From positions 4,704,001-4,768,000 of the forward strand of contig OZ250165.1 in assembly GCA_965238005.1 (NCBI GenBank): a DNA stretch of 64,000 nt. The letters run 5' to 3'. A model generated the notes under the pieces. It did no database searches. It was not told the origin of the DNA and saw only the letters and a program-made list of their open reading frames with translations. Positions 1 through 64,000 of the stretch are shown piece by piece; the stretch's first letter is position 1; every line of letters begins with the position of its first letter. The translations under genes were made by a program, and so were the position numbers. The stretch comes from Longimicrobiales bacterium (GTDB lineage Bacteria > Gemmatimonadota > Gemmatimonadetes > Longimicrobiales > Gaopeijiaceae).

Positions 1-880
1 GACGTATCCAGCCAGGACGATGCCGTCCCAGGAGAACCCGTTTGCGGGCGTAAGATTCCCCGTCACGATGAGCACACCCCTCCCACACGCAATCGAGGGC
101 GCGAGGAGGTTCCCGGTGAAGCGGGTCACCGTGAAGGAGTCGGCGGGCAAGGAACATGAAGGCCATGTGTTCTCGTAGTCCACGGGAAAGCCCGTGTTCG
201 TCAACAACGACCAGTCGATCCCCAGGGAGTCCAGGACCGCACTGTACGACCCGTAGCTCCTCGTGTCGGGATTTCCGTTGATGGAGGCTGGCCTCGATCG
301 TCAGCGTGCCCGAGCCCCGCAGCACCCCGATGATGTCCGTCTGCGTCTGCTCACACTCCGCGGCCGTGGCCTGATCGTTGCCAAGGACCCTCGCGTTCGT
401 GCGGACGTAAACGTTACCCGACGCTTGGGTCAGGGCCGCAAGGTGATCCAGGGCCACCTCCCTCTTCTTGGCCCACTGGTAGACCGTGCGACGGGCGGCG
501 GATCCGGTGAAGGTGGGGTCCGTGTAGACGCCCTCGGAGCCCAGCAGGTACAGCGATTCGAAGTCGTCGATCTCGGCGACCAACCGAGCCGTGAGGACCG
601 CGTCTCCTCCCTCGATCGAGTAGGTCACCGTATCTTCGTGAACGCCCACCTCGTTCGCCACGTACCTCTGGAGACCTGCCCGGGCGATGGACAGGGCGGC
701 TTGCGTCTCCTTGCCGTGTAAGGCCAGCTGCGCCTCGTTGAGCACTACCTGGTAACCGGCGGCACCGGCGATTCCGATGGCGAAGAGCAAGAGGACCACC
801 AGGGCGAGAACGAATCCGGCGCGTGGGTCCTGATCCCCCTGGCCTCCGATCGCCGGCGACGGCTCGCGAATCGGCCTCAT
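1..880 (-). CDS. PilX-like type IV pilus minor pilin (3' end outside window)
   Basis: Absent from the ORF track because it has no stop in the window. Manual translation from ATG 880 gives MRPIREPSPAIGGQGDQDPRAG|FVLALVVLLLFAIGIAGAAGYQ, a prepilin cleavage site without Glu5, typical of PilX/GspK. Last visible gene of the pilin cluster. Confidence 0.75.
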   Translation of the reverse strand, partial: MRPIREPSPAIGGQGDQDPRAGFVLALVVLLLFAIGIAGAAGYQVVLNEAQLALHGKETQAALSIARAGLQRYVANEVGVHEDTVTYSIEGGDAVLTARLVAEIDDFESLYLLGSEGVYTDPTFTGSAARRTVYQWAKKREVALDHLAALTQASGNVYVRTNARVLGNDQATAAECEQTQTDIIGVLRGSGTLTIEASLHQRKSRHEELRVVQCGPGLPGDRLVVVDEHGLSRGLREHMAFMFLARRLLHGDPLHREPPRALDCVWEGCAHRDGESYARKRVLLGRHRPGWIR

Positions 881-882
881 GG

Positions 883-1719
883 TCAGTTCGAGTTCCTCAA
901 CGGGATCTTCACGGTCCACTCGTCTTCGTACGCGTCGACCGCTCCCAACGAGTCCGAGGCGATGGCCGAGGCGGTCACCCGGAGGACCTCGATGCTATCC
1001 AGGGCGGCCCCGGTGATAGAGCTGCCGAAGGTCGCACCGCCGTCTTTCGAGTACTCGAACTTCGTGTCGGGCGTGATCCCGGTCGCGAACTCCCGGAGCG
1101 TGTCTCCGGTGACGCCACGGAATACGGCCAGGGTGGTGGGGTCGAGCTCCGACTCGTCGATCTTGAACTCCACCTCTTGGTAGATGATGATCACGTCGCC
1201 GACGGCCACAGTACCGGCTGAGATGCGGGCGAAGTCCTGGGACGCTCCCACGGTGTCCGCAGCCCTGCGGTTCGCACAGTCTGCCGCATCGATTGAGCCT
1301 GATGAAGCGAGAATGGATCCCCAGGTGGCGGCCGTGTACACCCAGTCCCCATTGCCGTCGACCTTAGCGTAACCGGCCACATCGATGCTGTCTATGTCGG
1401 AGAGGCCAGGCATGTACACGCGCGTAACAGAGGTGCCGCCGTCGCAGAACCCTCCCACGGCCAGCGGCAGGCGAACGACGAACCGGCGGGATTGGGCGGT
1501 GGTGACTCCGCCGCCCGAGACACCCCGGATCTCCGACGCGATGAGGTCGGACACGACCCGGAGGTTGTCCTGCACCTTCGCCCGCTCCACCACCAGGGCG
1601 TAGAAGTCATTCTGGGCCCAAAGCACCGACGCGACGAGGCTGACGATCAGGGTGGAAAGCGTGAGGGCCAGAATGGCCTCGAGGAAGGTGAAACCGTCGT
1701 CTCGGCGTGGCGCTACCAA
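883..1719 (-). CDS. PilW-like prepilin-type N-terminal cleavage/methylation protein
   Basis: RRDDG|FTFLEAILALTLSTLIVSLV class III signal. TTG at 1719 overlaps the upstream stop; the ORF-track extension to 2202 is probably spurious. Confidence 0.8.
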   Translation of the reverse strand: MVAPRRDDGFTFLEAILALTLSTLIVSLVASVLWAQNDFYALVVERAKVQDNLRVVSDLIASEIRGVSGGGVTTAQSRRFVVRLPLAVGGFCDGGTSVTRVYMPGLSDIDSIDVAGYAKVDGNGDWVYTAATWGSILASSGSIDAADCANRRAADTVGASQDFARISAGTVAVGDVIIIYQEVEFKIDESELDPTTLAVFRGVTGDTLREFATGITPDTKFEYSKDGGATFGSSITGAALDSIEVLRVTASAIASDSLGAVDAYEDEWTVKIPLRNSN

Positions 1720-2105
1720 GACCGGGTGACGAACGTCGACCCGGCGAAGGACGGACCGGTGCCACTTGCCGGAAGCAGCCATACCTTGGCGTGCCGGGCC
1801 AATGCCGTAGAATCGCTTACCAATACCAGCCAATAGAACGTCGATCCCCGAACCGAGGTGATAGCGAAAGTCGTCCCTACCGTCAGCGAGTCGTACTCCA
1901 CAACCTCCAGGCTGTCCAGCCGCTCCTGCCCCCGCACCGAGAGCTCCGACCGGATTGCCGCCCTCTCCATCCGAAGGGACAGCGTTCCCGTGAGGTTCAT
2001 CACCATGAGCACCCCGGCCGAGAATATCAACAGAGCTCCGATGACTTCGATCAGGGTGAAGCCCCCCGCGGAGGCGCGCAGGCACCTGGGACGCCGTACA
2101 TTCAA
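1713..2105 (-). CDS. PilV-like minor pilin
   Basis: GG|FTLIEVIGALLIFSAGVL prepilin motif; overlaps both neighbours. Confidence 0.85.
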   Translation of the reverse strand: MNVRRPRCLRASAGGFTLIEVIGALLIFSAGVLMVMNLTGTLSLRMERAAIRSELSVRGQERLDSLEVVEYDSLTVGTTFAITSVRGSTFYWLVLVSDSTALARHAKVWLLPASGTGPSFAGSTFVTRSW

Positions 2106-2560
2106 CGTTTGTCGACCTTCGAGGCCCCCATGCCGTTGAAGGACACATCGTATCCCGTGTCGCCTGCGACGAACCGGGCCACGCCCAAAGACGAGCCTGC
2201 ACCGCTCAAGTCACCCACGCCACGGGAATTGAAGACCAAGCTGTCTCCAGTCAGCTGAAGGTCGATGGAGTCGAGCCAGATGTCGTCCGTCTGGCTGAAC
2301 GCCCGCTTCACTATCGTATCGCCGGACTCGGACCGGACCAGGTAACTCACCTGCGACTCGTCGAAGTCGATGATCACGGTCTCTCGACTTCTCACTGCCA
2401 TCGTCCTCGCGAGTGAGATGTCCAGTGCAAAGATCTGGGCCGCTCGCTGAGCGGCCGTACGAGCCTGATAAGCCGAAAACACCCCCGCCGCCGCCGCGAG
2501 TGAGAGTGATAGGAGAAGCATGACGACCACCAGCTCGAGCAACGTGAAGCCTAGGCTCAC
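2102..2560 (-). CDS. FimT/GspH-family pseudopilin
   Basis: G|FTLLELVVVMLLL, ARTMAV and C-terminal VFNSRG; GGAGGG RBS upstream. Confidence 0.85.
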   Translation of the reverse strand: MSLGFTLLELVVVMLLLSLSLAAAAGVFSAYQARTAAQRAAQIFALDISLARTMAVRSRETVIIDFDESQVSYLVRSESGDTIVKRAFSQTDDIWLDSIDLQLTGDSLVFNSRGVGDLSGAGSSLGVARFVAGDTGYDVSFNGMGASKVDKR

Positions 2561-2782
2561 CTCGTGGTCACCCCTCCTTCACAGGCCATTGTCTCTCGTA
2601 GACCCCAAGTATCTGTCTTCCAATGCGTTACTTAAACATTGCTACGGTGTGGCCGACTTCTCAATCATTTTCTGCGATACGAGGCGGACGGGTGTGCCCT
2701 GTTCCGTGGGAGGACGGGAAGTATACCTTGTTTCGACCCATTCAAGTACCGTTCGATCCCGGGGCGGAACGAGGAGATCCCC

Positions 2783-3397
2783 ATACCCCGCAAGGCATTC
2801 CGTCTGGAACACCCTCTGGTCGCGGGGGGGCTTCTTCTTGCGCTGGCGTTACCTCTACATGGCGGCCTTCACGCTCAGGGCCCTGACGAGGGCGTGTCCA
2901 CGGACGCCGTCAGGGCCTCCTTCGGCGCTTTCCTTCGCGGCGCGAGAATCAGAGGGGGGACGGGAGCGATGCTGGGTGGCGAGGCCTCTCTCCACTTCTC
3001 CCAACACTTTTCCATCGGGGCGGCCGGAGGAGGCCTGCTGAAGGCCGTGCCTGTAGTCGAGTCCAGCTCCGACCTGGGTACCGACCTGCGCATGGGGTAC
3101 GGAGGCCTGTTATTCGGATACGAGTCTCGGACCAACCACACCGTCTCGCTGGCCGGACGCTTCCTCCTTGGCGCCGGAAATGCGGAGGTGCGGGCGGTGC
3201 CCGTGGGCAACGAGCTCGGAGCGGACAACTTCCTGGTCCTGGAGCCCGAGGTCCACCTGCGCGTTCACACCGTGGGACGACTTTACCTCGGATTCGCGGC
3301 CGGGTATCGACTGGTTCTCGGAGTCCAGGATCTGCCCACGGTGGTCGCCGACGATCTCGAGGGGGCCAGCCTGACGATCACGCTGCTGATCTCCTAG
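2783..3397 (+). CDS. Putative outer-membrane beta-barrel protein
   Basis: Signal-peptide-like N-terminus, alternating beta-strand pattern, GYGGLLFGY and GYRLV motifs. Start uncertain (ORF open from 2639). Confidence 0.6.
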   Translation: MPRKAFRLEHPLVAGGLLLALALPLHGGLHAQGPDEGVSTDAVRASFGAFLRGARIRGGTGAMLGGEASLHFSQHFSIGAAGGGLLKAVPVVESSSDLGTDLRMGYGGLLFGYESRTNHTVSLAGRFLLGAGNAEVRAVPVGNELGADNFLVLEPEVHLRVHTVGRLYLGFAAGYRLVLGVQDLPTVVADDLEGASLTITLLIS

Positions 3398-3487
3398 CGG
3401 GCCTCACATGCCGTTCAGCCGGCAGTTGGAGCTGGCTCGCCGTTCGAGGCGGGTCCGCCGCCGGCGGACACCACCTGAAGCGTGCCC

Positions 3488-6400
3488 CTACTCGGTGGAT
3501 CCGTTGGCGCGCTCGGCCATGAGGGCGATCTCCCGCACGGCCACCGAGAGCCCTGACACGGACATGGACTCCTCAGCGCGGATTTCTTCCATGAGCTCCT
3601 GAAAGCGTCCGTATTCACCCGCGCCGGTGCTGAGGGGGCCATTCCCATCCCCAGACCCCACCACCACCGTCGCAAGGGAGTAGTGCGCCCGGCTCAAGTC
3701 GGCCGCCAGTGCCTGCGCGGCCCGCTGCTCCCACCGGTCCTCGGATGCCGATCCAAAGATCGCCTGCCTGAGCCATGGAATGTGGAACAGCTCGGACACC
3801 TTGTAGTACGCCCGGCCGGCCACCAGCGTTTCGGCGCCTGTCTCCCGGGCCACTCGCAGGATCTCCAAGAGCTGGTCGAGGAAGCGGAGGGTGATCAGGC
3901 TACGGGCGAAGGCCGGCTCGGCGCCGTGCCGCTCGATCTCGGCGACGCGACGCTCGAACACGACGCGATCCTCTCCCGCCACAAAGTCCCCGAAGTCCTC
4001 ACGCAGCTTCTGGAGCTTCGTTCGATTCTCATTGATGAGGGTGGCCGTTTGGTTCTCGCTGTCGACGTTGGCCAAAAGCCAACGAGTCGTCCTCTCCAGG
4101 ACCCGCGACAGCCCTAACAGCCAACGGTACGCCACCTGTGACGAGAGCCCCGCAGCGGTGCCGCTCACCCGTCGAACCAGTTGGTCGTGCCCGGCCAGAC
4201 GCGCTGCCACGAACCAGGCCCGGGCGACGTCGGCGGCTTCACGGCCCGTGTCCCGTGCCACCCGGTTCACGAATGTCGCCCCCATGAGACCCACCAGATC
4301 GTTGGTCAGCTGGCAGGCGACAATCTCACGGCGGAGCCGGTGGAGCCCGAGGCCGTCCTTGCCGGCGGCCTTGAGGGCGGCCTTGGGGAAGTAGCGCAGT
4401 AGGTATTCCTTCGTAGCCGCATCGTCCGGGAGCTTGCTCTTCAGCAGACGCCCCATGAGCTCCATCTTGGCATATGCGAGCAACACGCTCAGCTCCGGGC
4501 GGGTCAACGAGCTCCCCAGCTCTTCGAGCCGATCGAACAAGACCTCCCACGTGGGCAGATGCTCCGTGGCCCGCTCCAGCCCACCGGTCTTCTCCAGAGC
4601 GGACATGAGGTCCCTGAAGTCGTCCAGGCCGTCCTTGGCCCGAACCTCGTCGAGGGAGACGGCGAGACTCTGGCCCTCGTTGTCGGTGAGAACCAGCTGG
4701 GCCACGGAGTCGGTGACATCCTCGAGGAGCTGGTTGCGCTCGTCCTCGCCCATGGCACCGGAGCGGACCGGGTGGCGGAGCAGGATCTTCAGGTTCACCT
4801 CCCGGTCGGAGAGGTCCACGCCGCCCGAGTTGTCGAGTGCGTCGGTATTGAGCCGCCCGCCCCGGAGGGCGAAGTCGATCCGGGCGCGCTGTGTGAAGCC
4901 CAGGTTTCCGCCTTCGCCCACGACCCGGCAGCGGAGCTCGTCGGAGCTGACGCGGACCGCTTCGTTGGAAGGATCACCTGCGTCGGCGTGGGACTCGTAG
5001 GGAGCCTTCACATACGTGCCGATCCCGCCATTCCAGAGCAGCTCCACAGGAGCCTGGAGCACCACGCGGATCAGCGACTCACCGTCGAGGGTCTCCACTT
5101 CATCCGGCACTCCCAGGGCCTTACGGGCCTCGGGTGTGAGATCGACCTCCTTCGCACCCCGGGGGACGATCATGGCGCCCGCGCTCAGGCAGTCCCGATC
5201 GTAATCGTCCCAGCTCGAGGGCCCCAGCCCGAAGAGGCGCTGGCGCTCCTTGAACGAGGTCTCCGGATCCGGATCGGGATCGATGAAGACATGGCGGTGG
5301 TCGAAGGCCGCGATGAGCATGATCTGGGTGGATAGGAGCATGCCGTTACCGAAGACGTCGCCGCTCATGTCCCCGATCCCCACCACGGTGAACGGCTCCG
5401 ACTGGATGTCCTTCCCCTCCTCCCGGAAGTGCCGCTTCACGCACTCCCAGGCACCCCCGGCCGTGATGCCCACCACCTTGTGGTCGTAGCCCTGCGATCC
5501 TCCGGAGGCGAAGGCGTCGCCCAGCCAGAAGTCGTACTCGGCGGCGACACCGTTGGCCAAGTCCGAGTACTTGGTCGTCCCTTTGTCGGCAGCGACGACC
5601 AGGTAGGGGTCGGCCTTGTCCCAGCACACCACGTGCTCCGGCGGAACGATGGCACCCTGGTGGTCCAGATTGTCCGTAAGGTCCAGGAGCCCCCGCATGA
5701 GTGTCTCGTACTGCTCCCGTGCCTCCTCGGCCATCTCGTCGCGGTCGGCGATCTTCCGGAGAGTGATGTACCCACCCTTCGAGCCAGCCGGCACGATGAC
5801 CGCGTTCTTGACCATCTGGGTGTTCACGAGCCCGAGGATCTCCGTGCGGAAATCGTCGGGCCGGTCGCTGTAGCGGATCCCTCCACGGGCGACTCGGGCC
5901 CCTCGGAGGTGGACACCCTCCATCCGGGAGGACCGCACCCACACCTCGTAGAGGAGCCGGGTACGGGCCACGTCACGTAGGGCCCTGGCCGACACCTTCA
6001 ACGAGATGTAGGGAACGCCCCCGGAGCGCCGGGTGGGCGATCGGCCCCCATTCCGGAAGTAGTTGGTGCGCACCGTCGCGTCGAGGAGCGCCACCATCCG
6101 GCGGAGCGCCCGGTCATCGGCGAGGAGCGTCACCTGGGTCATGAGCTGAGTGAGGAGGGCGCGCAGATCCTCCACGAGCACCTTGCGGTCCTTCAAGGTC
6201 ACGGGCCCCTCGGGATCGAACTTGGCCTCGAAGATGTCGAAGAAGACCCGGGCGATGTTGGGATAGCTTACCAGGGCCGTAGGCAGCGACCGTCGGCTGG
6301 GGACCGCCCCCAACTGGAACGCGTAGGCCACGTACGCCCTCAGGACGTCGGCCTCTCTCCAGGAGAGGCCGGCCAGCAGGACGAGGGCGTTCAGGGAGTC

Positions 6401-8377
6401 GTTGGTCGCGTCGCCGAAGCGGACAGCCAAAATGGCCTCGGCGAGGAGCGTCCCCTGATCGTCGGCCTCCAGCGGCCGTCCCGCGGAGTCCTGAACCGAG
6501 AACGAGTAGATGATGGCGTCGGGCACGCCCTGTCCCTTGATCTCGTAGGGCACCACCGCGATGACCCGAAGACCCGAATTCTCCAGGATGGGCATGAAGT
6601 CCGAGAGGATCAGCCTCTCCCCTAAGAGGTAGAGCTTCAGCTCGGTCGTGGCCCCCTCCTCGTCTTCGGGGCCGCCCGTGGCCAGCGAGATCGACACCAT
6701 GCGATCGTCCGCCAGCATGGCTTCCAGCTCGAGGATGTCCTGCACCGCCACCGCCGGCTCTGTGGCCGCCCGGTATTCGGGGCTGAATCCCTCGCCGTAC
6801 CGGCGCGCCAGGCGCCGAGCCTCGTCGGGAGGACGCACCTTCTCGAGGCCCCCTTGGACCCGATCCGACCAAGACCGGATGAGCTCCCGGACCAGGTTCT
6901 CGAGGTCGCGGCCCTGGACTCCCAGGATCTCGTCACCGGGAGCCGTCATGGAGAAGTGCAGTCGGGCTTGGTCCCCCTCCCCCAGCGCCAGATAGTAGTT
7001 CAGGACCTCAGCCTGGAAACGCCGACCCAGAGCTTCCTCGATGGCGCGCCGGACCTCCCCCGAGAACCTCTCCTTCGGGATGATCACCATGACCGAGAAC
7101 CCCCGGCGCAGGGGGTCTTTCCGCAGCGTGACGCGGACGTCGGCGACGTGGTACGACGTCAGGACGATCTGGACGTCGGCGCCGATCTGCTCCACCGAAG
7201 AGACGAACAGCTCCTCCTTCGGCATGGAGCTGAAGATCGTCTTGATCTCCTTGTAGTCGTGCGATCCTTCGGCGGCACCGGCGTTCTCGAGGATCAGCTG
7301 AAGCTTGCGGCGTAGGATGGGGATCTTCTCGGCCTCCTCCGCGTAGGCCTTCGAGGTGAACAGGCCGATGAAGCGGTGCTCGCCCACGACCTCCCCATCC
7401 GGCGAGAGCTTCTTGACCCCGATATAGTCCATCCGGGCGAGGCGGTGCACGGTTGAAAGAGCGTTGGTCTTGCGGATGATCAGGTGTGGCCCGCCCTCCA
7501 CCAGGTCCCTGAGCCCGGGGTCGAGGTCCCTCAGGAGAACCGGCTCTGCACAGGACGACTCGGCCTCGTTCCGCATCATGCCCAGCCCCGAGCCCGGCTC
7601 GACGACGATGGCCTTGCCGCCCTCAGTGTCGACCAGTTGGTAGCCCCGGTATCCGAGGAAAACGAACCCCCCGTCCCGAACCCAACGGAGAAACGACTGG
7701 ATCTCCCCGAGCTCCTCGCTGATGTCGTCGAGCTCTTGCATACTCTCCGCGAGCTCGGCCACCGTCGCGTTCACCGCGTCGATCATGGGATGAAAGTCGT
7801 CCGTGACCCGCACCACGTCCTGAAGGCGCCGGCTGGCCTCGTTGCGGAGGAAGTCCTGGAGCTCCGGGTCCGTCACTCGGGTCACCTCGCAGTGCACCAG
7901 GGACTCCTTGGTCTCCCCCTCTCGGGAGGAATGCACCGCGGTGATCTCGCCGTCTTCCCCCCGCTCCACGTAGATCACGGGATAGATAAGATGCTCGATG
8001 GAGAGGTCCTGCGTGTGCAGGAACTCCCGCAGGGAGTCCACGATGAACGGACGCTCCGAGATGTTCGTCCGTATAACCGTTACCGGTGCGTACCACTCCT
8101 CGTTGTCGACGTCCGGATTGAACACCTCCACGTCGACCCGGTCCGGACGGGCGTGCTGGAGAAAGCGCCAGGCGCCAAGGGCCATGCGAGCCAGCGCGTC
8201 GGAGCTGCGCTCCTGCAGAAACTCCTCGGTCGCCTTGGAGAGGAAGATCTCGGCGAACGAGATGGCGAGATCTGCCTCATCCGGGGAGATCTGTCGCTCG
8301 AGCTGCCGGCATACGGCGTCGATGGTCGGCGAGTCCTGTCGGAGTCGGCGGACAGTTGCTTCGGAAGTGTCGCTCAT
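3488..8377 (-). CDS. gdhB: Large NAD-specific glutamate dehydrogenase
   Basis: About 1630 aa with ARGGIRYSDR, VKNAVIVP, YLVVAADKGT, GIGDMSGDVFGNGML, LWNGGIGTYVK and EGGNLG. Confidence 0.95.
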   Translation of the reverse strand: MSDTSEATVRRLRQDSPTIDAVCRQLERQISPDEADLAISFAEIFLSKATEEFLQERSSDALARMALGAWRFLQHARPDRVDVEVFNPDVDNEEWYAPVTVIRTNISERPFIVDSLREFLHTQDLSIEHLIYPVIYVERGEDGEITAVHSSREGETKESLVHCEVTRVTDPELQDFLRNEASRRLQDVVRVTDDFHPMIDAVNATVAELAESMQELDDISEELGEIQSFLRWVRDGGFVFLGYRGYQLVDTEGGKAIVVEPGSGLGMMRNEAESSCAEPVLLRDLDPGLRDLVEGGPHLIIRKTNALSTVHRLARMDYIGVKKLSPDGEVVGEHRFIGLFTSKAYAEEAEKIPILRRKLQLILENAGAAEGSHDYKEIKTIFSSMPKEELFVSSVEQIGADVQIVLTSYHVADVRVTLRKDPLRRGFSVMVIIPKERFSGEVRRAIEEALGRRFQAEVLNYYLALGEGDQARLHFSMTAPGDEILGVQGRDLENLVRELIRSWSDRVQGGLEKVRPPDEARRLARRYGEGFSPEYRAATEPAVAVQDILELEAMLADDRMVSISLATGGPEDEEGATTELKLYLLGERLILSDFMPILENSGLRVIAVVPYEIKGQGVPDAIIYSFSVQDSAGRPLEADDQGTLLAEAILAVRFGDATNDSLNALVLLAGLSWREADVLRAYVAYAFQLGAVPSRRSLPTALVSYPNIARVFFDIFEAKFDPEGPVTLKDRKVLVEDLRALLTQLMTQVTLLADDRALRRMVALLDATVRTNYFRNGGRSPTRRSGGVPYISLKVSARALRDVARTRLLYEVWVRSSRMEGVHLRGARVARGGIRYSDRPDDFRTEILGLVNTQMVKNAVIVPAGSKGGYITLRKIADRDEMAEEAREQYETLMRGLLDLTDNLDHQGAIVPPEHVVCWDKADPYLVVAADKGTTKYSDLANGVAAEYDFWLGDAFASGGSQGYDHKVVGITAGGAWECVKRHFREEGKDIQSEPFTVVGIGDMSGDVFGNGMLLSTQIMLIAAFDHRHVFIDPDPDPETSFKERQRLFGLGPSSWDDYDRDCLSAGAMIVPRGAKEVDLTPEARKALGVPDEVETLDGESLIRVVLQAPVELLWNGGIGTYVKAPYESHADAGDPSNEAVRVSSDELRCRVVGEGGNLGFTQRARIDFALRGGRLNTDALDNSGGVDLSDREVNLKILLRHPVRSGAMGEDERNQLLEDVTDSVAQLVLTDNEGQSLAVSLDEVRAKDGLDDFRDLMSALEKTGGLERATEHLPTWEVLFDRLEELGSSLTRPELSVLLAYAKMELMGRLLKSKLPDDAATKEYLLRYFPKAALKAAGKDGLGLHRLRREIVACQLTNDLVGLMGATFVNRVARDTGREAADVARAWFVAARLAGHDQLVRRVSGTAAGLSSQVAYRWLLGLSRVLERTTRWLLANVDSENQTATLINENRTKLQKLREDFGDFVAGEDRVVFERRVAEIERHGAEPAFARSLITLRFLDQLLEILRVARETGAETLVAGRAYYKVSELFHIPWLRQAIFGSASEDRWEQRAAQALAADLSRAHYSLATVVVGSGDGNGPLSTGAGEYGRFQELMEEIRAEESMSVSGLSVAVREIALMAERANGSTE

Positions 8378-8653
8378 GGGTAGCTCAGGGAGAGCCTGTA
8401 TCGCGTTGGCGTCGCGACGAGCAGGGGTCGGAGATGAGTCTCTGTCCGTGATCGTCAAAGATAGAAACGGCCGTTGCTCTCTTCAAGGAGTGCGTTGCTC
8501 CTCACACCGGATATCGGCAGCCATGGAGCGGAAGGCAAGAAGCGTAACCGGATGCCGGAGCAGACGAGGATCGCCCTTTCAGCCCTGGCCCCCGCCCACC
8601 GGCTGCGCCTAGCTTTGGAACGCGGGCCACGCTTTGACGATCCCAGGCAATTG

Positions 8654-9895
8654 ATGCGCTTCATTCACGCCGCCGACGTACACCTCGACACCGCATTCTC
8701 GAGCCGCTCGGACACAGTCCGTACGCGTCTGCGAGAAGCGTCGCGTATCGCATTTCGACGGCTCGTGGATCTGGCACTCGATGAGCGGGTGGACGCCGTC
8801 CTCTTGGCCGGTGATCTTTTCGACGACGGACGGCTTTCTTTCCAGACCGAGCGCTTCCTCCTCGAGCAGCTCCACCGCCTCGAGCAGGCGGGCATCCCCG
8901 TAGTGTACGCCACAGGAAACCATGATCCCGGGCGTGAAGGGCAACGATCCGCGGATCTGGCGTGGCCCGGGAACGTAACCGTTGCGCGGGACCGCGACCC
9001 CGTGCGCATCGCAGTGGAGAGCTGCGACGGGGAGACCCTGGGCATGGTGACCGCCGCGGGGCATGAGACCTCCTCCGAGACGGTGGATCTGTCGGATGCC
9101 TTCCCGACCCCCGACGGACGCCTCCCGGAGGTGGCGGTCCTCCACTCCCAGGTAGTCGACTCCCCAGGATCCGCGGATCATCAGCGGTACGCCCCCTCGC
9201 ACCTCGAGACCCTGAGCAGCTCGGGCTTCGACTACTGGGCGCTGGGCCATGTCCACAAGCGCTCCTGCCTCTGCGAGCACCCGGGCATCCACTACCCCGG
9301 GAATCTCCAGGGACGCACGCACGGCGAGCGGGGAGCCAAGGGGTGCCTTCTCGTGGAGCTCTCCCCGGGAGCGCCCCCACGCGTGGAATTCAAGGAGATG
9401 GCTCCCATCCGGTGGGAGGACGTGGAGGTTCAGGATCCCACCGACGCCGACACGCTCGACGCCCTCGTCCGCACCGTTGCTTCGCGATGGGACGAGATGG
9501 CGGACGGCACGGGCGTATCGGGGTGGATCGCACGCGTCCGCCTCAGCGGGGCCACGCCGCTGTGGAGGGAGCTCTCGCGGGAGGAGGACCAGGAGCACCT
9601 GCGGGAGGAGCTGGCTGATCGACTCGGCGTGCTGGACCTGACTCTCCAGATCGGCAGCGTCCATCCGGAGATCCGGGCGGAGGATCACGCGGACCGAGAG
9701 GACGTGCTCGGCCAGGCCCTACGACTGGTGGCCGCGCTCCGATCCGGCGAGACCACCTTGACCGATCTTCCCAGCGATCAGCTCATCGGCCTCGACGAGC
9801 CGGATCACCTGGACGAGTACGTCAGGAAGCTCCTGCATGTAGGCGAAGAGGAGATCCTTTCACGTATGCTCAAGAGCGTCGTCGAGCAGAGATGA
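8654..9895 (+). CDS. YhaO/Mre11-like metallophosphoesterase nuclease
   Basis: Intact motifs DVHLD, AGDLFD, GNHD, LHS and LGHVH. Confidence 0.9.
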   Translation: MRFIHAADVHLDTAFSSRSDTVRTRLREASRIAFRRLVDLALDERVDAVLLAGDLFDDGRLSFQTERFLLEQLHRLEQAGIPVVYATGNHDPGREGQRSADLAWPGNVTVARDRDPVRIAVESCDGETLGMVTAAGHETSSETVDLSDAFPTPDGRLPEVAVLHSQVVDSPGSADHQRYAPSHLETLSSSGFDYWALGHVHKRSCLCEHPGIHYPGNLQGRTHGERGAKGCLLVELSPGAPPRVEFKEMAPIRWEDVEVQDPTDADTLDALVRTVASRWDEMADGTGVSGWIARVRLSGATPLWRELSREEDQEHLREELADRLGVLDLTLQIGSVHPEIRAEDHADREDVLGQALRLVAALRSGETTLTDLPSDQLIGLDEPDHLDEYVRKLLHVGEEEILSRMLKSVVEQR

Positions 9896-12594
9896 GGTTC
9901 GAGCGCATACGCGCCCGGGCGTTCGGCCGCCTGGAAGAGTTCGACACGGGCGAAGAACCGCTCGCGAGCCTCACGGTGGTCGTGGGACCGAACGAGTCCG
10001 GCAAGACCACCTTCTTCCACATGCTCGGCTCGGTCATCTACGGGCTCTATCCCACCTCCCGGGATCAGCATCCATATACGCCGTGGAGCGGCCGTGACCT
10101 GGACGTGGAGGCCGACCTCCGCCGGGACGGCGATGAGCTGTGGAGCGTCCGCAGGCGTCTCCTGGCGTCCCCCACCGGTCACCTCACCCGAGGTGATCAC
10201 GAGGTGCCCCTGCGAAACCAGACCCTGTCCTGTGCGACCCACGTCACGCGCGGGGTCTTCCATCAGGTGTTCGCCCTGACCCTGGCCGAGGTGGCCACCC
10301 TGGAGTCGGAGGCCTGGTCGGAGATCCAGGACCGGCTCATCGGCGCCATGGGGGCCCGAGACCTGGTACCGGCCCGCTCGGCAGCTGAGGTTCTCGAGGT
10401 CGAGGCCCGGGGGCTTTGGCGGCCCGACCGTCGGGGCAAGCAGGACATCCGTGAGCTGCGAGACCGGATTCACCGCGCGTCCACGCGACGGCGCCAAGCG
10501 CTGGACACGGATCGACTCCTGAGAGGGTCAATGAAGAAGCTGCAGCGGACCCGTGAGGAGCTGAAGGAGGCCAAGCTCTTGCGCGAGCAGCAACGCCTCC
10601 TGATCGAGCGCACCACCACGCTCCTCCCTGTGAGAAAGCTCCTCGACCGTGCAGCAGAGCTCGACCTTGAGGCGGGCCCGACCCAGGAGCTCGACGCGAT
10701 TCCCCGGGACCCCGTCGGCACCCACAGCCGCCTCGTAGCCGACGTGGCCAAGCTCCAGAGCCGTCTCGAACGCGCATGTGAGGAGGCCGACGCGCCCCGG
10801 GATCGAGCCGCCCGCTTCGGATCGGCCGAGGAGCGCATGCTCGGGGCTCGAGCGGACATCGAAGATCTGGTGGTCGAGGTGGCCGGCCTAAAGCCTGCTA
10901 GTACTCGTCTCGGTGCCCTCGAGCGCGAGATCCAGGACCGTCGCCGTCGCGCCGACTCCTCGCTCAACGAGCTCTTCACGCGAGATCTCACCGAAAGCGA
11001 AGAGAAGGTCCTCAGGCGCATCGTGCCCAAGGAGCTCCACGACCGGGTCAGAGACACGGCTAGGGCCCGGGACCGGCAGCTTGAGCACGAGGTACGCTCC
11101 ACGCTGCGCCAGGCCGCTCCGAGGCCCTCCGCCCGTACGCTGATGGTCGGAGCCGCGTCCGGCCTGGCGGCCGCGGCTCTGTTGCTTTCCGGGGGCGACG
11201 AGGCCTGGCCGCGGGTCATCGGTGCAGTCCTGGCCCTGGTCTCTGCAATGTTCCTCACTCGCTGGTGGACCATGCGCGAGGCGTTCGAACGGGGTGAGAG
11301 AGGCGTACCCTCCGACTTCGCTACCGTGGGAGATGCCGCCGCCTGCCAGGGCGTGGCCGATGGTGCCGAGGGCGTGGAGTCGACCGTCCGGGAGCTTCGC
11401 AAGCTCCTCGCTGATCTGCCGATCCGTGACGACGTTGTCGAGGAGGCCGGGCCCGAGCTCAGCGTCACCGTCGCGCGGCTCCAGGAGCTGTTGGACGAGT
11501 TGGATGCTCGGACCGTCGAGGCCGAGCGCTCCAGGGAGGCCTTCGACCGGGCGCACCAGCGCATCGCAACGGCCGGCCGGGGGCTCGAGATCGATCTTCC
11601 CCTGGACGACTTGGTGGCGGTTCACGTGCTGGAGAGCAAGCTACGGGAAGCGGAGAGGGCGGAGGAGGCGTCCAAGTTCGCCCACCGAGAGCTCGAGAGC
11701 CTGGACCGAGCCCAGGACGACCTCCGGAGCGAGCTGGACGCGCACACCGCCGAGCTGCGCTCCCTCGAAGAGGCCCTCCGAAGGCTGGGCGACGACGATG
11801 TGGCCGCCGGATTGGAGGAAGCGGAGCGGAGACGGCGAGGCCGCGTGCGTGCGGAGCAGATCCGTGAGGACCTGATGCGCTCCCACCCCGATCTGGACGA
11901 GCTCCTGGCTCGACTCGACGAGCTTGGAAACTCCGACGGGCGTCCCATAGGAGACGACGAGCTGGCGGCTGCACGGATCGCCCTCGAGGAGCAGTCGGAC
12001 CGGATCGAGGAGCTCACCGGGCATATGAAGGAGCTCGAGCACGAGTGCGGCCGTGCCGAGGAGCAGATCACGGCCGATCAGATCGACGGGGAGATCGAGG
12101 CCTTCGAGGCCGAGCTCGCCCACTTGAAGGCCGAGCACGACCGGAAGCTCCTGTTGGCGCACCTCGTCCGGGAAGCCGATCGCCGATTCCGCGAGGAGCA
12201 CCAGCCCGACGTTGTGCGTAAGGCCTCGGAGTACCTGAAGACCATCACGAGCGGCCGGTACGATCGCATCACCGTGGGGGAGGCCGGGGACTTCTACGTG
12301 CGTGGGCCCGGGGCCGGCGGGGCCGTGGAGGCGTCGAGCCTGTCCACGGGAGCCCAGCAACAGCTCTACCTGGCAATCCGGTTGGCGGTCATGAGTCATC
12401 TGGACGAAGGTAGAGAGCGTCTCCCCGCCTTCGTCGACGAGACCTTCGTGAACTGGGACGATTCCCGGCGCGCCCGAGGCTTCGAGCTCCTGCACGAGCT
12501 CTCACGGACCCGTCAGGTGTTCGTCATGACCTGTCACGCACCGTGGGCCGACGAGTTGGCGGAGCACGGTGCTCAGAGGATTGACCTGGAGTGA
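9892..12594 (+). CDS. YhaN-like SMC/Rad50-type ATPase
   Basis: Walker A GPNESGKT, coiled coils, central TM pair, LSTGAQQQLYLAIRLA signature and VDETFVNWD Walker B/D-loop; ATGA overlap with the nuclease. Confidence 0.9.
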   Translation: MRFERIRARAFGRLEEFDTGEEPLASLTVVVGPNESGKTTFFHMLGSVIYGLYPTSRDQHPYTPWSGRDLDVEADLRRDGDELWSVRRRLLASPTGHLTRGDHEVPLRNQTLSCATHVTRGVFHQVFALTLAEVATLESEAWSEIQDRLIGAMGARDLVPARSAAEVLEVEARGLWRPDRRGKQDIRELRDRIHRASTRRRQALDTDRLLRGSMKKLQRTREELKEAKLLREQQRLLIERTTTLLPVRKLLDRAAELDLEAGPTQELDAIPRDPVGTHSRLVADVAKLQSRLERACEEADAPRDRAARFGSAEERMLGARADIEDLVVEVAGLKPASTRLGALEREIQDRRRRADSSLNELFTRDLTESEEKVLRRIVPKELHDRVRDTARARDRQLEHEVRSTLRQAAPRPSARTLMVGAASGLAAAALLLSGGDEAWPRVIGAVLALVSAMFLTRWWTMREAFERGERGVPSDFATVGDAAACQGVADGAEGVESTVRELRKLLADLPIRDDVVEEAGPELSVTVARLQELLDELDARTVEAERSREAFDRAHQRIATAGRGLEIDLPLDDLVAVHVLESKLREAERAEEASKFAHRELESLDRAQDDLRSELDAHTAELRSLEEALRRLGDDDVAAGLEEAERRRRGRVRAEQIREDLMRSHPDLDELLARLDELGNSDGRPIGDDELAAARIALEEQSDRIEELTGHMKELEHECGRAEEQITADQIDGEIEAFEAELAHLKAEHDRKLLLAHLVREADRRFREEHQPDVVRKASEYLKTITSGRYDRITVGEAGDFYVRGPGAGGAVEASSLSTGAQQQLYLAIRLAVMSHLDEGRERLPAFVDETFVNWDDSRRARGFELLHELSRTRQVFVMTCHAPWADELAEHGAQRIDLE

Positions 12595-13445
12595 CCACCC
12601 GGCCCCCGGCGTGGGAATATGCGCTGCCCCTCCACGTGGAGTGCCACGGGGACGGCGGCAGCCCTGTCGTGCTCCTGCACGGCTACGCAGCGAGCTCCTT
12701 CTTCTGGCGGTATTGGATTCCCGCTCTGGCGGAGTATCACGAGGTGTGGGCGGTGGACCTCAAGGGGCACGGCTCGGCGCCGGCTCCTCCGGACCATCGC
12801 TACTCTCCTCATGACCACGCCGAGTTGATCCACCGCTTCATCATCCAAAGGGACCTGCGTGAGCTGACGCTCTTCGGGCACTCCATGGGTGGGGGGATCG
12901 CGTTGCTCGTTGCCCTTCGACTGCTGGACCAGGGACGGCTCCAACGACTGGTGCTAGTCTCCAGCGCCGCCTACCCGCAGCGTCTGCCCCCCTTCGTGAA
13001 GCTGGCCCGCAGGGGTCGAGCGACCCGCTGGCTGTTCGCGGTGGTCCCGAAGCGGCGGCTCATCAGGTGGGTGCTCCGGTCCATCGTCTACGATCCGTTA
13101 GCCATCAGCGGAGCTCAGGTGGAGGCCTACGCCGAGCCGCTCACGAGGGCACCTCATCGCCTGGCCCTCATCGAAACAGCACTGGGCATCGTCCCGTCGG
13201 ATCTCGACGAGTTCACCGCCCGTTTTCGCGAGATCGACGTTCCGACGCTTCTCCTCTGGGGGCGTCACGACCGCGTGGTGCCCCTCTCCGTGGGTGAGAG
13301 GCTCTCTGGCGCCCTACCCCAGGCCACCCTCGAGGTGTTGGAGGAGTGCGGACATCTACCGCCCGAGGAGCTCCCGGAGGACTCTCTGGAGATCGTCCAG
13401 AGCTTCCTCAGGGGCGGCGTCTCAGACGCTCCGTCAGAAGGGTAA
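12591..13445 (+). CDS. Alpha/beta fold hydrolase
   Basis: LLHGY, GHSMGG nucleophile elbow, WGRHD and CGHLP. Confidence 0.9.
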   Translation: MTTRPPAWEYALPLHVECHGDGGSPVVLLHGYAASSFFWRYWIPALAEYHEVWAVDLKGHGSAPAPPDHRYSPHDHAELIHRFIIQRDLRELTLFGHSMGGGIALLVALRLLDQGRLQRLVLVSSAAYPQRLPPFVKLARRGRATRWLFAVVPKRRLIRWVLRSIVYDPLAISGAQVEAYAEPLTRAPHRLALIETALGIVPSDLDEFTARFREIDVPTLLLWGRHDRVVPLSVGERLSGALPQATLEVLEECGHLPPEELPEDSLEIVQSFLRGGVSDAPSEG

Positions 13446-14130
13446 GGAGCATCTTGCTCCCGGCGCGCACCGTGCCCATCACCGAGCCCGATATCTTGGA
13501 CTCTCCAGCGGATCGAGCTCGGTGGGCGACCTCGATCTCCACGATTCGGAACGCGTGCCGAGCCGCCCGGATTTGCATCTGCAGCGTCCAGCCCCAGTTA
13601 CGATCGTCCATCTCCAGCTCGATGAGCTTGCGGAAGTCGATGGCCCTAAACGGGGGCAGGTCACGAAAGCTGCGACCGAAGAGGAGACGAATCATCGAGG
13701 TGACGAGGCGGTTTCCGAGACGCGCATGTCTGAAGACGGTGCCGACCTTTCCGCCCCCTCGACGTCTGACGCCCAGCGTTAGGTCCGCCTCTCCTCGCAA
13801 GATCGGATCGACGAGCATCTCGATCTGGCCCGGACCTTCCCCGTGATCGGCGTCCAGGAATACCAGGACCGCAGGTGGATTAGGCATGGACCGCAGGAAG
13901 TCGATGCCTGCGAGGCACGCCGCTCCGTAGCCCCGCTGGGGCTCGGTCACCAGGTACGCCCCTCCTTCCACGGCCACGTCCGGGGTCCGGTCCCTGGAGC
14001 CGTTGTCCACCACCACTACCTGCCCCACGGATCGGTCCCGCAGGTCGGAGAGGAGCCCCGGAAGTGTTTCCTCCTCATCAAGGGCGGGGATCAGCACTGC
14101 AACGAAGTGGGTCACGGGGAGACCGGGCAC
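13408..14130 (-). CDS. Glycosyltransferase family 2 (DPM1-like)
   Basis: IPALDEE, VVDNGSRD, RGYGAAC, FLDAD and SKISG. Confidence 0.9.
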   Translation of the reverse strand: MPGLPVTHFVAVLIPALDEEETLPGLLSDLRDRSVGQVVVVDNGSRDRTPDVAVEGGAYLVTEPQRGYGAACLAGIDFLRSMPNPPAVLVFLDADHGEGPGQIEMLVDPILRGEADLTLGVRRRGGGKVGTVFRHARLGNRLVTSMIRLLFGRSFRDLPPFRAIDFRKLIELEMDDRNWGWTLQMQIRAARHAFRIVEIEVAHRARSAGESKISGSVMGTVRAGSKMLLTLLTERLRRRP

Positions 14131-14189
14131 GGTGGCGAGCCAATGAAGCGTCGGCGGTGAACCTAACGCCTCCGGAGAAGGAACCCCTC

Positions 14190-15488
14190 ATGGGCTCTGG
14201 CCGTTTCCTCGCGGCCATAGGCGCCGTCGAGCTCGTCCTCCTGGCCACCGCTGCATGGTGGCCTGGGCGAGGCTTCCCCTCGCCCGGCCTCGGCCTCGTG
14301 GGGGGCGCCTTCTTGGCGTACGGGCTTGCCGCATACGCGACCGGACGGGGGGGGCCACAACGCTCCGTCCGGACAGAGCTCATGATCATCTGGGTGTGGG
14401 CCCTCGTCTTCCGCCTGGTCCTGCTTCCGGTGCCCCCCGAGCTCACGGACGACTTCTACCGATATCTCTGGGACGGGCACGTCCAGCTTCAGGGCGTCAA
14501 CCCGTACCTTTACGCGCCGGCCGATCCGGCCTTGGAGGCGCTGCGGACACCGTGGCACGGACTCATCAACAGTCCGTCGGTGTTCACCATCTACCCGCCC
14601 CTGGCCCAGATCGTCTTCCTGCTGAACGCCCTGCTGGGAGGGACGATCCTCGGCCTGAAGGTGGTGTGGGTGGGCCTGGATCTTGTGACCGCGTTCCTCC
14701 TGGGAAGGGTGGCGAGCCGGTCGGGGCGTGACCCCCGGGGGGTGCTGACCCTCTACCTGTGGTCCCCATTGCTCATCATCGAGACCGCCTGGAACGGGCA
14801 CCTGGAGGCCTTGGGGCTCGTGTTCATCGCCCTTCTCCTCTATTCCGGCGCCCACCCGGCGCGCGTGGGAGTGGCCCTGGCCCTGGCCACGCTGGCCAAG
14901 TTCGCTCCCGCCGCCGCTCTGCCTCCGCTCTGGAGACGGTACGGATGGCGGATGGTGCTGGCGCTCGGCGTCACCCTCGCGGTGCTCTATCTGCCTTACG
15001 TGTCGGCGGGCAAGATGCTGTGGGGAGGCCTGTCTACGTTCGCCGAGCACTGGCGATTCCAGGAGGGTGCCTTCGCGGTCTTGGAGTGGATCATTCCCGG
15101 CCCCGTGGCGCCCCGTGTGGCGGCGGGGCTGATCGTCCTGGCGGTCATCGGTTGGACGACCTGGAGGTCGTACAATGCCGAGAAAGCCCTTTTTTGGATC
15201 CTGGGAGCTGGCCTGCTCCTTTCCCCCACCGTCCACCCCTGGTACGTGCTCTGGGCCCTTCCGTTCGCGGCCCTGCGCGGGAACCGGGGCTGGATCCTCC
15301 TAAGCGGGCTCGTATTCCTAGGCTACTGGGGCCTCGAGACGTATCACTCCCAGGGAGTCTGGCCTCAGCCCGTGTGGGCCCGCTTGCTGCTCTGGGCCCC
15401 GGTCTTCGGATTGCTTGCCTACGATGCCACGGGGCTCTCCGGGCGAGGCGTGGCGGCGGCCGAGGTGGAGGCGGCCGAGGTCGTCTAG
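14190..15488 (+). CDS. GT-C membrane glycosyltransferase (GT87/DUF2029-like)
   Basis: TDDFYRYLWDG, NPY, TIYPP, GHLE and PTVHPWY with multiple TM helices. Confidence 0.8.
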   Translation: MGSGRFLAAIGAVELVLLATAAWWPGRGFPSPGLGLVGGAFLAYGLAAYATGRGGPQRSVRTELMIIWVWALVFRLVLLPVPPELTDDFYRYLWDGHVQLQGVNPYLYAPADPALEALRTPWHGLINSPSVFTIYPPLAQIVFLLNALLGGTILGLKVVWVGLDLVTAFLLGRVASRSGRDPRGVLTLYLWSPLLIIETAWNGHLEALGLVFIALLLYSGAHPARVGVALALATLAKFAPAAALPPLWRRYGWRMVLALGVTLAVLYLPYVSAGKMLWGGLSTFAEHWRFQEGAFAVLEWIIPGPVAPRVAAGLIVLAVIGWTTWRSYNAEKALFWILGAGLLLSPTVHPWYVLWALPFAALRGNRGWILLSGLVFLGYWGLETYHSQGVWPQPVWARLLLWAPVFGLLAYDATGLSGRGVAAAEVEAAEVV

Positions 15489-16898
15489 CCCCCTCAGTCC
15501 CAGGCCCAAGTATCCGGAGCCGAAGAGCACGATGAACGGTACCGACCCGTAGAACCCGGCCGCGAGGGCCCCGGCGAGGTAGCCGACCATGACCACACCC
15601 AGGGACAGCTTGAGAATCAGATCACGGGCGGGGATCGGAGCCCGGTACGAAACCCGGGTCGCCTCGCCCTTCTTGGGAGTGCGCACGAACGGATCATCGC
15701 CTCCATGGAAGAGCCCCCGGATCACGGACCCGGTCACCGCCACCGTCAGCCCGATGCCCAGAGCCAAGGCCTGCGGCACTGCCCGCAAGCTCCAGCTCCG
15801 GCTCCGGCCCCGCTTGGAGGCCGCTTGGGAGTAGAACACGAGGAACGGCACCGTAGCCGCCGTGAACACCAGGAGGTCGGGCAGCAGATAGTGCTCGACC
15901 CCCAGCGCACGTCGGGCGATTTGGGAGGGGACGAGCAGTAGCCCCAGAAGCAGCGTCAGGGGGTGGGCTAAATGTCCGCAAAGGTGCACGGTCCCCTCCA
16001 ACTTCACCCCCAGCGGCCATGGTCCCCGAAGCAGCTCAGGGAGGACCCTCTTCGCGGTGGTCCCTCCCTGAGCCCAACGCCTCTGCTGTACCTCCAGGGC
16101 GCCGACGGTAGACGGGATCTCGGCCGGAACGCCGACGTCCTCCAGGAAGACGAAGCGCCACCCCTTCATCTGGGCCCTGTAGCTGAGGTCCAGATCCTCG
16201 GTCAGCGTGTCGGCCCGCCAGCCCCCGGCCTCGTGGATGCAGGTGCGCCGCCACATGCCGGCCGTGCCGTTGAAGTTGAAGAAGTGCCCGCTCTTGTACC
16301 GACCACCTTGCTCGAAGAAGAAGTGTCCGTCGAGGAAGAGACTCTGGCCCTTGGTCAACCAGCTCTCGTCCGAGTTCAGATGGTCCCAGCGGGCCTGCAC
16401 CATGCCGACCCCCGGATCACGGAAGGGGGGCAGGATCCTCCGGATCAGATCGGGCGGTGCGACGAAGTCCGCGTCGAGGACGAGAAGGAAGTCTCCTCGC
16501 GATCGCTCGGTCCCGTAGGCCAGGGCGCCGGCCTTGAAGCCGGCCCGCGTCCCTCGGCGCATATGCTCCACCGACACGCCCCTGGCTCGCCACCCCTCGG
16601 CCAGAGCCTCCGCGGTGCCGTCGGTGGAGTCGTCCAGGATCTGCACGTCGAAGCGGTCACGGGGATAATCCTGCCCACACGCTGCATCCACGAGCCGTTC
16701 GATGACATGGACCTCGTTGTAGATGGGCAGCTGGATCGTAACCCGAGGAAGCTTGGACTCGGGCCAGGGGTCCAGAACGGCCGACTTCGGCCGTCTGGAG
16801 AGCACCAGCAAATACGCCCGGTGCAGCGCGAAAGGAAGGAGCAGGGCGAGCACACCTGCCGTGAGAATCAAGGTGATGTAGGCCAGTACTTCCGGCAT
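15318..16898 (-). CDS. Cellulose synthase-like GT2 glycosyltransferase
   Basis: QLPIYNE, LDDSTD, FKAGAL, DADF, FNGTAG, TEDLD and QQRRW. Confidence 0.9.
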   Translation of the reverse strand: MPEVLAYITLILTAGVLALLLPFALHRAYLLVLSRRPKSAVLDPWPESKLPRVTIQLPIYNEVHVIERLVDAACGQDYPRDRFDVQILDDSTDGTAEALAEGWRARGVSVEHMRRGTRAGFKAGALAYGTERSRGDFLLVLDADFVAPPDLIRRILPPFRDPGVGMVQARWDHLNSDESWLTKGQSLFLDGHFFFEQGGRYKSGHFFNFNGTAGMWRRTCIHEAGGWRADTLTEDLDLSYRAQMKGWRFVFLEDVGVPAEIPSTVGALEVQQRRWAQGGTTAKRVLPELLRGPWPLGVKLEGTVHLCGHLAHPLTLLLGLLLVPSQIARRALGVEHYLLPDLLVFTAATVPFLVFYSQAASKRGRSRSWSLRAVPQALALGIGLTVAVTGSVIRGLFHGGDDPFVRTPKKGEATRVSYRAPIPARDLILKLSLGVVMVGYLAGALAAGFYGSVPFIVLFGSGYLGLGLRGLDDLGRLHLGRRHASPGEPRGIVGKQSEDRGPEQQAGPHGLRPDSLGVIRLEAPVA

Positions 16899-16984
16899 GC
16901 AGCTCGCTCGGGTGATGAAGGAGATGAGAAGCGGGGACCTCGTTGTCCAGTGTACTTCAAACCCGGCCGCCGGTCATGGGGTTC

Positions 16985-17449
16985 CTACGGACCCTCCTCG
17001 ATCTCAGCGGTCCAGGTGATCTCCACCGCACCCTTCAGGCTCTGGGCAGTGGGGCACTTGTCCACGTGCCGCTCCAGCGCCTCGTCCACGATCTCCCGGG
17101 TCCCTTCGGGAATCTGGATGGTGTAGTGGACATGGATCTTGGTGAGGACCGGGATCTTGTCCCGCATCTCGTTGAAGCCCTCGGCACTCAAGCGGATGTG
17201 ATCGCTCGGCAACTTGACCCCGCGCACTTCCAGTGCGCCGATGAGAGTCCCGAGTAGTCAGCCGGCCGCCGACGCCACCAGATAGTCGACGGGCAATGGC
17301 AGGTTGGGCTCCGAGTCCAACCCGTAGTGGGCCTTCACCGGGCCGTGCACGCCGAAGTCGATCTGGGTGCCATCCTCCAGGAGAGCCCGTCGATGGACTC
17401 CCGACAGCCTCCCAACCTCGGCCCGGGCGACGTAGAACGGATCGTTCAT
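16985..17449 (-). CDS. OsmC-like peroxiredoxin, predicted selenoprotein (UGA=Sec at 17260-17258)
   Basis: Two ORF-track pieces are in frame across one TGA: ...VDYLVASAAG-U-LLGTLIGALEVRG...HVDKCPTAQSL. The TGA is at the first catalytic Cys position of OsmC/Ohr proteins and a SECIS-like hairpin follows. Confidence 0.85.
17222..17238 (-). promoter_or_regulatory. Bacterial SECIS-like hairpin
   Basis: GCGCACU-GGA-AGUGCGC begins 19 nt after the UGA; the apical loop starts with G about 26 nt downstream. Confidence 0.7.
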
Positions 17450-17640
17450 TCCTCCACCTCCCCCTCGTGTTCGGTAGCCGCCACCTCGAAGCCCGGGCAA
17501 GCGAGCACGGGGAGCGGTGGATACTTCGGATATCGCGAGTCCTCGAAGGATCGCTCGCAAAGATAAAAGATAGACGCTCGCTCGTTCTCGACCAGTCGGA
17601 CGAAGGCGCACCTCTCACAGAGCCCCACCGCCCTACTCAT
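17446..17640 (-). CDS. Small four-Cys protein, 64 aa (putative metal-binding)
   Basis: MSRAVGLCERC...FYLCERS...YPKYPPLPVLACPGF; ATGA overlaps at both ends. Confidence 0.75.
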   Translation of the reverse strand: MSRAVGLCERCAFVRLVENERASIFYLCERSFEDSRYPKYPPLPVLACPGFEVAATEHEGEVEE

Positions 17641-18373
17641 GGCCGAATTCCCAGCAGCGCCGCCTGGCGCTCGGATCGCCCTCCCCGGTGTGAGAACAAA
17701 CCGGCGGTTCCACACAGAGTGCAGTGCTCCGAAACCGTGATGCGGCTCTCTTGGATACCCAGTGCGCGGGCCCGAGAGACCAGAAGGGCTCGTACGTCCA
17801 CCGGCGTGGGACCGGACGGTGTTGGCAGCCCCAGGGCGTCGCAGACCTCCGGGCCAACCTCGTAGCAGGCCCCGCAGATGGCCGGGCCGAGATGCGCGTG
17901 TAGGTGGGCAGCGTCCGAGGCGAACTGTGTGTGGAGCGTCTGGATCCCCTCCGCCATGATGCCGCCCGCTATCCCCCTCCATCCAGCGTGTAGAAGAGCC
18001 ACGACCCGCCGCTCCGGGTCCACGAGGTAGACCGGCACGCAGCCGGCCACCGTCACCGCGAGCAGCACCCCGGGCGTGGATGTGGCATGCCCGTCCGCCG
18101 GACCGCTGTCGACATGTACCCCCGTGGGAGTGCGTCGTACACGGCCACCCTGGTCTCGTGGACCTGACGAGCGTGGGCGACCGTGCCGAAGCCTGTGGCC
18201 ATCAGAACGGCTCGCCAACGATCGTCCGCCCGGGGGGGTGGAGACTCCCCAAAGAGCCGGAGGTCGAAGGGATCGTTCTTGGAGCCCGCGTGGGTGATGC
18301 CGGCCATCACCCATGGAAAGCGGTCCGCCCACGCACCCACGGGATGAAACGGGATACCGGCGTCGGCAAGCAT
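17637..18373 (-). pseudogene. pgeF: YfiH/PgeF family protein, frameshifted near 18120
   Basis: N-terminal part (ARQVHETRV) is in a different frame from DGHAT...AGCVPV...HAGWRG...GPAICGACYEVG...CT...LFSHR. The shift is at a C run (18119-18123), so it may be a sequencing error. Confidence 0.75.
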
Positions 18374-18387
18374 GTCGAAAACTCTAG

Positions 18388-18748
18388 AAGGCTGTTGAGG
18401 AAGTACAGTGCGTCGCGCACAGGATGCTTGCGCGCGTTCAGACAAGGAACGACGACGAGTCGTAGCCGAGCTACGGCGAGGAGGAGAGACGCAGGATCAA
18501 CCGCGCAACCACCCTGTGCCCAACGGAATAGTTGCTATGAACTTACGTGTTCGTGGGTTGCGGTGGCACGGCCCCGACCACGCTTCGCGTGGTGCCCCCG
18601 TTGTTGGAGCTCCTAACCGTAGCGACGGCTATGGCCTCGTCGCTCCGACCCACGCTGTCGCGCGGGTACCCCGGATCTGGGGCCGTGGCATCCCGGGTAC
18701 CCGTGCGGTAGCACGGGTGGCGACCCGCTGTACTTCCTCATCAGCCTT
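18388..18748. mobile_element. MITE type B (about 361 bp, non-autonomous)
   Basis: TIRs AAGGCTGTTGAGGAAGTACAG (18388-18408) and CTGTACTTCCTCATCAGCCTT (18728-18748) match 20/21; CTAG on the left, CAG on the right; no transposase. Confidence 0.8.
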
Positions 18749-18859
18749 CAGACCCCCGAGGCGATTTTCAAGGAAAAAGCTCGGAGCCCCCGGCGCGGCT
18801 CCACGTCGCCGCCGGTGTGCCGCGCGGGGGCCCACTCTTGCCGATCCGTGGTCGTCGGT

Positions 18860-21304
18860 CTACCGCACGCCGGTCACGCGGAGACCCGCCACCAGAGTGC
18901 GGGGCAGTCCGGGACGGAGCCCAGCCGGGCGCCTCGCCACGCTGTAACGCTCGTCCGAGACATTCTGGACGCCGGCGAACACGGTCCCCCTGCGGTCGAG
19001 CTGCAGCTCCCCGGCCAGGTTGAATACCACGTACGAGTCCGTGCCCTCCCCCCCTGGGATGGGACCTCGACCGGCCCGCGTTCGCATAGCGCCCGACGCC
19101 ATCGTGGAGAGCGTGACGCTCCACCGCGGATGATCGTACCCGATGCTGCCGCTCATCTGGTGCGCGGGGAGGTATGGGAGGCGGTCGCCGATCTCAACCT
19201 CGCCCCAGGGACCGTAGTCGGAGTCGAAGGAAGACCGGAATTCGGCACGCGTATGCGTATAGGTGATCCGTAGGGGCACACGACCCGCCCAGCCGCGTCC
19301 CCAGGCGAAATCGTAGTCCACGGAGACCTCGACACCCGCTACCGCGGCGTCCCCTCCGTTGTACGCCTCGCCCGTGCCATCCTCGGTGGTGGCCAGCGTC
19401 GCCCGTCCGAGGATGTTCGCGTAGTCGCTGTAGAACGCGCTCGCCTGGGCGGCCAACCCCGAGTTCCGCCACCTCCCGCCGAACTCGTAGTTGACGCTGC
19501 TCTCCGGGCGCGTGGCCTCGGCGGCACCGGGTCCCTGAGGTCCGAACCCCTTGTGAACACCCCAGAAGAGGTTGAGGTCACGGGCGGCACGATACGAGAA
19601 CCCGATGCCGGGGATCCACACATTCACCCGGTTCTCCCGAACCCGGGCGGGGTCGTCGCTGGCGTAGTCCGTTCGGGCGAAGTCGATGTGCTCGAAACGG
19701 ACCCCGGGAGTCACGACCAGGCGTCCGAGCTCGACTTCGTCCTGCACGAAGAAGGCGAGCGCGTCGGCCGAGCTCACCCGATTGGACTGGCTCCCGGGCT
19801 CACCAACGGTCGTGAGGACCATGGTACCGTCCTGCATCTGGAACGCGTCCTCCCACTGGAAGCGGTCCTCCTGGTCACGGTGGAACCGAAGGCCCAGCTC
19901 GAGCTCATGACGGCCGAGGCCGAGGCCCACCGTCGACTGCACACCCTCGGCGAAGTAATCACGATTGTTTGCCCGAACCCTGAGTGCGTCGGGGTCGCTA
20001 CCCTCCCCGCGCAGGATCTCGAGGGCCGGCGCATTCTCGTCAGGAGCATCCAAGACCTTGCTGATGCCCGTGCCCAGCACGCTCTGCAGCTTGTACCAAT
20101 TCCGGGAGAAGTCAGTGCGATACGCCGTCGTCGTTACGTCGCCGGCACCGCGGGTCCAGAAGTGGCGGAGCTGAATCTGCGAGTGCTCGGCCTTCATCAG
20201 GTCCGACTCGGAGGCCGGGTATCGGTACAGCGGATTCGTGGCGAAGTCCGCGTCCGTGAGGCCGAGATAGGTCTCTGCCGACTCCTCGTCGGTGTAGCCG
20301 AGCTTGATCTCCAGCTCCTGATACGAGGGGCCTTCACGATCGCTGTTGACCCGAACCTTCCCCATGAAGTCGGCCACGTCGAAGCCCGTCCCCGCGCCGG
20401 TGTCCAGCTCCTTGAAGCCGTCGGTCTCCAGCGTGTACCCCTCCAGGAGCCACCCGAAGCGGGTGCCGGAGTCACCGATCCGGCCGTGACCCCTCAGGGT
20501 GGCGTTCTCACCCGCGGCTCCCTCCATGAACCACGAGAGCCGATCGGGGATGGACGACGAGACGAGGTTGATCGCGCCACCGATGGTGCGGGGACCATAC
20601 TTGACCTGGCTCGATCCCTTCCGGACCTCCACGGCCTCCATGCGCCCGGCCACCGGAAAGTAATAGGCAGACGGAGCCGTGTAGGGAGCGGGGGCGATGA
20701 GTACGCCGTCCTCCATGAGGGTGATCTTGGAGCTCCGGTCCACACCCGTCCCCCTGAGCCCGATGTTGGGACGAAGCCCGAACCCGTCCTCGTCCTGGAC
20801 GTTCACCCCCGGAACGAGGCGCAGGAAGTTGTGGATGTTGTCGAACACGAAGGCGGGAGACTCCAGGTCCGCCGCGACCAGCACGTGCGCAGCCCCGGGA
20901 ATCTCGTCGATGCCAAGGGGGTCACCGATCATCCGGGTGCGCGCAGTGAGGACCCTGATCGGGTCCAGGCGGATCGGTCCGGCACCCATCTCGGCGGTCA
21001 CCCGGAGCTCCCTGTCGTCGACCACCGTCACCGTCTTGGTGAGGGTCGAGTAGCCGAGGCGCACGAACCGTAGCGAGACGGTGCCTAGGGGGATCCCCCT
21101 CAGCGCGTAGCGTCCGGCGTCATCGGACAGGGTGCGAAGGGATGTGCCCACCACCTCGACCGAGGTTCCAGCAAGGGCCGAGCCGTCCTCGGTGGCCTGG
21201 ACGAACCCTGCAATCCTGCCGGGGCCGTCCTGTGCATTGACAGAAGGTGACAACAGCGAGGCTACGACGATCAGCTGGAGGATCCTGCGAACGGAGACAC
21301 TCAT
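18860..21304 (-). CDS. TonB-dependent receptor, FecA-like iron uptake
   Basis: Signal peptide, carboxypeptidase-regulatory-like N-domain, plug motifs GLRPNIGLRG, LMEDG and EVRKG, C-terminal RPGLPRT. Confidence 0.9.
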   Translation of the reverse strand: MSVSVRRILQLIVVASLLSPSVNAQDGPGRIAGFVQATEDGSALAGTSVEVVGTSLRTLSDDAGRYALRGIPLGTVSLRFVRLGYSTLTKTVTVVDDRELRVTAEMGAGPIRLDPIRVLTARTRMIGDPLGIDEIPGAAHVLVAADLESPAFVFDNIHNFLRLVPGVNVQDEDGFGLRPNIGLRGTGVDRSSKITLMEDGVLIAPAPYTAPSAYYFPVAGRMEAVEVRKGSSQVKYGPRTIGGAINLVSSSIPDRLSWFMEGAAGENATLRGHGRIGDSGTRFGWLLEGYTLETDGFKELDTGAGTGFDVADFMGKVRVNSDREGPSYQELEIKLGYTDEESAETYLGLTDADFATNPLYRYPASESDLMKAEHSQIQLRHFWTRGAGDVTTTAYRTDFSRNWYKLQSVLGTGISKVLDAPDENAPALEILRGEGSDPDALRVRANNRDYFAEGVQSTVGLGLGRHELELGLRFHRDQEDRFQWEDAFQMQDGTMVLTTVGEPGSQSNRVSSADALAFFVQDEVELGRLVVTPGVRFEHIDFARTDYASDDPARVRENRVNVWIPGIGFSYRAARDLNLFWGVHKGFGPQGPGAAEATRPESSVNYEFGGRWRNSGLAAQASAFYSDYANILGRATLATTEDGTGEAYNGGDAAVAGVEVSVDYDFAWGRGWAGRVPLRITYTHTRAEFRSSFDSDYGPWGEVEIGDRLPYLPAHQMSGSIGYDHPRWSVTLSTMASGAMRTRAGRGPIPGGEGTDSYVVFNLAGELQLDRRGTVFAGVQNVSDERYSVARRPAGLRPGLPRTLVAGLRVTGVR

Positions 21305-21375
21305 GGCCCTGGCCTCACTCGGCATCTATATGTAAACCCGGCGTTGGCGCTCTCAACGCGTCCCGTCGATAGGCA

Positions 21376-21394
21376 AATGAGAACGATTCTCATT
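21376..21394. promoter_or_regulatory. Fur-type operator
   Basis: Palindrome AATGAGAA-CGA-TTCTCATT just downstream of the receptor's -10 box. Confidence 0.8.
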
Positions 21395-21404
21395 CGCAAC
21401 AACG

Positions 21405-21433
21405 AATGTACATCCCGTTAGACTTGGGGTCAA
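21405..21433 (-). promoter_or_regulatory. Sigma70 promoter of the TonB receptor
   Basis: TTGACC-17 nt-TACATT on the minus strand. Confidence 0.7.
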
Positions 21434-21549
21434 CAAGGAATTCGGACCTGAGTCGGGGCTCCCTGAGGCGGGAAATTCCACTAGTTTAGGAGTTCCATTT
21501 TGAGGTCGATGGGGACGGCCTTTCCGGCCCCGTCTGAAGCCCGAGAGCG

Positions 21550-24378
21550 ATGGAAGACAAGCCCTTCGACAGTCAGAACGCCGGGTACGTCCAGGCACTC
21601 TATGAGGAGTTCGCCCGAAACCCCGACGCAGTGCCCGAGGAGTGGCGGCGGTTCTTCTCGTTGGGTCCGACCGCCGCCCGGGAGGCAGGGCTCATGGTGC
21701 CCGAAAGTCTGGCGGCGAACGGGGGCGGAGCGGTTGTGGAGGCACCCGTCCGCGGCGGGAGCCAGGCCCCGACGGCGGAGCTCGACGCCGTGCCGGGCCA
21801 GGCGGACACCCTGCGCCGCATGATGCCCGTCGTGGCGAAGGCCACGTCCTTCGCTCAGGCGTTTCGCGATCATGGGCATCACCTCTCTCAGATCGACCCA
21901 CTAGGCTCTCCTCCGCCAGGGCACCCGCAGCTCGACCCCTCTTTCTTCGGCACGAGCATGGAGGAGCTCGAGGAGCTACCGGCATCGCTCGTCATGGAGG
22001 GCGGGGGCGACGAATCCCTCGCCCATGCCCTGAAGAGGCTCCAGGACGCCTACTGCGGCACCATAGGCTACGAGTTCGAGCACCTCGAGGACCCATCTGT
22101 CGTTCGGTGGCTCTGGGATCAGGTTGAGTCGGGAGTCCATGCGCAGCCCATCGAGGCGGGAGAGCAGGTGCGACTCCTGCAACGACTCACCGAAGTCGAG
22201 GGATTGGAGCAATTCATCCACAAGGCCTACCTGGGTCAGAAGCGCTTCTCCATCGAAGGGACGGACATGATGGTCCCCATGATGGACCTCGCCCTGGAGG
22301 AGGCCACCCGGGCAGGAGCCGAACGGGTCGTCCTGGGAATGGCTCATCGCGGCCGGCTCAACGTCCTCGCCCACTTCGTGGGTGTGGGATACGAGGAGAT
22401 CATCCGCGAGTTCGAGGGTGTCGAAGCCAAGGGCGCCTTCACAGTGGAAGGCACGGGCGACGTGAAGTACCACCACGGAGCAGAGGGAGTGCGCAGCCTC
22501 CCCGATGGATCCGTGATCCACATCATCCTCGTACCGAATCCAAGCCACCTCGAATTCGTGAACCCCGTGGTGGAGGGCGTGGCGCGCGCCCTCCAGCACC
22601 GTGGAGACCAGCAGGGCGCCGAACAGGATACGTCCGCCGTGGTGCCCATCCTCATCCACGGTGACGCGGCGTTCGCCGGCGAGGGCGTCGTGGCCGAGAC
22701 GCTGAACCTCGGAAGGCTGAGGGGCTATACGACGGGCGGAACCATCCACCTCATCGCCAACAACCAGATCGGCTTCACGACCCTTCCCATCGACGGTCGC
22801 TCTACTCGCTACGCCAGCGACCTCGCCAAGGGATTCAGCTTCCCCATCATCCATGCGAACGCCGACGACGCTGAGGCGTGCCTGACCGCGGTTCGGCTCG
22901 CCATGGCGTACCGGGCCGAGTATCAAGACGACGTCGTCATCGACCTGGTGGGCTACCGCCGCTATGGCCACAACGAGGGTGACGAGCCTGCCTACACCCA
23001 GCCCTTCGAGTCGAAGACGATCAAAGATCATCCGACGGTGCGTGCCATCTACGCCGAGAAGCTCATGAAGGCGGGGGTCCTGAGCGCCGAGGACGTGGAG
23101 GCCCTGGAGGCCCGTGTGTCGGGCTACCTCCGCGAAGCCCAGGACAAGGTGCAGAGCGAGGACCGCCCTTCCCACGATGCGATGGAGGACTCGAACCTGG
23201 AGCCGCCCAAGGGGTTGGTCCCGTCGGTGCCGCTGGAGGTTCTGGTGGACGTGAACGCCGCTTCCATGGCGACCCCCAAGGGCTTCAGCATGCACCCCAA
23301 GCTCAAGAGACAGCTGGCGAAGCGTGACGACGGCTTTGGGCCGCACTTCCTCCTGGACTGGGGTCATGCCGAGGCCCTGGCGTTCGGCTCGCTTCTCTGG
23401 GAGGGCATCCCGGTGCGGCTCACCGGACAGGACTCCCAGCGCGGCCCCTTCAGCCACCGGCACCTCGTGCTCCACGACTCGGAGACGGGCCAGGAGCATA
23501 CGCCTCTGGCACACTACGGAGACGCGCGCTTCACGGTCCTCAACTCGCCCCTCTCCGAGATGGCCGTGCTGGGCTTCGAATACGGCTACAGCGTTGCGTC
23601 GGAGAAGGACCTGGTTCTCTGGGAGGCCCAGTTCGGCGACTTCGCAAACGCCGCCCAGGTCTCCATCGACCAGTTCGTGTCTTCAGGTTGGGAAAAGTGG
23701 GGGCAGGTGGCCACACTGGCCATGCTCCTTCCGCACGGCTACGAGGGGCAGGGGCCGGAGCACTCGAGCGCGCGACTGGAGCGCTTCCTACAGCTGTGCG
23801 CGGAGGACAACATGCGTGTGGTGTCCCCCACTAATCCGGCACAGCACTACCACCTCCTCCGGCGACAGGCGCACGTCCGGCCGGAGCGGCCCCTGGTGGT
23901 CATGACGCCCAAGAGCCTCCTCCGTCATCCGAGGGCCACGTCCACCGTCTCCGATCTGGTGGAGGGAAGCTTCCGGCCCGTCCTGGACGATCCCTCGGTG
24001 GTCGAGCCCGAGGCCGTCACCCGCCTGCTGCTCTGCTCCGGAAAGCTTTACTACGACCTGGTCGGCAGTGAGCTCCGCGAGAACCTGCCCGGCGTGGCCG
24101 TGGCGCGACTGGAGGAGCTCTATCCGTTCCCGGGATCCGGGGTCGAGGAGCTCCTAGCTCGCTATCCGTCCGTTCGTGAGCTGGTCTGGGCTCAGGAGGA
24201 GCCGCGAAACATGGGAGCCCTCTCGTACGTGGGCCCGCGCCTCAGGGCCGTGGTCCCTCGGGAGCTGAAGCTCAGCCACGTGGCCCGCCCCGAGCGAGCC
24301 AGCCCCTCCGAGGGGAAGCACATCGATCATGTGGTGGAGCAGGCCCGAGTGATTCGGGAGTCGCTCAAAGTGGGCTAG
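21550..24378 (+). CDS. sucA: 2-oxoglutarate dehydrogenase E1
   Basis: GQKRFSIEG, GMAHRGRLN, GDVKYH, HGDAAF, GHNEGD, WEAQFGDF and GPEHSSAR. Confidence 0.97.
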   Translation: MEDKPFDSQNAGYVQALYEEFARNPDAVPEEWRRFFSLGPTAAREAGLMVPESLAANGGGAVVEAPVRGGSQAPTAELDAVPGQADTLRRMMPVVAKATSFAQAFRDHGHHLSQIDPLGSPPPGHPQLDPSFFGTSMEELEELPASLVMEGGGDESLAHALKRLQDAYCGTIGYEFEHLEDPSVVRWLWDQVESGVHAQPIEAGEQVRLLQRLTEVEGLEQFIHKAYLGQKRFSIEGTDMMVPMMDLALEEATRAGAERVVLGMAHRGRLNVLAHFVGVGYEEIIREFEGVEAKGAFTVEGTGDVKYHHGAEGVRSLPDGSVIHIILVPNPSHLEFVNPVVEGVARALQHRGDQQGAEQDTSAVVPILIHGDAAFAGEGVVAETLNLGRLRGYTTGGTIHLIANNQIGFTTLPIDGRSTRYASDLAKGFSFPIIHANADDAEACLTAVRLAMAYRAEYQDDVVIDLVGYRRYGHNEGDEPAYTQPFESKTIKDHPTVRAIYAEKLMKAGVLSAEDVEALEARVSGYLREAQDKVQSEDRPSHDAMEDSNLEPPKGLVPSVPLEVLVDVNAASMATPKGFSMHPKLKRQLAKRDDGFGPHFLLDWGHAEALAFGSLLWEGIPVRLTGQDSQRGPFSHRHLVLHDSETGQEHTPLAHYGDARFTVLNSPLSEMAVLGFEYGYSVASEKDLVLWEAQFGDFANAAQVSIDQFVSSGWEKWGQVATLAMLLPHGYEGQGPEHSSARLERFLQLCAEDNMRVVSPTNPAQHYHLLRRQAHVRPERPLVVMTPKSLLRHPRATSTVSDLVEGSFRPVLDDPSVVEPEAVTRLLLCSGKLYYDLVGSELRENLPGVAVARLEELYPFPGSGVEELLARYPSVRELVWAQEEPRNMGALSYVGPRLRAVVPRELKLSHVARPERASPSEGKHIDHVVEQARVIRESLKVG

Positions 24379-25979
24379 GAGTCTGCGCCGCAGAACCCTG
24401 CGGCGGCTATCTTTGGTGGTAGCGAAGGCATTGGGAAGGCTTGCGGATCACCGAGGGGGGTGAATGGGAACGACATTTCGACCGTACGATCCGGAGCAGA
24501 TGTTGTTGCTGCCTCCGGATCTTCGGGAGTGGGTGTCGGAGGGTCATTTGGCGCACCATGTGAGCGACCTGGTGGACGCGGTGGAGCTGAGCGCGTTCTA
24601 CGGGCGGTACCGGGGGGACGGGCGGCGCAACTCGCCGTACGACCCTCGGATGATGGTCAAGGTGCTGATCTACGCGTATGCGACGGGCACCTTCTCGTCG
24701 CGGAAGATGGCGAGGAAGCTGGAGGAGGATGTCGCGTTTCGGATGCTGGCGGCGGAGAACTTCCCGAAGCACCGGACGCTGTGCGAGTTCCGCAAGCGCC
24801 ATCTCGGGGATTTCCGGGCGGTGTTTGTGGAGGTGGTGATGCTCGCGCGGGCCTTGGGGCTGGCGGGGCTTGGCAGGGTGTCGGTGGACGGGACGAAGGT
24901 TCGGGCGAACGCGAACAAGCGCAAGGCGATGAGCTACGGCCGGATGGTGACCGGGGAGCCTCGGCTGGAGGCGGAGATCCGGGGGCTGTTGGAGAGGGCC
25001 GAGGCGGTGGACGAAGCGGAAGACGAGCGCTACGGCGAGGAAGCATGCGGAGACGAGGTGCCGGAGGAGCTCAAGCGGCGCGAGGACCGGCTGGCGGCGA
25101 TCCGGGAGGCGAAGGCGCGCCTGGAAGCCGAGCAGAGAGCGGCGGACGACGCACGGGGCCGCAAGCCGGGGCAGACGCGCAACCCGAAGGGCGGCAGGCC
25201 CTACAAGCGGGAGTACGGAGAGCCGGACGAGGCGGCGCAGAGCAACTTCACGGACCCTGAGAGCCGGATCATGAAGACGAGTTCGGAGGGGTTCCAGCAG
25301 TGCTACAACGCACAGACGGTCGTGGAGGGGGAGAACCAGCTGGTGGTCGGGGCCGAGGTGACGGACAACGCGAGCGACCAGGGCCAGCTGGTGCCCATGG
25401 TCGACGCGGTGGCGCAAGCGTACGGCGAGACGCCGGCGCAGGTGCTGGCGGACACGGGCTATTGCAACGAGCGGGATCTCGAGGAACTGGAAGAGCGAGA
25501 CATCGACGGGTATGTGGCGCTGGCCCGGGAGGGCAAGGCCGCCCCCACGGTTGACAAGGAGGAATATCCGGCGAAAGTCCGCATGGCGGAGAAGCTGGCG
25601 AGCGAAGATGGCCGCAGACGCTACGCACGGCGAAAGTCGCAGGCCGAGGCGCCCATCGGCTGGATCAAGGAAGTGATGGGCTTTCGACGATTCAGCTTCC
25701 GGGGCCTCGAGAAGGTCCGGGCCGAGTGGACCCTCGTGTGCCTGGCACTCAATGTGAAGCGGCTGCACACCCTTCAGGCGGCATGACTGCACGAGGGTTC
25801 ACCCGCATCTGCCGGCGCGAGGGCTCTCGTAGCTCTCTTGCCCCCCCAACGCATCCATTCCGCTCTCCCGATCCGTCGCAGACACAAGTCCTCAACCTCC
25901 CAATCACCCGGATCCGCCTCGCCGCGGACGGCTCGATGACCATTCGGCTCAGTCAGCTGTGCTTCTGCGGCGCAGACTC
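24379..25979 (+). mobile_element. IS1182-family insertion sequence
   Basis: Perfect 17-bp TIRs GAGTCTGCGCCGCAGAA / TTCTGCGGCGCAGACTC with CTAG direct repeats at 24375-24378 and 25980-25983. Confidence 0.92.
24464..25786 (+). CDS. IS1182-family DDE transposase
   Basis: QMLLLPPDL, YDPRMMVKVLIYAY, VDGTKV, NFTDPES, YNAQ, ADTGY and FRRFSFRGLEKV. Confidence 0.95.
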   Translation: MGTTFRPYDPEQMLLLPPDLREWVSEGHLAHHVSDLVDAVELSAFYGRYRGDGRRNSPYDPRMMVKVLIYAYATGTFSSRKMARKLEEDVAFRMLAAENFPKHRTLCEFRKRHLGDFRAVFVEVVMLARALGLAGLGRVSVDGTKVRANANKRKAMSYGRMVTGEPRLEAEIRGLLERAEAVDEAEDERYGEEACGDEVPEELKRREDRLAAIREAKARLEAEQRAADDARGRKPGQTRNPKGGRPYKREYGEPDEAAQSNFTDPESRIMKTSSEGFQQCYNAQTVVEGENQLVVGAEVTDNASDQGQLVPMVDAVAQAYGETPAQVLADTGYCNERDLEELEERDIDGYVALAREGKAAPTVDKEEYPAKVRMAEKLASEDGRRRYARRKSQAEAPIGWIKEVMGFRRFSFRGLEKVRAEWTLVCLALNVKRLHTLQAA

Positions 25980-25989
25980 CTAGGCTTTG

Positions 25990-26988
25990 TCACTCCCAGC
26001 GAATGAGGAGCTTTCCGAAGTTCGCGTTGGCCTCCATCACCCGATGGGCTTCGGCGGCCTCCTCGGGGGAGAAGATGCGGTCGACGACCGGACTCGCCTG
26101 CCCGCGCAGGAACAGCGGAAGGACGCGCTCCTCGAAGGCCTCGGCCAGGGCCGCCTTCTCCTCGAGGGGCCGGGCTCTCAGGACCGTGCCCCTGAGTGTC
26201 GCTCGACGACTCATCATGGCTCTCAGGTCGATGGTGGCGACGGCCCCTCCAGGTACACCTACGACGACATGGCGACCCCGGGTCGCCATGACCCTCTGAT
26301 TCCCCTCCAGGTAGAGTCCGCCCACGAGATCCAGGATCACGTCCACCCCCCGTCCCTCCGTGACCTCCAGGACGCGGTCGGGCCAGTCTGTGTCACCCGG
26401 GACGGCGTGGTCCAGCCCCAGTGCCGCCGCCCGCTCGAGCTTCGCGGGGGTCCGGGACGTACCCAGAGTGCGGGCGCCGAGGGCCTTGGCGATCTGCAGG
26501 GCCGCGGTTCCCACGCCGCTCCCCACCGCGTGGATGAGGAGGGTCTCCCCCGACCGGAGCCCCATCTGCATCACCGCCGCGTCGAAGGCGGTCATGAACA
26601 CCTCGGGAATCGCCCCCGCCTCTTCGAGGCCGAGGGAGTCGGGCACCGGAACGACGGTGGTGCCATGGGTCTTCACGTATTGGGCATATCCGCCGCCGCC
26701 CAGGATCCCCATGATCCGGTCCCCCACCTGCCAGCGATCCACCTCGGGCCCCAGGGCATCCACGATGCCGGAGAACTCGAGACCGAGAATCTCCTCCGGC
26801 CAGCCCTCAGGGACCGGATAGCGTCCCATTCTCTGCAAAAGGTCTGCGCGATTGACGCCGGACGTAGCGACCCGCACCCGGATCTCTCCGGCCTCCGGGA
26901 CCGGCATCGGCGCGGACTGGAGCGAGAGGACCTCAGGCCCCCCCGATCCATCCATGACCACCGCCTGCATGCTGCCCGTCGCTTCCAT
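25990..26988 (-). CDS. NAD(P)H:quinone oxidoreductase (PIG3/MDR family)
   Basis: GVNRADLLQRMGRY, LGLEFSG, GSGVGTA and NFGKL. Confidence 0.9.
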   Translation of the reverse strand: MEATGSMQAVVMDGSGGPEVLSLQSAPMPVPEAGEIRVRVATSGVNRADLLQRMGRYPVPEGWPEEILGLEFSGIVDALGPEVDRWQVGDRIMGILGGGGYAQYVKTHGTTVVPVPDSLGLEEAGAIPEVFMTAFDAAVMQMGLRSGETLLIHAVGSGVGTAALQIAKALGARTLGTSRTPAKLERAAALGLDHAVPGDTDWPDRVLEVTEGRGVDVILDLVGGLYLEGNQRVMATRGRHVVVGVPGGAVATIDLRAMMSRRATLRGTVLRARPLEEKAALAEAFEERVLPLFLRGQASPVVDRIFSPEEAAEAHRVMEANANFGKLLIRWE

Positions 26989-27032
26989 GCCCGCTATCAT
27001 AGGCTGATGCAGACACTGCGCCAGGCCGCCTG

Positions 27033-27815
27033 ATGCTCCTCCCCGTCGAGCTCGACCGTCCCATCGTCTTCCTGGATCTGGAGACGACGGGACTCAGCAC
27101 CCGGGATGATCGGATCATCGAGATGGCCATCCTCCGCGTCTCCCCTCAGGGGGACGTGTTGGAGCGGGTTCGCCGCTTCAACCCCGGCATACCCATTCAC
27201 CCCGAGGCCACGGCTGTCCACGGGATCACGGACGACGACGTGGCCGACGAGGCGCCGTTCGCCGCTCGAGCCAAGGCCCTGGTGCAACTGCTGGACCCTT
27301 GTGACCTGGCCGGCTTCAACATCCGCCGATTTGACCTTCCCATGCTCCTGGCCGAGTTCAAGCGGGCTGAGGTCGAGTTCGATTATAAGTCGCGCCGGAT
27401 CATCGACATCCAGGGGATCTTTCACCGGGAGGAGCCCCGCGACCTCTCGGCAGCCGCACGATTCTACCTGGGCCGTGAGCATCAGGAAGCCCACAGCGCT
27501 CTGGGCGACATCCGAACCACGGCCGCCGTTCTGGCAGCCCAGATCGAGCGCTACCCCCATCTGCCCCACGACATGGACGCCCTCAATCAGTACTGCGACG
27601 AGTTCTTTCCCATCCGGACCGCCGTCGATCTGTGGTTCGAGGACGGAGACGAGGGACGCCTCTTCCGGAGGGGCAAGTACAGGGGTCGAGCTCTCTCGGA
27701 GGTGGCCCTGATGGAGCGGGACTACCTCGAGTGGATGCTCACCGCCGAAGACATGGACGACGAGGTGCTCGCCATCGTGCGAGAGGCCCTGGCGGGCCAA
27801 GAGCCACCCACCTAA
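27033..27815 (+). CDS. DEDDh 3'-5' exonuclease (DnaQ-like)
   Basis: FLDLETTG, GFNIRRFD and AHSALGD; C-terminal GKYRG...YLEW domain. Confidence 0.9.
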   Translation: MLLPVELDRPIVFLDLETTGLSTRDDRIIEMAILRVSPQGDVLERVRRFNPGIPIHPEATAVHGITDDDVADEAPFAARAKALVQLLDPCDLAGFNIRRFDLPMLLAEFKRAEVEFDYKSRRIIDIQGIFHREEPRDLSAAARFYLGREHQEAHSALGDIRTTAAVLAAQIERYPHLPHDMDALNQYCDEFFPIRTAVDLWFEDGDEGRLFRRGKYRGRALSEVALMERDYLEWMLTAEDMDDEVLAIVREALAGQEPPT

Positions 27816-27903
27816 TTCTACCGTCCCGCCGGGCATTCGTGGAGTCGGCTCCCGTGGGCGAGAGCCGACACTCGAGATGGTGACACCAGGACTGGAGTCA
27901 GTA

Positions 27904-30870
27904 ATGTTTCGCGCCACCGACAAGACGTCTCTGTCGCCCTTTCTCGCGGCCCTCCTGCTGCTTCCGGCACAGGCGACCGCTCAGAGTGCTCCGATCTCGG
28001 AAGACCAGCTCTCTACCTTCCAACCCAGACTCATCGGGCCTGCGGTGACGGGCGGACGAATTCACGACATTGAAGCTCTCGCCCACGACCCTTCGACCAT
28101 ATTCCTGGCCACTGCCTCCGGCGGGCTATGGAAGACCACCAACCGTGGTCACACCTGGCGAAACGTCTTCGCCGACAAGGAGGTGAGCACCTTCGGTGAC
28201 GTGGCCATCGCGCCGTCCGATCCCGACATCATGTATGCCGGGACGGGGGAGCAGAACAACCGGCAGAGCACGTCCTGGGGGAATGGCGTCTACCGATCCG
28301 ACGACGGAGGAGACACCTGGCGCCACCTCGGACTGGAGGAGACGCGGCACATCGGCAAGGTGCTGGTTCATCCCACGGACCCCGACGTGGTGTACGTGGC
28401 CGCTCTCGGGAATCTCTGGCGAGGCAGCGAGGAGCGCGGGGTCTATCGATCCCGGGACGGGGGCATAAGCTGGGATCGAATCCTGTTCGTGGACGAGTAC
28501 ACGGGCGCCGTGGACCTAGTCATAGACAGCCGGAACCCGGGCACCCTCTACGCCGCCACCTACCAGCGGCTCAGGAGAACCTGGGGGTTCAACGGCGGAG
28601 GGCCGGGGAGTGGGATCTACCGGACCACGGATGGGGGAGACACCTGGCGGGAGCTCACGAACGGCATCCCGGACGGGGACAAAGGCCGGATCGGCCTCGC
28701 CATCTCCGAGTCGAACCCCATGGTGCTGAACGCCCTCGTCGAGCACGCCGACGAGGACGCGCAGGGGACCTATCGCAGCGAGGACGGCGGAGCGACCTGG
28801 CGTCGGGCCAGCTCGATGAACCCCCGGCCCATGTACTACTCCGAGATCTTCATCGACCCCTCCGAGGAGGATCGTGTCTACGTGTTGGGGACCTCGTCGA
28901 ACAAGAGCGAGGATGGTGGCGTGAACTGGACGGAGGTCGCGAAGCGACCCACCTACGACGTGGGAGTCCACGCCGACCACCATGACCTCTGGATCGACCC
29001 CAACGAGCCGAACCACTTCTACCTGGTTGGTGACGCGGGGCTGTGGGAGACGTACGACCAGGGCGTGAATTTCAGGAAGATCAACAACTTCGCCATCGGG
29101 CAGTTCTACGCCATCGGTGTCGACAACCGTGATCCGTATTGGGTGTATGGCGGCATGCAGGACAACCACTCCTGGATGGGCCCCTCCGAGACGCGCCGGT
29201 GGATCGGCATCATCAACGACGACTGGAAGCAGACAGGCTTCGGGGACGGCATGTACCAGCAAGTCGACCCCACCAGTCATCGCTTCGTCTACGCCAACTC
29301 AAACGGGGGTGCTTACTACAGGCTGGACGCTGAGACGGGCGATATGCTCGACATCCGGCCTCGAGCGCCCGAGGGTGAGCCCTCGTACCGATGGGACTGG
29401 GTCTCACCGAGCCTCGTCTCCAGGCACGACCCGTCGGTCGTCTACCTGGGCGGGAATCGGCTGTTCATCGCCCGTGATCGCGGCGAGTCATGGATGCGGA
29501 CCGAGGACCTGACGCGCAACATCGACCGGGACGAGCTCCAGCTCATGGGTGTCTACGGCTCGCACATCCGGAACTCGCGGAACGACGGGACGTCCAGCTT
29601 CGGCGAGATCACCGTCATCGCCGAGTCGCCTCTGGACCCTCAGATCCTTTGGGTTGGCACCGACGACGGGAACCTCCAGGTGTCGCGAGACGGCGGCCGG
29701 GGTTGGAGCGAGGTGAGCCGGAACGTCAGTGGTGTCGCCGATGGCACCTACGTGAGCCGGGTGGTCGCCTCGCGGAAGGGTTCGGGAGTGGCCTATGTAG
29801 CCTTCGATGCACACCGGGACGGGGACTTCGACCCCTACCTCTTCCGCACGGAGGACTACGGGCAGAAGTGGGACCCCGTCATGGAAGGACTGCCGTCTGG
29901 CTCTGTGAACTCCTTGGTGGAGCACCCCGACAACTCGGACGTGCTCTTCGCGGGTTCCGAGCACTCGGTGTTCGTCAGCACGGATGCGGGTGCGAGCTGG
30001 GCCAAGATGCCCAACCTGCCGACCACCCATGTCGATGACATGGTCATCCATGCGAGGGAGAAGGACCTGGTTATCGGGACACACGGCCAGAGCGTCTGGA
30101 TTCTGGACGACACGAGCCCGTTGGCTGAGTGGACGGCCGTGGTGGCCGCCGCTGACGTCCACGTCTTCAGCATCCAGCGAGCCACCATATTCAACTACAG
30201 GAAGGACACGTCGTATCGCGGTCAGGCAGAGTTCGCGGGAGAGAACCCGGTGTCGGGTGCCATCATCACGTACAGCTTGGGGGCCGGTGGCGGTGACGCC
30301 ACCCTCCGTGTGACCAACTCATCCGGTCGCGTGGTCCGGGAGCTCGCCATTCCTTCAGTGCCCGGCATCCACCGGGTGAACTGGGACCTTCGCAACTCCA
30401 CGTCGAGTGACACGGAGATCTGGCGGTCTCACGACGACCCACGGCTGTCTCGTCCCATCGACGACCTGGGACCCTGGGTGTCACCAGGGCGGTTCTCGAT
30501 CACCGTGGAGGCGAGGGGCGTGACGTCCAGCCAGACGCTGGAGGTGAGAGGCGATCCGGAGATGCCCGTCACGCAAGCCATGTACGAGGAGCGGGAGGCG
30601 TTCCTCCTGGACCTCATCGACTTTGCTCGACACATTCAGGAAGCCCGGCCCGGCCTGAGCTGTGAAGAATTCGGGTTCGGTAGGGGTGGCCAGAGACCCG
30701 AAGGTACCGACGGCGAACTTTGCCAGATTCAGCAAGGCGCCGAGCAGCTTTCCCGGGCCCTGACCGGCAATGAGGTGCGTCCGGGCTCACTGTACCCGCC
30801 CACCCCGGAGCACCAAGCGAGAAAGTCCGCGCTGGAGGTCCGACTGGCTCGGACCCTCGACTCCATGTGA
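27904..30870 (+). CDS. Secreted BNR/Asp-box (VPS10-like) beta-propeller glycosyl hydrolase-like protein
   Basis: Signal peptide and many SxDGGxTW repeats. Confidence 0.85.
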   Translation: MFRATDKTSLSPFLAALLLLPAQATAQSAPISEDQLSTFQPRLIGPAVTGGRIHDIEALAHDPSTIFLATASGGLWKTTNRGHTWRNVFADKEVSTFGDVAIAPSDPDIMYAGTGEQNNRQSTSWGNGVYRSDDGGDTWRHLGLEETRHIGKVLVHPTDPDVVYVAALGNLWRGSEERGVYRSRDGGISWDRILFVDEYTGAVDLVIDSRNPGTLYAATYQRLRRTWGFNGGGPGSGIYRTTDGGDTWRELTNGIPDGDKGRIGLAISESNPMVLNALVEHADEDAQGTYRSEDGGATWRRASSMNPRPMYYSEIFIDPSEEDRVYVLGTSSNKSEDGGVNWTEVAKRPTYDVGVHADHHDLWIDPNEPNHFYLVGDAGLWETYDQGVNFRKINNFAIGQFYAIGVDNRDPYWVYGGMQDNHSWMGPSETRRWIGIINDDWKQTGFGDGMYQQVDPTSHRFVYANSNGGAYYRLDAETGDMLDIRPRAPEGEPSYRWDWVSPSLVSRHDPSVVYLGGNRLFIARDRGESWMRTEDLTRNIDRDELQLMGVYGSHIRNSRNDGTSSFGEITVIAESPLDPQILWVGTDDGNLQVSRDGGRGWSEVSRNVSGVADGTYVSRVVASRKGSGVAYVAFDAHRDGDFDPYLFRTEDYGQKWDPVMEGLPSGSVNSLVEHPDNSDVLFAGSEHSVFVSTDAGASWAKMPNLPTTHVDDMVIHAREKDLVIGTHGQSVWILDDTSPLAEWTAVVAAADVHVFSIQRATIFNYRKDTSYRGQAEFAGENPVSGAIITYSLGAGGGDATLRVTNSSGRVVRELAIPSVPGIHRVNWDLRNSTSSDTEIWRSHDDPRLSRPIDDLGPWVSPGRFSITVEARGVTSSQTLEVRGDPEMPVTQAMYEEREAFLLDLIDFARHIQEARPGLSCEEFGFGRGGQRPEGTDGELCQIQQGAEQLSRALTGNEVRPGSLYPPTPEHQARKSALEVRLARTLDSM

Positions 30871-30931
30871 TCCGGCCGTGGATCGTGAGACCGATCTAAA
30901 GACCGACTGAAACCGCATACAGCCCAAGGCC

Positions 30932-31324
30932 ATGAACAACTTTTTCCTGCAGTTCCACTCCGGAGTCCGCTACCTGATCCTCCTCGCAGGCGTCCTGACC
31001 GTGCTCTACGCCGTCTACGGAGCCGTTTCGGGACGTGCCTACGACAAGGGGATGCGAATCCTCTCCTCCAGCTTCGCCGGGCTGCTGCACCTCCAGATCC
31101 TCCTGGGCCTGGCGCTCATCTTCTCCGGGCGTTTTCAACCGGCCGTGACCGGTCACATCTTCATGATGCTTTTCGCCGCGGCGGCCGGTCAGATTCCGGT
31201 CTCGGTCATGCGCCGGCGGCCGGAGGAGAAGAAGACCTACCTTCCTCACGGTGTCTGGGCCCTGGCGGCCCTTGCCATGATGGTGCTGGGGGTCATGGCG
31301 ATCGGGCGGCCCATCGTGGGATAG
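30932..31324 (+). CDS. Small four-TM membrane protein
   Basis: HSGVRY...LHLQILLG...H; hydrophobic throughout. Confidence 0.75.
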   Translation: MNNFFLQFHSGVRYLILLAGVLTVLYAVYGAVSGRAYDKGMRILSSSFAGLLHLQILLGLALIFSGRFQPAVTGHIFMMLFAAAAGQIPVSVMRRRPEEKKTYLPHGVWALAALAMMVLGVMAIGRPIVG

Positions 31325-31548
31325 GCCTGGCCTGGGCACAGACCGGCACCCGTGTGAACGGATCCGCGTTCGGCTCGCAGGGCCGGCGGCGACCCGCCCT
31401 GGATCGCCGGCCTCCGTGCTCGAGGAACCTGTGACGTGGGACCTGAGTGGGCGACAGCAAATGGCCCGTGGCAGGAGTTGACGCTCCTAATAATGCGCAG
31501 AGAGAATAGCACTGTGCCTTCTGAGATGGGCGATCCGAAAAAGCGAAG

Positions 31549-32748
31549 ATGACGTCGACACCAGAGCACTCCCCGGACGCCCCGTCTCCCTCTGTGACAC
31601 AAGGCAGCCCCGATCTGGCCCTGGTCATGGGCGGCGGCGGCGCGCGAGCCGCCTACCAGGTGGGATTCCTCCGGTGCCTGGCCCGACGGTTCCCCAACCT
31701 GCGGGTTCCCATCGTCACCGGCGTTTCCGCGGGAGGGATCAACGCCGCCCTTCTCGCCTCGCACCACGGCTCCTTCCACCAGGCCGTGGAGGAGATGGTC
31801 TCGCTCTGGGAGCGGCTCACGGTCGAAGACGTCTTCCGGGTCGACACGCCGTCACTGGGTTGGACGGGTCTTCGCTGGGCGTTTCAGCTATTGTCCGGGG
31901 GTGTGGGGGGCGCGGGGCGGGTCAAGGGTCTGGTCGACACGTCGCCTTTGCGGAGCTACCTGTCCGAGGTGATGCACGCCGTGAACAGCGAGCTCACCGG
32001 AATCCAGTACAACCTTGCGGTGGGCCGGCTCAAGGCAGTGGCGCTCAGCACCTCGAGCTACACCACGGGCCAGTCCGTAACCTGGATCCAGGGGTGCGAT
32101 CTCCTGGATTGGAGTCGACCGCAAAGGCGCTCGCGGAAGACAGTGCTCACCGTCGATCACGTGATGGCGTCGGCTTCCCTCCCGCTATTCTTCCCGGCCA
32201 TCCGCATCGGTGACGAGTTCTATGGTGACGGGGGGGTGCGTCTCGCCGCACCGCTCTCCCCCGCGCTCCATCTCGGAGCCGAGAAGATCCTGGCCATCTC
32301 CACGCGCTACGAGCGCTCACCAGCCGAGGCTCGGGTTCCTGAAGTGACCGGTTACCCGCCCCCGGCCCAGGTACTGGGTGTACTGCTCAACTCGGTCTTT
32401 CTCGATCTCCTCGACCAGGACGCGCTGCGGCTTGAGCGGCTAAACCGTCTCATGGATCAGGTGCCCCTCAGCGGAAGGGACGGTCTGCGACGGGTGAGCC
32501 TCCTGATCCTGCGCCCCCCAGTCGATCTCGGACACCTCGCGAGCGAGTTCGAGCCCAAGCTTCCCAAGACCTTCCGCTTCCTCACGAGAGGGCTGGGCAC
32601 CCGTCAGACCGCCAGTTCGGACCTCCTCAGCCTCGTTCTTTTCCAGCCGGACTACATGCATCGCCTCATCGAGCTCGGCGAGACCGACGCCGAGGCAAAG
32701 GCCGACGAGATCGACGAGTTCATTGTGGCGGAGGGCTCCGACGATTGA
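31549..32748 (+). CDS. Patatin-like phospholipase
   Basis: GGGGARAAYQVG, GVSAG, ASASLP and DGG. Confidence 0.92.
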   Translation: MTSTPEHSPDAPSPSVTQGSPDLALVMGGGGARAAYQVGFLRCLARRFPNLRVPIVTGVSAGGINAALLASHHGSFHQAVEEMVSLWERLTVEDVFRVDTPSLGWTGLRWAFQLLSGGVGGAGRVKGLVDTSPLRSYLSEVMHAVNSELTGIQYNLAVGRLKAVALSTSSYTTGQSVTWIQGCDLLDWSRPQRRSRKTVLTVDHVMASASLPLFFPAIRIGDEFYGDGGVRLAAPLSPALHLGAEKILAISTRYERSPAEARVPEVTGYPPPAQVLGVLLNSVFLDLLDQDALRLERLNRLMDQVPLSGRDGLRRVSLLILRPPVDLGHLASEFEPKLPKTFRFLTRGLGTRQTASSDLLSLVLFQPDYMHRLIELGETDAEAKADEIDEFIVAEGSDD

Positions 32749-32767
32749 TTCCGACGGGACCGCTAGA

Positions 32768-32798
32768 TGCCTTGTGCGCGACCCGCTGTACTCCTTCA
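32768..32798. repeat. Decayed solo end of MITE type B
   Basis: CTTGTGCGCGACCCGCTGTACTCCTTCAA resembles the reverse complement of the left end at 18388-18423 (CCTGTGCGCGACGCACTGTACTTCCTCAA). Confidence 0.5.
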
Positions 32799-32925
32799 AG
32801 AGGACTCTTGATCTCCATCCAGAGAGACGACGGGCACACGCAGACGGAGGCACGGGTTACATTTCTAAGGTGCAGCGGACCATAGCTGGAGTCCCGTCCC
32901 AGTCCGCAACCAGGGGAAGACGGTC

Positions 32926-34887
32926 ATGTCGCAGGAGCCCAACAAGGCCCTGGCCAGCGTACAGGAAGCACGGCAGGTCGCCGAGGCCGCACGAGAGACC
33001 GAGTGGAAGAACCGGAGCTTCGCCCGGGCGCTGTTCGACGGCCGGCTAGACCTTCATGTGGTATATCCGCCGCCCGAGCCGAGCCCTGAGCAGGAGGCCA
33101 GGGCCGAGCCGTTCCTGAAGGCGCTGGAGGAGTTCACGATCGCCCACATCGACGGCGATGCCATCGACCGCGATCGCTGGGTCCCCCAGGAGGTCCTGGA
33201 TGGCCTGGCGGCGCTCGGCGCCTTCGGCATCAAGATCCCCCAGGAGTACGGTGGTCTCGGGCTCTCTCAGTATCACTACAACAAGGCCCTCGGCATCGTC
33301 GCCAGCCGGTGCGGCTCGACGGGTGCGTTCCTGTCCGCGCATCAGTCCATCGGCGTCCCGCAGCCGCTGATCTACTTCGGCACCGAGGAGCAGAAGAGGA
33401 AATACCTCCCACGGCTCGCGGCGGGTGAGCTGTCGGCCTTCGCCCTGACGGAGCAGGACGTCGGTTCAGACCCGGCAAACCTGTCCACCACGGCGGAGCT
33501 CTCGGAGGACGGCCAGCACTGGATCCTGAACGGCGAGAAGCTCTGGTGCACCAACGGACCGCGGGCGGACATCATCGTTGTCATGGTACGGACCCCGGCC
33601 CGGGAGGGGGTACGGGGGCGGAAGCCTATCAGCGCATTGATCGTCGAGACGGCGTGGGAAGGCGTCGAGGTCGGACATGTCTGCACGTTCCTGGGCCTCA
33701 ACGGCCTATCCAACGGCGTGATCCGCTTCAACAACGTCAAAGTCCCCAGGGACAACCTGCTCTGGGGAGAGGGTCGAGGGCTCAAGCTGGCTCTCATCAC
33801 CCTGAATACGGGACGGCTGTCCATTCCGGCGTTCTGCGCCGTGGGAGCGAAGGGAGCCCTCCTGTCGTGCCGGCAATGGGCGGCCGAGCGCGTCCAGTGG
33901 GGGGCACCCGTGGGCAAGCACGATGCCATCGCCCAGAAGCTCGGCACCATGGCCGCCAATACGTTCGCCCTCGACGCCGTCGTCGACCTGACCGCCCGCA
34001 TGGCCGACGCCAAGAGCTTCGACATTCGTATCGAGGCCGCCATCGCGAAGATGTGGAACAGTGAGACCAGCTATCAAGTCATCGATGACGCCGTGCAGAT
34101 CCGGGGCGGGCGGGGGTACGAGCAGGCCGACTCCCTTCGCGCACGTGGTGAGCATCCTTACCCGATCGAGCGCGCGCTCCGGGACAGCAGAATCAACCTC
34201 ATCTTCGAGGGATCCAGCGAGATCATGCGCCTCTTCATCGCCCGGGAGGCCGTAGACAGCCACCTGAGCGTGGCAGGCGACTTGATCGATCCCAAGGCGC
34301 CCATGGGGAAGCGCCTCGCCGCCTTGATCCGGGCGGGCCTCCACTACGCCTGGTGGTATCCCACCCGCTGGCTCACCTGGGGCCGGTGGCCCCGGTATCG
34401 GGAGTTCGGCCCCTTGGCAGGCCACCTGAGGTACGCCCACAGAACCTCGGCACGGCTGGCGAGATCAATCTTCTATGCCATGGCTCGCTTCGGCCCCGGC
34501 CTCGAGCGAAAGCAGGCGGTTCTCGGGAGGATCGTCGAGATCGGCTCCGAGCTGTTCGTGATGATCTCCACGATCGTGCGGGCCCAGAGCCTCGTGAGGG
34601 CGAGTCCGTCGGACCGGTCCCCGTACACGTTGGCGGACCTCTTCTGTCGTCAGGCCAGGGCCCGGATCAGGGACCGCTTCGATCGCCTGTTCTCGAACAA
34701 CGACGCCGCCACGTACAAGGTGGCACAACAGACGATGAAGGGGATGTTCGCCTGGGTGGAAGAGGGGCTGGTGAAGGAAGACTGGATTCCATCCGAGGAG
34801 CCGGCCACCACCACCCCTGTGGAGCCCGTGGCACCCCCGGTGCAACCCGCACCGGCGGACTCACCGGAGCCGGCAGCGACGGGATAG
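32926..34887 (+). CDS. Acyl-CoA dehydrogenase (VLCAD-like)
   Basis: SAHQSIG, FALTE..GSD, NGEKLWCTNG, GGRGYE and IFEGSSEI. Confidence 0.93.
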   Translation: MSQEPNKALASVQEARQVAEAARETEWKNRSFARALFDGRLDLHVVYPPPEPSPEQEARAEPFLKALEEFTIAHIDGDAIDRDRWVPQEVLDGLAALGAFGIKIPQEYGGLGLSQYHYNKALGIVASRCGSTGAFLSAHQSIGVPQPLIYFGTEEQKRKYLPRLAAGELSAFALTEQDVGSDPANLSTTAELSEDGQHWILNGEKLWCTNGPRADIIVVMVRTPAREGVRGRKPISALIVETAWEGVEVGHVCTFLGLNGLSNGVIRFNNVKVPRDNLLWGEGRGLKLALITLNTGRLSIPAFCAVGAKGALLSCRQWAAERVQWGAPVGKHDAIAQKLGTMAANTFALDAVVDLTARMADAKSFDIRIEAAIAKMWNSETSYQVIDDAVQIRGGRGYEQADSLRARGEHPYPIERALRDSRINLIFEGSSEIMRLFIAREAVDSHLSVAGDLIDPKAPMGKRLAALIRAGLHYAWWYPTRWLTWGRWPRYREFGPLAGHLRYAHRTSARLARSIFYAMARFGPGLERKQAVLGRIVEIGSELFVMISTIVRAQSLVRASPSDRSPYTLADLFCRQARARIRDRFDRLFSNNDAATYKVAQQTMKGMFAWVEEGLVKEDWIPSEEPATTTPVEPVAPPVQPAPADSPEPAATG

Positions 34888-34889
34888 AC

Positions 34890-36664
34890 TCAGAACACCA
34901 GGGCGTCGCCGGACTGTCGCCGATACAGGCGGTCGTAGACGTCACTCCTCTCGAGAAGCTCCCGGTGCGAGCCCTGGTCCACGATGGTGCCCCGGTCCAG
35001 CACCAGGATTCGGTCCGCCCGTATCACCGTCGACAGGCGGTGGGCGATGACCAGGGTCGTGAGCCCCTCCATGAGGTGCCGAGAGCGTTCTGCACCAACG
35101 CTTCGCTCTCCGCGTCGAGGCTGCTCGACGCCTCATCCAGGATCAGGACCTTGGGGCGCTCCAGGATGACCCGAGCGATGGCCACGCGCTGGCGCTGGCC
35201 GGCGCTGAGGGTAACGCCGCGCTCACCCACCATCTGGTCGAGCCCATCAGTCAGGTCGGCGATGAACTCGGCGGCATGAGCGGCCTGCGCCGCCTCTTCG
35301 ATCTCCGCCTCAGTGGCATCCAGGTTCCCGTAGATCAGGTTCTCACGAACGGTCCCGGCGAAGAGCATCGGCTCCTGCGGAACGATGCCGATCTCACTTC
35401 TGAGCTCGTGGAGGGATAGCTGGCGCACGTCGACCCCGTCCAACGACACGGAGCCCTCTTCCACGTCGAAAAAGCGGGGGATCAATGAAACGAGGGTGCT
35501 CTTGCCCACCCCAGAGCTGCCCACCAGAGCCACGGTCTCGCCCTCCTCCAGCGTGAGGTCGATCCCGTCCAGGACGTGTGGTAGATGCGGCCCGTAGCGG
35601 AAGACGACCCCCGCCGTAGCGAACTACCCCACGGGTCGGGCGGGGGAGCGGCTTCGGATCGCGGGGCGACTCGATGGTCACTGGATGATCCAAGAGCTCG
35701 AAGATACGCTTGGCGGCGCCGGCAGCCTCCTGGAGATTCCCCCAGAAGCCGGCCAACGACGTGATCGCCCCGGAGATGGTCACGGCGTACAGCAGAAAGG
35801 CCACCAGCGTCCCGGGGGTAAGCGCCCCGGCCAGGACCAGGCGGCCCCCCTCCCACAGGACCACGACGATGGCCCCGAACGCGGCAAGGTCACGGCGCCG
35901 TGAGACTCGCTCGGGCCACAGCACGCCGGAGACCTTCGTCCCGGGCACGATTCACCTCGGTCTCATACGCCTCCGCCTCGTATCCCTCACGAGTGAAGCT
36001 CTGCACAGTGCGGATCTGGGTGAAGACTTGCTCCGCCCTGGAGACGGCGTCGGCCAGGCGATCCTGGATGTGCGTGCTGATGTGCCGGACGCGGCGACCG
36101 AAAAACCAGCCCACCAGAGCGGCGAAGGGGATCGCCGTGAGTGTCACGAGAGTGAGTCGTGGATTGGTGATCGTGACGAGCACGAGAGCGCCGACCAGGA
36201 AGATGCCCTGCCCGACGATCTCGGGGACGCCGAAGCGAAGAACGCCCCTGGATGAGACCCGAGTCCGACGCCAGTCACGATGTGAGCTCTCCGACGCGTC
36301 TGGAGGCGAAGAAGCCCGGAGGCTGGTGGACGAGGAAGCCGAAGAGGTCCCGTCTCAGGTCCGCGACGACCCGTTCGGAGACCGAAGCGGTCAGGTAGCT
36401 CTGGCCGAAATTGACCACCGCCTGCACCCCGAAGAGCCCCAGCAGCCCCAGGGCGACGCGATTGAGGAGGCCGGAGTCGTTGGCGAGGAAAGCGGCGTCT
36501 AGGAGCTCCCGGACGATGAGCGGGAACGCCAGGCCGACGCCCGTACTCATGAGCATGAGAACGGCGGCCCCGACCAGGGCGAAGCGATAGGGTCGGATCC
36601 GTGGCGTGAGGCGCCGGAGGAACCCCACGGTCTTCTTCGGGCTCAGGCGCTCCCGTGGCGGCAT
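34890..36664 (-). pseudogene. MsbA-like ABC exporter (TMD+NBD), multiply disrupted
   Basis: Nonsense TGA at 36275-36277 (ELTS*LASD, normally Arg) and frameshifts near 36245, 35890, 35610 and 35080. GSSGVGKST, LSAGQRQR, LDEA and AHRLST lie in separate pieces. Confidence 0.85.
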
Positions 36665-36762
36665 GGAAGCGTCCTCTTATCTATTGGATCCATGAACGGA
36701 TGGGTAATCTGTTAGGTTCTCTGGGGCTAATCCCCCGGGCAAGATATTGGCGAGGATCGGGT

Positions 36763-37710
36763 ATGAACACCGCGCAGCATCACAGGGGCTTCTACGTCGC
36801 CACGGTCTGGACCCTGGGGCTCCTTTTTCTGGGGAGCATCGTCCACGCCACGGAATCCAGCCTTGCGTGCCCCGACTGGCCCACGTGCTACGGCACCATG
36901 GTCCCCGAGATGACGGGGGGCGTCTTCTGGGAGCACCTGCATCGCCTGGTGGCCGGCGGCCTGGTCCTGATCTTCGCCGCGGCGACCTACGTGTCTTGGA
37001 AGCCGGAGGCGCACCGGCCGGCTATCAGGAAGTGGGCCCTTGCGGGCATCGGCCTGCTCATCGTTCAGAGTGTCTTCGGTGGGCTCACGGTCCTTCTGCA
37101 GCTCCCTGACGCCATCTCGACGACCCACTTGGCGTTGGCCTTCCTCTTCCTGGCCCTGGCCACGGGCCTGACCGTGGTCACTTCGCCCCGGTGGACGTCG
37201 GGGGAGGGGGCCGCGATCAGCCTCGTGGGTCTTCGCCGGATCGCGCTCGTGGGGGCGGTCCTCACCTTCCTCCAATCGGTCCTTGGAGGAGCCGTTCGGC
37301 ACATGGACGCAGGACTCGTGTGTCCCGATGTCCCCCTGTGCCTCGGCCAGTGGGTGCCCCCCCTGGAGACCGCCACTGTCGCTGTCCACTTCGGACACAG
37401 GGTGGTCGGCATCCTGCTGTTGGTGTCCCTGTCGGTCCTCGCGGTGCGGGCGATGAGGGAGCTGGAACCCTCGGTGGCCAGGACGCTTGCTCTGACGGCC
37501 GGAGCCCTCGTGGTCCTTCAGGTGACGTTGGGATTCCTTTCGGTGTATATGCGGCTGGCCGTCATGCCCGTGTCACTCCACACGCTGCTGGCCGCCACTA
37601 TCCTGACCCTCACCGTGGCGTTGGTGGTGATGACGTTGGCTCCGCAGGCAGGCACTTCCGGCACCGTGGACGTAGCCACCGAAAGCGAGGCCGTCGCACC
37701 CGGGAGCTAG
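36763..37710 (+). CDS. ctaA: Heme A synthase (COX15/CtaA)
   Basis: ACPDWPTCYG, EHLHR, CPDVPLC and HFGHR; about 8 TM helices. Confidence 0.88.
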   Translation: MNTAQHHRGFYVATVWTLGLLFLGSIVHATESSLACPDWPTCYGTMVPEMTGGVFWEHLHRLVAGGLVLIFAAATYVSWKPEAHRPAIRKWALAGIGLLIVQSVFGGLTVLLQLPDAISTTHLALAFLFLALATGLTVVTSPRWTSGEGAAISLVGLRRIALVGAVLTFLQSVLGGAVRHMDAGLVCPDVPLCLGQWVPPLETATVAVHFGHRVVGILLLVSLSVLAVRAMRELEPSVARTLALTAGALVVLQVTLGFLSVYMRLAVMPVSLHTLLAATILTLTVALVVMTLAPQAGTSGTVDVATESEAVAPGS

Positions 37711-37982
37711 TGTGGTGTCCCAGAAGTTCGCGAGCCACCGAGAGTGCCGAGGCGCCGGATCCGGGGTACCCGCGACGTTAGGCGTGGGTCAGTCGGGGCG
37801 ACGAGGAATAGCAACGCGGGCACCGCGGCCAATGGCCGTGGTCTGACGAGGAGGAACGCCGCAGGGCCGGATGCATCGGTGCTCGAGCCGAGCGACCTTC
37901 ATGCTCGTCGTGAGCGTCGAGTTAACCGCGAGACGATCGAGGGCAGCGAGATCAATGGCCGAGACACTTCTGGGACACCACA
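37711..37982 (+). mobile_element. MITE type A, copy 1 (272 bp)
   Basis: Perfect TIRs TGTGGTGTCCCAGAAGT / ACTTCTGGGACACCACA flanked by CTAG on both sides; second copy at 59330-59603. Confidence 0.9.
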
Positions 37983-38013
37983 CTAGTTAGGCAGAGAGCT
38001 CAAGGCGGGGGGT

Positions 38014-38763
38014 TCAGGCCAGCGGAACGGCGATCTCTACCTCCGCGCCTCCGTCGGTGCGGTTCCTCAGGTGGATTCGCCCGGCCTGTTGCTCCACGGC
38101 CCTCCGTGCGTGCGAGAGGCCCAGGCCCAACCCCCCCTCGGTCGTCGTGTAGAAGGGATCGTACGCCCTGGACAGGGCTTCCGCCGTGAAGCCGGGACCT
38201 TCGTCCTGAACGAGTACCCGACCCCACTCTCTGTCGCTGGACACCGTCACGACTACTCCCTTTCCCTCACCGAACACCGCCGCATTGTGAAGAATGAGGT
38301 AGAACGCATCGAGGAGTGCTTCGGTATTCACCTGGACTGAAACCGGCCCCTTGGCGGACACCCGCACCGACAGATCCCAATCCGCCTCGTAGTCGTGGAC
38401 GGCCTCCTTCGCGATGCGCAACAAGTCGTCCTCGTCGATCTCCCCTGTCGGATCCTCGAGGAAGAAGTGGAGATCGTCCACCGCCGCGACGGCCTGCTCC
38501 GCTGCCTTCCTGAGAGAGAGCCTTCGGTCCTTGAAGGCCGCGGACAGTGGAGCATCCACGTTCTGGCGCAGATACCCCCCGATGCGGGAGAGGGCGAGGC
38601 TGAAGGCCTCGTCCGGGCCGCCACCCCCACCTGAGGTTACGGAACCGGGCTTGGCCACGCCAGACGTGCCCCCCTGTGGACGACTCGAGCTCCTTCCTAC
38701 GAAGAAGCCCATCAAAGCCGCCACCAGGGCGGCCATCACCGATACCGCCGACAACCCGTCCAT
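38014..38763 (-). CDS. Membrane-anchored HATPase_c (histidine-kinase-like) protein
   Basis: N-terminal TM; ILHNA, DEGPGF, PFYTT and GLGLGL boxes; no clear H-box. Confidence 0.8.
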   Translation of the reverse strand: MDGLSAVSVMAALVAALMGFFVGRSSSRPQGGTSGVAKPGSVTSGGGGGPDEAFSLALSRIGGYLRQNVDAPLSAAFKDRRLSLRKAAEQAVAAVDDLHFFLEDPTGEIDEDDLLRIAKEAVHDYEADWDLSVRVSAKGPVSVQVNTEALLDAFYLILHNAAVFGEGKGVVVTVSSDREWGRVLVQDEGPGFTAEALSRAYDPFYTTTEGGLGLGLSHARRAVEQQAGRIHLRNRTDGGAEVEIAVPLA

Positions 38764-38832
38764 GTACCTCCTACTCGGGCTCGCAACGCGCGGGAGCCCC
38801 GTGATGTCTTGAGAACCTACGGACCAGGTCTC

Positions 38833-39483
38833 TTACCCATGAGGCACCTGCTCCACCCCTCCTGGAATCCCCCACCGACAAAAGGCGTCTCCACGGGCCT
38901 CACAGGCCAGATGATCCACTGCCGGTGCGCCGTGGATCGTGGCGTTCAAAACGGCAGAGCAGAGACCCGACACGAGGGCGCATGCGTCACCACCGGGGTC
39001 ACTCTGCATGAAGAGGAGCGCACGACCCTCCAAGGTGAAGCCACCGCGTGCGAACCCCCCCAAGCGTCTTCCGAACAAAGCCTTCAGCCGGCGGCGAACG
39101 TGCCGACGGGCAAGGGCCAATGCCAGCCTGCGGGGCGTGAACCGAGACCGACGATCGTTCTGCTTGTTCGCGAGCCGCCTGCCGCACTCGAAGAACACGT
39201 CCTCGGAGTCGGGCCTCTTGATGACGAGACGCACCAGATTCCCGAACTCTTCGTCGGAGATCTTCCGCCCTCGCCTCGTCTCGTCTTGATAGCTGCGGAT
39301 CTGGCGCTCCACGACATCGCTCAGCCCCAGCCGCCGGGGCATGGTGACGGACGTGTCCTCCTCCTCGAAAACCTCGGAGGGTCGATCATGCGCACGAATG
39401 ACCTCCAGAAACGTGAGGGCGACCAGGGCAGAGACCCGTGGGCGTCCGTTGGCGGCAGGCTTGTGAGTTTGGCTGTGGCGCAT
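38833..39483 (-). CDS. Hypothetical protein with V4R-like C-terminus
   Basis: CALVSG...HLACEARGDAFCRW matches the V4R Cys pattern. Confidence 0.7.
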   Translation of the reverse strand: MRHSQTHKPAANGRPRVSALVALTFLEVIRAHDRPSEVFEEEDTSVTMPRRLGLSDVVERQIRSYQDETRRGRKISDEEFGNLVRLVIKRPDSEDVFFECGRRLANKQNDRRSRFTPRRLALALARRHVRRRLKALFGRRLGGFARGGFTLEGRALLFMQSDPGGDACALVSGLCSAVLNATIHGAPAVDHLACEARGDAFCRWGIPGGVEQVPHG

Positions 39484-39884
39484 CGCGATGGTTTCGGTGA
39501 TCGCCGGTCCTCGAGGGGATCTGCCTCAACCTCAACGGGTGCGGCCTGGGGAGGCAGATGGCTACGGCTAATCTCGCTGAGCATCCCGCAACCGGCAACG
39601 CACCCGTCTCAAGACACATCTCGAGCCCGTACCGATATGAGAGTGACATCTCATTGCGCCGGTCGTATATAGCGATACGACTACCGACGATCAGGTTTTA
39701 CACCGTCTTGTTGGGGCGGGTGCAGTGTAACGGGAATCGTGCGGCCACCCTGGGGGGGCTGGTTTCGAGCCGCGACGACCGTTCCTCCATCCGCCCTTCG
39801 TCGTTTCCGATTGTTCCATCCCCCGGATAGCTTGGGTCTGACACCGGCCCGCCGAAGCACCTGCACCGATCTGAACCATCACGA

Positions 39885-41002
39885 ATGAAGCGGTACCCGA
39901 CATACGACCCGCCGGAATACCTGGAATGGACTCCGGATCTGGGATCGTCGATGCGTACGAGCGCGCGGTCCTGGAGGACGAGGAGCGGGCCGAGATCATC
40001 GCCGACCTGGACGGGGCACGGCTGGGCACCCTGTACCGCGACCTGTTGCTCACCCGCTTGCACGACATCGGACTCAAGCGATGGGTTCGGCAGGGTGTGC
40101 TTACGAAGGCGTGGCTGGGCACTGGCGAAGAGGCCGTCACGGTGGGCTCGGTCTCGGCGCTCGACTGTGAGCGAGACTTGGTCTGCCCCATGATCCGGAA
40201 TGCCGGTGCCTGCCATATGATGGGCATGCCCATGGCCGATCTATTCAGAGCCTATCTGGCTACCGCCGACTCGCCCAGTGGCGGGCGCGACCTCCATGCC
40301 GGCGATCCGTCGGTAGGGGTCATACAACCCATCAGCCACATGGGCACGAGCGTCGCGGTCATGGCGGGTGTGGCGCTGGCATTCAAGCTACGGGGCGAGG
40401 ATCGTGTCGCCATGACTTGGGTGGGCGATGGGGCGACCCGTACCGCCGCCTGCCACGAAGGGATGAACTTCGCCGCTGTCCAAGATCTCCCCGTGGTCTT
40501 CGTGATACAGAACAACCAAGTCGCCCTCGGCACACGACTCGACCAGCACGGGGCCGGAGACATGGCGCACTGGCCGGACATGTATGGCATCCCTTCCTGG
40601 GCCGCCGATGGAAAGAACGTCCTGGACGTACTCGCGACCACGACCCTAGCCGTTCGCCGATGTCGGGAAGGACGCGGGCCGGCTGTCGTGCTGGCGGAGA
40701 CTTTCCGTATGGGTGGACACGCGACCCACGACGAGGGCGAGGCCCGCGCCACGTTCCCGGCGGAGATGTTCGAGACCTGGGGACGCCGGGATCCCGTGGG
40801 GCTCTTCGAGGAGTTACTGAAGAAGAAAGGAATCTCTCAGGCGCAGTTGGCCTCCATCGAGGAAGAGGCGGCTGCCCTCGTGGATGGGGCCGCAGAGGCG
40901 GCTCTCACCTCGCGGGACGATCTCCCGAAGCCCGAGCAGGCGCTATACACAGGCTTCTCACAGGGGGGTCGCTTGGCTAACCTAGAGCGTCGGCCCGTAT
41001 GA
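39885..41002 (+). CDS. TPP-dependent 2-oxoacid dehydrogenase E1 alpha (frameshift near 39940)
   Basis: GEEA, GDGAT...QNNQ and RMGGHATHD. The N-terminus MKRYPTYDPPEYLEWTPD is in a different frame from GIVDAYERA. Confidence 0.85.
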
Positions 41003-41069
41003 GGTCACGCGCCCCGTCCCGGCAGGAGGGGCCTTGTAGCCGAGTATCCGACGGAGCATATTTCAAACT

Positions 41070-41088
41070 GAAAGTGAGAATCATTATT
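41070..41088. promoter_or_regulatory. Fur-box-like site
   Basis: GAAAGTGAGAATCATTATT matches GATAATGATAATCATTATC at 15/19. Confidence 0.6.
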
Positions 41089-41117
41089 GGTAATCGAGAT
41101 GCCATAGTCGAAGCCCG

Positions 41118-41789
41118 ATGACTCTCACCGACGGCCGTACCTCACTGGAACACCACATGGTAAAGTCGAACATAGACGAGCAGTTAGCGACGTATGTCTT
41201 GGAGGAACCCCTCGCTCAACTCAGTGACGAAGACCTGGTCACCGCTCACCTCCAAGGCCGAAACGGCGCCTTCGAAGACCTCTACGAGCGCTATCACGAT
41301 CGCCTAGTCCACTTCGTCACCCGCAAGACCGGCGACGGCGACAGGGCCCAGGATCTCGTTCAGGAGGCCTTCATTCGCGTGACCCGACACCTCCATCGGT
41401 TCGACACGACTAAGAAGTTCTCTACCTGGGTCTACACCATCGCCAGTAACCTCGCCAAGAACGAGCTGCGCAACCGATCCCGCAGTCCTCTCATTCTCTT
41501 CCAGCGGCTCACCGGCAATTGGGACGACGACCACCGGCCCCTTCAGTTCGAGGACTTCCGCATGAGGCCCGACGACCTCTACCGGAAGCGATTCCTGAGA
41601 CGCCTCGTCGAGGCCACAGTCGAGGAGTTGCCGGAGCACCACCGGTTGGTGTTCAGGCTCCGTGAGCTCGAGGGAAAAAGCTACCAGGAGATCGCCCAGA
41701 TCACCGGCGTCAACCTCGGAACCGTGAAGAGCCGGCTGCATCGTGCCAGGAACTCATTCGCCCAGAGGATCGAGCCCTTCCTCAATTAG
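41118..41789 (+). CDS. ECF sigma-70 factor
   Basis: AQDLVQEAF, FSTWVYTIA and SYQEIA...GTVKSRLHRAR. Confidence 0.93.
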   Translation: MTLTDGRTSLEHHMVKSNIDEQLATYVLEEPLAQLSDEDLVTAHLQGRNGAFEDLYERYHDRLVHFVTRKTGDGDRAQDLVQEAFIRVTRHLHRFDTTKKFSTWVYTIASNLAKNELRNRSRSPLILFQRLTGNWDDDHRPLQFEDFRMRPDDLYRKRFLRRLVEATVEELPEHHRLVFRLRELEGKSYQEIAQITGVNLGTVKSRLHRARNSFAQRIEPFLN

Positions 41790-41814
41790 GCACGATGTTC
41801 CACAATTAGGCACC

Positions 41815-42477
41815 ATGTTCGACAAGCTGCGCCGAGCCTTCCGGGAAGCCGTAGACAACTTCAAGGAAGAACTGGACCGGGATGACGTCCCGGAGGCCGT
41901 GGATCGTCTCCTGAGGGAAATGAAGCGCGAGGCCGCAGACACCCAGGCCGAGACCAAGCGGCTTGAGGCGGCCATCAAGAAAGCCCTCGAGGCCACCGAG
42001 ACCGAAAAGCGCGAGGGCGAGACTTGCCGGCGGCGGGAGAAGATGGCCTCCGAGATCGGTGATGAGGAGACCGCCCGGGTCGCCCGGGAGTACGCCGAGA
42101 AGCATGAGCACCGCCGGGACGTCCTCGAACAGAAGGGCTTGGCCCTCAAGGAGGAGCTGGACATGCGGCGGGGCGAGTTCCGGGAGATGATCGAGGCGAT
42201 CAAGAGCGCCGAGAAGAATCGGGAGAAGCTCACGGCAACCGCCGGACGGGCGTCGGCACGGAATTCCATCGAAGGGGCGGACGATCTATTCGCCGAGCTG
42301 GATCGCATCACCAGCGACATCGAAGACGACGATGCTCGTCGAGAGGCCCACCTGGAAGTGGACGAGGCGCTGGACGACGATCCTCTGGAAGAGTTCAGAT
42401 CGGCTCCGGAGCCACCCCCCATTGACGTGGACGCTCGATTGGAAGCACTGAAACGTGCCATGGGGAAAGACGAGTAG
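41815..42477 (+). CDS. PspA/IM30-like coiled-coil protein
   Basis: All-helical, GDEETARVA, C-terminal VDARLEALKRAM. Confidence 0.75.
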   Translation: MFDKLRRAFREAVDNFKEELDRDDVPEAVDRLLREMKREAADTQAETKRLEAAIKKALEATETEKREGETCRRREKMASEIGDEETARVAREYAEKHEHRRDVLEQKGLALKEELDMRRGEFREMIEAIKSAEKNREKLTATAGRASARNSIEGADDLFAELDRITSDIEDDDARREAHLEVDEALDDDPLEEFRSAPEPPPIDVDARLEALKRAMGKDE

Positions 42478-42481
42478 GACC

Positions 42482-42518
42482 AGAAGGCTGCCCACTGTAC
42501 TTCCTCAACAGCCTTCTA
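42482..42518. repeat. Collapsed MITE type B remnant between convergent genes
   Basis: AGAAGGCTG...CTGTACTTCCTCAACAGCCTTCTA; the right part is the exact reverse complement of 18385-18408. Confidence 0.7.
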
Positions 42519-43022
42519 CTCCAGGTCCAACTCTTCCCCGGCCTCGGCGAGCTCGCGGAAGAAGAGCAGGCCGGCACACTCTCCCGCCAGAAAGAGCAGG
42601 TCCTCCCTCGTCCCAGCCGTCACGGGTTCGTTGGCGGCACCGCGATCATCCAGCACGAGAAACCAGCTCTTGCCGTTTCGGCTCCCAAGATACACCGCCA
42701 ACTCGTCGCCCTCCTCGAGGACCGTGGGTGCCTCCCCGACGTCATCGCCTTCGACAACCGGGAGCGTGAAGTCCGTCCGGGCGGGCTCCGCCGCCAGGTC
42801 CAGGACGAAGAGCGCCTGCGGCTCGGAGTCTCCCTCGGCCACCCAAACCAGGCCCCCCCTTCCGCCACCGACCAGGTAGATCGACCGCCAGATGGGTAGG
42901 GCGAAGCGCGATCGCTCCCCGTCACCACCCCAAACGGAGAAGCTGCTGCGCGAGCCGTCCGGTTCCCCATCGGCGGGGGCTCGGCCCCGATACCTGGTCA
43001 GATCGATGACATCGTCGTTCAC
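42516..43022 (-). CDS. Hypothetical protein
   Basis: Protein-like ORF (VNDDVIDLTRY...LLFLAGECAGLL); TACGGT sits 6 nt before the GTG. Confidence 0.7.
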   Translation of the reverse strand: MNDDVIDLTRYRGRAPADGEPDGSRSSFSVWGGDGERSRFALPIWRSIYLVGGGRGGLVWVAEGDSEPQALFVLDLAAEPARTDFTLPVVEGDDVGEAPTVLEEGDELAVYLGSRNGKSWFLVLDDRGAANEPVTAGTREDLLFLAGECAGLLFFRELAEAGEELDLE

Positions 43023-43282
43023 GATCCAACCGTAGACCCGCGGGCCCCGGGGCGCAATGAGATCCGCATGGGGTGAGGCAGAGGGCCCACAATTGAGCTC
43101 GCTAACGCTCGCTCGTCTCGGCGGTCGCCTCCCAGGCCACATCGCGGCAACGGCCGACTGACGCCTCGGCTCGGTTCACCTGGGGTCCTGCCGGTGGCGC
43201 CAATCGGCGGATCATTTAGATTCTCCTTCCTGAGGCCTCGGCCTTTGACATCGAGACCACGCTTGACCCCAAACGGTGACCA

Positions 43283-43561
43283 ATGGAGAACTGGATCGGC
43301 ATCGGCATCTGGATCGTGATGGGAGCCTTTGTCGGCCTCCTCATGCGGATGGCCATCAAACGACCGGAAGAGACCTCCGGTCACGTCCCTCTCCTCATGG
43401 TGCTCGGCGCCTTCGGTGCCGTCATCGGGGGCATGCTGGGAGTCGGTATATTTGAGTTTGACGAACCCCTCGCGCTGAGCGCCGGCGGAATGGGCGGTGC
43501 CCTGGCGTTTTCAGCGTTGATGAGCTTCGTCTACCGGTGGGGCATTCGCGGTCTCATCTGA
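43283..43561 (+). CDS. GlsB/YeaQ/YmgE-like small membrane protein
   Basis: Three Gly-rich TM helices (WIVMGAFVG, LGAFGAVIGG). Confidence 0.75.
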   Translation: MENWIGIGIWIVMGAFVGLLMRMAIKRPEETSGHVPLLMVLGAFGAVIGGMLGVGIFEFDEPLALSAGGMGGALAFSALMSFVYRWGIRGLI

Positions 43562-43589
43562 TCGGTAGGACGACCGGTGTTGGACATGT

Positions 43590-43621
43590 AAGAGGCGGCG
43601 GCCCGCAGGCCGGCGCCTCTT
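43590..43621. terminator. Possible intrinsic terminator hairpin
   Basis: AAGAGGCG...CGCCTCTT stem; weak U tail. Confidence 0.35.
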
Positions 43622-43649
43622 CGTATACCCCTCTTCAAGAAGATCGAGC

Positions 43650-45011
43650 ATGAGTGACGTTCAGAGGTACGTCGGAGAAGGACTGCAGCGCTTTACAGAA
43701 GAGATCTTCGACTTCCTACGGATCCCTTCCATAAGCGCCAAGTCGGACCACAACGCCGACACCCGCCAAGCCGCCGAGTGGCTGCAGGCGAAGCTGGTAG
43801 ACGCCGGTCTTCAGGCTGAGGTCATCGATACGGCCGGTCATCCGATAGTGCTGGGGGAGTGGCGGGGTGCCGGTGACGACGCCCCCACAGTCCTTGTGTA
43901 CGGTCACTACGACGTGCAGCCTCCCGAGCCACTGGAGCTCTGGGAGTCTCCGCCTTTCGAGCCGGAGTTCCGGGAGGGTCGTCTCTACGCCCGTGGCTCG
44001 GCCGACGACAAAGGTCAGCTCTACCTTCATGTGAAGGCGGCTGAGGCGCATCTGAAGGCCGGGGGCGGACTCCCGGTGAACCTCATCATCCTGGCCGAGG
44101 GCGAGGAAGAGGTGGGCTCGCCCAACCTGGTGCCCTTTGTCGAGGCGAACAGGGACCGGTTGACGTGCGACACCGTCGTCATCTCTGATACGGCGATGTT
44201 CGCCCCGGGGCTTCCCTCTCTCCTCTTTTCGCTGCGGGGCCTCGCCTACTGCGAGATCCACGTGGACGGACCGTCCAGCGATCTGCATTCCGGCAGCTAC
44301 GGCGGGCCCGTCGTGAACCCCGCCATGGCCCTCTCGCAGATCCTGGCCACTCTGTTCGATGACGACGGCCGCATCGCCATCGACGGCTTCTACGACGATG
44401 TCCTCGAATGGGACGCCGAGACTCGGGACGCCATCGGGAGCCTGCCCTTCGACGAGGAGGAGTTCGCCGAGTCGGTCGGAGCTACCCTTGCGGGTGGTGA
44501 GAGCGGGTACTCGGTCCCCGAAAGGCTCTGGACCCGGCCTACCTGCGAAGTGAACGGGCTGCTCTCGGGTTACACTGGCGAGGGGGCGAAGACAGTGCTC
44601 CCGGGCAAGGCCATGGCCAAGGTGAGCTTCCGCCTGGTGGCGGACCAGAATCCCAGGCGCGTTTACGAGCTACTGCAGGCACATGTCGCCAAGGTCGCTC
44701 CTGCGGGCGTCACGGTCCGGGTCGAGGAGCTCCACGGCGGCATGCCCTGGCGGGCCCAGCTGAGCGAGAGTCTCAAGGAGGCCGCCACGACGGCTTTGAT
44801 GAAGGCGTTCGGGGCGGCACCGGTCCTGGCCGGCGAGGGCGGAAGCATACCCATTGTGGGAGAGTTCGAGCGAATCCTCGACGCCCCCGCCCTACTCCTC
44901 GGCTTCTCCCTTCCGGGAGCCAATCTGCACGCGCCCAACGAATGGTTTCCGGAGGAGCACATCGAGAAGGGCATCCGGGCTCTGGCCTACCTCTACCAGG
45001 AGCTCGGCTAG
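43650..45011 (+). CDS. M20-family dipeptidase
   Basis: YGHYDVQP, RGSADDKG, EGEEE, DLHSG and HAPNE. Confidence 0.93.
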   Translation: MSDVQRYVGEGLQRFTEEIFDFLRIPSISAKSDHNADTRQAAEWLQAKLVDAGLQAEVIDTAGHPIVLGEWRGAGDDAPTVLVYGHYDVQPPEPLELWESPPFEPEFREGRLYARGSADDKGQLYLHVKAAEAHLKAGGGLPVNLIILAEGEEEVGSPNLVPFVEANRDRLTCDTVVISDTAMFAPGLPSLLFSLRGLAYCEIHVDGPSSDLHSGSYGGPVVNPAMALSQILATLFDDDGRIAIDGFYDDVLEWDAETRDAIGSLPFDEEEFAESVGATLAGGESGYSVPERLWTRPTCEVNGLLSGYTGEGAKTVLPGKAMAKVSFRLVADQNPRRVYELLQAHVAKVAPAGVTVRVEELHGGMPWRAQLSESLKEAATTALMKAFGAAPVLAGEGGSIPIVGEFERILDAPALLLGFSLPGANLHAPNEWFPEEHIEKGIRALAYLYQELG

Positions 45012-45095
45012 TGTTCCGTTGCCGAAGTTCGCGAGCCACCAAGAGGGTCGGGGCGCCGTGCCCTCGACTGGCCGAGACACTTTGGTAACGGGACA
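45012..45095 (+). mobile_element. Mini-MITE (84 bp) related to type A
   Basis: Imperfect TIRs TGTTCCGTTGCCGAAGT / ACTTTGGTAACGGGACA with CTAG on both sides. AAGTTCGCGAGCCACC and TGGCCGAGACACTT are shared with type A. Confidence 0.8.
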
Positions 45096-46595
45096 CTAGT
45101 CCCCCGGTGCCAGCATGGCGCCGGCCCTCAAGAGGGCCCGTGCCTTGTTGAGCGTCTCCTCGTACTCGCGACCCGGATCCGAGTCGGCCACGATACCGGC
45201 ACCCGCCTGGACATACGCGGTGCCATCCTTCACCACGACGGTTCGGATCGTGATGGCCGTATCCATGGCGGCTCCTCCCCAGCCGAAGTGACCCACAGCC
45301 CCGGCGTATGGGCCCCTCTTGACCGGCTCTAGCTCGTCGATGATCTCCATGGCACGGACCTTGGGGGCCCCCGAGACCGTACCGGCGGGAAAGCACGCCC
45401 GGAACACATCCATGGACGACAGGCCCGGCCGGAGCTTCCCCTCCACCTGGCTGACCAGGTGCATGACGTGGGAGTAACGCTCCACCAACATCAGGTCGGG
45501 GACCGTGACCGAGCCGTATTCGGCGACCCGGCCCACGTCGTTGCGCCCCAGATCCACCAGCATGCGATGCTCCGCCAGCTCTTTTTCATCACTGGCCAGG
45601 TCCTGCGCCAGCGCCCGATCCTGCTCCGGGGTGGCTCCCCTGGGCCTCGTCCCGGCAATGGGCCTCACTGTCACGACGTCGTCCTCGACCCGGACCAGGA
45701 CCTCCGGTGAGCTCCCCACCAGGCAAAGGCCGTCGAGCTCCAGGAAGTAGAGGTAGGGGGACGGATTCAGCGACCGGAGCGCTCGATACAGGTCGAAGGG
45801 CCCGGCGGGAAGCTGCATCTCGAGGCGTTGACTCAAGACCACCTGAAATGCGTCACCGGCCATGATGTAATCACGGATCCGCTCCACGGCCGCCTCGAAT
45901 TCCTCGCGACTCATGGTGCTCGTGAAGCTCGGGTCCTCGTCCGGCTCGGGGCCCAGCTCCAATGGAGGCGGAGATGGCTCCTCCCACAGCCGCGACACGA
46001 GGTCGTGTGTCTTCTCGGCCGCCAGATCGTACCGCCTGCGGAGCTCCTCTTCGTTCAGGCCCTCCTCCACCTCGACGGTGGCGATGGCCATGGCGCGCCC
46101 CAGGAGATTGTCGATGGCGAGCACGACATCGATGAAGACGAAGAGGCCGTCAGGAAGATGCAGATCGTCCGGGGGGCCATCGGGCAAGTGCTCGATCTGG
46201 CGCACCACGTCGTACCCGAAGTACCCTACGGCGCCTCCCCACAGCCGGGGCAGGCCCCCGGTGGTGAGGGGTTGACGAGCTCGCAGCCGTTCGTCGAGAT
46301 CGGCCAGAGCGTCGTCGGTGGCGATGGGCGCCCAGCTGTCACCCCGAGTCCACAGCTCGGCCCGGCCCTGGATCAGGCGCCAAGCTTCGGCGGGCTCGCT
46401 CCCCAGAAAGGTGTATCGGGCCCACTGCTCACCGCCGACCACGGACTCGAGCAGAAAGCCGAACGGGGAGCGTCGGATTTTGGCATAGGCGGTGACGGCG
46501 GTGTCCACATCGAACAGGAACTCCCTCCACACCGGGAGGACGCCGCCGCGGTTCGCCTGGGCGCGGAACTCTTCGAAGCTGGGCTTGAGCTGCAT
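45096..46595 (-). CDS. trpE: Anthranilate synthase component I
   Basis: LLESV, LNPSPY, GSSPE, PIAGTR, EHRMLVDLGRND and GTVSGAPK. Confidence 0.95.
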   Translation of the reverse strand: MQLKPSFEEFRAQANRGGVLPVWREFLFDVDTAVTAYAKIRRSPFGFLLESVVGGEQWARYTFLGSEPAEAWRLIQGRAELWTRGDSWAPIATDDALADLDERLRARQPLTTGGLPRLWGGAVGYFGYDVVRQIEHLPDGPPDDLHLPDGLFVFIDVVLAIDNLLGRAMAIATVEVEEGLNEEELRRRYDLAAEKTHDLVSRLWEEPSPPPLELGPEPDEDPSFTSTMSREEFEAAVERIRDYIMAGDAFQVVLSQRLEMQLPAGPFDLYRALRSLNPSPYLYFLELDGLCLVGSSPEVLVRVEDDVVTVRPIAGTRPRGATPEQDRALAQDLASDEKELAEHRMLVDLGRNDVGRVAEYGSVTVPDLMLVERYSHVMHLVSQVEGKLRPGLSSMDVFRACFPAGTVSGAPKVRAMEIIDELEPVKRGPYAGAVGHFGWGGAAMDTAITIRTVVVKDGTAYVQAGAGIVADSDPGREYEETLNKARALLRAGAMLAPGD

Positions 46596-46646
46596 GGACC
46601 TCGTCCGTCACGTTAGGGGGGCCCCGGGTCGGGGCCTGGAGAACTT

Positions 46647-48636
46647 ATGAGCGAAGCGAGAAAGGGAAAGATCTGGCGGGTCGTCGCCGTCGACACGGGG
46701 GGTACCTTCACCGATATCCTCGTCCTCGACGCCGGCCGTCTCCGATCGCTCAAGGTACCCTCCACCCCCACCGATCCAGCCGACGCCGTCCTCGAGGGAC
46801 TCAGGACGCTGTTGGGCACGGGCGAAGGCGACTACCTGCTCCTTCACGGTTCCACCGTGGCCACGGAACGCCCTTCTGGAGCGAAAGGGCGCTCGGGTCA
46901 AGCTCGTCACCAACGCCGGCTTCGAGGATGTCATAGAGATTGGACGACAGAACCGGCCTCAGCTGTACGCCCTGGTCGGCCATCGCCCCAGTCCTCTGGT
47001 CCATCGAGACGACCGCGTCGGCATCCGCGGCAGAGTCGGACCGGAGGGCCAGGTGGTCGAGCCCCTCGACCAGGACGAGTTGGACGGTCTGGCCGAGCGG
47101 CTCGCTGGTGCTGAGTCCGTTGCAGTGGTCCTTCTCCACTCGTACGCGAACCCTGCGCATGAGGAGAGTGTCGCCGAAGCTCTGGCGGAGGTCTCTGTTC
47201 CTCTGTCGGTATCCGCAAGGCTGTTGCCCGAGTACCGGGAATACGAGCGAACATCCACGACAGTGGTGAACGCGTACGTGGCACCCCGCGTGTCCGCCTA
47301 CCTGGGCCGGCTGGATCGGGAGACCGGAGCGGAGCGGGTGAGGATCATGGGCTCCAACGGAGGATCGCTGCCGGTGAGCCGTGCGACCCGAGAGCCGATC
47401 CACACCGTACTGTCCGGCCCCGCGGGGGGAGTGGTGGGGGCGCTGGCGTGGGGACGCCTCGCCGGATTCGATCAGATTGTCTCATTCGACATGGGCGGCA
47501 CGTCCACCGACGTGTCTCTTTGCCCCGGTGGGCTCCTACACACACGGGAGTCCGAGATCGGGGGCCAGCCCGTGGCTGTCCCCGTCATCGATATCCACAC
47601 GGTGGGAGCAGGAGGAGGCTCCCTCGCTCGTGTCGACCCGGGCGGTGCGCTACGGGTGGGCCCCCAGTCCGCCGGTGCCGACCCCGGTCCCATCTGCTAA
47701 GGGAAGGGAGGGGACGCCGTCACGGTCACCGACGCCCACGTCTGGCTCGGTCGCCTTCCCGCCGATGCCTTTCTGGGTGGTGAAGGTACGCTCGACCGGA
47801 ACGGAATCGAGCCCACGCTTGCCAGCCTTGCCGAGAGCCTGGACGCGAGCCTCGAGGACACTGCCGAGGGGATTCTGGCTGTGGCCGACTCGGCCATGGA
47901 GCGAGCCCTCCGTGTTATCTCCGTGGAGCGCGGGTACGACCCAGCCGACTTCGCGCTCGTTGCGTTCGGAGGTGCCGGCGGACTCCACGCTGCGGGCCTC
48001 GCCCAAAAGCTGGGTGCCGACCGCGCTATCGTCCCACCCACGCCGGGCCTCCTTTCGGCCTACGGCATGCTGGCGGCCGACGTGACCCGCGAGACGTCAC
48101 GGACGGTGCTGATCTCCACCGAGACGCCCTCTGGAGAGAGACGCATAAAGGAGGTGTATCTGGAGCTCGAGAGGCACACGCTCGAGGCGATCCGACAGGA
48201 GGACGTGGAGGACGCGACAATCGAGCTCCACCGGTGGGTCGACGCTCGCTACGCCGGGCAGAGCTTCGAGCTCCAGGTGCCGGGCACGGACTGGGTGGCT
48301 GCCTTCCACGCTCTTCACCAGGAGAGGTACGGCTACCGGCGGGAGGGCACTCCGGTGGAGGCCGTTACCCTTCGGGTGGTCGCCTCTGCACCCGGTCCCG
48401 AACTGGAGCTCCAGCGCCTTCCTCCCACCACGGGGCCCGCCACCCTCAGCCCCACTCAGGTGCACGTAGATGGGCGCTGGGTGGAGGCTGGCCGTGTCTG
48501 GCGGAGCAAGATTTCTCCCGGACACGAACTGGAAGGGCCGGCGGTGGTTTCGGAGTACAGCTCCACCACATGGGTTCCGGAAGGGTGGCGGCTGACGGTG
48601 GACGACTGGGGGAACCTGCACCTCACGACAAGGTAG
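46647..48636 (+). pseudogene. Hydantoinase A / 5-oxoprolinase family, disrupted
   Basis: DTGGTFTD, HGSTVAT, SGPAGG, DMGGTSTD and AFGGAG. Frameshift near 46868 and an in-frame TAA at 47698-47700 (PIC*GKGG, normally Tyr). Confidence 0.85.
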
Positions 48637-48750
48637 CACGAGCGCGGTGGGCCTCTTTGAAGGCGGCACACGACTGAGCGGCCACTCCTTGGTGATCCTC
48701 TTCAAGTGCTATCTTGGGGCCCGCCGAGCAGCACTCCAGCGAAGGGCGAG

Positions 48751-51090
48751 ATGAGCCTCACCGACACCGAAACAGCCCCCAAGCTCGTCGACGACGACGA
48801 GCGGGGGGTAAGAGATGGTCCCAAAGTCGACGGACCGCCCTACGGCTGGGCGGTCATCGTCGCTCTGGGGGTGGGCCTCATTTATGCGATCACCCTGGCT
48901 CCCACCACAGCCTTCTGGGACACGAGCGAATATATAGCCACCGGGCATATCCTGGGGATTCCCCATGCGCCTGGGAACCCGCTCTTCGTGGTCCTGGCAC
49001 GCACGTGGGACGTCCTCCTGGCCCCCCTCGGTCTGACGGTGGCCACCCGCATCAATCTCTTCTCCGCGCTAATGGGGAGCCTGGCCCACGGCCTCTGGTT
49101 CCTGGCCGTATACCACGTCCTCGGGTTCTTCTCCAACGATCGACGCTTCCGGTTGGTCGGCGCCGTGACCGCGGCTCTCGTGAGCGCGACAGCCTTCACC
49201 GTCTGGAATCAGTCCAACGTGAACGAGAAGGTCTACACGGTCTCGCTCTTCACCATCGCTCTCTTGACCTGGCTCGTGTTCCACTGGCGAGAGAACCTGG
49301 GCAAGGGCAGGGACGACAACCTGCTGGTGCTCATGGCTTTCATCCTGGCGTTGTCGGTGGGGAACCACCTGATGGCGTTCCTGGCCGCCCCTGCTCTGGC
49401 TGTGTTCATCCTGCTGATCTCGCCTAAGACCCTTCTCAACTGGCGACTCTTCGCTGTTGGCGCCCTGGCGGTGTTCCTCGGCCTCTCCATTCACCTCTTC
49501 CTGCCGCTCCGGGCCGGTCTGGCCCCCATCATCAACGAAGGCGACCCGACCTGTTCGAGCATCCAGAGCGCCCTGACAAGCATCGTCACGTGGGGGCAAG
49601 CGGGGTGCATGGAGCTGTCATCGGCCCTCTCCAGGCAGCAGTATGACAAGGCACCTCTCTTCCCACGCCCGGCACCCCTGTGGTCTCAGTACGCCAACTA
49701 CCTCCAGTACTTCGACTGGCAATGGGCCAGGGGCGTGGCCGGACCGGAGACGGTCTTCCCACTCCTGAGGCTCCCGTTCACCGCTCTCTTCGCAGCCCTT
49801 GGGGCCTATGGCGCCAGCCAGCACCTCCGCCGTGACTCGGCCACCGGGCTCTACACCTTGGTCCTGTTCGTCACGCTCTCGCTGGGCCTGGTCTTCTACC
49901 TGAACTTCAAATACGGGTACTCCCTCGCGTCGCCCGCCCCGGGGACCGACATCCACGAGGTGCGTGAGCGGGATTACTTCTTCATCGTCGGCTTCTCGGT
50001 CTGGGGGCTCTGGGCCGGACTCGGAATCGCAGCGCTCTGGCAGCGGGTTGCCGAGCGGACGGGCGGCTCCTGGCTGCGGGCGGCCCCAGTACTGTCGCTG
50101 GCCCTCATACCGCTTCTTCTCAACTGGTCCTGGGCCAGCCGCAGGGGCGACTACTCGGCCAGAGACTGGGGGTACAACCTCCTCATGAGCGTGGAGCCGT
50201 ATGCGGTTCTCTTCACCAACGGGGACAACGACACATTCCCCCTCTGGTACCTGCAGGAAGCGGAGGGCATCCGACGGGACGTGATCGTCATCGTCACGTC
50301 CTATCTCAACACCGACTGGTATACCAAGCAGATCCGCGACCTGACCCGCCCCTGTCCCGCCAACGTGGACCCCGAGCAGGATCCGACGACGATCGTCTGC
50401 CAGCGTCCCTACCAAGCCTCATCGACGGCGGCGATGTATACCCACGATCCCGGCGAGGCCGAGGCTTTGGGAAAGATCGGGATCCTGATGGACGAGCCGG
50501 TGACCACACCGCGGAAGTCGATCCTTGCCCTGGACGACACCGTCATCGAGCAGGTGGTCAACCCCGCGGGGTATGTCAAAATGGAGGAGACCCGCGAGTT
50601 CCGCTTCGGGCCCGTGGTCGCCACGCTGGACGGAGGTACGGTGGTCGCCCCCTGGCAGCAATTCGCCCTGGCGCTGATCCAGAACAGCATCGACGACCGG
50701 CCCATCTATTTCGCCTCCAGCGGTAACGCCCCGTGGTCCCTGGGCTTGTCCCCCTATCTGGTCCGGCAGGGCGTGGCTTTTCGGCTCAACCCAGGCCCTC
50801 CGGATCTGAGCCCGAGGAACGTTCCCATGCAGGCCGCGGGCCTGTGGCCTGCCACGGGCCCGTGGCTCGACGAGGAGCGGACTCGCACGCTGGTCGACAG
50901 CGTGTTCGTGCACCGGGGGGGGATCCCCGACGAGTGGGCATACTGGCCGGACCGATCCACCGCCGGCATCCCGAAGTACTACGCCTGGGCCTACGCGGCT
51001 CTCGTCCAGAGTGCGATCCGGAGCGACGACGAAAGCTCGGCAGCTCGCTACGAAGATCGTCGGATCGCCTGGGAGGCGTTGGCGCGGTAA
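48751..51090 (+). CDS. DUF2723 / TMEM260-like membrane glycosyltransferase
   Basis: FWDTSEY, HAPGNPL, EKVY, EVRERDYF and FTNGDNDTFPLWY. Confidence 0.88.
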   Translation: MSLTDTETAPKLVDDDERGVRDGPKVDGPPYGWAVIVALGVGLIYAITLAPTTAFWDTSEYIATGHILGIPHAPGNPLFVVLARTWDVLLAPLGLTVATRINLFSALMGSLAHGLWFLAVYHVLGFFSNDRRFRLVGAVTAALVSATAFTVWNQSNVNEKVYTVSLFTIALLTWLVFHWRENLGKGRDDNLLVLMAFILALSVGNHLMAFLAAPALAVFILLISPKTLLNWRLFAVGALAVFLGLSIHLFLPLRAGLAPIINEGDPTCSSIQSALTSIVTWGQAGCMELSSALSRQQYDKAPLFPRPAPLWSQYANYLQYFDWQWARGVAGPETVFPLLRLPFTALFAALGAYGASQHLRRDSATGLYTLVLFVTLSLGLVFYLNFKYGYSLASPAPGTDIHEVRERDYFFIVGFSVWGLWAGLGIAALWQRVAERTGGSWLRAAPVLSLALIPLLLNWSWASRRGDYSARDWGYNLLMSVEPYAVLFTNGDNDTFPLWYLQEAEGIRRDVIVIVTSYLNTDWYTKQIRDLTRPCPANVDPEQDPTTIVCQRPYQASSTAAMYTHDPGEAEALGKIGILMDEPVTTPRKSILALDDTVIEQVVNPAGYVKMEETREFRFGPVVATLDGGTVVAPWQQFALALIQNSIDDRPIYFASSGNAPWSLGLSPYLVRQGVAFRLNPGPPDLSPRNVPMQAAGLWPATGPWLDEERTRTLVDSVFVHRGGIPDEWAYWPDRSTAGIPKYYAWAYAALVQSAIRSDDESSAARYEDRRIAWEALAR

Positions 51091-51209
51091 TCCCGCTGCG
51101 TGCGCGGTTCCCCCCGCGCGATCCGTCGGCCCTGCCACGGGGATGGCGGTAGCGCGACCTCGACAGCTATCCTCCTCAGGATTTCAATCCCACTGACAGG
51201 AGGAACCAG

Positions 51210-51647
51210 GTGAGCAGCGTCCCACAGAATTTCGAGAATCACGCCAGGTTCGTGCCCATGTACCACCTCGGGTCCTTTGGGCTCATCGCCGTATACGCCC
51301 TTTGGTCGCTGTATGTGATGGTGACCGCGTTCTCCCTCGCGTCGCTCATGTCCCTGCTCTTCGCCATCGGCGTGATCATCACCTTCTTCTTCGCCCGAGT
51401 CTTCCCGCTTGGAGTGCAGGATCGGGTCATTCGCCTCGAGGAGCGGTTACGCCTCGAGCGCCTCCTGCCGCCGGAGCGGCGCGACGCGATCTACAATGTG
51501 GACACCGAACTGCTCATCGGCCTCCGGTTCGCCTCCGACGGCGAGGTCGCCGACCTTTTCGACGCCATCGTCACCGAGGGCATCACCGACCGGGACGAGG
51601 TGAAGAAGCGGGTGACGAGCTGGCGGGCCGATCACCAACGGATCTGA
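51210..51647 (+). CDS. Small membrane protein (DUF6526-like)
   Basis: QNFENH, QDRVIRLEERLR, LRFASD and WRADHQRI; AGGAGG RBS. Confidence 0.8.
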   Translation: MSSVPQNFENHARFVPMYHLGSFGLIAVYALWSLYVMVTAFSLASLMSLLFAIGVIITFFFARVFPLGVQDRVIRLEERLRLERLLPPERRDAIYNVDTELLIGLRFASDGEVADLFDAIVTEGITDRDEVKKRVTSWRADHQRI

Positions 51648-51655
51648 CGCATCGG

Positions 51656-52134
51656 GTGGAGCACGAATCACCGTCGGGCGGGACCACGGCCTCCGATCCG
51701 TCTCCAAGCCATGGCTCGAGGCGGAGATCATCCTACGGATCGTGCAGACCGTGGACCGCTGGTACCTGGGGGTACAGAACCTGGCCCGCTCCGTAGGGAT
51801 CCTGGGTTAGGGGCGGGAGTCGATTCAGGATTACGAGGCCGAGGGTCTCCGGTACACCGAGTTCCCGGACCTCAGCGACGAGGGCTGGCCGGGGTTCCGC
51901 ATGGTGATTCCCCCTGAAGCCACCTTGAGCCACACGACATCCGGTGTCTTCTACAGGGGCGTCCACCATCGCAGTCACCTCGTGCGGGAAGAGCCGGTGG
52001 TCAGGTACAAGGCGGCCCTGGTGGATGCCGGCCTTCGGTATGAGTCCGGGGACGACCCCATGGAGGACTTCCTCCGGATGGGTGACCTCGGCGGCGACGT
52101 CAGGATCCGCATCGCGCGAACACGGCGGGGGTGA
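51656..52134 (+). pseudogene. Possible degraded gene remnant of unknown family
   Basis: Two protein-like frames (...PWLEAEIILRIVQTVDRWYLG...* and ESIQDYEAEG...RIARTRRG*) meet near 51810; no clear start. Confidence 0.3.
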
Positions 52135-52241
52135 ACCGCGATCTCCATCGGGCAGTATCGGGACCACTCGAACGTCGAGGCCGTCATCCGTGAAACCGCG
52201 AGGAGGATGAGATCGGCGGAAACGTAGGGTATTCGCCAGGG

Positions 52242-53654
52242 TCAGTGGACCCATAGCTTCCCTACTCCGCTTCTCCGGATGCGCGTATGAGGCGCGCCGG
52301 CCCGGTCCACACGCAGGTCCACGATCCAATCGAACGATTCGGGAATCGTGTCCAGGATCTCGCCCCGGCAGAAGAGGAGGATCTTCGGAACCTGGGGCAG
52401 CATGTTCCGAAGAAGCCCGACGGCCCGGACCTTGGCCTCAGGCTCGAGGCGGTCGAAGGTATCACCGAGGAGCACCTCCTCGAACTGAATTCCCTGCTCA
52501 GCGGCGAGATCGATGAGCGCGAGCCGGAGCGCGAGCAAGTACGCCGCCACTTCCTCGTCGGACTGCAGCCGTCTCGCCCCCTCGTCCCGGACGACCGTAG
52601 GCTCTCCGTCTCCGGTGAGGCCCACTCCCAGAACGCCGCCGCTGGTCAAGTGATTGAGGTAGCGGCCCGTCCGGCCCGCAAGCATGTCCCGGGCGTCCGA
52701 GAGCAGCTCGGCTCGGAGGGCCTCCAGAGCCCGGCGACGCCGATCGACGTCTTCGCTGGCCACCCCGCGGTCCTCCAACCGCGTCGATCTCCGTCGATCC
52801 CTCGAGGTTCCAGCGGCCCGTACCGCGGCGAGCGTGTCCTCGGCTTCCGCCAACTCCGCGAGCCGCGCACGGATACGCTCCATCTCCTCCGTGCACTCCT
52901 CGATCGCCGCCTGAAGCCGGATCGCCTTCCCCTCCAGGTCCTGAAGATGAGAAGGCTTGAAGTCCAGCTGCTCTCGACGCCGCTTCCACCAGCTGCCGTC
53001 CTGAACGACCGACTCCCACTCTTCACGCAGCACGGTCAAAACGGACTCGAACCGTTCGGCGAGCAGGCGATCGCACGTGGGACACTCGCTCTCAGGGGCC
53101 CCAGCCTCCAGCTGCTGGAGCCGCACCTTCAGCTCACGGGCGCGATCCCGATAGGCCAGGAGGTGCGTCTCCGCGTCCTGCCTCTCGCGCAGCCAGTCCA
53201 TGTTGGCGACCTCCATGTCGCCACTCACCTCCGCTGCGTCGGCCCGCATCTCCCGGAGCTCACGCTCTTTTGTTCGCACGGCCTCCGGAAGCCGACGGAG
53301 CTCCTGGACCCGGGCACGGAGGTTCTCCACCCCCGAGTCCATGGAGATGAGGCCCGAAGTCGCCGAACTCTCTCTCTCCAGATCCGAAACTTCCCTGTCC
53401 ACCCCGTCCAGTCCGAGCCACTGCGCCAGCACTCGCACGGCGCACCGCCACGCCTGTGCGGGCTCCGTCAGTCCGTGTCCGGCCACCAACGTCGCCAACC
53501 GCTCGTCGCCCTTCGCTAATGGACCGGCGAATCGCTCGAGCGCCTCGCTGCGGAGCGGTCCGTCGCCACCGACGAGCGCGGCAAGGCCGGGGCCGAGCCG
53601 GAAGCCCAGCCGGTCCGCGTCCCACGACGATGTGCCGAGATTGAGGCTGCTCAA
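52242..53654 (-). CDS. Short SbcC/Rad50-like coiled-coil protein with degenerate ATPase motifs
   Basis: Central CPTC zinc hook flanked by coiled coils; LALRLAL head helix; follows an sbcD-like gene. Confidence 0.75.
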   Translation of the reverse strand: MSSLNLGTSSWDADRLGFRLGPGLAALVGGDGPLRSEALERFAGPLAKGDERLATLVAGHGLTEPAQAWRCAVRVLAQWLGLDGVDREVSDLERESSATSGLISMDSGVENLRARVQELRRLPEAVRTKERELREMRADAAEVSGDMEVANMDWLRERQDAETHLLAYRDRARELKVRLQQLEAGAPESECPTCDRLLAERFESVLTVLREEWESVVQDGSWWKRRREQLDFKPSHLQDLEGKAIRLQAAIEECTEEMERIRARLAELAEAEDTLAAVRAAGTSRDRRRSTRLEDRGVASEDVDRRRRALEALRAELLSDARDMLAGRTGRYLNHLTSGGVLGVGLTGDGEPTVVRDEGARRLQSDEEVAAYLLALRLALIDLAAEQGIQFEEVLLGDTFDRLEPEAKVRAVGLLRNMLPQVPKILLFCRGEILDTIPESFDWIVDLRVDRAGAPHTRIRRSGVGKLWVH

Positions 53655-53666
53655 CGCGCTTTCCTG

Positions 53667-54743
53667 CTACAATTGCGTCGCTGTGAGACAATCCTCCACC
53701 AGCCGTACCAGATCCTCGAGGCTCCCCCCATCCTCCGTGAGGCGCTCCGCCAGCCTGGACGCCAAGCGCACCGAGGGCCGCTCCTCGGCGGATTCCCCCG
53801 CCGTTCGGTCATCGAGCTGCACCTCCAGATGCAGAGCTCTGCGTCGGTACTCGGGAAAGAGCCCTTCCAGCAGGTCCAAGCGGTCCGGGGGAAGCCCCTC
53901 AATGCGAATACGCACGATCTTCTCTTCGATTCCACCCGGGACCTCGTTCAGTACTTCCCGGACACGTTCGCGGAGCCGGTTCGGGCGATCCGCCTCATAC
54001 GGGATCGAGGCCAAGGAGACGACGGGACGACCGTGGATGGCGTGGAAGCGAACACGCCCCGACTCCAGCTCGCACGTCAGGAAGCCCTTCTCCTCAGCCG
54101 CCTCCTCCCACGGCGTAGGCCCCACCCGCTCGAGGGATCCGGCATAGTGCACAGGCCCTCCAACCCTCCGGCGGTGGTGCTCGTAGCCGAGAGCCACGTA
54201 GTCCCACTTCGAGGGGTCCAATGCGAGCATGGCATTGTCCCCTCCGTCCGTCGATCCGTAGCCCACTAGCACGTTCCAGCGGGCATCGGGGTTGGGAGCC
54301 ACCGGTGGAGGCGGTCCCTGCAGCGTGGCCCGATGGGGAACGAGCGTCACGTTCAACCCCAGCTGAGAGTAATACACCGAGCGCGTCGTTCCGGTCACGG
54401 CCTCCACGGCGGCCATGGTGTCGAACGTCGCCAACGGACCCGGATCGGCCACGGGAGCCGGTGTATCGCGCGCCCCCGCCGCCAACAGCACCGGCGTGTC
54501 CGGGAGAGCTTCCCGGAGGGCCTGGAGCCCCTGTGCGAGGGCTACCAGGGCGGAGTGAGGTGGCTCCGGCCGATCGAACACGTCACCCGCCACTACCACG
54601 GCCGCCGGGCCCAGTCCGATCACCTTCTCGATGGCCTGGTGGAAAGCGCGGGTAACGTCCGCCTCTCGGACGTTACGGCCCTGCTCCACATGGGCGTACG
54701 CCCGGTACCCCAGGTGGAGGTCAGAGAAGTGGGCGATGATCAC
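53667..54743 (-). CDS. SbcD/Mre11-like metallophosphoesterase, partly degenerate
   Basis: SDLHLG, AGDVFD, YAGSLER and EEKGF; GNHD is replaced by GARD. Confidence 0.85.
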   Translation of the reverse strand: MIIAHFSDLHLGYRAYAHVEQGRNVREADVTRAFHQAIEKVIGLGPAAVVVAGDVFDRPEPPHSALVALAQGLQALREALPDTPVLLAAGARDTPAPVADPGPLATFDTMAAVEAVTGTTRSVYYSQLGLNVTLVPHRATLQGPPPPVAPNPDARWNVLVGYGSTDGGDNAMLALDPSKWDYVALGYEHHRRRVGGPVHYAGSLERVGPTPWEEAAEEKGFLTCELESGRVRFHAIHGRPVVSLASIPYEADRPNRLRERVREVLNEVPGGIEEKIVRIRIEGLPPDRLDLLEGLFPEYRRRALHLEVQLDDRTAGESAEERPSVRLASRLAERLTEDGGSLEDLVRLVEDCLTATQL

Positions 54744-55387
54744 GAGGGCTTCATCTCGGACTCGGGCTTCGCAAGAGGCTCCAGGTCCACGTTGGATGCC
54801 GACGGCACGTCAGTGTCCGACTCAACCGCCCCTTCCAGAATCCACCCCTGCAAGAGGGCGGTGCCGGACAGGACGATGAGGAGGAAAAGCAAGAGAGACG
54901 GGGCACCCAGGCGCGACAGTCCGCTCAAGCCGGTCGCCAGAACCCCGAGCGCGGCACCCAGAGCGGCGACTGCCCCGGCCCTCGGCGGCCCATCGGTAAT
55001 CCACACCGTAGAGATAGCCGCCAGTAGGCGGCCACAAGCGTAGAGTGGCAACCCTGCCAGCAACGCCAGGCCGAGAGCCTGGGTCGTAGCCCCCGCGCCG
55101 AATCCCTCCCCGAACGTCCAAGCGACTGTAAAGACCGACGCGGCCAGGAAGGCGATGAGCACCGACAGCCATCGCCTCCGGAGAGATTCTACTACCCCCG
55201 GCCACTCCGCCACAGGGGGACCCGCCAGCCCGACGCCCAAGGCCACCAGCTCGACCGCGACGATCAGCGTCAGCGACCGGAGCATGCCCTCGCCCGAGTA
55301 CAGCAGCAGTGCCACGGCGACGGCTGCGGCCGTGGCCGCGGCCGCCCCCACAACGAAAGAGGGCACCCACGCCAGACGGGCCCTCAA
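54740..55387 (-). CDS. Multi-pass membrane protein
   Basis: About 6 TM helices; its stop overlaps the sbcD-like start (ATGA). Confidence 0.7.
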   Translation of the reverse strand: MRARLAWVPSFVVGAAAATAAAVAVALLLYSGEGMLRSLTLIVAVELVALGVGLAGPPVAEWPGVVESLRRRWLSVLIAFLAASVFTVAWTFGEGFGAGATTQALGLALLAGLPLYACGRLLAAISTVWITDGPPRAGAVAALGAALGVLATGLSGLSRLGAPSLLLFLLIVLSGTALLQGWILEGAVESDTDVPSASNVDLEPLAKPESEMKPS

Positions 55388-55483
55388 CGATTCGCCGTTT
55401 CCCGCAGATCGACCTCACCCGGGGCCGTCCGGTGGTCAGGCGGCACCTTTGATTTCCCCCAGGGGCCGGGATAGCTTTTCCGC

Positions 55484-56494
55484 ATGGTCAAAGGCCTTCA
55501 GAGGGTCCCGTTGCTCGGGATTGTAATGGTCGGGTTGGGTTGCGACAACGTGGAGTGGGGAGGGGTCGACATGAGGCTGAGATCTCCCTCGGAGCCTACG
55601 ATCATGGAGGCTCCTGCTCCGCCCGCCGACGCGACTGCAACTCCCGTGACTCCCAGACCCTCGGAGCCCGTCCTGTACCTGGGCCGGCGGGTGGGATCCG
55701 AGGCCTGGCTGGTGCCTGTAGCGGAAATGCACGCCGATGGGCTACACGCGCTCCCAGGAGATGGCGGGGGCCAGGAGAGTCGGGCATTTGCCGAACAACA
55801 CTTCGCGGCGGGCTCGACGTTCACCCTCTTCACGGAAGGGGTGCGGGTGGGGACTCTCACGGCAGCCGGGTATGGCGCGGATGCGAGGTATTGTGGAGCG
55901 AGACCCCGGGTCCGTGGTCCCATCGAGCTCGTCCCGGACGCGGCCGCCAGCAGCGCCTTCCTCGCTCTTCCGAGCGATATAGGGGCATCGTTCGCGTACG
56001 AGGATCATGAGACAATCGTGCAGACTCGTGACCTGAGAGTCACGTCGCTCAACATGATGAGGGCACTCTTTCCCACGCTGAGAGCCACTTGGCCCGAATC
56101 CGTCCTCGCTATCCGGCGTGACATACAGATGTTCCGGAACGGCTCCGAAGGGGCCCCCACGGTCGTCGCGACCTTCGTGTACGGCGACTCCCTACAGGTG
56201 GGACCCGCGCCCCCCGACGCCTACTCGGTCTTTCTCATCGCCTCCGACCCCGACGGCAGTGGATACCAGACCACGTACGTCGATTACCGGGTATGGAGCC
56301 AGCACGGCAAGGGTGCTGCGCGCTACTTCGGCCGCATGGACGTGGATGGCGACGGCACACCCGAGCTCATCCTGGAGGTGCTGGGTGAGAGCTCCGTCTG
56401 GATCGCCACCCTGAAGCGAGAGGACGTCGGCTGGAGCGAATCGTACCGGGACTCTTGCGGCCTGCCGGCGCCCGTGGCCACAAGGGCCCCGTGA
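55484..56494 (+). CDS. Putative lipoprotein
   Basis: Lipobox VGLG|C; DVDGDGTPE (FG-GAP/EF-like loop). Confidence 0.75.
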   Translation: MVKGLQRVPLLGIVMVGLGCDNVEWGGVDMRLRSPSEPTIMEAPAPPADATATPVTPRPSEPVLYLGRRVGSEAWLVPVAEMHADGLHALPGDGGGQESRAFAEQHFAAGSTFTLFTEGVRVGTLTAAGYGADARYCGARPRVRGPIELVPDAAASSAFLALPSDIGASFAYEDHETIVQTRDLRVTSLNMMRALFPTLRATWPESVLAIRRDIQMFRNGSEGAPTVVATFVYGDSLQVGPAPPDAYSVFLIASDPDGSGYQTTYVDYRVWSQHGKGAARYFGRMDVDGDGTPELILEVLGESSVWIATLKREDVGWSESYRDSCGLPAPVATRAP

Positions 56495-56510
56495 CGCGAG
56501 CGTCCGGCAG

Positions 56511-56627
56511 CAGTGGCCCGTAGCCAATGATCGATTGGTGTTGATCTCGCTTCGCTCGATCGTCTCGCGGTCGACTCGGCCCTCACGACGAGCACGAAGG
56601 TCGCTCGACTCGAGCAGCGCTGCATCC
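56511..56627 (-). repeat. Truncated MITE type A relative
   Basis: 56541-56627 matches 59357-59443 at about 80/87; preceded by a decayed mini-MITE-like TIR, CAGTGGCCCGTAGCCAATGA. Confidence 0.8.
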
Positions 56628-56630
56628 ACC

Positions 56631-57527
56631 GTGACTTCGTTGCGCCGGCTCGGCACGTGTGTGCTGGTCGCCTCGCAGCTGAGTTGCACAGCCGATCAAG
56701 GCACCACTGGAGGCGATTCACCCGAGGGCCCCCCCCCAGGCTCCGCTGCGAGCGACTATCCCATCCTGGTCATCGATGACTCGGGGGCGCAGCATCGTTT
56801 CGACGCCCCTCCGGAAAGGATCGTCTCGCTCGTGCCGTCGGCAACCGAGACGCTCCTGGCTCTGGGGGTCCGGGCGAGCCTGGTGGGTCGAACGGACTAC
56901 GACCATTTGCCGGAGCTCGCCGAGCTGCCGTCGGTGGGGGGTGGACTCCAGCCCAACCTCGAGGTCCTGGTCTCACTCGATCCCGACCTGGTCGTCCGGT
57001 TCGCGGGCGAGTCTGACCAGGCCACGGCAGAGCGCCTGAGCGACCTCGGTATCCCACACTTCGCCATCCAGCCTGACGGCATCGCCGACGTTCAGTCGAT
57101 CATCGGACGTCTTGGAGCGATCACCGGCGCCGCTTCAGCCGCCGATTCGATCTTGGCGGGGATCCAGGAGGCCCTGGACGACGTGGCGGCGCGCGTCGAC
57201 GGCCTGCCCCGTCGCAAGGTAGTTTACCTCATGGGTGGCGAGCCCCCGTGGGTGACCGGGCCCGGGACGTACATACACGAGCTCATAGTGGCCGGCGGGG
57301 CGGAGAACGTCTTCGACGACCTTGAAGGGTTATATGTCCCCATAAGTCTGGAGGAGCTGATCACCCGTGAGGTAGACTTGATCCTCGTCTCCGAGGGGAG
57401 CGTGCCGCCGCAGGTCTCCGATGTCGAGCACGTGCCGCTGCCCAGCTCGGTGGAGGTGCCGGGGCCCGGACTGGGGGAGGCCGCCAGGACCATCGCTCGT
57501 CTGATCCACCCGGAGGCTTTCCGGTGA
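56631..57527 (+). CDS. btuF: BtuF-like cobalamin/iron-chelate ABC substrate-binding lipoprotein
   Basis: QLS|C lipobox, PERIVSLVPSATE and PNLE. Confidence 0.8.
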   Translation: MTSLRRLGTCVLVASQLSCTADQGTTGGDSPEGPPPGSAASDYPILVIDDSGAQHRFDAPPERIVSLVPSATETLLALGVRASLVGRTDYDHLPELAELPSVGGGLQPNLEVLVSLDPDLVVRFAGESDQATAERLSDLGIPHFAIQPDGIADVQSIIGRLGAITGAASAADSILAGIQEALDDVAARVDGLPRRKVVYLMGGEPPWVTGPGTYIHELIVAGGAENVFDDLEGLYVPISLEELITREVDLILVSEGSVPPQVSDVEHVPLPSSVEVPGPGLGEAARTIARLIHPEAFR

Positions 57528-58522
57528 GGCCGCTCGCTTGGGCTGGAGTGCTCCTCCTGGGTGTAATGGGCGCGTTCGCTGTGAGCATCTGGCTCGGCTC
57601 GGTCGCGCTCACACCGTCCGAGGTCGTCACCGCGTTGACGGGTGGAGGAGACCCCAATGTCCAACGAATCGTGGTGGAGCTACGGGCGCCGCGGGCGGCG
57701 CTGGCCATCCTGGTGGGCGGAGGACTGGCCCTGGCCGGAGCGGTTTTTCAAGCACTGCTCCGGAACCCCCTGGCGGAGCCGTACATTCTGGGGATCTCCG
57801 GCGGAGCCGCCACCGGAGCCGTCTTGGCCCTGTCTCTCGGCCTGGTAGCGAGTGGCTCCTGGGCTCTCCCGGCCGCGTCTTTCACGGGAGCCCTCCTGGC
57901 CATCGTTCTCGTGATGAGGGTCGCGGCTGCCGCCGATGACAGAGTCGACGTGCGAGTGCTCCTTCTGGCCGGGGTCGTGGTGGGCGCGTTCTTCAGTGCC
58001 TGTATCTCGTTCGTCTTGTCCGTCTCCGACGCCCGTACGGTGCGGAGCGCCGTCCTGTGGATGATGGGCAGCCTCGCCGGCGCAGATTGGCCCACCGTGG
58101 CAACGGTGACGCTGTATACCGTGCCGGCCGCTGTTCTGCTGGCGGGTCTCGCACGCCCGCTCAACCTCATGGCAATCGGCGAGGATACGGCAGGCTACCT
58201 CGGGACGAACGTGGAGCGCGTCAAGAAGACGGCCTACGTAGTGGCTTCGCTGCTGACCGCGGCGGGGGTGGCAGCCACAGGGGTCATCGGGTTCGTGGGG
58301 CTCATCGTGCCCCACGGCGTACGGCTGGTCGTCGGGTCCGACTACCGCATGCTGCTTCCGCTCTCGTTCCTTGCCGGAGCCGTGTTTCTTATCCTGGCCG
58401 ACGTGGTGGCCCGGACGATCCTGTCACCCACCGAGGTACCCATCGGCGTCATCACCGCGTTCGTGGGAGTGCCTCTATTCCTCATTCTGCTCCGCCGCAG
58501 CTTGGGAAGCGGAGGCCGCTAG
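57524..58522 (+). CDS. btuC: BtuC/FecCD-family permease
   Basis: LRAPR, RNPLAEP, IGFVGLIVPH and GVP.F. Confidence 0.88.
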   Translation: MRPLAWAGVLLLGVMGAFAVSIWLGSVALTPSEVVTALTGGGDPNVQRIVVELRAPRAALAILVGGGLALAGAVFQALLRNPLAEPYILGISGGAATGAVLALSLGLVASGSWALPAASFTGALLAIVLVMRVAAAADDRVDVRVLLLAGVVVGAFFSACISFVLSVSDARTVRSAVLWMMGSLAGADWPTVATVTLYTVPAAVLLAGLARPLNLMAIGEDTAGYLGTNVERVKKTAYVVASLLTAAGVAATGVIGFVGLIVPHGVRLVVGSDYRMLLPLSFLAGAVFLILADVVARTILSPTEVPIGVITAFVGVPLFLILLRRSLGSGGR

Positions 58523-59329
58523 GTGACCGACGAATCCAACGCTCTGGAAGCAGTCGAGCTCACGGTCCGTTATCCTGGGATGGACCATCCCGCCCTGGAC
58601 GACGTGTCCATGGTCGTCCCACGGGGATCCTTCTACGCAGTCCTTGGTCCCAACGGATCGGGAAAGTCGACGCTGCTCAGAGCCCTACTCGGAATGGTCC
58701 CCTACGTGACCGGAGAGACCCGGGTCTCAGGACGGAGCGTCTCGGAGTGGAACCGGCGGGCGCTGGCCAGAGAGGTGGGGGTCGTGCCTCAAGCGGAGTC
58801 GGTGGCATTCCCACTCACCGTCCGGGATCTCGTAGGCATGGGTCGCTACCCATACCTTGGACCGCTCCAGCCTGAGACTCCGGCCGATCGGGAGGCCATC
58901 CAGCGGGCCATGGAACGCTGCGACGTATGGGAGCTCGGACATCGGTTCATCTCGACCCTGTCGGGGGGCGAGCTTCAGCGGGCACGAGTCGCCAGGGCCC
59001 TCGCCCAGGAGCCCGAGGCGCTGGTCCTGGATGAGCCCACCACCAGTCTCGACATACGCCACGAGATGGAGATCCTGGAGCTCCTCAGATCCTCCGCAAA
59101 CGGGGGGATGACGATCTTCCTCATCACCCACCACCTCGACCTGGCCGCCCGCTTCGCAGACCGTGTATTGCTTCTGGACCGTGGCCGCGTCGCCGCTGAG
59201 GGAGAGCCTCGCGAGGTCCTTCGGGAGAGCACACTCCAGCAGGTGTACCAGTGGCCCGTGACCGTGGATGACGATCTGGCCACCGGGGTCTTGCGAGTAA
59301 CACCCCTGTCCGGGCGCTACAGGTCGTAG
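58523..59329 (+). CDS. btuD: BtuD/FecE-family ABC ATPase
   Basis: GPNGSGKST, LSGGE and LDEPT. Confidence 0.88.
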   Translation: MTDESNALEAVELTVRYPGMDHPALDDVSMVVPRGSFYAVLGPNGSGKSTLLRALLGMVPYVTGETRVSGRSVSEWNRRALAREVGVVPQAESVAFPLTVRDLVGMGRYPYLGPLQPETPADREAIQRAMERCDVWELGHRFISTLSGGELQRARVARALAQEPEALVLDEPTTSLDIRHEMEILELLRSSANGGMTIFLITHHLDLAARFADRVLLLDRGRVAAEGEPREVLRESTLQQVYQWPVTVDDDLATGVLRVTPLSGRYRS

Positions 59330-59603
59330 TGTGGTGTCCCAGAAGTGTCTCGGCCATTGATCTCGCTGCGCTCGATCGTCTCGCGGTCGACTCGGCGCTC
59401 ACGACGAGCATGAAGGTCGCTCGGCTCGAGCACCGACGCATCCGGCCCTGCGGCGTTCCTCCTCCTCGGACCACGGCCTTCGGCCGCGGTGCCCGCGTTG
59501 CTATTCCTCGTCGTCGCGCCTGACCCACGCATCCGGCGCGGGTACCCCGGATCCGGCGCCTCGGCACTCTCGGTGGCTCGCGAACTTCTTCTGGGACACC
59601 ACA
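59330..59603 (-). mobile_element. MITE type A, copy 2 (inverted)
   Basis: Same TIRs as copy 1, flanked by GTAG and CTAG; interior highly similar to the reverse complement of 37711-37982. Confidence 0.9.
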
Positions 59604-59638
59604 CTAGGAGCCCCTCGCCATGACTCGGACCGGGCTTT

Positions 59639-60538
59639 TTAGGACTCGGCTTCCTCGAACAGGGTCCTATAGCTTTCGAAGCGACCGGTGTCGATTTCTC
59701 CTGCAGCGACCGCTTCGCGCACGGAACAGTCCGGCTCGTGCAAGTGGCTACAGCCTCGGAAACGGCAGCCGGATGCAAGAGAGCGGAGCTCCGGAAAGCA
59801 CTCATCCAGGTCCGCCTGTCGTACCCCCCAAACCCCTATGTCGCTGAAGCCGGGAGTATCCGCGACCAGCCCACCACACCGGAGCTGGATCAGCCGTGAA
59901 GTCACGGTGGTGTGACGACCCGTGCCCCGCTTGCGGCTGAGCTCCCCGGTCCTGAGTTCCTGCTCCGGCTCGAGGGCGTTGACCAGACTCGACTTCCCAA
60001 CCCCGGACGGGCCCGCAAGAGCCGCGATACCTTGGCAGACCTGCCTGGCGAAGCTGTCCATGCCCTGACCGGTGAGGGCGCTCACCTTCAGCACGTCGTA
60101 ACCCAAGGGCTGGTAGACCCGTTCCAACTCCTCTGCCACCTCGCCGGCGCCCTCGAGGTCGGCCTTGTTCAGGACTACGACGGGTGTGACCCCACCGTAC
60201 TCGCCCACCACCAGCAGCCGATCGATCAGGTCACGACGGGGCTTCGGCCTGCTGGCGGCGAAGACTGCGAGGAGTCGATCGGCGTTGGACACCAGGACCT
60301 TGGTGGAGCGCCCGCCGAAGCGGGTGCGAGTAATGGTCGTCTCGCGCTCGAACACCTCCTCGATGACGTGGGTCTCGCCACCCACTTCCGTCACGCGGAC
60401 TCGATCCCCGATGACCACCTGATCGCCCGTGCGCTCCTCGAGCTTGAGACGACCCCTCAGTGATGCCTCGACAACGGTCCCCGACTCGAGCGCCACGGTG
60501 TACACTCCACCGCGGACAAGGTGAACCATGCCTTTCAT
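59639..60538 (-). CDS. rsgA: Ribosome small subunit-dependent GTPase A
   Basis: NKAD, GPSGVGKSS, GRHTT, DTPG and CRFRGCSHLHEPDC. Confidence 0.95.
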   Translation of the reverse strand: MKGMVHLVRGGVYTVALESGTVVEASLRGRLKLEERTGDQVVIGDRVRVTEVGGETHVIEEVFERETTITRTRFGGRSTKVLVSNADRLLAVFAASRPKPRRDLIDRLLVVGEYGGVTPVVVLNKADLEGAGEVAEELERVYQPLGYDVLKVSALTGQGMDSFARQVCQGIAALAGPSGVGKSSLVNALEPEQELRTGELSRKRGTGRHTTVTSRLIQLRCGGLVADTPGFSDIGVWGVRQADLDECFPELRSLASGCRFRGCSHLHEPDCSVREAVAAGEIDTGRFESYRTLFEEAES

Positions 60539-60563
60539 GTGCTCAGTGGGATAGGCAGCACAC

Positions 60564-60620
60564 GAAAAAAAACCCCGCCCCCCACCGAGACCGTCCGATC
60601 CCGGGGAAGGCGGGGCTTCC
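60564..60620 (-). terminator. Rho-independent terminator after the sigma factor
   Basis: GCCCCGCC...GGCGGGGT stem followed by a long T run on the minus strand. Confidence 0.75.
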
Positions 60621-60631
60621 CTGCCGGTGGG

Positions 60632-61531
60632 TCACGCCGCGAACGACTCCAGCGCGTCTCCCTTACCACCCTCGCGAAGCCTCCGCAGGGCCCGGTCACG
60701 CAGCTGGCGAATCCGCTCGCGCGTCACTCCCAGCAGGTTGCCGATCTCCTCGAGCGTGTGCTCGCGCTCGCCCTCCAGACCGAAGTAGAGTCGAAGCACC
60801 TTGGCGTCCCGCGCCTCGAGCGTGCTCAATGCGTCGCCGACGGTCTGGGTCAAAAGCCGGCTCTCGACCTCCTGCTCTGGCTCGGCCGCCTCTTCAGTGA
60901 TGAACCGCTCGACAAGCTGAGAATCCTCGCTGTCGCCGATGGGGGCATCGAGCCGAATCTCTGCCGCGTTGAGAGTCTGGAGAGACTCGATCAGCTCCGG
61001 CGTGAGGTCCGTCGCCGAACTCAACTCCTCGGACGTGGGCTCACGATTCAGCTCCTGCTTGAGGCGCTCCTTCTCACGAAAGATACGCGCCAGGTCGGAC
61101 GCCCGGTTGAGAGGCACACGCACCGCACGCCCGTGATTGGCCAGAGAGGCCAGGATCGCCTGACGAATCCACCAAACCGCGTAGCTGATGAACTTAACGC
61201 CCTGCTCGGGATCGAACTTCCGGGCGGCCGTGACCAATCCGACATTTCCCTCTTGGATCAGGTCCGTGAGGGCCACACCCCGGTTCTGGTACTTCTTGGC
61301 CACGCTGATGACGAATCGAAGATTCGCCCGGGCGAGCTCCTGAATCGCGTTCTGGTCACCATTCTGAGCGAGGGCACCGAGCTCCTTCTCCTTGTCGGGA
61401 GTGATGAGCTCATGGCGACTGACATCCCTCAGATACTGATCGAGGGCGGTCTTTTCTTCGATGCTCGCGTCGAAGCCGGCCAGGGGGTTGCGCCGCCCCT
61501 TCCGCTCTCTGCGCGTAGTAACCGTAGCCAT
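60632..61531 (-). CDS. RpoD/SigA-family sigma factor (short, no region 1.1)
   Basis: ANLRFVISVAKKY, DLIQEGN, SYAVWWIRQ and TRERIRQ. Confidence 0.95.
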   Translation of the reverse strand: MATVTTRRERKGRRNPLAGFDASIEEKTALDQYLRDVSRHELITPDKEKELGALAQNGDQNAIQELARANLRFVISVAKKYQNRGVALTDLIQEGNVGLVTAARKFDPEQGVKFISYAVWWIRQAILASLANHGRAVRVPLNRASDLARIFREKERLKQELNREPTSEELSSATDLTPELIESLQTLNAAEIRLDAPIGDSEDSQLVERFITEEAAEPEQEVESRLLTQTVGDALSTLEARDAKVLRLYFGLEGEREHTLEEIGNLLGVTRERIRQLRDRALRRLREGGKGDALESFAA

Positions 61532-61923
61532 CGAAAATCTATTCTCCTAACCACTCAGGTTTTCTATTGTGAGCCGACCTTCCTCGAACGTCGAATCCGT
61601 ACGATAGGCAGCCATTAAGATAGTAACATGTCTCGTTCTTGTCTAGATGCTTCGAGAGCTACTTAGACACCGAGCCACGAAAAGGGTTCCCACTCTTGGG
61701 AACGCGTCCGGCCACCCGCAACATGATCTCGATCGCCTCGGCGTCTGCCCTCAAACGGCGGTAGATCGGGCAGGTCGGTAACCACCACATGCTAACCCTG
61801 TTGCCCCCTCCGGTTCCCTCCGTCGCGCCTCGCTCGCGCTCGCGAACACTGTCCCTATCGGCGTTGCGCATCCTCCTGCTGCGGTTAAGCTTCCTGCTCA
61901 AGCATCTCTCACCTGGAGCACCC

Positions 61924-62670
61924 TTGGCACTCACCTGGCGGGTGGCGGGCATGTCGGACCCCGGACTCAAGCGAGACCGAAACGAGGACACCCTGCTCCT
62001 GGACGAGACCAACGGAATCGTGATCGTGGCCGACGGCATCGGCGGCCGTCCCGCCGGTCATCTCGCGTCCGCGGAAGCCGCACGAACCGTGCAGGAAGGC
62101 CTGACGTCCGGAGGATCGAGCTCGGGCTGGGGCGAGAGAATGGTTGAGGCAGTACAGCGGGCCAACCGCAACATCTGGGAAGCCGCCAGAGAGGAGCCCG
62201 AGCACACGGGCATGGGCACTACTGTGACGGCCCTCGCCATGCAGGGGAACTCAGGGCTCTGGGTCGTCGGCCACGTGGGTGACAGCCGCGCCTACCTCCT
62301 CCGGGATGGAGGCCTGAAGCGGATCACCCGCGACCACACGGTCGTCCAGGAGCTCGTGGAGTCGGGAGCGCTCGCGCTGTCGGCTGCCGAGGGACATCCT
62401 CTCAGCCACCTCATCAACCGGGCCGTGGGTACCTCCGATGAAGTCGAGCCCGATGTCTTCGACGGATCCGCCCAAGCCGGTGACATCTTCCTGCTCTGCA
62501 CCGACGGCCTGGCCGGGCTGATGACGGACAGCGAGCTCGAGGACGCGCTAGAAGGCCTCACGTCGGACGGTCTCGAGGACACTACCGCCAGCCTGATCAC
62601 CGAGGCCCACGCCCGAGGCGCCCCGGACAACGTTACGCTTGGCTTCTTGGTACTCGAAGAAGCGAGCTGA
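61924..62670 (+). CDS. PP2C-type Ser/Thr phosphatase
   Basis: RNED, VADGIGG, GMGTT, HVGDSR, CTDG and DNVT; TTG start after GGAG. Confidence 0.92.
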   Translation: MALTWRVAGMSDPGLKRDRNEDTLLLDETNGIVIVADGIGGRPAGHLASAEAARTVQEGLTSGGSSSGWGERMVEAVQRANRNIWEAAREEPEHTGMGTTVTALAMQGNSGLWVVGHVGDSRAYLLRDGGLKRITRDHTVVQELVESGALALSAAEGHPLSHLINRAVGTSDEVEPDVFDGSAQAGDIFLLCTDGLAGLMTDSELEDALEGLTSDGLEDTTASLITEAHARGAPDNVTLGFLVLEEAS

Positions 62671-62694
62671 GTAGAGCCAGAGTCCACACGAGCG

Positions 62695-63984
62695 TTAGCC
62701 CCGGCGGGTGATTCGCTCCAAAACCTGATCACGGTCCAGTGAGCGGCGCTCGAAGGTGAACACCCGGAGGACCCGTGAAGTCGTGTAGAGGTCTTGAGCC
62801 AAGCGCGGCAGATCGATGAGTCCCGGGAGGCCACCCAGACCTAGGCGCTGGACCTGCCCGGTCCGCCTCTCGATGAGCAGATCCAGCTGGAACATGGCAC
62901 GCTTGGCGGGAAAGTCGATGACCACCTCGCCGGGCCCGAGGCCCACCTCCTCGGCCAACTGATCCTCCACCGCCCTCTTCATGGGTGTCTCGGAGACCAC
63001 CCAGTCCTCCACGACCCGATCGCCCAGCTCGGCGGCCGTGACCTCCAATGCCCGCTTGGGAAGCTTGCGGGTCCTGAGGGCGGGGAGCCACCGTGTCGAA
63101 AGCCTCTCGGCGACGGGACTGTCGGCAACCTGAGCGCGGCGGGTCGTCTCGTAGATCAGCTCCTCGTCGGTAGCGCCGACAAGCTCCTCCGGGTCGAGGA
63201 TCCCATCCCGCACGGCCTCGTCCACGATCCTCTTGTAGAGAGCCGTGGCAGCGCGCACGCCGTGATGCCAATACACGTTTCTGAACATCTGATACTTGGC
63301 GAAGAGGAGCGACTCGAGGGCCGCCACCGCCTTCTCGTGGACCCCTACCTCCGCCCGCCCAGTCTCGGGATCCGTGAGGACGACGATCCCCTGGAGCAGC
63401 CGGTCCACGTCCACCTCGCCGTATGGCACCCCGCAAAAGCGGGCGTCCCGTCGGAGGTACTCCATCTTGTCCAGGTCCAGGCTGCCCGCCACCAGGCCTC
63501 CAAGGGGATTGTCGCTGCGTGCACGGATCAGGGCATGGATCTTCGGCGCTGCGCCGGGTCCGATGGTCGCCAGAGCATCGTTCAGCTCCGGCGAATCGAA
63601 GAAGCGAGCGCTGATCGCCTCGTGATCCCCCGGGAGGAGATCCGCCTCAAGCTCCTCCAGGGCGTGGGAGAACGCGTAGTGCCCGATGTCGTGCAGAAGG
63701 GCGGCATACGGCACAAGGTACGCATCCTCCCAGATGTCCTCGGGGATTCGACGCCCTTCCTTCAGACGCCGGATGGCCGTGACGGCCAGATGATACACGC
63801 CGATGGCGTGATCGAATCGGGTGTGCGTCGCCCCGGGATAGACCAGGTGGGCAAAGCCGAGCTGTCGGATGTAGCGAAGCCTCTGGAAAGCCTGCGTATC
63901 CACGATACGCACAGCCGTTGCATCGAGTCGAATTGTGTTCCACAGCGGGTCCCGAATGACCCGATCCCGGCTCTCGGAAGGCAT
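62695..63984 (-). CDS. HD-domain phosphohydrolase (SAMHD1/dNTPase-like)
   Basis: FQRLRYIRQLG, HTRFDH, LLHDIGH, DLDKMEY and VYWHH. Confidence 0.92.
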   Translation of the reverse strand: MPSESRDRVIRDPLWNTIRLDATAVRIVDTQAFQRLRYIRQLGFAHLVYPGATHTRFDHAIGVYHLAVTAIRRLKEGRRIPEDIWEDAYLVPYAALLHDIGHYAFSHALEELEADLLPGDHEAISARFFDSPELNDALATIGPGAAPKIHALIRARSDNPLGGLVAGSLDLDKMEYLRRDARFCGVPYGEVDVDRLLQGIVVLTDPETGRAEVGVHEKAVAALESLLFAKYQMFRNVYWHHGVRAATALYKRIVDEAVRDGILDPEELVGATDEELIYETTRRAQVADSPVAERLSTRWLPALRTRKLPKRALEVTAAELGDRVVEDWVVSETPMKRAVEDQLAEEVGLGPGEVVIDFPAKRAMFQLDLLIERRTGQVQRLGLGGLPGLIDLPRLAQDLYTTSRVLRVFTFERRSLDRDQVLERITRRG

Positions 63985-64000
63985 GGCGGACGTTAGCGGT

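Follow-up and report, generated by a model that had tools for sequence, protein, structure and literature searches.

OsmC-like selenoproteins were predicted in 2005 by Zhang, Fomenko and Gladyshev (PMC1088965), with assignment to COG1765/PF02566 and the motif UxxT in Table 3, and they recur in later surveys (PMC2398784, PMC1976440, PMC9312934 and PMC13188914, the last with one OsmC entry, UxxT). In PMC13188914, the OsmC-like selenoprotein stands as a prediction, outside the list of experimentally verified families. The active site of Ohr and OsmC is described as a Cys-Arg-Glu set in which the Glu lies 10 residues before the peroxidatic Cys (PMC5384416, PMC8945050, PMC5962072), as Glu51 precedes Cys61 in Xylella fastidiosa Ohr, a protein that is impaired by the E51A change (PMC5962072). 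Ohr-like/YhfA proteins are reported in the same three papers to keep the two Cys residues without the Arg and Glu, and their activity is largely uncharacterised; one such protein exhibited no peroxidase activity in one laboratory but was active in another (PMC5384416).

Within the window, which is the whole stretch of 64,000 nucleotides that was analysed, we examined a gene of this fold that is interrupted by a UGA codon (Table 1). The initial annotation had proposed that two open reading frame fragments join in frame into a protein of 154 aa with its second Cys (KCPT) intact, and that standard annotation would split such a gene. The minus strand does read as given there, from GCG GCC GGC TGA through the stem codons to GAA GTG CGC, and the translation of 17449-16985 holds a single internal stop, the TGA of codon 64. 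The second Cys is Cys132, which is invariant in the 117 Sec-type and 27 Cys-type rows of the family alignment. An ORF finder using table 11 splits the gene into 17611-17258 and 17227-16985, and the protein databases hold the same kind of fragment: C-terminal halves account for 93 of the best 120 of 333 matches, and 89 of these 93 start exactly at residue 65. We consider it very likely that the two apparent fragments are one intact 154-codon gene in which the UGA is decoded as selenocysteine. Note that contigs from four runs gave no variant at 17258-17260 among the 40 of 98 matches listed; none of those listed reaches 31 bases beyond the codon in both directions, and they are not counted as evidence. 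A search of 16700-18900 for a sigma-70 promoter-like site found none.

Table 1. Features of the locus, in positions of the window.
Feature	Position	Strand	Remarks
OsmC/Ohr-fold gene, 154 aa	17449-16985	minus	ATG at 17449, TAG at 16985, one UGA read through
In-frame UGA, codon 64	17258..17260	minus	predicted selenocysteine, at the peroxidatic-Cys column
Cys132, H-x-x-K-C-P motif	17054..17056	minus	predicted resolving Cys
Val54	17288..17290	minus	catalytic-Glu column of Ohr/OsmC; stands opposite the first E of PEEL in 1ukk
GVHG motif, residues 33-36	17342..17353	minus	clade signature
Predicted bacterial SECIS upper stem-loop, GCGCACU/GGA/AGUGCGC	17222..17238	minus	loop 26 nt 3' of the UGA
Shine-Dalgarno-like GGAGGT	17456..17461	minus	6 nt 5' of the ATG, within the upstream small ORF
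Four-Cys ORF, 64 aa (CxxC-x16-C-x19-C)	17446..17640	minus	upstream; its stop overlaps the gene start (ATGA)
pgeF/yfiH-like gene	17637..18332	minus	PF02578; overlaps the four-Cys ORF

The UGA is conserved in the family. Among 110 genome loci (some genomes are counted twice), column 64 is TGA in 108 and TGC in 2, both of the latter being distant OsmC-like genes, and 26 alignable metagenome loci of the 27 returned gave 25 TGA and 1 TGC, this last being the one Cys locus recovered by a metagenome scan for Cys-type DNA. Near-full-length database proteins, again from the best 120 of 333 matches, carry Cys at this column in 26 of 27 cases and a gap in the other. The column in homologs holds TGA or Cys and never Trp or Arg. 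The relatives belong mostly to Gemmatimonadota and there to Longimicrobiales; in 301 genomes of the phylum the family occurs in 86, and each of its 137 matches carries exactly one TGA. Two irregular relatives were encountered, a metagenome locus (L136) with a second stop and a genome (G029) whose copy appears frameshifted.

The initial annotation had further held that this organism decodes UGA as Sec, and the search of the genome for selA, selB, selC and selD supports this, since all were found: selA scores 555.9 bits, selB 327.6, selD 370.9 and tRNA-Sec 71.5, each above its curated cutoff, and selD has an in-frame TGA of its own. Across the 301 phylum genomes, selA is present in 243 (a count that includes one unpublished non-carrier genome, G210), including all 86 carriers of the gene, and the gene is found in 0 of the 58 selA-negative genomes; carriers were compared across two tables here, and related genomes are not independent. 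A separate sample of 61 genomes gave selA in 26 of 28 carriers. The two others are G010, which has selB and tRNA-Sec, and G009, which is 78% complete and showed none of selA, selB and tRNA-Sec. Although selA is otherwise very widespread in the phylum, it was not found in any of 12 genomes of one family (f2). We propose that the SelA, SelB, SelD and tRNA-Sec of the genome itself would decode UGA 64, directed by the predicted SECIS hairpin.

That a 7-bp hairpin follows the UGA within the distance usual for a bacterial SECIS had been noted from the letters, and this was upheld: with its GGA loop, 7 bp and 26-nt spacing, the element agrees with the bacterial SECIS model whose criteria appear in the Fig. 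2 legend of PMC13188914. The hairpin is present in the minimum-energy fold of three of four fragments and also forms in the fourth (121 nt), with fold energies of -16.9 to -34.4 kcal/mol for fragments of 46-81 nt. However, single-sequence folding z-scores are only -0.6 to -2.4, and a loose hairpin test is also passed after 137 of 1001 ordinary TGA stops (a 14% background), so that a single copy of the hairpin says little by itself and the evidential weight comes from the way it is conserved and covaries among relatives. In the 4.84-Mb genome the exact 17-mer is unique; a covarying form is likewise found a single time, in a paralog with an in-frame TGA of its own.

For the comparison across relatives we used 109 distinct TGA-type 63-mers, having set aside a single truncated locus and both distant TGC genes. 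Every one of the 109 retains all seven stem pairs. At pair +24/+32, 92 sequences have A-U, 15 have G-C and 2 have G-U, with no mismatch; the swap from A-U to G-C changes Val to Ala, and at pair +20/+36 one sequence has C-G in place of G-C. These counts are of sequences and not of events, and the G-C form is found mostly in early-branching rows. Codon choice follows the stem in the same manner: the Ala codon GCA is used there in 92 of 109 sequences, whereas it makes up 6% of the Ala codons in the rest of these genes; CTG is used in 109 of 109 (51% elsewhere) and CGC in 106 of 109 (36% elsewhere). The one Cys-type DNA at hand (L119), which is the sole Cys-type control for the hairpin, has lost both the stem and the GG of the loop. 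Among the 27 Cys-type proteins, 13 do not fit the GALEVR pattern, and in 12 of these the departure is at residue 72, a position that is invariant in the Sec forms. As judged from these substitution patterns, the hairpin is under selection at the RNA level.

We also performed a crude scan of the genome for TGA codons flanked on both sides by coding-like sequence, which returned 83, of which 11 are followed by a hairpin. These 11 include the OsmC-fold gene, its paralog, and three genes of known selenoprotein families with the UGA inside a redox motif, namely DUF3179 (UxxC), CMD/AhpD-like (CxxU) and Trx-like (UxxC), all of which are catalogued in Table 1 of PMC13188914. Because the scan missed selD, its output is an incomplete selenoproteome. 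Besides the OsmC-fold gene and its paralog, probable selenoprotein genes, each with a hairpin after its UGA, were seen at 296274 (-), 1630105 (+), 2420275 (-) and 578551 (+) of contig C1 of the genome; their families are DUF3179 (UxxC), Trx/AhpC-TSA with TPR repeats (UxxC), CMD/AhpD-like (CxxU) and selD.

The read-through protein matches Pfam PF02566 with 57.7 bits (cutoff 27.5) over residues 51-146, across the UGA. An AlphaFold model built from a 27-row alignment has a pLDDT of 95.7, and its best VIA-align match is 2onf (Z 16.0, rmsd 2.0, 139 residues aligned); the top 11 matches are OsmC/Ohr-family structures only, with Z from 10.5 to 16.0, and the next, unrelated structure has Z 6.9. Foldseek agrees on the fold (TM 0.67-0.71). 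The sole PDB sequence match is Thermus thermophilus OsmC (1ukk), in which the first catalytic Cys aligns with residue 64, as had been claimed for the UGA position, and the second with Cys132; the two redox positions lie 68 residues apart. The name "OsmC-like peroxiredoxin" given initially is only partly apt: the OsmC fold stands (PF02566, 2onf), whereas neither "peroxiredoxin" nor OsmC in the strict sense is shown, because the catalytic Glu is absent from 144 of 144 family rows, its column holding Val, Ile or Leu throughout.

This replacement of the catalytic Glu leads us to place the protein, by its sequence, in what appears to be the Ohr-like/YhfA-like group and not in OsmC or Ohr proper. 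The lipoyl-dependent thiol peroxidases of the Ohr/OsmC group (TIGR03561, TIGR03562; 1ukk, 1qwi, 1n2f, 1zb9) share the fold and the two redox positions with this protein, but the identity is 13-23%, Sec replaces the peroxidatic Cys, Val replaces the catalytic Glu, and no Arg is placed here at the Ohr/OsmC position. The score against TIGR03562 is 19.3 (cutoff 85.8 bits), and TIGR03561 has no match to this protein (P0001) and a weak one to 4 of 27 family members. Ohr-like/YhfA proteins (PMC8945050 citing Shin 2004; Meireles 2017, PMC5384416) also have two redox residues without the Arg/Glu pair, and their structures (2onf, 1ml8, 2d7v, 2e8c, 2pn2) are the best structural matches, with Z 13.6-16.0. 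The protein described here differs from them by Sec at the first position and by its own GVHG/D55/H128 signature, and it scores 16.1 versus 138 against PRK10738. Residues G33, H35, G36, D55, T68, R76, G91, H128, C132 and P133 do not vary across the 144 rows, and R20, which lies near the beta1-beta2 turn in the monomer AlphaFold model, is present in 143 of 144. The Sec motif is U-L/M-L-G-T, with G67 and T68 kept in 117 of 117 Sec rows.

That Sec-containing OsmC-like proteins are known was also stated at the outset, and correctly so, given the 2005 prediction (PMC1088965). That family shares with the present one the fold, the second Cys, an in-frame UGA with a bacterial SECIS, and Sec at the first-Cys column, where its sequences read P-x-x-Y-x-V-x5-U-L-L (PMC1088965, PMC12013277). 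However, its published members read FYSDEP...GFULLT...GCFAE, whereas the clade described here reads FGVHG...GULLGT...KCPT, with UxxGT in place of the UxxT of Table 3 in PMC1088965. The protein scores 27.7 bits against NF041052 (OsmC_like_Se; cutoff 95 bits), which to judge from its name models the 2005 family, and among 27 family members the strongest match is no better than E 2e-9. A search of the genome with NF041052 did not return the OsmC-fold locus; it returned two other OsmC-like genes, both below the cutoff and without internal stops. Because the 2026 review (PMC13188914) counts proteins that differ in their Sec motif as distinct subfamilies, the clade would be one by the same usage, and it appears to be a second, uncatalogued OsmC-fold Sec subfamily. 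A description of the clade was not found in the full-text literature searched; Haft and Tolstoy 2025 (PMC12013261) or BSepDB (PMC13326102) may already include members.

In a quick tree with column 64 masked, the 27 Cys forms fall into two groups nested among the Sec forms, which suggests that at least two Sec-to-Cys reversions may have occurred; the tree comes from a quick search with SH-aLRT support only, a midpoint root and very long outgroups. Two or more copies of the family are present in 50 of the 86 carrier genomes. A fuller history, which we offer tentatively and hold to be somewhat doubtful, would have a Sec-ancestral subfamily of Ohr-like enzymes that gained Sec independently of the 2005 family, uses its own Arg20/His35/Asp55/His128 site in place of the Ohr/OsmC Arg-Glu pair, gave rise by duplication to two Sec paralogs and underwent at least two reversions to Cys. 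Were this correct, natural Sec/Cys pairs would allow a direct test of Ohr-like/YhfA function and of whether selenium compensates for the missing Glu. As a separate observation, the second Sec-type paralog in this genome (L148, genome 3998795-3999262, minus strand) has 34% identity and the same UGA column, and its covarying hairpin, GCGCGCU-GGA-GGCGCGC, has the same 26-nt spacing.

By analogy with Ohr/OsmC, we think that the protein probably works as a peroxide reducer. Following that chemistry, it would be a homodimer in which the Sec64 selenolate attacks and reduces a hydroperoxide, and Cys132 would then resolve the oxidised Sec64 to form a Se-S bond. Re-reduction would fall to a dithiol carrier, for which a lipoylated dehydrogenase subunit is the likeliest candidate, a link suggested by knowledge of the family. 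The pKa of Sec is intrinsically low, and this property together with the nearly or fully invariant Arg20, His35, Asp55 and His128 may replace the Arg-Glu pair in activation. Selenium cannot be the sole substitute, because the 27 natural Cys forms are also without the Glu; the Arg/His/Asp set is the other candidate, and GVHG with Arg20, Asp55 and His128 is accordingly put forward as a candidate substitute for the pair. We hold it highly probable that the UGA is decoded as Sec and that Sec64 and Cys132 form a redox couple.

The substrate step is where this scheme has its most serious competitor, namely that the UGA does encode Sec and the Sec64/Cys132 couple serves to reduce disulfides or sulfoxides, or to carry sulfur or selenium, and not as a peroxidase. 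We regard this as a real if less favoured possibility. The absence of the catalytic Glu from all 144 rows speaks for it, as do the nearest structures, which are uncharacterised Ohr-like proteins (2onf, 1ml8, 2d7v, 2e8c), the uncharacterised activity of the YhfA type (PMC8945050), and the clade-specific invariant residues (GVHG, D55, H128), which suggest a substrate of the clade's own. Upstream of the Sec gene and divergent from it, 28 of 80 loci have an msrA-like gene (e.g. L077:2134-2832), which there replaces the pgeF operon, but these loci are limited to one closely related clade. Peroxide reduction is favoured in turn by the characterised members of the fold, which are thiol peroxidases as described in PMC8945050 and PMC5384416, and by the redox residues, which keep the family spacing of about 60-70 residues.

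The decoding of the UGA is far less contestable, and we regard codon 64 as almost certainly read as selenocysteine. Were the TGA a true stop, arising from a sequencing error, in a pseudogene, or between two small genes of 63 aa and 90 aa, one could point to the many C-terminal halves stored as separate proteins and to TGA being the commonest stop of the genome, at 514 of 913 long coding ORFs. However, the same TGA recurs, with both halves conserved, in over 100 genomes that span 32-95% identity at the protein level, it coincides with the catalytic Cys column, and the gene is found only alongside Sec machinery, bar the one 78%-complete genome (G009). Of the 117 Sec rows, 100 have Leu at residue 65, which leaves no conserved Met start for a downstream gene. 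Termination at this codon is thus very improbable. We give equally little credence to insertion of another residue, that is, Trp or Gly under an altered code or Cys delivered by a suppressor tRNA, for which there is no specific support beyond the natural Cys forms, which show that Cys is tolerated at column 64. The frequent use of TGA as a stop argues against any genome-wide reassignment, Trp and Gly never occur at this column in homologs, and the only UCA-anticodon tRNA called by ARAGORN is the 97-nt tRNA-Sec that exceeds the RF01852 cutoff. The same program called one 76-nt tRNA gene with an unreadable "ca" anticodon.

Reading the gene as a selenoprotein repairs the annotation of a family that is stored as truncated halves and occurs in 86 of the 301 genomes sampled from the phylum, adds an apparent second OsmC-fold subfamily to the catalogue of bacterial selenoproteins, and points to residue 64 as the redox-active position in the Ohr-like/YhfA group, which is poorly understood. 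A further gain is a very clean example of a bacterial SECIS, with covariation inside a coding region. No principle is changed, in that Sec decoding, SECIS elements and Sec-containing OsmC-like proteins were already known.

The gene is likely the last of an operon that runs pgeF, four-Cys ORF, osmC-like gene, with the pgeF-like gene the probable first member; the latter points the same way as the osmC-like gene in all 73 loci in which it was located. The four-Cys ORF, which is next to pgeF here and at many other loci, matched no Pfam family, and its product, which carries a YPxLPV motif and is probably metal-binding, has only unnamed clusters from several phyla as ESM Atlas neighbours. Its stop overlaps the gene start by 4 nt in 37 of 78 loci where the ORF was found. 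We considered it as a dedicated partner of the selenoprotein and rejected this, since it occurs in 54 of 61 relatives, among them all 12 genomes of the selA-negative family that is without the Sec gene, and among the 76 genome loci with enough flank it adjoins the Sec gene in 37 and is missing there in 39. At 29 of 71 loci a divergent sucA lies no more than 3 kb away. Functional links to sucA (through a lipoyl reductant) or to msrA were treated as synteny because each is limited to part of the tree. A scan with lipoyl motifs did not identify sucB near the window.

Several minor features of the surroundings may be recorded. Directly after sucA, which sucB does not follow, there is a DDE transposase gene with a DUF772 domain (24464-25786, plus strand). 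Downstream of the osmC-like gene, 13408-16898 holds two GT2 glycosyltransferase-like genes that form a convergent cluster with a gene for a GT87-like membrane protein, and the 526-aa GT2 lies within the examined flank in 20 loci. Elsewhere in the genome there are two dense tRNA arrays of 17 genes each (1035994-1037821 and 4451264-4453598), the first of which holds a tRNA-Ile(aat) and the "ca"-anticodon gene and may indicate a mobile element or prophage.
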